A stretch of 64,000 nucleotides of DNA, taken from contig OZ024741.1 in NCBI GenBank assembly GCA_964016885.1, positions 15,748,001 through 15,812,000 on the forward strand. The letters run 5' to 3'. The stretch's first letter is position 1. Every line of letters starts with the position of its first letter. The translations under genes were made by a program, and so were the position numbers. The notes under the pieces are model-generated. The model saw only the letters and a program-made list of their open reading frames with translations. It did no database searches and was not told the DNA's origin. Below are positions 1 through 64,000 of this stretch, in pieces. Source of the DNA: Eledone cirrhosa (Eukaryota).

Positions 1-3000
1 ACAATAACACCAAATACCACAAGAGTAACAATAACAATAACACCAAATACCACAACAGTAACACTAACAATAACACCAAATACCACAACAGTAATACTAA
101 CAATAACACCAAATACCACTACAGTAACACTAACAATAACACCAAATACCACAACAGTAACACTAACAATAACACCAAATACCACAACAGTAATACTAAC
201 AATAACACCAAATACCACTACAGTAACACTAACAATAACACCAAATACCACAACAGTAACACTAACAATATCACCAAATACCACAACAGTAACACTAACA
301 ATAACACCAAATACCACAACAGTAACACTAACAATATCACCAAATACCACTACAGTAACACTAACAATAACACCAAATACCACAACAGTAACACTAACAA
401 TAACACCAAATACCACAACGGTAACACTAACAATAACACCAAATACCACAACAGTAACACTAACAATAACACCAAATACCACTACAGTAACACTAACAAT
501 AACACCAAATACCACAACAGTAACACTAACAATATCACCAAATACCACTACAGTAACACTAACAATAACACCAAATACCACTACAGTAACACTAACAATA
601 TCACCAAATACCACAACAGTAACACTAACAATAACACCAAATACCACAACAGTAACACAAACAATAACACCAAATACCACAACAGTAACACTAACAATTA
701 CACCAAATACCACAACAGTAACACTAACAATGACACCAAATACTACAACAGTAACACTAACAATTACACCAAATACCACAACAGTAACACTAACACTAAC
801 ACCAAATACCACAACAGTAACACTAACAATAACACCAAATACCACAACAGTAACACTAACAATAACACTAAATACCACAACAGTAATACTAACAATAATA
901 CCAAATACCACAACAGTAACACTAACAATTACACCAAATACCACAACAGTAACACTAACACTAACACCAAATACCACAACAGTAACACTAACAATAACAC
1001 CAGATACCACAACAGTAACACTAACAATAACACCAAATACCACAACAGTAACACTAACAATTACACCAAATACCACAACAGTAACACTAACACTAACACC
1101 AAATACCACAACAGTAACACTAACAATAACACCAAATACCACAACAGTAACACTAACAATAACACCAAATACCACAACAGTAATACTAACAATAACACCA
1201 AATACCACAACAGTAACACTAACAATAACACCAAATACCACAACAGTAACACTAACAATAACACCAAATACCACAACAGTAACACTAACAATAACACCAA
1301 ATACCACAACAGTAACACTAACAATAACACCAAATACCACAACAGTAACACTAACAATGACACCAAATACTACAACAGTAACACTAACAATTACACCAAA
1401 TACCACAACAGTAACACTAACACTAACACCAAATACCAAAACAGTAACACTAACAATAACACCAAATACCACAACAGTAACACTAACAATAACACTAAAT
1501 ACCACAACAGTAATACTAACAATAATACCAAATACCGCAACAGTAACACTAACAATTACACCAAATACCACAACAGTAACACTAACAATAACACCAAATA
1601 CCACAACAGTAACACTAACAATTACACCAAATACCACAACAGTAACACTAACACTAACACCAAATACCACAACAGTAACACTAACAATATCACCAAATAC
1701 CACAACAGTAACACTAACAATAACACCAAATACCACAACAGTAATACTAACAATAACACCAAATACCACAACAGTAACACTAACAATTACACCAAATACC
1801 ACAACAGTAACACTAACAATAACACCAAATACCACAACAGTAACACTAACAATATCACCAAATACCACAACAGTAACACTAACAATAACACCAAATACCA
1901 CAACAGTAACACTAACAATAACACCAAATACCACAACAGTAACACTAACAATATCACCAAATACCACAACAGTAACACTAACAATATCACCAAATACCAC
2001 AACAGTAACACTAACAATAACACCAAATACCACAACAGTAATACTAACAATAACACCAAATACCACAACAGTAACACTAACAATAACACCAAATACCACA
2101 ACAGTAACACTAACAATAACACCAAATACCACAACAGTAACACTAACAATTACACCAAATACCACAACAGTAACACTAACAATATCACCAAATACCACAA
2201 CAGTAACACTAACAATAACACCAAATACCACAACAGTAACAATAACAATAACACCAAATACCACAACAGTAACACTAACAATAACACCAAATACCACAAC
2301 AGTAATACTAACAATAACACCAAATACCACAACAGTAACACTAACAATTACACCAAATACCACAACAGTAACACTAACAATATCACCAAATACCACAACA
2401 GTAACACTAACAATAACACCAAATACCACAACAGTAACAATAACAATAACACCAAATACCACAACAGTAACACTAACAATAACACCAAATACCACAACAG
2501 TAACACTAACAATTACACCAAATACCACAACAGTAACACTAACAATATCACCAAATACCACAACAGTAACACTAACAATAACACCAAATACCACAACAGT
2601 AACAATAACAATAACACCAAATACCACAACAGTAACACTAACAATAACACCAAATACCACAACAGTAATACTAACAATAACACCAAATACCACAACAGGA
2701 ACACTAACAATAACACCAAATACCACAACTGTAATACTAACAATTACACCAAATACCACAAAAGTAACACTAACAATAACACCAAATACCACAACAGTAA
2801 CACTAACAATATCACCAAATACCACAACAGTAACACTAACAATAACACCAAATACCACAACATTAACACTAACAATAACACAAAATACCACAACAGTAAC
2901 ACTAACAATAACACCAAATACCACAACAGTAACACTAACAATATCACCAAATACCACTACAGTAACACTAACAATAACACCAAATACCACAACAGTAACA

Positions 3001-3318
3001 CTAACAATAACACCAAATACCACTACAGTAATACTAACAATAACACCAAATACCACAACAGTAACACTAACCATAACACCAAATACCACTACAGTAACAA
3101 TAACAATAACACCAAATACCACTACAGTAACACTAACAATAACACCAAATACCACTACAGTAACAATAACAATAACACCAAATACCACTACAGTAACACT
3201 AACAATAACACCAAATACCACAACAGTAACACTAACAATAACACCAAATACCACTACAGTAACACTAACAATAACACCAAATACCACTACAGTAACACTA
3301 ACAATAACACCAAATACC
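1..3318 (+). repeat. 33-bp minisatellite (ACAATAACACCAAATACCACAACAGTAACACTA), about 100 units, continuing beyond the window start
   Basis: Unit read directly from the sequence; it encodes ITPNTTTVTLT in frame +1; no frameshift seen. Confidence 0.97.
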
Positions 3319-3339
3319 AGAAAAAGAAGGACCAAACGT
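1..3339 (+). CDS. Candidate mucin-like Thr-rich repeat exon (partial), ending ...TPNTRKRRTKR
   Basis: Frame +1 is open from base 1. Many unit variants are synonymous (ACA/ACT, ATA/ATT). Each unit has an N-T-T sequon. A consensus donor GTAAGT lies at 3340-3345 in phase 0, directly after an RxKR motif. Confidence 0.45.
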
Positions 3340-3692
3340 GTAAGTCCCTCAACTTCACTAGGTCCTCAAATCACACGCTGTCGGTTAAAGAAAGCCGAAC
3401 ACATTGGATAACACGTTGTCGTTCCAAGTTCACAGTGTTTGTAATATAGATGCGAGTTTCTATGTGCAAAGACATGACTAAACTGTTGATAGAGGTACTG
3501 GGATCCTTTTATATACACTTATTAATAGGTTGTTAGGGGGTGGGGGAGTAGGTAAAAGAATAACTATCGATTTTCATTTAAAGACCACATAATATATATA
3601 TATAATAGGGGGCGCTAAGGACAGAGACAATGGAAAAAACAACGGAAAAACGTTCAGTCCCATCTCCTCAGACAAGCCCTGGGAATCCCTAC

Positions 3693-3694
3693 GG

Positions 3695-3746
<52 letters not shown>

Positions 3747-3827
3747 ATGTATGCATGTATATGTGTTTGTGGAGGTGTATATCGTACGTGGTGTATTTGT
3801 GCGGGCATATGTCTATGTCTATATGAA

Positions 3828-3877
<50 letters not shown>

Positions 3878-3917
3878 CATATATATATATACATATATAT
3901 GTGTGTGTGTGTGTGTA

Positions 3918-3989
<72 letters not shown>

Positions 3990-3990
3990 C
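3693..3990. repeat. Compound (TA)n/(TG)n microsatellite
   Basis: Seen directly. Confidence 0.95.
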
Positions 3991-3993
3991 CAG

Positions 3994-4026
3994 TTTCTAT
4001 TTGAAGATGTCTTGTTGATCATAGAT
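3994..4026 (+). CDS. Possible 33-nt phase 0-0 micro-exon (FLFEDVLLIID)
   Basis: CAG at 3991-3993 and GTATGT at 4027; the phase matches the donor at 3340; the polypyrimidine tract is poor. Confidence 0.22.
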
Positions 4027-4505
4027 GTATGTAATTGATGAGTTGTCAGAAAACTCTGGTCATTTTGGCATCAGTCAAAGACAAATGCCACAGACAATAA
4101 CAACAACAACAACCAAGGCAGCAGCAACAAAAGCAACAACAGAAACAACAACAACAACCAAGGCAGCAGCAACAAAGGCAAAAACAATAATGAACAACCT
4201 AACAATAAAATTACTGTCAACAAAAAAAACAGAAAAAGAAATCTAAGAAATCTAAGAAGAAAATATAAATCTAAGAAAAAAAGCTAACTTAGATGTAAGA
4301 GACGTAATTAAGCATAAAAAACTTAATGATGTATCATCCCAATCTGTTAATGACATATTTAGAGGAGAAATATATATAGAGGAATGAAGTGAGGATATTA
4401 TATACATATATGATGGCTGCCACCTCCTTATCGAGTATGACATACATACATACATACATACATATATACATACATACATACATACATACATACATACATA
4501 CATAC

Positions 4506-4536
<31 letters not shown>

Positions 4537-4693
4537 CATACATACATACTTACGTGCATACATACATACATACTTACATACATACATACACACATACATA
4601 CATACATACATACATACATACATACATACATACATACATACTTACATACATACATACATACATACATATATACATACATACATACATACATAC

Positions 4694-4724
<31 letters not shown>

Positions 4725-4895
4725 CATACATACTTACGTGCATACATACATACATACTTACATACATACATACACACATACATACATACATACATACATA
4801 CATACATACATACATACATACATACATACATACTTACATACATACATACATACATACTTACATACATACACACATACATACATACTTACATACAT

Positions 4896-5351
4896 GGTGG
4901 CTGCCAACTCGTTTTCGAGTACGGCCACTACTTTATATCCATGTAGGAGAACCCCTACCGATGCGCTGAACGAGTATGACTTTTTAGTCCAGCCAGCGAC
5001 TTGAAAACTCTGGTACAAATACTACACTTGCGACAATTATTGACACATAGTGCTGGGCCCATGGTACCATGTGACGACAAGTGCTGAGAGATTTCCAGAT
5101 ATAAAGCAACGCCTGCGCCGTGAAGCTTTTATAGTGAGCAAAGGCACTGCACAAAGCCAGTCCCACTCTCTTAACCAAGATGATATTTACCAAAAAGAAG
5201 AACAAGTCAACATCATTGGATACCATCAGGGTTGCAGGTGTTATATCAGAGTTTTCCTTCTCCTAGAATTCTGCCTTGACAAAGGCTAAGGGGTCATCTC
5301 TCCCGGTGATTTTGGATGGCCATTCACACTTAAGAGCTTCTTTGCCCTTTG
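4896..5351 (+). mobile_element. Putative 5' leader of the R4/Dong-like element, copy 1 (3'-truncated)
   Basis: Starts GGTGGCTGCCAACTCGTTTTCGAGTACGGCCAC directly after (CATA)n; near-identical to four other copies; no recognisable coding content. Confidence 0.7.
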
Positions 5352-5405
5352 ACATACATACATACACACATACATACATACTTACATACATACATACATA
5401 CATAC

Positions 5406-5436
<31 letters not shown>

Positions 5437-5454
5437 CATACATACATACATACA

Positions 5455-5488
<34 letters not shown>

Positions 5489-5501
5489 CATACATACATA
5501 C

Positions 5502-6410
5502 AAAGAAATCGGAAGATCCTATTCAATGTTCAAACAAGATAAGAAAATTGACCAATTTACAGAAAAAGTTGTGCATGGATACTTGAGGCGTAAAACACAG
5601 ACCATAGAGGGGATAAACCACTCAAAAAGCCTGGCATGGAGTTCCGACAAGTTTATGACATCACACCTTGAGGGATATCTCTATGCAATACAGGAACAAG
5701 AACTCCCTACCAAATATCTGCTGCACAAAAGAGGAGGGCCAGCAGCTGACAATAAATGTAGGCTATGTAAAACAAAGATTGAGGATGTAAGCCACATTGT
5801 TGCCAGCTGCGAAAGAATGTCATCTCGCTACTACCTCCCCATGAGACACGATGGGATAGCTAGAACCATCTGGAACGCACTTCGGAAAACAAAATTAACA
5901 ACAAACGAGGAAGAATATATTGAGACAGATGGCACTAAGGAATACTGGTGGAACCTGAAAATAAAAACTGCCACCAAATTAAAGCACAACCGGCCTGATA
6001 TTGTAGTTTGGGACCACACATTGAAAACGTGTTCTGTTGTGGAGATCAGCTGCCCACTTGATGTAAACGTTGTCAGAAAAATACAGGAGAAGGAGGACAT
6101 CTACGGACCATTGATGACGAGTTTACAAATCCAGTATCCAAGATACACCTTTAGCTTCATACCCATCATTATTGGTGCTACGGGTTATATACCAACCCGC
6201 TTGGACCAAAGTATGACTGAACTTGGATTTGCGGACAAAAAGCGCAGCTCCCTAATTGATAGTCTGCAAATGACTGCGATAGCTGGCACCTTCAAAATTT
6301 GCAAAACATTCTCGCGATTCAAGGGATGACAATTTCTTTTCTTTTACAACCTTGCCACCAGGAAGGTGGCCGGTCAAAAAAATATACTCGAAATTAAGAG
6401 AAAGAGAAAA
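5502..6410 (+). mobile_element. 5'-truncated RLE non-LTR retrotransposon, family A (R4/Dong-like): CCHC knuckle, PD-(D/E)xK endonuclease and 3' UTR
   Basis: Motifs CRLCKTKIEDVSHIVASC, RHD and NRPDIVVWD...VVEISCP...EKEDIY; stop at 6329; short 3' UTR followed by (CATA)n. Confidence 0.92.
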
Positions 6411-6451
6411 CATACATACATACATACATACATACATACATACATACATAC

Positions 6452-6482
<31 letters not shown>

Positions 6483-6491
6483 CATACATAC

Positions 6492-6522
<31 letters not shown>

Positions 6523-6539
6523 CATACATACATACATAC

Positions 6540-6570
<31 letters not shown>

Positions 6571-6655
6571 CATACTTACATACATACATACATACTTACA
6601 TACATACATACTTACATATATATATACATACATACATACATACATACATACATAC

Positions 6656-6686
<31 letters not shown>

Positions 6687-6751
6687 CATACATAAATACT
6701 TACATACATACATACATACTTACATACTTACATACATACATACTTACATAC

Positions 6752-6782
<31 letters not shown>

Positions 6783-6819
6783 CATACATACATACATACA
6801 TACATTCATACATACATAC

Positions 6820-6850
<31 letters not shown>

Positions 6851-6877
6851 CTTACATACATACATACATATATATAT

Positions 6878-7463
6878 GGTGGTGGCTGCCAACTCGTTTT
6901 CGAGTACGGCCACTACTTTATATCCATGTAGGAGAACCCCTACCAATGCGCTGAACGAGTGTGACTTTTTAGTCCAGCCAGAGACTTGAAAACTCTGGTA
7001 CAAACACTACACTTGTGACAATTATTGACACATAGTGCTGGGCCCATGGTACCATGTGACGACAAGTGCAGAGAGATCTCCAGATATAAAGCAATGCCTG
7101 TGCTGTGAAGCTTTTATAGTGAGCAAAGGCACTGCACAAAGCCAGTCCCACTCTCTTAACCAAGATGATATTTACCAAAAAGAAGAACAATTCAGCATCA
7201 TTGGATACCATCAGGCTTGCAGGTGTTATATTAGAGTTTTCCTTCTCCTAGAATTCTGCTTTGACAAAGGCTAAGGGGTCATCTCTCCCGGTGATTTTGG
7301 ATGGCTATTTGACAGGTTTTGTTTTTAGTCCTGCAGGATTTCCAAAGCCACCCTCCTCACCAAGAAACCTTGGTGGGGTTGCCAGTTTAGTCGCCAACGA
7401 CCCGACCATGAGACAGATTGTACTGGGATACATGTTACCAATAGCACCAAGTGGTGACCTGAC
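6878..7463 (+). mobile_element. Putative 5' leader, copy 2 (longest)
   Basis: Same start as copy 1; different and longer sequence after GGATGGC (about 7306); ends in (CATA)n. Confidence 0.7.
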
Positions 7464-7593
7464 ACATACATATATACATACATACATACATACATACATA
7501 CTTACATACCTACATACATACATACATACTTACATATATACATACATACATACATACATACATACTTACATACTTACATACATACATACATAC

Positions 7594-7649
<56 letters not shown>

Positions 7650-7657
7650 TTACATAC

Positions 7658-7688
<31 letters not shown>

Positions 7689-7718
7689 CATACATACATA
7701 CATACTTACATACATACA

Positions 7719-7752
<34 letters not shown>

Positions 7753-7795
7753 CATACATACATACATACATACATACATACATACATACATACAT

Positions 7796-8246
7796 GGTGG
7801 CTGCCAACTCGTTTTCGAGTACGGCCACTACTTTATATCCATGTAGGAGGACCCCTACCGATGCGCTGAACGAGTGTGACTTTTCAGTCCGGCCAGCGAC
7901 TTGAAAACTTTGGTGCAAACACTACACATGTGACAATTATTGACACATAGTGCTGGGCCCATGGTACCATGTGACGACAAGTGCAGAGAGATCTCCAGAT
8001 ATAAAGCAATGCCTGTGCCGTGAAGTTTTTATAGTGAGCAAAGGCACTGCACAAAGCCAGTCCCACTCTCTTAACCAAGATGATATTTACCAAAAAGAAG
8101 AACAAGTCAACATCATTGGATATCATCAGGGTTGCAGGTGTGATATCAGAGTTTTCCTTCTCCTAGAATTCTGCCTTGACAAAGGCTAAGGGGTCATCTC
8201 TCCCGGTGATTTTGGATGGCCATTGATTCTTAAGAGCTCCTTTGCC
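7796..8246 (+). mobile_element. Putative 5' leader, copy 3
   Basis: Near-identical to copy 1; bounded by (CATA)n on both sides. Confidence 0.7.
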
Positions 8247-8395
8247 CATACATACATACATACTTACATACATACTTATATACATACATACATACATACA
8301 TACATACATACATACATACATGCATACATACATACATACATACATTCATACATACATACATACATACATACATACATACATACATACATACATAC

Positions 8396-9654
8396 AGACA
8401 ACATTTGAATGTTGCATCATATCTCTCCGACAACATCTACGAACCTCGAAGCGTAGGAGCCCGTTTCTCGAGCAAGTCTATCTGCATGAAACACATAAGA
8501 TCATGAGAGTTGGGAAGGAATTGCTCGAGAGATATTCCCTGTGTGATAATCAAAAACTCACACCCAGGGATGTCGCTCAGCAGTATCGCAGTGAATCCCA
8601 TGGATGAAAAACTGCAAGCCTGTCAGCAAAATATCATGCATGGATATGTTGCCAGGAAGCTCCAGAGTGAGAGTAATATAGATAAGGAAAGTAGTCTATC
8701 TTGGACCAACAACCGCTATATTGGCTCCCACTTTGAAGGATACGCTTTTGCAATCCAAGAACAGGAGATTAGCACGAAATACCTGATTCACAAAAGAGAT
8801 AGGGATGCAGGCAAACACCTAGATATGATAACAAGTGCAGACTCTGCAGAATAAACATCGAGGATATCACCCATGTCATCAGCAGCTGCCCAAAGATGTC
8901 ATCGTGGTACTATCTTCCTATAAGGCAAGATGTAGTGGCCAAAATACTGTACAATGCAGTTCGTAAAAAAGATAGCCCCGATAATAAACACATTAAAAGC
9001 TACAACAATGTGGAAGACATCCATGTACATAATATGAAAGATTACTGGTGGAATGTTCCAGTAAAAACCCCAATAAAATGCAGGCATAACAGACCAGATA
9101 TTATGATATGGGACAGGGAGAGGAAATCATGCACAGTAGTGGAAATTAGCTGCCCAGCAGATGCCAATATAATATCAAAGATTAGTGAAAAGGAGAATAT
9201 TTATGCAGAACTGATGAGAAATCTGCAGATACTCCACCCTGATTACACCTTCAGATTTATGCCTGTGATTATTGGGGCACTGGGATATGTTAGTAACTGC
9301 CTCAATACAAACCTTGAGAAGATGGGCTTCACAGGAACAGAAAGAACACAACTAGTTAGGAAATTACAAGTACAATCCATTAATGGAACAGTAAAAATTT
9401 GTAAAACATTCCAAAAATGTGGCATCTAATAACTGCATATATACATGTACAGATACAAAGCATATACACATGCGCACATACAACTCAAAACATACACATC
9501 CACACATACAATAACATCCATATCTACACATGCAGACATACATACATATCTACCTAGTTGATGTGTAAATTCCAATGAGAGAGTCTTGTGTCTGTGTTAG
9601 AAACCGACTCTCTCTCTATTGGTAAAACTTTGTGAAATTATAAAACCAGAAGAA
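8396..9654 (+). mobile_element. 5'-truncated RLE non-LTR retrotransposon, family B (frameshifted pseudo-ORF)
   Basis: Motifs MHGY, SHFEGYAFAIQEQEI, YWWN and HNRPDIMIWD...VVEISCP...EKENIY; homologous to but clearly diverged from family A; distinct 3' UTR of about 225 bp followed by (CATA)n. Confidence 0.9.
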
Positions 9655-9789
9655 CATACATACATACATACATACTTACATACTTACATACATACATTCA
9701 TAAATACATACATACATACATACTTACATACATACATACATATATATGTATGTATGTAAGTATGTATGTAAGTATGTATTGTTATATGT

Positions 9790-12691
9790 TTCAGCTGTCA
9801 CATTGCTATCATATAACACACATCTAAAACCACGCAATCAAGATACAAACAGAAAGTCTGAACCAGCGTGGATGCGAAATTTAAAAAGCAAAATTTTGTC
9901 CCTGAGACGAAGTATCTCACACATTGCAGTCGTTATGAAATGCAACATAGAGAGCAACTTCACACGACACCAGGAAGACCTAAAAAAAAAGTTAGTGAGA
10001 CGATTTGGAGATACAAAATTTAAAACTTTGAACTCCAAATTACACCAGTTGAAACAACAACTCACAGCTACAACAGAAAGACTAAAATATAAGTCAACAG
10101 CACATAACGACAAGTGCTAAATAGATTGTTTGCCAGAGATCCTAAATCAGTTTATCGCAGCTTCGGTGGCAAAAGCTCAATCTCTGTAAATGACACCCCT
10201 TCAAAAGAACAGGTTGAGAGCTACTGGAGATCTGTATGGGAAACGGATGACGGATTCAACAGACAAACTAAATGGCTAAAAGAACTGGAACAGGACTACT
10301 GCCAACATGTCCAGACAAAACAATATGACATAGATGGATCAATACTGGAAACAGCTCTACAGAAAATGTCGAATAGGAAATCGCCAGGCCCAGACCTCAT
10401 TACAGGATACTGGTTGAAGAATTTTACTTTCTATCGGCAAGATCTCATACGGCTGTTTACAGAAACCATTAAAGGCACACAAGAACTGCCCAGATGGTTA
10501 TCAACTGCCACTACTCTCCTCATTCCCCAAAATAGCCAAACCATCCTTGCTAAAAATTACCGCCCAATAGCCTGCCAAAACATCATGTATAAATGATATA
10601 CTGGGCGCCTTAACCTGTTCTTACAGGATCACTGTGCTACCAACAACATCATAACACCTGAGCAAGCTGGTGGAAAGAGGGAGGTGTGGGGTTGCATAGA
10701 TCACCTACTAACTAACAAAAGGATTCAGGAAAAAACAACAAAGAATCGCAGAAACATGACTGTGGTGTGGCTGGACTACCAAAAAGCATTTGATAGTGTA
10801 CCTCATGGGTGGATTATTAAGGCTTTACAGTTAGCCAAAGTCCCACAACCATTGGTAGCTGCTGTTGAACGCCTGACCAAGAACTGGTACACCAATTTTA
10901 TCCTTAGAGGTGAGAAGGAGCAAGTTAAGACTGATAAGATACATTACCAGAAGGGCATCTTTCAGGGTGATAGCTTGTCAGTGCTACTCTTCGTTCTCTC
11001 ACTGAATCCACTATCTTACCTACTCAGGAAACAAGGTGGACAAAGAAGTGGGTCCAGAAGTATCTCCCATCTTTTCTTTGTTGATGACCTGAAGTTGTAT
11101 GGCCCATATATCAATTACATCAAGAAACAATTGGACCTCATTACACAATTTTCAACCGACATCAAAATGAAATTTGGTGAGTCCAAGTGTGAATATTTGG
11201 CAGTAAAACGTGGAAGAGCTGTGCCCTCCTCTAGAAATCTAGAGATGAACGGCCTGACAATACAACCTCTACAATCAGGTGACAAATACAGATATCATGG
11301 ACAGGATGAGAATGTCAGATATGATGGACCCATAAATAAGGAGAGAACCAGAACTGAATACGTCAGAAGAGTAAAGAAAATATGGTCATCAGAACTGTCA
11401 GCGTACAACAAATACATTGCCCACAATACTTATGATGTGCCAATTCTAACGCCAACATTTGGCCTACTGAACTGGTCATTGCAAGAACTAAGTGAGATGG
11501 ATGTTAGAACTCGCAAACTTCTCAGTGTTACTGGGAACTTTAACATCAATGGTGATGTAGATAGGCTATACTTCCCACGCAAGGAAGGTGGCCGGGGTCT
11601 AAAATCAATATTAACAACATATGAGACCCGGATAGTAACACTGAAGCAACACCTTCAACAGAGGAAAAAGGTTGGCAACCATCTTGCCCAGGTTTATGAG
11701 CATGAAAAAAAAAATCATTACAATAGCGACTGATCTGGAGGAGAGATATGGAATAAAGCCTGATATAAATCTCTCACCCAGAGAAATCGGAAGATCCTAT
11801 TCAATGTTCAAACAAGATTAAAAAATTGATCAATTTACAGAAAAAGTTGTGCATGGATACTTAAGACGTAAAACACAGACCATAGAGGGGATAAACCACT
11901 CAAAAAGCCTGGCATGGAGTTCCGACAAGTTTATGACATCACACCTTGAGGGATATCTCTATGCAATACAGGAACAAGAACTCCCTACCAAATATCTGCT
12001 GCACAAAAGAGGAGGGCCAGCAGTTGACAATAAATGTAGGCTATGTAAAACAAAGATCAAGGGTGTAAGCCACATTGTTGCCAGCTGCGAAAGAATATCA
12101 TCTCGCTACTACCTCCCCATGAGACACGATGAGATAGCTAGAACCATATGGAACGCACTTCGGAAAACAAAATTAACAACAAACGAAGAAGAATATATTG
12201 AGACAGATGGCACTAAGGAATACCGGTGGAACCTGAAAATAAAAACTGCCACCAAATTAAAGCACAACCGGCCTGATATTGTTGTTTGGGACCACACATT
12301 GAAAACGTGTTCTGTTGTGGAGATCAGCTGCCCACTTGATGTAAACGTTGTCAGAAAAATACAGGAGAAGGAGGACATCTACGGACCATTGATGAGGAGT
12401 TAAACAAATCCAGTATCCAAGATACACCTTTAGCTTCATACCCATCATTATTGGAGCTACGGGTTATATACCAACCCGCTTGGACCAAAGTATGACTGAA
12501 CTTGGATTTGCGGACAAAAAGCGCAGCTCCCTAATTCATAGTCTACAAATGGATGCGATAGCTGGCACCTTCAAAATTTGCAAAACATTCTTGCGATTCA
12601 AGGGATGACAATTTCTTTTTTTTTACAACCTTGCCACCAGGAAGGTGGCCGGTCAAAAAAAAATATACTCGAAATGAAGAGAAAGAGATAA
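9790..12691 (+). mobile_element. Long 5'-truncated family A copy: reverse transcriptase, CCHC knuckle and RLE endonuclease (degenerate)
   Basis: Motifs PAWMRNL, KSPGPD, NYRPIAC, LDYQKAFDSVPH, GIFQGDSLS, SHLFFVDDLKLY, RKEGGRGL, CRLC...H...C and RPDIVVWD. Disrupted by a stop at 10594-10596 and frameshifts near 10115, 11710 and 12400. Confidence 0.95.
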
Positions 12692-12734
12692 CATACATAC
12701 ATACATACATACATACATACATACATACACACAT

Positions 12735-13137
12735 CGTGGCTGCCAACTCGTTTTCGAGTACGGCCACTACTTTATATCCGTGTAGGAGAACCCCTACCGA
12801 TGCGCTGAACGAGTGTGACTTTTTAGTCCAGCCAGCGACTTGAAAACTCTGGTACAAACACTACACTTGTGACAATTATTGACACATAGTGCTGGGCCCA
12901 TTGTACCATGTGACGACAAGTGCAGAGAGATCTCCAGATATAAAGCAATGCCTGTGCCGTGAAGCTTTTATAGTGAGCAAAGGCATTGCACAAAGCCAGT
13001 CCCACTCTCTTAACCAAGATGATATTTACCAAAAAGAAGAAAAAGTCAACATCATTGGATACCATCAGGGTTGCAGGTCTTATATCAGAGTTTTCCTTCT
13101 CCTAGAATTCTGCCTTGACAAAGGCTAAGTGGTTATC

Positions 13138-13138
<1 letters not shown>
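12735..13138 (+). mobile_element. Putative 5' leader, copy 4
   Basis: Follows the long family A copy after about 43 bp of (CATA)n; ends just after AAGGCTAAG. Confidence 0.7.
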
Positions 13139-13168
<30 letters not shown>

Positions 13169-13204
13169 CATACATACATACATACATACATACATACATA
13201 CATA

Positions 13205-13840
13205 CATGTACATAATATGAAAGAGTACAGGTGGAATGTTTCAGTAAAAAGCCCAATAAAATACAGGCATAACAGACCAGATATTATGATATGGGACAGG
13301 GAGAAGCAAACATGCACAGTAGTGGAAATTAGCTGCCCAGAAGATGCCAATATAATATCAAAGATTAGCGAAAAGGAGAATATTTATGTAGAACTGATGA
13401 GAAATCTGCAGATACTCCACCCTGATTACACCTTCAGATTTATTCCTGTGATTATTGGGGCACTGGAGTATGTTAGTAACTGCCTCAATACAAATCTTGA
13501 GAAGCTAGGCTTCACAGGAACAGAAAGAACACAACTAGTTAGGAAATTACAAGTACAATCCATTAATGGAACAGTAAAAATATGTAAAACATTCCAAACA
13601 TTTTGCATCTAATAACTGCATATACACATGTACAGATGCAAAGCATATACACATGCACACATACAACTCAAAACATACACATCCACACATACAATAACAT
13701 CCATAACTCCGCATGCAGACATACATAAATATATACCTAGTTGATGTTGTGTAAATTCCAATGAGAGAGTCTTGTGTCTATGTTAGAAACCGACTCTCTC
13801 TCTATTGGGAAAAGTTTGTGAAATTGTAAAACCAGAATAA
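13205..13840 (+). mobile_element. 5'-truncated family B copy (endonuclease and 3' UTR)
   Basis: Near-identical to 9022-9654. Confidence 0.9.
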
Positions 13841-13861
13841 CATACATACATACATACATAC

Positions 13862-13892
<31 letters not shown>

Positions 13893-13917
13893 CATACATA
13901 CATACTTACATACATAC

Positions 13918-13949
13918 AAAAAATTTGTGAAATTATAAAACCAAAAGAA
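13918..13949 (+). mobile_element. Family B 3'-terminal stub of about 30 bp
   Basis: TTTGTGAAATTATAAAACCAAAAGAA matches the family B 3' end and lies inside (CATA)n. Confidence 0.8.
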
Positions 13950-13995
13950 CATACATACATACATACAAACATACTTACATTCATACATACATACA

Positions 13996-14029
<34 letters not shown>

Positions 14030-14048
14030 CATATATTCATACATACAT

Positions 14049-14282
14049 GGTGGCTGCCAACTCGTTTTCGAGTACGGCCACTACTTTATATCCATGTAGG
14101 AGAACTCCTACCGATGCACTGAACGAGTGTGACTTTTTAGTCCAGCCAGCGACTTGAAAACTCTGGTACAAACTCTACACTTGTGACAATTATTGACACA
14201 TAGTGCTGGGCCCATGGTACCATGTGACGACAAGTGCAGAGAGATCTCCAGATATAAAGCAATGCCTGTGCCGTGAAGCTTT
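14049..14282 (+). mobile_element. Putative 5' leader, copy 5 (shortest)
   Basis: Same start as the other copies; ends near (TA)n. Confidence 0.7.
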
Positions 14283-14935
14283 CCCGATATATATATATCT
14301 ATATAAAGTTTATTGGCATGTCATTTTCCGTTACTATTGGGTCATCAGTTTGAGCAATTGAGACATTAGTGGTTCCGGTTTACTGTGTGGTATATTGCAC
14401 ATTTGCTGTTATAACGTGGTCGGTATCCTTCATAATTAGAATAATTAGAATAATAGTAAAACTAAGAATAGTAAGTAGGATCGCGGTGTCAAAATATCAC
14501 CATTATGTTTATTCACGTGTGGCGCACGTTTCGCGATTGGTCAGCTCAACGTAAAATCAGTATCGAGCGCTGGAATTGATAGCTTGTCAGACGCAGGTTT
14601 TTTTTTAATGAGAGGAGCTATCAACCTACAGCTTTCCTGAGAATTACTTTAAAAGATACCCCTGTCTCTAGAATGCTCAGCCACTAGCACAGTAATGCCT
14701 TGAACAGGTTATTCTGTTGAACGTATAAAGGGGACACTCATCGTCGAAACTGACGAAGATCCCTTCCAGTTATTGTGCACCCCGTCTATATGATACTGAC
14801 ATTCATATGTATATGTGGGCATGTATATTTCTTGTGCATCATTATTGTTATTTATATTATTTTGTTGTTAATGTTATATTGTGTTCCTTCATTCAGTATA
14901 GAATTATATGACACCTGAGGAGAATATATATATTT

Positions 14936-15120
14936 CGGCAGTGTCGCTAGAGGATCGGACGCCATGCTTGGACGTATAGAGTTACGGCCCTTGCCATTCT
15001 GAGTTCAAATCACGCCGAGGTAAACTTTGCCTTTCATCCTTACGGGGTCGATAAAATAAAGTACCAGTAATACACTGAATAATTGCTGGCCTTGTGCCAA
15101 AAGAAGAAACAATTATATTA
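14936..15120 (+). mobile_element. tRNA-derived SINE
   Basis: B-box-like GAGTTCAAATC, core CTTTGCCTTTCATCCTTACGGGGTCGATAAAATAAAGTACCAGT and tail GGCCTTGTGCCAAAAG.AGAAACAATTA; several copies in the window. Confidence 0.8.
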
Positions 15121-15133
15121 TGTATTCTCTGTG

Positions 15134-18100
15134 AGGGTGGTGGAAGTTTTGGTGGTAGTGGTGTTGGTAGTAGTAGTGGTTGTCGTGGTCGGGGTTGTGG
15201 TGGTAGTGTTGGTGGTGTTGGTGGTAGTGGTGTTGGTAGTAGTAGTAGTAGTAGTGGTTGTCGTGGTCGGGGTTGTGATGGTAGTGTTGGTGGTGTTGGT
15301 AGTAGTGGTGTTGGTAGTAGTAGTGGTTGTCGTGGTCGGGGTTGTGGTGGTAGTGTTGGTGGTGTTGGTGGTAGTGGTGTTGGTAGTAGTAGTAGTGGTT
15401 GTCGTGGTCGGGGTTGTGGTGGTAGTGTTGGTGGTGTTGGTGGTAGTGGTGTTGGTAGTAGTAGTAGTGGTTGTCGTGGTCGGGGTTGTGGTGGTAGTGT
15501 TGGTGGTGTTGGTGGTAGTGGTGTTGGTAGTAGTAGTAGTGGTTGTCGTGGTCGGGGTTGTGGTGGTAGTGTTGGTGGTGTTGGTGGTAGTGGTGTTGGT
15601 AGTAGTAGTAGTGGTTGTCGTGGTCGGGGTTGTGATGGTAGTGTTGGTGGTGTTGGTGGTAGTGGTGTTGGTAGTAGTAGTGGTTGTCGTGGTCGGGGTT
15701 GTGGTGGTAGTGTTGGTGGTGTTGGTGGTAGTGGTGTTGGTAGTAGTAGTGGTTGTCGTGGTCGGGGTTGTGGTGGTAGTGTTGGTGGTGTTGGTGGTAG
15801 TGGTGTTGGTAGTAGTAGTGGTTGTCGTGGTCGGGGTTGTGGTGGTAGTGTTGGTGGTGTTGGTGGTAGTGGTGTTGGTAGTAGTAATGGTTGTCGTAGT
15901 CGGGGTTGTGATGGTAGTGTTGGTGGTGTTGGTGGTAGTGGTGTTGGTAGTAGTAGTGGTTGTCGTGGTCGGGGTTGTGGTGGTAGTGTTGGTGGTGTTG
16001 GTGGTAGTGGTGTTGGTAGTAGTAGTAGTAGTGGTTGTCGTGGTCGGGGTTGTGATGGTAGTGTTGGTGGTGTTGGTGGTAGTGGTGTTGGTAGTAGTAG
16101 TAGTGGTTGTCGTGGTCGGGGTTGTGGTGGTAGTGTTGGTGGTGTTGGTGGTAGTGGTGTTGGTAGTAGTAGTGGTTGTCGTGGTCGGGGTTGTGGTGGT
16201 AGTGTTGGTGGTGTTGGTGGTAGTGGTGTTGGTAGTAGTGGTAGTAGTGGTTGTCGTGGTCGGGGTTGTGATGGTAGTGTTGGTGGTGTTGGTGGTAGTG
16301 GTGTTGGTAGTAGTAGTAGTGGTTGTCGTGGTCGGGGTTGTGGTGGTAGCGTTGGTGGTGTTGGTGGTAGTGGTGTTGGTAGTAGTAATGGTTGTCGTAG
16401 TCGGGGTTGTGGTGGTAGTGTTGGTGGTGTTGGTGGTAGTGGTGTTGGTAGTAGTAGTAGTAGTGGTTGTCGTGGTCGGGGTTGTGATGGTAGTGTTGGT
16501 GGTGTTGGTGGTAGTGGTGTTGGTAGTAGTAGTAGTGGTTGTCGTGGTCGGGGTTGTGGTGGTAGTGTTGGTGGTGTTGGTGGTAGTGGTGTTGGTAGTA
16601 GTAGTGGTTGTCGTGGTCGGGGTTGTGGTGGTAGTGTTGGTGGTGTTGGTGGTAGTGGTGTTGGTAGTAGTAGTAGTGGTTGTCGTGGTCGGGGTTGTGG
16701 TGGTAGTGTTGGTGGTGTTGGTGGTAGTGGTGTTGGTAGTAGTAATGGTTGTCGTAGTCGGGGTTGTGGTGGTAGTGTTGGTGGTGTTGGTGGTAGTGGT
16801 GTTGGTAGTAGTAGTGGTTGTCGTGGTCGGGGTTGTGGTGGTAGTGTTGGTGGTGTTGGTGGTAGTGGTGTTGGTAGTAGTAGTAGTAGTGGTTGTCGTG
16901 GTCGGGGTTGTGATGGTAGTGTTGGTGGTGTTGGTGGTAGTGGTGTTGGTAGTAGTAGTAGTGGTTGTCGTGGTCGGGGTTGTGGTGGTAGTGTTGGTGG
17001 TGTTGGTGGTAGTGGTGTTGGTAGTAGTAGTGGTTGTCGTGGTCGGGGTTGTGGTGGTAGTGTTGGTGGTGTTGGTGGTAGTGGTGTTGGTAGTAGTGGT
17101 AGTAGTGGTTGTCGTGGTCGGGGTTGTGATGGTAGTGTTGGTGGTGTTGGTGGTAGTGGTGTTGGTAGTAGTAGTAGTGGTTGTCGTGGTCGGGGTTGTG
17201 GTGGTAGTGTTGGTGGTGTTGGTGGTAGTGGTGTTGGTAGTAGTAATGGTTGTCGTAGTCGGGGTTGTGGTGGTAGTGTTGGTGGTGTTGGTGGTAGTGG
17301 TGTTGGTAGTAGTAGTAGTAGTGGTTGTCGTGGTCGGGGTTGTGATGGTAGTGTTGGTGGTGTTGGTGGTAGTGGTGTTGGTAGTAGTAGTGGTTGTCGT
17401 GGTCGGGGTTGTGGTGGTAGTGTTGGTGGTGTTGGTGGTAGTGGTGTTGGTAGTAGTAGTAGTGGTTGTCGTGGTCGGGGTTGTGGTGGTAGTGTTGGTG
17501 GTGTTGGTGGTAGTGGTGTTGGTAGTAGTAATGGTTGTCGTAGTCGGGGTTGTGGTGGTAGTGTTGGTGGTGTTGGTGGTAGTGGTGTTGGTAGTAGTAG
17601 TGGTTGTCGTGGTCGGGGTTGTGGTGGTAGTGTTGGTGGTGTTGGTGGTAGTGGTGTTGGTAGTAGTAGTAGTAGTGGTTGTCGTGGTCGGGGTTGTGAT
17701 GGTAGTGTTGGTGGTGTTGATGGTAGTGGTGTTGGTAGTAGTAGTAGTGGTTGTCGTGGTCGGGGTTGTGATGGTAGTGTTGGTGGTGTTGGTGGTAGTG
17801 GTGTTGGTAGTAGTAGTGGTTGTCGTGGTCGGGGTTGTGATGGTAGTGTTGGTGGTGTTGGTGGTAGTGGTGTTGGTAGCAGTAGTGGTTGTCGTGGTCG
17901 GGGTTGTGATGGTAGTGTTGGTGGTGTTGGTGGTAGTGGTGTTGGTAGTAGTAGTGGTTGTCGTGGTCGGGGTTGTGATGGTAGTGTTGGTGGTGTTGGT
18001 GGTAGTGGTGTTGGTAGTAGTAGTAGTGGTTGTCGTGGTCGGGGTTGTGGTGGTAGTGTTGGTGGTGTTGGTGGTAGTGGTGTTGGTAGTAGTAGTGGTT

Positions 18101-21100
18101 GTCGTGGTCGGGGTTGTGGTGGTAGTGTTGGTGGTGTTGGTGGTAGTGGTGTTGGTAGTAGTAGTGGTTGTCGTGGTCGGGGTTGTGGTGGTAGTGTTGG
18201 TGGTGTTGGTGGTAGTGGTGTTGGTAGTAGTAGTAGTGGTTGTCGTGGTCGGGGTTGTGATGGTAGTGTTGGTGGTGTTGGTGGTAGTGGTGTTGGTAGT
18301 AGTAGTAGTGGTTGTCGTGGTCGGGGTTGTGATGGTAGTGTTGTTGGTGTTGGTGGTAGTGGTGTTGGTAATAGTAGTAGTGGTTGTCGTGGTCGGGGTT
18401 GTGATGGTAGTGTTGGTGGTGTTGGTGGTAGTGGTGTTGGTAGTAGTAGTAGTGATTGTCGTGGTCGGGGTTGTGGTGGTAGTGTTGGTGGTGTTGGTGG
18501 TAGTGGTGTTGGTAGTAGTAGTAGTGGTTGTCGTGGTCGGGGTTGTGGTGGTAGTGTTGGTGGTGTTGGTGGTAGTGGTTGTCGTGGTCGGGGTTGTGAT
18601 GGTAGTGTTGGTGGTGTTGGTGGTAGTGGTGTTGGTAGTAGTAGTGGTTGTCGTGGTCGGGGTTGTGGTGGTAGTGTTGGTGGTGTTGGTGGTAGTGGTG
18701 TTGGTAGTAGTAGTGGTTGTCGTGGTCGGGGTTGTGGTGGTAGTGTTGGTGGTGTTGGTGGTAGTGGTGTTGGTAGTAGTAGTGGTTGTCGTGGTCGGGG
18801 TTGTGGTGGTAGTGTTGGTGGTGTTGGTGGTAGTGGTGTTGGTAGTAGTAATGGTTGTCGTAGTCGGGGTTGTGATGGTAGTGTTGGTGGTGTTGGTGGT
18901 AGTGGTGTTGGTAGTAGTAGTGGTTGTCGTGGTCGGGGTTGTGGTGGTAGTGTTGGTGGTGTTGGTGGTAGTGGTGTTGGTAGTAGTAGTAGTAGTGGTT
19001 GTCGTGGTCGGGGTTGTGATGGTAGTGTTGGTGGTGTTGGTGGTAGTGGTGTTGGTAGTAGTAGTAGTGGTTGTCGTGGTCGGGGTTGTGGTGGTAGTGT
19101 TGGTGGTGTTGGTGGTAGTGGTGTTGGTAGTAGTAGTGGTTGTCGTGGTCGGGGTTGTGGTGGTAGTGTTGGTGGTGTTGGTGGTAGTGGTGTTGGTAGT
19201 AGTAGTAGTAGTGGTTGTCGTGGTCGGGGTTGTGATGGTAGTGTTGGTGGTGTTGGTGGTAGTGGTGTTGGTAGTAGTAGTAGTGGTTGTCGTGGTCGGG
19301 GTTGTGGTGGTAGTGTTGGTGGTGTTGGTGGTAGTGGTGTTGGTAGTAGTAATGGTTGTCGTAGTCGGGGTTGTGGTGGTAGTGTTGGTGGTGTTGGTGG
19401 TAGTGGTGTTGGTAGTAGTAGTAGTAGTGGTTGTCGTGGTCGGGGTTGTGATGGTAGTGTTGGTGGTGTTGGTGGTAGTGGTGTTGGTAGTAGTAGTAGT
19501 GGTTGTCGTGGTCGGGGTTGTGGTGGTAGTGTTGGTGGTGTTGGTGGTAGTGGTGTTGGTAGTAGTAGTGGTTGTCGTGGTCGGGGTTGTGGTGGTAGTG
19601 TTGGTGGTGTTGGTGGTAGTGGTGTTGGTAGTAGTAGTAGTAGTGGTTGTCGTGGTCGGGGTTGTGATGGTAGTGTTGGTGGTGTTGGTGGTAGTGGTGT
19701 TGGTAGTAGTAGTAGTGGTTGTCGTGGTCGGGGTTTTGGTGGTAGTGTTGGTGGTGTTGGTGGTAGTGGTGTTGGTAGTAGTAATGGTTGTCGTAGTCGG
19801 GGTTGTGGTGGTAGTGTTGGTGGTGTTGGTGGTAGTGGTGTTGGTAGTAGTAGTGGTTGTCGTGGTCGGGGTTGTGGTGGTAGTGTTGGTGGTGTTGGTG
19901 GTAGTGGTGTTGGTAGTAGTAGTAGTAGTGGTTGTCGTGGTCGGGGTTGTGATGGTAGTGTTGGTGGTGTTGATGGTAGTGGTGTTGGTAGTAGTAGTGG
20001 TTGTCGTGGTCGGGGTTGTGATGGTAGTGTTGGTGGTGTTGGTGGTAGTGGTGTTGGTAGAAGTAGTAGTGGTTGTCGTGGTCGGGGTTGTGGTTGTAGT
20101 GTTGGTGGTGTTGGTGGTAGTAGTGTTGGTAGTAGTAGTAGTGGTTGTCGTGGTCGGGGTTGTGGTGGTAGTGTTGGTGGTGTTGGTGGTAGTGGTGTTG
20201 GTAGTAGTAGTAGTGGTTGTCGTGGTCGGGGTTGTGATGGTAGTGTTGGTGGTGTTGGTGGTAGTGGTGTTGGTAGTAGTAGTGGCTGTCGTGGTCGGGG
20301 TTGTGATGGTAGTGTTGGTGGTGTTGGAGGTTGTGGTGTTGGTAGCAGTAGTGGTTGTCGTTGTCGGGGTTGTGGTGGTAGTGTAGGTGGTGTTGGTGGT
20401 AGTGGTGTTGGTAGTAGTAGTGGTTGTCGTGGTCGAGGTTGTGATGGTAGTGTTGGTGGTGTTGGTGGTAGTGGTGTTGGTAGTAGTAGTGGTTGTCGTG
20501 GTCGGCGTTGTGGTGGTAGTGTTGGTGGTGTTGGTGGTAGTGGTGTTGGTAGTAGTAGTGGTTGTCGTGGTCGGGGTTGTGATGGTAGTGTTGGTGGTGT
20601 TGGTGGTAGTGGTGTTGGTAGTAGTAGTAGTGGTTGTCGTGGTCGGGGTTGTGATGGTAGTGTTGGTGGTGTTGGTGGTAGTGTTGTTGGTAGTAGTAGT
20701 AGTGGTTGTCGTGGTCGGGGTTGTGATGGTAGTGTTGGTGGTTTTGGTGGTAGTGGTGTTGGTAGTAGTAGTGGTTGTCGTGGTCGGGGTTGTGATGGTA
20801 GTGTTGGTGGTGTTGGTGGTAGTGGTGTTGGTAGTAGTAGTAGTGGTTGTCGTGGTCGGGGTTGTGATGGTAGTGTTGGTGGTGTTGGTGGTAGTGGTGT
20901 TGGTAGTAGTAGTGGTTGTCGTGGTCGGGGTTGTGATGGTAGTGTTGGTGGTGTTGGTGGTAGTGGTGTTGGTAGTAGTAGTGGTTGTGGTGGTCGGGGT
21001 TGTGGTGGTAGTGTTGGTGGTGTTGGTGGTAGTGGTGTTGGTAGTAGTAGTAGTGGTTGTCGTGGTCGGGGTTGTGATGGTAGTGTTGGTGGTGTTGGTG

Positions 21101-24100
21101 GTAGTGGTGTTGGTAGTAGTAGTAGTGGTTGTCGTGGTCGGGGTTGTGATGGTAGTGTTGGTGGTGTTGGTGGTAGTGGTGTTGGTAGTAGTAGTGGTTG
21201 TCGTGGTCGGGGTTGTGATGGTAGTGTTGGTAGTAGTGGTGTTGGTAGTAGTAGTAGTGGTTGTCGTGGTCGGGGTTGTGATGGTAGTGTTGGTGGTGTT
21301 GGTGGTAGTGGTGTTGGTAGTAGTAGTGGTTGTCGTGGTAGGGGTTTGTGATGGTAGTGTTGGTGGTGTTGGTGGTAGTGGTGTTGGTAGTAGTAGTGGT
21401 TGTGGTGGTCGGGGTTGTGGTGGTAGTGTTGGTGGTGTTGGTGGTAGTGGTGTTGGTAGTAGTAGTAGTGGTTGTCGTGGTCGGGGTTGTGATGGTAGTG
21501 TTGGTGGTGTTGGTGGTAGTGGTGTTGGTAGTAGTAGTGGTTGTCGTGGTCGGGGTTGTGATGGTAGTGTTGGTGGTGTTGGTGGTAGTGGTGTTGGTAG
21601 TAGTAGTGTTTGTCGTGGTCGGGGTTGTGGTGGTAGTGTTGGTGGTGTTGGTGGTAGTAGTGTTGGTAGTAGTAGTGGTTGTGGTGGTCGGGGTTGTGAT
21701 GGTAGTGTTGGTGGTGTTGGTGGTAGTGGTGTTGGTAGTAGTAGTAGTGGTTGCGGTGGTCGGGGTTGTGATGGTAGTGTTGGTGGTGTTGGTGGTAGTG
21801 TTGGTGGTGTTGGTGGTAGTAGTGTTGGTAGTAGTAGTGGTTGTCGTGGTCGGGGTTGTGATGGTAGTGTTGGTGGTGTTGGTGGTAGTGGTGTTGGTAG
21901 TAGTAGTGCTTGTCGTGGTCGGGGTTGTGATGGTAGTGTTGGTGGTGTTGGTGGTAGTGGTGTTGGTAGTAGTAGTAGTGGTTGTCGTGGTCGGGGTTGT
22001 GATGGTAGTGTTGGTGGTGTTGGTGGTAGTGGTGTTGGTATTAGTAGTGGTTGTCGTGGTCGGGGTTGTGATGGTAGTGTTGGTGGTGTTGGTGGTAGTG
22101 GTGTTGGTAGTAGTAGTGGTTGTCGTGTTCGGGGTTGTGATGGTAGTGTTGGTGGTGTTGGTGGTAGTGGTGTTGGTAGTAGTAGTGGTTGTCGTGGTCG
22201 GAGTTGTGATGGTAGTGTTGGTGGTGTTGGTGGTAGTGGTGTTGGTAGTAGTAGTGGTTGTCGTGGTCGGGGTTGTGATGGTAGTGTTGGTGGTGTTGGT
22301 GGTAGTGGTGTTGGTAGTAGTAGTAGTGGTTGTCGTGGTCGGGGTTGTGATGGTAGTGTTGGTGGTGTTGGTGGTAGTGGTGTTGGTAGTAGTAGTGGTT
22401 GTGGTGGTCGGGGTTGTGATGGTAGAGTTGGTGGTCTTGGTGGTAGTGGTGTTGGTAGTAGTAGTGGTTGTCGTGGTCGGGGTTGTGGTGGTAGTGTTGG
22501 TGGTGTTGGTGGTAGTGGTGTTGGTAGTAGTAGTGGTTGTCGTGGTCGGGGTTGTGATGGTAGTGTTGGTGGTGTTGGTGGTAGTGGTGTTGGTAGTAGT
22601 AGTGGTTGTCGTGGTCGGGGTTGTGATGGTAGTGTTGGTGGTGTTGGTGGTAGTGGTGTTGGTAGTAGTAGTGGTTGTCGTGGTCGGGGTTGTGATGGTA
22701 GTGTTGGTGGTGTTGGTGTTGGTGGTAGTGGTGTTGGTAGTAGTAGTGGTTGTCGTGGTCGGGGTTGTGGTGGTAGTGTTGGTGGTGTTGGTGGTAGTGG
22801 TGTTGGTAGTAGTAGTGGTTGTCGTGGTCGGGGTTGTGGTGGTAGTGTTGGTGGTGTTGGTGGTAGTAGTGTTGGTAGTAGTAGTAGTGGTTGTCGTGGT
22901 CGGGGTTGTGATGGTAGTGTTGGTGGTGTTGGTGGTAGTGGTGTTGGTAGTAGTAGTGGTTGTCGTGGTCGGGGTAGTGGTGGTAGTGTTGGTGGTGTTG
23001 GTGGTAGTAGTGTTGGTAGTAGTAGTGGTTGTCGTGGTCGGGGTTGTGGTGGTAGTGTTGGTGGTGTTGGTGGTAGTAGTGTTGGTAGTAGTAGTAGTGG
23101 TTGTCGTGGTCGGGGTTGTGGTGGTAGTGTTGGTGGTGTTGGTGGTAGTAGTGTTGGTAGTAGTAGTAGTGGTTGTAGTGGTCGGGGTTGTGATGGTAGT
23201 GTTGGTGGTGTTGGTGGTAGTGGTGTTGGTAGTAGTAGTAGTGGTTGTCGTGGTCGGGGTTGTGGTGGTAGTGTTGGTGGTGTTGGTGGTAGTGGTGTTG
23301 GTAGTAGTAGTGGTTGTCGTGGTCGGGGTTGTGGTGGTAGTGTTGGTGGTGTTGGTGGTAGTGGTGTTGGTAGTAGTAGTAGTGGTTGTCGTGGTCGGGG
23401 TTGTGGTGGTAGTGTTGGTGGTGTTGGTGGTAGTGGTGTTGGTAGTAGTAATGGTTGTCGTAGTCGGGGTTGTGGTGGTAGTGTTGGTGGTGTTGGTGGT
23501 AGTGGTGTTGGTAGTAGTAGTGGTTGTCGTGGTCGGGGTTGTGGTGGTAGTGTTGGTGGTGTTGGTGGTAGTGGTGTTGGTAGTAGTAGTAGTAGTGGTT
23601 GTCGTGGTCGGGGTTGTGATGGTAGTGTTGGTGGTGTTGATGGTAGTGGTGTTGGTAGTAGTAGTAGTGGTTGTCGTGGTCGGGGTTGTGATGGTAGTGT
23701 TGGTGGTGTTGGTGGTAGTGGTGTTGGTAGTAGTAGTGGTTGTCGTGGTCGGGGTTGTGATGGTAGTGTTGGTGGTGTTGGTGGTAGTGGTGTTGGTAGC
23801 AGTAGTGGTTGTCGTGGTCGGGGTTGTGATGGTAGTGTTGGTGGTGTTGGTGGTAGTGGTGTTGGTAGTAGTAGTGGTTGTCGTGGTCGGGGTTGTGATG
23901 GTAGTGTTGGTGGTGTTGGTGGTAGTGGTGTTGGTAGTAGTAGTAGTGGTTGTCGTGGTCGGGGTTGTGGTGGTAGTGTTGGTGGTGTTGGTGGTAGTGG
24001 TGTTGGTAGTAGTAGTGGTTGTCGTGGTCGGGGTTGTGGTGGTAGTGTTGGTGGTGTTGGTGGTAGTGGTGTTGGTAGTAGTAGTGGTTGTCGTGGTCGG

Positions 24101-27100
24101 GGTTGTGGTGGTAGTGTTGGTGGTGTTGGTGGTAGTGGTGTTGGTAGTAGTAGTAGTGGTTGTCGTGGTCGGGGTTGTGATGGGAGTGTTGGTGGTGTTG
24201 GTGGTAGTGGTGTTGGTAGTAGTAGTAGTGGTTGTCGTGGTCGGGGTTGTGATGGTAGTGTTGTTGGTGTTGGTGGTAGTGGTGTTGGTAATAGTAGTAG
24301 TGGTTGTCGTGGTCGGGGTTGTGATGGTAGTGTTGGTGGTGTTGGTGGTAGTGGTGTTGGTAGTAGTAGTAGTGATTGTCGTGGTCGGGGTTGTGGTGGT
24401 AGTGTTGGTGGTGTTGGTGGTAGTGGTGTTGGTAGTAGTAGTAGTGGTTGTCGTGGTCGGGGTTGTGGTGGTAGTGTTGGTGGTGTTGGTGGTAGTGGTG
24501 TTGGTAGTAGTAGTAGTGGTTGTCGTGGTCGGGGTTGTGATGGTAGTGTTGGTGGTGTTGGTGGTAGTGGTGTTGGTAGTAGTAGTGGTTGTCGTGGTCG
24601 GGGTTGTGGTGGTAGTGTTGGTGGTGTTTGTGGTAGTGGTGTTGGTAGTAGTAGTGGTTGTCGTGGTCGGGGTTGTGGTGGTAGTGTTGGTGGTGTTGGT
24701 GGTAGTGGTGTTGGTAGTAGTAGTGGTTGTCGTGGTCGGGGTTGTGGTGGTAGTGTTGGTGGTGTTGGTGGTAGTGGTGTTGGTAGTAGTAATGGTTGTC
24801 GTAGTCGGGGTTGTGATGGTAGTGTTGGTGGTGTTGGTGGTAGTGGTGTTGGTAGTAGTAGTGGTTGTCGTGGTCGGGGTTGTGGTGGTAGTGTTGGTGG
24901 TGTTGGTGGTAGTGGTGTTGGTAGTAGTAGTAGTAGTGGTTGTCGTGGTCGGGGTTGTGATGGTAGTGTTGGTGGTGTTGGTGGTAGTGGTGTTGGTAGT
25001 AGTAGTAGTGGTTGTCGTGGTCGGGGTTGTGGTGGTAGTGTTGGTGGTGTTGGTGGTAGTGGTGTTGGTAGTAGTAGTGGTTGTCGTGGTCGGGGTTGTG
25101 GTGGTAGTGTTGGTGGTGTTGGTGGTAGTGGTGTTGGTAGTAGTAGTAGTAGTGGTTGTCGTGGTCGGGGTTGTGATGGTAGTGTTGGTGGTGTTGGTGG
25201 TAGTGGTGTTGGTAGTAGTAGTAGTGGTTGTCGTGGTCGGGGTTGTGGTGGTAGTGTTGGTGGTGTTGGTGGTAGTGGTGTTGGTAGTAGTAATGGTTGT
25301 CGTAGTCGGGGTTGTGGTGGTAGTGTTGGTGGTGTTGGTGGTAGTGGTGTTGGTAGTAGTAGTAGTAGTGGTTGTCGTGGTCGGGGTTGTGATGGTAGTG
25401 TTGGTGGTGTTGGTGGTAGTGGTGTTGGTAGTAGTAGTAGTGGTTGTCGTGGTCGGGGTTGTGGTGGTAGTGTTGGTGGTGTTGGTGGTAGTGGTGTTGG
25501 TAGTAGTAGTGGTTGTCGTGGTCGGGGTTGTGGTGGTAGTGTTGGTGGTGTTGGTGGTAGTGGTGTTGGTAGTAGTAGTAGTAGTGGTTGTCGTGGTCGG
25601 GGTTGTGATGGTAGTGTTGGTGGTGTTGGTGGTAGTGGTGTTGGTAGTAGTAGTAGTGGTTGTCGTGGTCGGGGTTTTGGTGGTAGTGTTGGTGGTGTTG
25701 GTGGTAGTGGTGTTGGTAGTAGTAATGGTTGTCGTAGTCGGGGTTGTGGTGGTAGTGTTGGTGGTGTTGGTGGTAGTGGTGTTGGTAGTAGTAGTGGTTG
25801 TCGTGGTCGGGGTTGTGGTGGTAGTGTTGGTGGTGTTGGTGGTAGTGGTGTTGGTAGTAGTAGTAGTAGTGGTTGTCGTGGTCGGGGTTGTGATGGTAGT
25901 GTTGGTGGTGTTGATGGTAGTGGTGTTGGTAGTAGTAGTAGTGGTTGTCGTGGTCGGGGTTGTGATGGTAGTGTTGGTGGTGTTGGTGGTAGTGGTGTTG
26001 GTAGAAGTAGTAGTGGTTGTCGTGGTCGGGGTTGTGGTTGTAGTGTTGGTGGTGTTGGTGGTAGTAGTGTTGGTAGTAGTAGTAGTGGTTGTCGTGGTCG
26101 GGGTTGTGGTGGTAGTGTTGGTGGTGTTGGTGGTAGTGGTGTTGGTAGTAGTAGTAGTGGTTGTCGTGGTCGGGGTTGTGATGGTAGTGTTGGTGGTGTT
26201 GGTGGTAGTGGTGTTGGTAGTAGTAGTGGCTGTCGTGGTCGGGGTTGTGATGGTAGTGTTGGTGGTGTTGGTGGTTGTGGTGTTGGTAGCAGTAGTGGTT
26301 GTCGTTGTCGGGGTTGTGGTGGTAGTGTAGGTGGTGTTGGTGGTAGTGGTGTTGGTAGTAGTAGTGGTTGTCGTGGTCGAGGTTGTGATGGTAGTGTTGG
26401 TGGTGTTGGTGGTAGTGGTGTTGGTAGTAGTAGTGGTTGTCGTGGTCGGCGTTGTGGTGGTAGTGTTGGTGGTGTTGGTGGTAGTGGTGTTGGTAGTAGT
26501 AGTGGTTGTCGTGGTCGGGGTTGTGATGGTAGTGTTGGTGGTGTTGGTGGTAGTGGTGTTGGTAGTAGTAGTAGTGGTTGTCGTGGTCGGGGTTGTGATG
26601 GTAGTGTTGGTGGTGTTGGTGGTAGTGTTGTTGGTAGTAGTAGTAGTGGTTGTCGTGGTCGGGGTTGTGATGGTAGTGTTGGTGGTTTTGGTGGTAGTGG
26701 TGTTGGTAGTAGTAGTGGTTGTCGTGGTCGGGGTTGTGATGGTAGTGTTGGTGGTGTTGGTGGTAGTGGTGTTGGTAGTAGTAGTAGTGGTTGTCGTGGT
26801 CGGGGTTGTGATGGTAGTGTTGGTGGTGTTGGTGGTAGTGGTGTTGGTAGTAGTAGTGGTTGTCGTGGTCGGGGTTGTGATGGTAGTGTTGGTGGTGTTG
26901 GTGGTAGTGGTGTTGGTAGTAGTAGTGGTTGTGGTGGTCGGGGTTGTGGTGGTAGTGTTGGTGGTGTTGGTGGTAGTGGTGTTGGTAGTAGTAGTAGTGG
27001 TTGTCGTGGTCGGGGTTGTGATGGTAGTGTTGGTGGTGTTGGTGGTAGTGGTGTTGGTAGTAGTAGTAGTGGTTGTCGTGGTCGGGGTTGTGATGGTAGT

Positions 27101-30100
27101 GTTGGTGGTGTTGGTGGTAGTGGTGTTGGTAGTAGTAGTGGTTGTCGTGGTCGGGGTTGTGATGGTAGTGTTGGTGGTGTTGGTAGTAGTGGTGTTGGTA
27201 GTAGTAGTAGTGGTTGTCGTGGTCGGGGTTGTGATGGTAGTGTTGGTGGTGTTGGTGGTAGTGGTGTTGGTAGTAGTAGTGGTTGTCGTGGTAGGGGTTT
27301 GTGATGGTAGTGTTGGTGGTGTTGGTGGTAGTGGTGTTGGTAGTAGTAGTGGTTGTGGTGGTCGGGGTTGTGGTGGTAGTGTTGGTGGTGTTGGTGGTAG
27401 TGGTGTTGGTAGTAGTAGTAGTGGTTGTCGTGGTCGGGGTTGTGATGGTAGTGTTGGTGGTGTTGGTGGTAGTGGTGTTGGTAGTAGTAGTGGTTGTCGT
27501 GGTCGGGGTTGTGATGGTAGTGTTGGTGGTGTTGGTGGTAGTGGTGTTGGTAGTAGTAGTGTTTGTCGTGGTCGGGGTTGTGGTGGTAGTGTTGGTGGTG
27601 TTGGTGGTAGTAGTGTTGGTAGTAGTAGTGGTTGTGGTGGTCGGGGTTGTGATGGTAGTGTTGGTGGTGTTGGTGGTAGTGGTGTTGGTAGTAGTAGTAG
27701 TGGTTGCGGTGGTCGGGGTTGTGATGGTAGTGTTGGTGGTGTTGGTGGTAGTGTTGGTGGTGTTGGTGGTAGTAGTGTTGGTAGTAGTAGTGGTTGTCGT
27801 GGTCGGGGTTGTGATGGTAGTGTTGGTGGTGTTGGTGGTAGTGGTGTTGGTAGTAGTAGTGCTTGTCGTGGTCGGGGTTGTGATGGTAGTGTTGGTGGTG
27901 TTGGTGGTAGTGGTGTTGGTAGTAGTAGTAGTGGTTGTCGTGGTCGGGGTTGTGATGGTAGTGTTGGTGGTGTTGGTGGTAGTGGTGTTGGTATTAGTAG
28001 TGGTTGTCGTGGTCGGGGTTGTGATGGTAGTGTTGGTGGTGTTGGTGGTAGTGGTGTTGGTAGTAGTAGTGGTTGTCGTGTTCGGGGTTGTGATGGTAGT
28101 GTTGGTGGTGTTGGTGGTAGTGGTGTTGGTAGTAGTAGTGGTTGTCGTGGTCGGAGTTGTGATGGTAGTGTTGGTGGTGTTGGTGGTAGTGGTGTTGGTA
28201 GTAGTAGTGGTTGTCGTGGTCGGGGTTGTGATGGTAGTGTTGGTGGTGTTGGTGGTAGTGGTGTTGGTAGTAGTAGTAGTGGTTGTCGTGGTCGGGGTTG
28301 TGATGGTAGTGTTGGTGGTGTTGGTGGTAGTGGTGTTGGTAGTAGTAGTGGTTGTGGTGGTCGGGGTTGTGATGGTAGAGTTGGTGGTCTTGGTGGTAGT
28401 GGTGTTGGTAGTAGTAGTGGTTGTCGTGGTCGGGGTTGTGGTGGTAGTGTTGGTGGTGTTGGTGGTAGTGGTGTTGGTAGTAGTAGTGGTTGTCGTGGTC
28501 GGGGTTGTGATGGTAGTGTTGGTGGTGTTGGTGGTAGTGGTGTTGGTAGTAGTAGTGGTTGTCGTGGTCGGGGTTGTGATGGTAGTGTTGGTGGTGTTGG
28601 TGGTAGTGGTGTTGGTAGTAGTAGTGGTTGTCGTGGTCGGGGTTGTGATGGTAGTGTTGGTGGTGTTGGTGTTGGTGGTAGTGGTGTTGGTAGTAGTAGT
28701 GGTTGTCGTGGTCGGGGTTGTGGTGGTAGTGTTGGTGGTGTTGGTGGTAGTGGTGTTGGTAGTAGTAGTGGTTGTCGTGGTCGGGGTTGTGGTGGTAGTG
28801 TTGGTGGTGTTGGTGGTAGTAGTGTTGGTAGTAGTAGTAGTGGTTGTCGTGGTCGGGGTTGTGATGGTAGTGTTGGTGGTGTTGGTGGTAGTGGTGTTGG
28901 TAGTAGTAGTGGTTGTCGTGGTCGGGGTAGTGGTGGTAGTGTTGGTGGTGTTGGTGGTAGTAGTGTTGGTAGTAGTAGTGGTTGTCGTGGTCGGGGTTGT
29001 GGTGGTAGTGTTGGTGGTGTTGGTGGTAGTAGTGTTGGTAGTAGTAGTAGTGGTTGTCGTGGTCGGGGTTGTGGTGGTAGTGTTGGTGGTGTTGGTGGTA
29101 GTAGTGTTGGTAGTAGTAGTAGTGGTTGTAGTGGTCGGGGTTGTGATGGTAGTGTTGGTGGTGTTGGTGGTAGTGGTGTTGGTAGTAGTAGTAGTGGTTG
29201 TCGTGGTCGGGGTTGTGGTGGTAGTGTTGGTGGTGTTGGTGGTAGTAGTGTTGGTAGTAGTAGTAGTGGTTGTCGTGGTCGGGGTTGTGGTGGTAGTGTT
29301 GGTGGTGTTGGTGGTAGTGGTGTTGGTAGTTGTAGTAGTGGTTGTCGTGGTCGGGGTTGTGATGGTAGTGTTGGTGGTGTTGGTGGTAGTGGTGTTGGTA
29401 GTAGTAGTGGCTGTCGTGGTCGGGGTTGTGATGGTAGTGTTGGTGGTGTTGGTGATTGTGGTGTTGGTAGCAGTAGTGGTTGTCGTAGTCGGGGTTGTGG
29501 TGGTAGTGTTGGTGGTGTTGGTGGTAGTGGTGTTGGTAGTAGTAGTGGTTGTCGTGGTCGAGGTTGTGATGGTAGTGTTGGTGGTGTTGGTGGTAGTGGT
29601 GTTGGTAGTAGTAGTGGTTGTCGTGGTCGGGGTTGTGATGGTAGTGTTGGTGGTGTTGGTGGTAGTGGTGTTGGTAGTAGTAGTAGTGGTTGTCGTGGTC
29701 GGGGTTGTGATGGTAGTGTTGGTGGTGTTGGTGGTAGTGGTGTTAGTAGTAGTAGTGGTTGTCGTGGTCGGCGTTGTGGTGGTAGTGTTGGTGGTGTTGG
29801 TGGTAGTGGTGTTGGTAGTAGTAGTGGTTGTCGTGGTCGGGGTTGTGGTGGTAGTGTTGGTGGTGTTGGTGGTAGTGGTGTTGGTAGTAGTAGTGGTTGT
29901 CGTGGTCGGGGTTGTGATGGTAGTGTTGGTGGTGTTGGTGGTTGTGGTGTTGGTAGTAGTAGTAGTGGTTGTCGTGGTCGGGGTTGTGATGGTAGTGTTG
30001 GTGGTGTTGGTGGTAGTGGTATTGGTAGTAATAGTAGTGGTTGTCGTGGTCGGGGTTGTGATGGTAGTGTTGGTGGTGTTGGTGGTAGTGGTGTTGGTAG

Positions 30101-33100
30101 TAGTAGTGGTTGTCGTGGTCGGGGTTGTGATGGTAGTGTTGGTGGTGTTGGTGGTAGTGGTGTTGGTAGTAGTAGTAGTGGTTGTCGTGGTCGGGGTTGT
30201 GATGGTAGTGTTGGTGGTGTTGGTGGTAGTGGTGTTGGTAGTAGTAGTGGTTGTCGTGGTCGGGGTTGTGATGGTAGTTTTGGTGGTGTTGATGGTAGTG
30301 GTGTTGGTAGTAGTAGTGGTTCTGGTGGTCGGGGTTGTGGTGGTAGTGTTGGTGGTGTTGGTGGTAGTGGTGTTGGTAGTAGTAGTTGTGGTTGTCGTGG
30401 TCGGTGTTGTGATGGTAGTGTTGGTGGTGTTGGTGGTAGTGGTGTTGGTAGTAGTAGTAGTGGTTGTCGTGGTCGGGGTTGTGATGGTAGTGTTGGTGGT
30501 GTTGGTGGTAGTGGTGTTGGTAGTAGTAGTGGTTGTCGTGGTAGGGGTTGTGATGGTAGTGTTGGTGGTGTTGGTGGTAGTGGTGTTGGTAGTAGTAGTG
30601 GTTGTGGTGGTCGGGGTTGTGGTGGTAGTGTTGGTGGTGTTGGTGGTAGTGGTGTTGGTAGTAGTAGTAGTGGTTGTCGTGGTCGGGGTTGTGATGGTAG
30701 TGTTGGTGGTGTTGGTGGTAGTGGTGTTGGTAGTAGTAGTGGTTGTCGTGGTCGGGGTTGTGATGGTAGTGTTGGTGGTGTTGGTGGTAGTGGTGTTGGT
30801 AGTAGTAGTAGTGGTTGTCGTGGTCGGGGTTGTGATGGTAGTGTTGGTGGTGTTGGTGGTAGTGGTGTTGGTAGTAGTAGTGGTTGTGGTGGTCGGGGTT
30901 GTGGTGGTAGTGTTGGTGGTGTTCGTGGCAGTGGTGTTGGTAGTAGTAGTGGTTGTCGTGGTCGGGGTTGTGGTGGTAGTGTTGGTGGTGTTGGTGGTAG
31001 TGGTGTTGGTAGTAGTAGTGGTTGTCGTGGTCGGGGTTGTGATGGTAGTGTTGGTGGTGTTGGTCGTAGTGGTGTTGGTAGTAGTAGTGGTTGTGGTGGT
31101 CGGGGTTGTGGTGGTAGTGTTGGTGGTGTTGGTGGTAGTGGTGTTGGTAGTAGTAGTGGTTGTCGTGGTCGGGGTTGTGGTGGTAGTGTTGGTGGTGTTG
31201 GTGGTAGTGGTGTTGGTAGTAGTAGTGGTTGTCGTGGTCGGCGTTGTGGTGGTAGTGTTGGTGGTGTTGGTGGTAGTGGTGTTGGTAGTAGTAGTGGTTG
31301 TCGTGGTCGGGGTTGTGGTGGTAGTGTTGGTGGTGTTGGTGGTAGTGGTGTTGGTAGTAGTAGTGGTTGTCGTGGTCGGGGTTGTGATGGTAGTGTTGGT
31401 GGTGTTGGTGGTTGTGGTGTTGGTAGTAGTAGTAGTGGTTGTCGTGGTCGGGGTTGTGATGGTAGTGTTGGTGGTGTTGGTGGTAGTGGTATTGGTAGTA
31501 ATAGTAGTGGTTGTCGTGGTCGGGGTTGTGATGGTAGTGTTGGTGGTGTTGGTGGTAGTGGTGTTGGTAGTAGTAGTGGTTGTCGTGGTCGGGGTTGTGA
31601 TGGTAGTGTTGGTGGTGTTGGTGGTAGTGGTGTTGGTAGTAGTAGTAGTGGTTGTCGTGGTCGGGGTTGTGATGGTAGTGTTGGTGGTGTTGGTGGTAGT
31701 GGTGTTGGTAGTAGTAGTGGTTGTCGTGGTCGGGGTTGTGATGGTAGTTTTGGTGGTGTTGATGGTAGTGGTGTTGGTAGTAGTAGTGGTTCTGGTGGTC
31801 GGGGTTGTGGTGGTAGTGTTGGTGGTGTTGGTGGTAGTGGTGTTGGTAGTAGTAGTTGTGGTTGTCGTGGTCGGTGTTGTGATGGTAGTGTTGGTGGTGT
31901 TGGTGGTAGTGGTGTTGGTAGTAGTAGTAGTGGTTGTCGTGGTCGGGGTTGTGATGGTAGTGTTGGTGGTGTTGGTGGTAGTGGTGTTGGTAGTAGTAGT
32001 GGTTGTCGTGGTAGGGGTTGTGATGGTAGTGTTGGTGGTGTTGGTGGTAGTGGTGTTGGTAGTAGTAGTGGTTGTGGTGGTCGGGGTTGTGGTGGTAGTG
32101 TTGGTGGTGTTGGTGGTAGTGGTGTTGGTAGTAGTAGTAGTGGTTGTCGTGGTCGGGGTTGTGATGGTAGTGTTGGTGGTGTTGGTGGTAGTGGTGTTGG
32201 TAGTAGTAGTGGTTGTCGTGGTCGGGGTTGTGATGGTAGTGTTGGTGGTGTTGGTGGTAGTGGTGTTGGTAGTAGTAGTAGTGGTTGTCGTGGTCGGGGT
32301 TGTGATGGTAGTGTTGGTGGTGTTGGTGGTAGTGGTGTTGGTAGTAGTAGTGGTTGTGGTGGTCGGGGTTGTGGTGGTAGTGTTGGTGGTGTTCGTGGCA
32401 GTGGTGTTGGTAGTAGTAGTGGTTGTCGTGGTCGGGGTTGTGGTGGTAGTGTTGGTGGTGTTGGTGGTAGTGGTGTTGGTAGTAGTAGTGGTTGTCGTGG
32501 TCGGGGTTGTGATGGTAGTGTTGGTGGTGTTGGTCGTAGTGGTGTTGGTAGTAGTAGTGGTTGTGGTGGTCGGGGTTGTGGTGGTAGTGTTGGTGGTGTT
32601 GGTGGTAGTGGTGTTGGTAGTAGTAGTGGTTGTCGTGGTCGGGGTTGTGGTGGTAGTGTTGGTGGTGTTGGTGGTAGTGGTGTTGGTAGTAGTAGTGGTT
32701 GTCGTGGTCGGGGTTGTGATGGTAGTGTTGGTGGTGTTGGTGGTAGTGGTGTTGTTAGTAGTAGTGGTTGTGGTGGTCGGGGTTGTGGTGGTAGTGTTGG
32801 TGGTGTTGGTGGTAGTGGTGTTGGTAGTAGTAGTGGTTGTCGTGGTCGGGGTTGTGGTGGTAGTGTTGGTGGTGTTGGTGGTAGTGGTGTTGGTAGTAGT
32901 AGTGGTTGTCGTGGTCGGGGTTGTGATGGTAGTGTTGGTGGTGTTGGTGGTAGTAGTGTTGGTAGTAGTAGTAGTGGTTGTGGTGGTCGGGGTTGTGATG
33001 GTAGTGTTGGTGGTGTTGGTGGTAGTGGTGTTGGTAGTAGTAGTGGTTGTCGTGGTCGGGGTTGTGGTGGTAGTGTTGGTGGTGTTGGTGGTAGTGGTGT

Positions 33101-36100
33101 TGGTAGTAGTAGTGGTTGTGGTGGTCGGGGTTGTGGTGGTAGTGTTGGTGGTGTTGGTGGTAGTGGTGTTGGTAGTAGTAGTGGTTGTCGTGGTCGGGGT
33201 TGTGGTGGTAGTGTTGGTGGTGTTGGTGGTAGTGGTGTTGGTAGTAGTAGTGGTTGTCTAGGTCGGGGTTGTGATGGTAGTGTTGGTGATGTTGGTGGTA
33301 GTGGTGTTGGTAGTAGTAGTGGTTGTCGTGGTCGGGGTTGTGGTGGTAGTGTTGGTGGTGTTGGTGGTAGTGGTGTTGGTAGTAGTAGTGGTTGTGGTGG
33401 TCGGGGTTGTGGTGGTAGTGTTGGTGGTGTTGGTGGTAGTGGTGTTGGTAGTAGTAGTGGTTGTGGTGGTCGGGGTTGTGGTGGTAGTGTTGGTGGTGTT
33501 GGTGATAGTGGTGTTGGCAGTAGTAGTAGTGGTTGTCGTAGTCGGGGTTGTGATGGTAGTGTTGGTGGTGTTGGTGGTAGTGGTGTTGGTAGTAGTAGTG
33601 GTTGTCGTGGTCGGGGTTGTGATGTTAGTGTTGGTGGTGTTGGTGGTAGTGGTGTTGGTAGTAGTAGTGGTTGTCGTGGTCGGGGTTGTGGTGGTAGTGT
33701 TGGTGGTGTTGGTGATAGTGGTGTTGGTAGTAGTAGTAGTGGTTGTCGTGGTCGGGGTTGTGATGGTAGTGTTGGTGGTGTTGGTGGTAGTGGTGTTGGT
33801 AGTAGTAGTGGTTGTCGTGGTCGGGGTTGTGATGGTAGTGTTGGTGGTGTTGGTGGTAGTGGTGTTGGTAGTAGTAGTGGTTGTGGTGGTCGGGGTTGTG
33901 ATGGTAGTGTTGGTGGTGTTGGTGGTAGTGGTGTTGGTAGTAGTAGTGGTTGTGGTGGTCGGAGTTGTGATGGTAGTGTTGGTGGTGTTGGTGGTAGTGT
34001 TGTTGGTAGTAGTAGTGGTTGTCGTGGTCGGGGTTGTGGTGGTAGTGTTGGTGGTGTTGGTGGTAGTGGTGTTGGTAGTAGTAGTGGTTGTCGTGGTCGG
34101 GGTTGTGATGGTAGTGTTGGTGGTGTTGGTGGTAGTAGTGTTGGTAGTAGTAGTAGTGGTTGTCGTGGTCGGGGTTGTGGTGGTAGTGTTGGTGGTGTTA
34201 GTGGTAGTGGTGTTGGTAGTAGTAGTGGTTGTCGTGGTCGGGGTTGTGATGGTAGTGTTGGTGGTGTTGGTGGTTGTGGTGTTGGTAGTAGTAGTAGTGG
34301 TTGTCGTGGTCGGGGTTGTGATGGTAGTGTTGGTGGTGTTGGTGGTAGTGGTATTGGTAGTAATAGTAGTGGTTGTCGTGGTCGGGGTTGTGATGGTAGT
34401 GTTGGTGGTGTTGGTGGTAGTGGTGTTGGTAGTAGTAGTGGTTGTCGTGGTCGGGGTTGTGATGGTAGTGTTGGTGGTGTTGGTGGTAGTGGTGTTGGTA
34501 GTAGTAGTAGTGGTTGTCGTGGTCGGGGTTGTGATGGTAGTGTTGGTGGTGTTGGTGGTAGTGGTGTTGGTAGTAGTAGTGGTTGTCGTGGTCGGGGTTG
34601 TGATGGTAGTGTTGGTGGTGTTGATGGTAGTGGTGTTGGTAGTAGTAGTGGTTCTGGTGGTCGGGGTTGTGGTGGTAGTGTTGGTGGTGTTGGTGGTAGT
34701 GGTGTTGGTAGTAGTAGTTGTGGTTGTCGTGGTCGGTGTTGTGATGGTAGTGTTGGTGGTGTTGGTGGTAGTGGTGTTGGTAGTAGTAGTAGTGGTTGTC
34801 GTGGTCGGGGTTGTGATGGTAGTGTTGGTGGTGTTGGTGGTAGTGGTGTTGGTAGTAGTAGTAGTGGTTGTCGTGGTCGGGGTTGTGATGGTAGTGTTGG
34901 TGGTGTTGGTGGTAGTGGTGTTGGTAGTAGTAGTGGTTGTGGTGGTCGGGGTTGTGGTGGTAGTGTTGGTGGTGTTCGTGGCAGTGGTGTTGGTAGTAGT
35001 AGTGGTTGTCGTGGTCGGGGTTGTGGTGGTAGTGTTGGTGGTGTTGGTGGTAGTGGTGTTGGTAGTAGTAGTGGTTGTCGTGGTCGGGGTTGTGATGGTA
35101 GTGTTGGTGGTGTTGGTCGTAGTGGTGTTGGTAGTAGTAGTGGTTGTGGTGGTCGGGGTTGTGGTGGTAGTGTTGGTGGTGTTGGTGGTAGTGGTGTTGG
35201 TAGTAGTAGTGGTTGTCGTGGTCGGGGTTGTGGTGGTAGTGTTGGTGGTGTTGGTGGTAGTGGTGTTGGTAGTAGTAGTGGTTGTCGTGGTCGGGGTTGT
35301 GATGGTAGTGTTGGTGGTGTTGGTGGTAGTGGTGTTGTTAGTAGTAGTGGTTGTGGTGGTCGGGGTTGTGGTGGTAGTGTTGTTGGTGTTGGTGGTAGTG
35401 GTGTTGGTAGTAGTAGTGGTTGTCGTGGTCGGGGTTGTGGTGGTAGTGTTGGTGGTGTTGGTGGTAGTGGTGTTGGTAGTAGTAGTGGTTGTCGTGGTCG
35501 GGGTTGTGATGGTAGTGTTGGTGGTATTGGTCGTAGTGGTGTTGGTAGTAGTAGTGGTTGTCGTCGTCGGGGTTGTGGTGGTAGTGTTGGTGGTGTTGGT
35601 GGTAGTGGTGTTGGTAGTAGTAGTGGTTGTCGTGGTCGGGGTTGTGATGGTAGTGTTGGTGGTGTTGGTGGTAGTAGTGTTGGTAGTAGTAGTAGTGGTT
35701 GTGGTGGTCGGGGTTGTGATGGTAGTGTTGGTGGTGTTGGTGGTAGTGGTGTTGGTAGTAGTAGTGGTTGTCGTGGTCGGGGTTGTGGTGGTAGTGTTGG
35801 TGGTGTTGGTGGTAGTGGTGTTGGTAGTAGTAGTGGTTGTGGTGGTCGGGGTTGTGGTGGTAGTGTTGGTGGTGTTGGTGGTAGTGGTGTTGGTAGTAGT
35901 AGTGGTTGTCGTGGTCGGGGTTGTGGTGGTAGTGTTGGTGGTGTTGGTGGTAGTGGTGTTGGTAGTAGTAGTGGTTGTCTAGGTCGGGGTTGTGATGGTA
36001 GTGTTGGTGATGTTGGTGGTAGTGGTGTTGGTAGTAGTAGTGGTTGTCGTGGTCGGGGTTGTGGTGGTAGTGTTGGTGGTGTTGGTGGTAGTGGTGTTGG

Positions 36101-62735: not shown

Positions 62736-64000
62736 TATTTCTTTTATTTGCCACTAGGGCATCAAAAGTGGGACAAGTACAAAGGGGGGAGTTTACACAA
62801 AAAGGCGTCCTCAATAAGGAGGAGGCAATAACAAAATATAAAAATAAAATAAGATATAACAAAAAATAAATTTTTAACAAAATCCTCAATAGAGAGGAGG
62901 CGCCTTGGGGGGTCGCACACACCCCCGAAAAAGGTGTGCAACCCTTCTCCTCAGGAGCACAGAGAAGGGGTGCTCCCTTGGTCTTTCATCTTCCTCACCT
63001 ATAGTCTGATGTAGAGTGAAGGCCCATTCACACGGGCCATTCTCGCCACTTTCACCCATCTTTCATAGAAACGGCTGGGGTGCAGCACCTCTCTCTCCAT
63101 CCTGATCCTTCTTCCGAAATGATATCGGAAGAAACGGACCAGTTGTTGGCCAGAGAGAAAGGTGCCCGACCTCAGTCCTTTCAGACGCGTCCACCATACA
63201 ACCTCTTTCGCCATGGCTATTACGCACAGAAACACCGCCTCTGCTTCATCTTTGAAGGGGGGAGGCGGCTTGATCATTACAATAGACTCGGTGGTCAACC
63301 GGATCGGTCCCACCCTTGACAGCAGTTGTTCGACATAGCCCCACAGATCGGCTACGCCCGAGCAGTGTACTAATGCGTGTGCAACGGTTTCCTCGTCGCA
63401 CACGTATCTGGGACAGATCTTTTTGGCGGGGTCCCTACCCGGGCGCCCGTGTCTGTAGAGCCTTTCTCGAACGGGTAAAGCCCCTCGGTAGCACTGCCAG
63501 GCCAGGGACTTCTGGAAGTTGTCCATAGGTCCCGGGCTGAATGTCCTACCGAACAGGCTGGCCAGTTCGTCCTCCTCCATGTCTAGGGCTTCTCCGAGGG
63601 CGTCGTCGCACCTGCTGCGCACCAGCCCTCTATAGAATGTTGCGGTGGAGTCTCCACTGATAACCGGATCCGCCTGCCAGAGGGCGGTGAGCGCCTGGGC
63701 ACACTCAGTGTGCCAGGCGCCCAGTTTTCTCGGTCTTTGCTTGACCCAGGATTGCAGCTCGGTGAGTGAGACGAGTCTGGGAAAGGTTCGTCTCACAAAC
63801 GAGGCCCACACCGGTTGTCCGGTGAGGAATACGTAGAGGTGCCGTAGCCTTAATGCGTGTTTACGCATCATTAGCCACGGCATCCCCAGCCCTCCTTTCG
63901 AAGGGTGTTGACAGCAGATGGATCTCCTCACCATAGGAGCCCGCCTCTTCCAAAGGAATTGGAAGAGCGCGCGCTCCATCTTGGTGAGCGTTTCCCTTGG
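62735..64000 (-). mobile_element. Tx1-like L1-clade retrotransposon ORF2 C-terminus and 3' UTR (continues beyond the window); 3' end abuts (TCTA)n
   Basis: FLW...KGGLGMP post-RT motif, LAW...ALPVRERL and a degenerate knuckle CPRYVCDEETVAHALVHC; open frame from 64000 to 62999. Confidence 0.9.

What the first reader, a model, noticed from the sequence alone, without database searches (positions are those of the whole stretch)
4412..14286. (CATA)n-targeted retrotransposon train: two RLE families in a single-orientation array
Seen: at least ten element fragments, all on the plus strand, nearly every junction a (CATA)n tract, from two diverged families (A and B) sharing the same repeat, including a 30-bp 3' stub. 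Established: R4-clade Dong elements target simple repeats such as (TAA)n through their RLE nuclease. Inference: (CATA)n specificity, with the array regenerating its own target much as telomeric retrotransposon arrays do. This would imply an RLE nuclease/RT with tetranucleotide-repeat specificity.
Basis: partly seen in the sequence, partly recalled or inferred. Interest (0 to 1): 0.75.

Follow-up and report, generated by a model that had tools for sequence, protein, structure and literature searches.

The report
Jumping genes nested in CATA repeats
One (CATA)n simple repeat in a probably cephalopod genome holds at least ten separate insertions from three jumping-gene families; across the genome all three sit inside such repeats, which is a known kind of behaviour, here with a repeat motif I did not find reported for this R2-like enzyme type.

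Summary
Window 4412-14286 holds 10 element fragments plus one stub, separated by (CATA)n tracts. They come from three families, not two.

- **A and B** are autonomous LINEs on the plus strand: 2 A fragments and 3 B fragments. Each has a single ORF with a reverse transcriptase, a CCHC motif and a restriction-like endonuclease (RLE), and R2 is the closest solved relative.
- **X** is a 606-nt non-coding element. All 5 copies, plus a related stub, lie on the minus strand, so "all on the plus strand" is wrong.

All truncation points differ, so these are at least 10 independent insertions and not a segmental duplication.

Genome-wide, using a criterion of at least 20 of 24 flanking bases matching the repeat:

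| Family | 5' junctions in repeat | 3' junctions in repeat |
|---|---|---|
| A | 22 of 26 | 23 of 29 |
| B | 15 of 23 | 21 of 29 |
| X, in (ATGT)n or (AT)n | 23 of 29 | 25 of 29 |

Background is about 0.3% of positions for (CATA)n. Full-length A (6 of 6) and full-length B (14 of 14) start right after (CATA)n.

Repeat-specific insertion is therefore supported. Microsatellite-specific RLE LINEs are already known (Dong, Togen, some HERO), and (ACAY)n targeting is known for the APE-type Waldo. R4/Dong membership could not be tested. Verdict: a new member of a known kind, of moderate interest.

The parts
4412..4439 (-). 28-nt 3' stub of an X-related subfamily (tail type ...GGCAGCCATC)
   Evidence: Read. 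The same tail type occurs in L043, L068, L072 and L078.
4440..4895 (+). (CATA)n tract, about 114 units
   Evidence: TRF
4896..5354 (-). X copy 1, 5'-truncated (reference positions 148-606, 95.9% identity)
5352..5502 (+). (CATA)n tract lying between two 5' ends (X1 and A1), so it is target sequence and not a tail
5501..6410 (+). A copy 1: the 3' 910 nt (reference 3316-4225, 98.2%), covering the CCHC and RLE coding part and the 3' UTR
6410..6874 (+). (CATA)n tract, about 116 units
6881..7461 (-). X copy 2, full length (reference 1-606, 91.4%, with an internal deletion); the oldest copy
7464..7795 (+). (CATA)n tract
7796..8247 (-). X copy 3 (reference 155-606, 99.3%); the youngest copy. It ends in a 3'-terminal hairpin.
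   Evidence: fold
8247..8404 (+). (CATA)n tract between the 5' ends of X3 and B1
8400..9654 (+). B copy 1: the 3' ~1.25 kb (reference ~1861-3127, 96.0%), covering the CCHC and RLE part and the 3' UTR
9654..9746 (+). (CATA)n tract
9741..9779 (+). Short inverted (TATG)n at the 5' junction of A2, an inverted copy of the adjacent CTTA-variant repeat
9774..12688 (+). A copy 2: 2.9 kb (reference 1308-4222, 97.1%). It carries RT, CCHC and RLE, but the frame is broken into at least five open pieces.
12691..12734 (+). (CATA)n tract
12736..13138 (-). X copy 4 (reference 203-605, 96.0%)
13139..13207 (+). (CATA)n tract between the 5' ends of X4 and B2
13200..13837 (+). B copy 2 (reference 2492-3124, 94.8%)
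13840..13918 (+). (CATA)n tract
13919..13949 (+). B copy 3: a 31-nt 3' stub (reference 3097-3127)
13950..14048 (+). (CATA)n tract
14049..14282 (-). X copy 5 (reference 373-606, 95.7%). Its 5' end abuts non-repeat DNA and marks the right edge of the array.

Best explanation
Window 4412-14286 is one (CATA)n microsatellite that was hit at least ten separate times by three young non-LTR retrotransposon families, each of which is flanked by simple repeat on both sides across the genome; the A/B protein is predicted to recognise the repeat duplex and would nick the (TATG)n strand to prime reverse transcription. Shown: A is about 4.23 kb and B about 4.1 kb. Each encodes one protein (A: 1168 aa) with an N-terminal three-helix domain, a reverse transcriptase, a CCHC motif and a restriction-like endonuclease. 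A and B always lie with (CATA)n on their sense strand. X is a 606-nt non-coding element ending in a hairpin, and it always lies the other way round, in (ATGT)n or (AT)n. Copies are 5'-truncated at different points. Their 5' joints show excess microhomology with the repeat. The repeat persists on both sides of each insertion, so later insertions pile up into trains with a polarity fixed by the repeat strand. Inferred by analogy with R2: the N-terminal Myb-like domain and the RLE likely read the repeat, the RLE likely nicks the TATG strand, and the 3'-OH would prime cDNA synthesis from the 3' UTR. The enzyme that moves X is unknown.
For: - **Anatomy and independent truncation points:**
- **Three tracts are target, not tail:** 5352-5502, 8247-8404 and 13139-13207 each lie between two 5' ends.
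- **Genome-wide junctions:** 29 loci per family were examined, taken from the 40 scored hits out of 399 (A), 916 (B) and 1667 (X) candidates. The criterion was at least 20 of 24 nt matching the repeat. A: 5' 22 of 26, 3' 23 of 29. B: 5' 15 of 23, 3' 21 of 29. X: 5' 23 of 29, 3' 25 of 29. For X the same repeat type lies on both sides in 27 of 29 (my tally of the rows printed).
- **Background:** 0.31% of positions for CATA, 0.25% for TATG and 2.7% for AT, in 200 kb.
- **Full-length 5' ends preceded by (CATA)n:** A 6 of 6, B 14 of 14.
- **Not merely insertion into other copies' tails:** DNA beyond the upstream tract is not A/B/X in 12 of 26 A loci and 12 of 23 B loci.
- **Polarity:** every A/B neighbour of an A/B copy is co-oriented and every X neighbour is opposite.
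- **Nesting is general:** 19 of 29 A loci, 14 of 29 B loci and 14 of 29 X loci hold another A/B/X element within 1.5 kb. In random DNA the density is 0.25 elements per 10 kb.
- **Microhomology at 5' joints:** A averages 2.36 nt against 0.41 expected, with 7 of 22 joints at 3 nt or more against 2.6% expected. B averages 1.25 nt against 0.42.
- **Protein:** Pfam RVT_1 at E 2.9e-24 and zf-RVT. A 60-sequence profile aligns to R2Tg through the CCHC, RH, PD, D/E and K..Y motifs at E 4e-69, against about 4e-29 for LINE-1 ORF2p. The AF2 model has pLDDT 87 and its best Foldseek hits are R2 proteins at E 5e-36. VIA-align gives R2Tg Z 24.2 over model residues 336-1168.
- **N-terminal domain:** three helices with pLDDT about 90. 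The top structural neighbours are Myb/SANT DNA-binding domains at Z 4.6-5.8.
- **Youth:** full-length A copies are about 99.4% identical. 8 of 8 fetched copies have the intact 1174-codon frame. By my count, about 35 of the 109 scored hits lie in such a frame.
Against: - No biochemical, expression or polymorphism data were obtained.
- The loci examined are the best-scoring and therefore youngest copies, not a random sample.
- 4 of 26 A and 8 of 23 B 5' junctions are not in the repeat by the criterion used.
- Sequence alone cannot tell whether the protein, annealing of a (CAUA)n RNA tail to the nicked target, or both give the specificity.
- The Myb-like assignment rests on Z scores below 8 and no significant Foldseek hit.
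- By structure alone, LINE-1 ORF2p ties with R2 (Z 25.6 against 24.2). The R2 affinity rests on the sequence profile and the CCHC and RLE motifs.
- The autonomous partner of X was not found.
Confidence: 0.8

Rival explanations
1. The repeats are made by the elements rather than targeted. On this view (CATA)n tails arise by reverse-transcriptase slippage on a short terminal repeat, and trains arise because new RNAs anneal to older tails, with no sequence-specific nuclease involved.
For: Every A/B copy ends in (CATA)n. Some upstream tracts are the tails of another A/B copy: 5 of 26 for A and 3 of 23 for B are B 3' ends. The 5' microhomology shows that annealing matters at least at the 5' joint. 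In R2, 3' homology is not required but helps priming (PMC10499050, passages seen).
Against: Three tracts in the window lie between two 5' ends and cannot be tails. In 12 of 26 A loci and 12 of 23 B loci the upstream tract is bounded by DNA that is not A/B/X. Full-length copies are preceded by the repeat: A 6 of 6, B 14 of 14. For X the tail type, (AT)n or (ATGT)n, matches the 5' flank in 27 of 29 loci (my tally). A fixed element-borne template would not give that.
Confidence: 0.15
2. The cluster is one or a few segmental or tandem duplications of an ancestral unit of element plus repeat.
For: The order X-repeat-A/B recurs (X1-A1, X3-B1, X4-B2). X1 and X3 are truncated only 7 nt apart, at reference positions 148 and 155.
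Against: All ten fragments have different truncation points, and the tract lengths differ. Identities to the family references range from 91.4% to 99.3%. X1 and X3 differ by about 6% over 300 nt. The same nesting is seen at 47 of 87 unrelated loci.
Confidence: 0.03
3. Passive accumulation: the elements insert anywhere but survive preferentially in repeat-rich, low-recombination DNA, as was proposed for Drosophila Waldo-A/B near CA repeats.
For: The window is dominated by long minisatellite arrays. PMC3812793 (passage seen) mentions passive accumulation for Waldo-A/B.
Against: The association is exact to the base at both junctions. It holds at loci where the repeat is only a few units long inside unique DNA, for example L006, L017 and L019. 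A strict strand polarity is not expected from passive retention.
Confidence: 0.02

Closest known systems
Dong elements (Bombyx mori Dong, DongAg, DongBg from the snail Biomphalaria), grouped with R4 among RLE-encoding non-LTR retrotransposons
   Same: Both are microsatellite-specific LINEs with a restriction-like endonuclease, and Dong also occurs in a mollusc (PMC3812793 and PMC3636483, passages seen). Octopus repeat libraries list 'Dong-R4' LINEs. The O. vulgaris annotation gives 5 families and 1129 recent insertions covering 4.73 Mb, which is about 4.2 kb each and similar to A's 4.23 kb (PMC13282606, table seen). A full-length Dong is reported in the O. bimaculoides library (PMC9115989, passage seen).
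   Different: The target here is the tetranucleotide (CATA)n, not (TAA)n. Clade membership by RT phylogeny was not tested. The passages I saw in the octopus papers say nothing about target specificity.
R2 (R2Bm, R2Tg)
   Same: R2 is the closest solved relative by sequence profile (E 4e-69) and by Foldseek (E 5e-36). Both share the order RT, linker, CCHC, RLE, the conserved nuclease motifs, a single ORF and a three-helix Myb-type N-terminal domain (predicted here).
   Different: R2 inserts into one site of 28S rDNA and has N-terminal zinc finger(s). In A no zinc-finger family was detected in the N-terminal part by Pfam, and the target is a microsatellite. Identity to R2 in the structural alignments is only 17-21%.
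Waldo (R1 clade; WaldoAg1/2, WaldoFs1)
   Same: It targets (ACAY)n, which includes the (ACAT)n = (CATA)n motif (PMC3812793, passage seen).
   Different: Waldo is an APE-type element of insects. A and B have no APE domain and carry a C-terminal RLE.
Togen, (TG)n-specific, and the microsatellite-specific HERO families
   Same: These are RLE-type LINEs specific for simple repeats (PMC4640811, passages seen).
   Different: They have other repeat motifs and other hosts (fish, leech). Their relationship to A/B was not tested.
SINEs and short retroposons with a 3' stem-loop plus microsatellite tail (for example RTE-related short retroposons, PMC6007223, abstract seen)
   Same: X is short (606 nt) and non-coding. 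About half of its copies are full length, and it has a 3'-terminal hairpin followed by a simple repeat.
   Different: No Pol III-type head was detected and no partner LINE sharing its 3' end was found. X is flanked by the same repeat on both sides, which indicates targeting and not just a templated tail.

Membership tests
RLE-encoding (R2-group) non-LTR retrotransposons | Reverse transcriptase domain of the non-LTR type | tested here: met
   Pfam RVT_1 at E 2.9e-24. The best PDB relatives are R2 and LINE-1 ORF2p.
RLE-encoding (R2-group) non-LTR retrotransposons | C-terminal CCHC motif followed by a PD-(D/E)xK restriction-like endonuclease | tested here: met
   CRxC..E..H..C (residues 980-997), RH (1009), NRPD (1057-1060), VVEISCP (1073) and EKxxxY (1090) are conserved across 60 relatives. 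They align to the same motifs of R2Tg. The model's C-terminus aligns to the R2 C-terminus.
RLE-encoding (R2-group) non-LTR retrotransposons | No apurinic/apyrimidinic-type endonuclease; single ORF | tested here: met
   Pfam finds only RVT_1 and zf-RVT. There is one 1174-codon open frame in 8 of 8 full-length copies.
R4 clade / Dong | RT-domain phylogeny places the element with R4, Dong and Rex6 | not testable with these tools
   No labelled reference sequences (Repbase or Dfam) could be obtained. Homologues returned carry no clade names.
R4 clade / Dong | Insertion specific for a repeated target (rDNA or microsatellite) | tested here: met
   The motif is (CATA)n, not Dong's (TAA)n.
R2 sensu stricto | Insertion at the conserved 28S rDNA site | tested here: not met
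   All examined copies lie in microsatellites.
R2 sensu stricto | N-terminal zinc finger(s) plus a Myb domain | tested here: inconclusive
   No zinc-finger family in the N-terminal part by Pfam. A three-helix domain resembling Myb/SANT is predicted, but with Z of at most 5.8.
Waldo (R1 clade) | N-terminal APE-type endonuclease | tested here: not met
   No such domain; a C-terminal RLE is present instead.
SINE / non-autonomous retroposon (for X) | Short, non-coding, 5'-truncated copies with a constant 3' end | tested here: met
   The unit is 606 nt. 75 copies with an intact 3' end were found in 413 kb of fetched loci, and about half reach the 5' end. The C2H2-like peptide has no homologue among longer proteins and is absent from the related subfamilies.
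SINE / non-autonomous retroposon (for X) | Pol III-type head (tRNA, 5S, 7SL) and a 3' end shared with a partner LINE | tested here: inconclusive
   Rfam gave no tRNA, 5S or 7SL match at E of 1 or below. No LINE with the X tail was seen among the 3' ends abutting (ATGT)n in the fetched loci.

The most novel reading that the evidence does not exclude
A and B belong to an undescribed lineage of RLE LINEs, with a lone Myb-like N-terminal reader and insect relatives that carry an OTU-like protease. This lineage reads a tetranucleotide repeat. X is its non-autonomous parasite, inserting in the opposite polarity by using the nick the same enzyme makes on the other strand of the repeat.
Probability: 0.07. 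Interest if true: 0.75.

Novelty: new member of a known kind. Interest (0 to 1): 0.4.

Why it matters
Site-specific RLE retrotransposons, R2 above all, are being developed as tools for inserting genes (listings and abstracts of PMC13586686 and PMC12222951). How such proteins choose their target is known in detail only for R2 (PMC10499050).

Family A offers a natural contrast case:
- dozens of intact, nearly identical copies;
- a compact 1168-aa protein;
- a very simple target, a 4-bp repeat read with fixed strand polarity;
- an N-terminus without a detectable zinc finger.

For genome biology, the result explains why some microsatellites in this genome grow into kilobase-scale trains of elements. 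It also shows that a very abundant short element uses the same repeats from the opposite strand.

Tried and rejected
- **Segmental duplication** is rejected by the distinct truncation points.
- **X as the 3' end of a coding LINE.** The minus-strand ORF ending in a C2H2-like motif (Pfam zf-C2H2 at E 6e-5, below the cut-off) has no homologue among longer proteins. It also lies in a segment missing from related X subfamilies. I dropped this reading.
- **Coupling of X to A/B insertion events.** Tail-to-tail and head-to-head A/B-X neighbours are about equally common: 4-5 against 4 around A loci, and 3 against 3 in the window. This fits independent insertions. The resemblance between the X 3' end and the complement of the A 5' end (about 7 of 10 bases) is not shared by B, so I treat it as chance.
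- **Rfam.** Only sub-threshold low-complexity miRNA matches in the repeat tracts.
- **Foldseek on the N-terminal domain.** Nothing at E of 0.001 or below.
- **Labelled RT phylogeny.** Not possible, because no named R4, Dong, HERO or NeSL sequences were available.
- **Papers not held.** The Dong paper (PMC309301) and the Kapitonov 2009 classification paper.
- **Literature searches.** A search for an OTU protease in non-LTR elements found nothing useful. A search for ACAT with microsatellite and non-LTR retrotransposon found no report of an RLE element specific for this motif. Repbase Reports and Dfam were not searchable, so prior description there cannot be excluded.
- **Earlier notes of this scan.** None for this genome or this protein.
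Full report
**What is in the sequence**

Between 4412 and 14286 the window holds ten (CATA)n tracts of 44 to 465 nt. Eleven pieces of repeated DNA lie between them. I aligned natural genomic reference copies to the window: A, 4225 nt from L044; B, 3127 nt from L111; X, 606 nt from L106. The result is:

| Piece | Window position | Strand | Reference positions | Identity |
|---|---|---|---|---|
| X1 | 4896-5354 | − | 148-606 | 95.9% |
| A1 | 5501-6410 | + | 3316-4225 | 98.2% |
| X2 | 6881-7461 | − | 1-606 | 91.4% |
| X3 | 7796-8247 | − | 155-606 | 99.3% |
| B1 | ~8400-9654 | + | ~1861-3127 | 96.0% |
| A2 | 9774-12688 | + | 1308-4222 | 97.1% |
| X4 | 12736-13138 | − | 203-605 | 96.0% |
| B2 | 13200-13837 | + | 2492-3124 | 94.8% |
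| B3 stub | 13919-13949 | + | 3097-3127 | 93.5% |
| X5 | 14049-14282 | − | 373-606 | 95.7% |

A 28-nt stub of an X-related subfamily lies at 4412-4439 (−). No other copy of A, B or X occurs in the 64-kb window.

X has a constant left end (GGTGGCTGCC...) and a variable right end in window coordinates. That is the signature of a 5'-truncated retroelement on the minus strand. 19 of the 22 fragment sides abut (CATA)n directly.

**Not a duplication**

Every fragment has its own truncation point and its own identity to the family reference, and the tract lengths differ. The region therefore records at least ten separate insertion events.

**What the families are**

The own genome (3.0 Gb, 1796 contigs) holds many copies. 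The 3' 160 nt of A gave 399 first-look candidates, the B 3' end 916 and the X 3' end 1667. These are lower bounds, and 40 were scored in each case.

*Family A*
- Full-length A is about 4.23 kb, and copies are about 99.4% identical to each other. 8 of 8 fetched copies carry the same open 1174-codon frame. By my count, about 35 of the 109 scored RT matches lie in such a frame.
- The protein from the first ATG is 1168 aa (P0001).
- Pfam finds RVT_1 (E 2.9e-24) and zf-RVT.
- A profile of A with 59 homologues aligns to the zebra-finch R2 protein from the RT through the C-terminus at E 4e-69. LINE-1 ORF2p reaches only about 4e-29.
- The CCHC motif (980-997), RH (1009), NRPD (1057-1060), VVEISCP (1073) and EKxxxY (1090) are conserved in the family and pair with the corresponding R2 motifs.
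- The AlphaFold model is confident (pLDDT 87.1, pTM 0.79). Its best Foldseek matches are R2 proteins: 9dou at E 5e-36 and 8gh6 at E 1e-31.
- VIA-align gives R2Tg Z 24.2 (rmsd 4.2, 774 aligned, model 336-1168). This ties with LINE-1 ORF2p at Z 25.6. The R2 affinity therefore rests on the sequence profile and the nuclease motifs, not on fold alone.
- Residues about 20-75 form three helices. Invariant tryptophans W20 and W50, plus P55 and L64, are seen in the 28 N-terminal stretches aligned. The nearest folds are Myb/SANT DNA-binding domains: Zeste Z 5.8, TRF1 5.5, Cdc5 5.3, c-Myb R1 4.6. These scores are modest, and Foldseek found nothing significant. The assignment is a prediction.

*Family B*
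- B is 49% identical to A over 961 aa.
- It is older: 91-95% protein identity among copies, with mostly broken frames.
- It is about 4.1 kb long.

*Host*
- The best named homologue of A is a hypothetical protein of the octopod Argonauta hians (67% identity over 58% of the query). The best unnamed hits are 59-60% identical.
- The host is therefore probably a cephalopod whose own proteins are not in that collection. This is an inference.

*Family X*
- X is a 606-nt unit. 75 copies with an intact 3' end were found in the 413 kb of fetched loci, and about half reach the 5' end.
- The C2H2-like peptide at its 3' part has no homologue among longer proteins. It sits in a segment that related subfamilies lack. 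X is therefore non-coding.
- X ends in a hairpin directly at its 3' terminus (−14.8 kcal/mol, z −3.07). A related subfamily keeps the outer stem through a paired change, GUGGC/GCCAC to AUGGC/GCCAU (read).
- Rfam finds no tRNA, 5S or 7SL head.
- In 200 kb of arbitrarily chosen genome there are 5 X copies and no A or B, so X is very abundant.

**Is the repeat a target?**

I examined the 29 non-window loci fetched for each family and asked whether the 24 nt next to each junction match the repeat in at least 20 positions.

| Family | 5' junctions in repeat | 3' junctions in repeat | Repeat |
|---|---|---|---|
| A | 22 of 26 | 23 of 29 | (CATA)n |
| B | 15 of 23 | 21 of 29 | (CATA)n |
| X | 23 of 29 | 25 of 29 | (ATGT)n or (AT)n |

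For X, the same repeat type lies on both sides in 27 of 29 loci (my tally of the rows printed).

In 20 arbitrary 10-kb stretches the same criterion is met at 0.31% (CATA), 0.25% (TATG) and 2.7% (AT) of positions.

Several further observations point the same way:
- Full-length copies start right after the repeat: A 6 of 6 and B 14 of 14, with a few variable extra bases such as (CAGT)n.
- The repeat is not just the tail of a previous copy. In the window, three tracts lie between two 5' ends.
- Genome-wide, the DNA beyond the upstream tract is not A/B/X in 12 of 26 A loci and 12 of 23 B loci.
- Several copies sit in repeats of only two to ten units inside unique DNA, for example L006, L017 and L019.
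- The four X copies with an intact 3' end in the arbitrary sample behave the same way: 4 of 4 have the repeat at the 3' side and 3 of 4 at the 5' side.

**Polarity and nesting**

Around A and B copies, every neighbouring A/B element is co-oriented and every neighbouring X is opposite. Around X copies, every A/B is opposite. Some "B internal" matches in that table may be repeat-like artefacts. Without them the rule still holds for all remaining A/B and A/B-X neighbour pairs.

A further A/B/X element lies within 1.5 kb in 19 of 29 A loci, 14 of 29 B loci and 14 of 29 X loci. The density in arbitrary DNA is 0.25 elements per 10 kb. Trains like this one are therefore common in this genome.

**How it most likely works**

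Shown:
- Insertion is into the repeat, with fixed polarity and frequent 5' truncation.
- 5' joints show excess microhomology to the repeat. For A the mean is 2.36 nt against 0.41 expected, with 7 of 22 joints at 3 nt or more against 2.6% expected. For B the mean is 1.25 nt against 0.42. Three or four independent A copies are truncated at the same internal CATAC.

Inferred from R2 (PMC10499050, passages read): there the N-terminal zinc finger and Myb domains read an upstream motif, the RLE reads and nicks the bottom strand, and 3' homology is dispensable but helpful. By analogy:
- the A/B protein likely binds its own 3' UTR, which folds into a hairpin in A and in B;
- it likely recognises the (CATA)n duplex through the Myb-like domain and the RLE;
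- it likely nicks the (TATG)n strand, whose 3'-OH would prime cDNA synthesis.

Whether tails also add new repeat units is not shown.

X needs priming from the (ACAT)n strand. Its mobilising enzyme is unknown. A/B-X neighbours are tail-to-tail and head-to-head about equally often, so nothing suggests that X insertion is coupled to an A/B event.

**Comparison with what is known**

[quoted passage not shown] Some HERO families and the Togen families are microsatellite-specific (PMC4640811, passages).
- Dong elements, including one from a snail, insert into (TAA)n. The APE-type Waldo elements insert into (ACAY)n (PMC3812793, passage; PMC3636483, passage).
- Octopus genomes are reported to carry young "Dong-R4" LINEs averaging about 4.2 kb (PMC13282606, Table 1). 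A full-length Dong is reported in the O. bimaculoides library (PMC9115989, passage). The passages I saw do not mention a target.
- I found no report of an RLE element specific for (CATA)n/(ACAT)n in the searches. Repbase Reports and Dfam could not be searched.
- I could not place A/B in a labelled RT tree, so "R4/Dong" remains likely but untested.

**Verdict**

This is a clear, well-populated example of microsatellite-specific RLE LINEs, with a repeat motif not reported for this enzyme type in what I could search. A strictly opposite-polarity non-coding companion family shares the same repeats. It is a new member of a known kind and of moderate interest, mainly as a natural, apparently active contrast case to R2 for studying target choice.

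Noticed in passing
window 1-3319; 15149-38390; 45793-49411; 52542-56689: The window is dominated by long minisatellite arrays: a 33-bp unit x100, a 69/138-bp GT-rich unit spanning 23 kb, a TGG-rich 63-bp unit and a 57/60-bp unit. The retrotransposon train sits in very repeat-rich DNA.
   Followed up: no
window 60925-61450: A ~460-nt imperfect (TGTA)n tract followed by a short (ACAT)n tract carries no A, B or X copy. It is a long, unoccupied potential target of opposite polarity in the same window.
   Followed up: partly
window 9741-9779: Between the (CATA)n tract and the 5' end of A2 lies a 38-nt inverted (TATG)n. It is the reverse complement of the neighbouring CTTA-variant repeat. It may be a snap-back or template-switch scar at the 5' joint.
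   Followed up: no
L043:2333-2860 (5' UTR of full-length A): The 5' UTR of A contains two tandem ~190-nt monomers, each starting ATAAGTGTTTGAACTGT (read). This is reminiscent of the monomeric promoters of some LINEs.
   Followed up: no
L135-L151 (5' ends of full-length B): Full-length B copies carry variable extra bases, (CAGT)1-4 or CATC/CATTC, between the (CATA)n and the element start. The first ~10 nt of A (CAATGGCGACC) and B (CAACGCGATC) are similar although the rest of the 5' UTRs are not.
   Followed up: partly
L004, L053, L043:6457-6700, L016, L012, L027: X belongs to a larger group of short elements. They share a 5' head and a central core, but differ in inserted segments and in tail variants (...GGCAGCCACC...GGCAGCCATC...TTTGCAGCCATC). 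The tail variants all keep a terminal stem-loop.
   Followed up: partly
proteins P0085, P0087 (homologues): Distant, unnamed relatives of the A protein (33-36% identity) carry an extra N-terminal OTU-like cysteine protease region (PF02338 listed for P0087; GDG.C motif visible). I found no literature on this in the searches.
   Followed up: partly
L111 (G000:C9:27776000-27783500): One B copy lies in an (AT)n-rich tract and its tail reads ...AGAAGAACATATATAT. Some A copies likewise end in CATA followed by (AT)n (L009, L020). A/B therefore tolerate AT-rich variants of the repeat.
   Followed up: no
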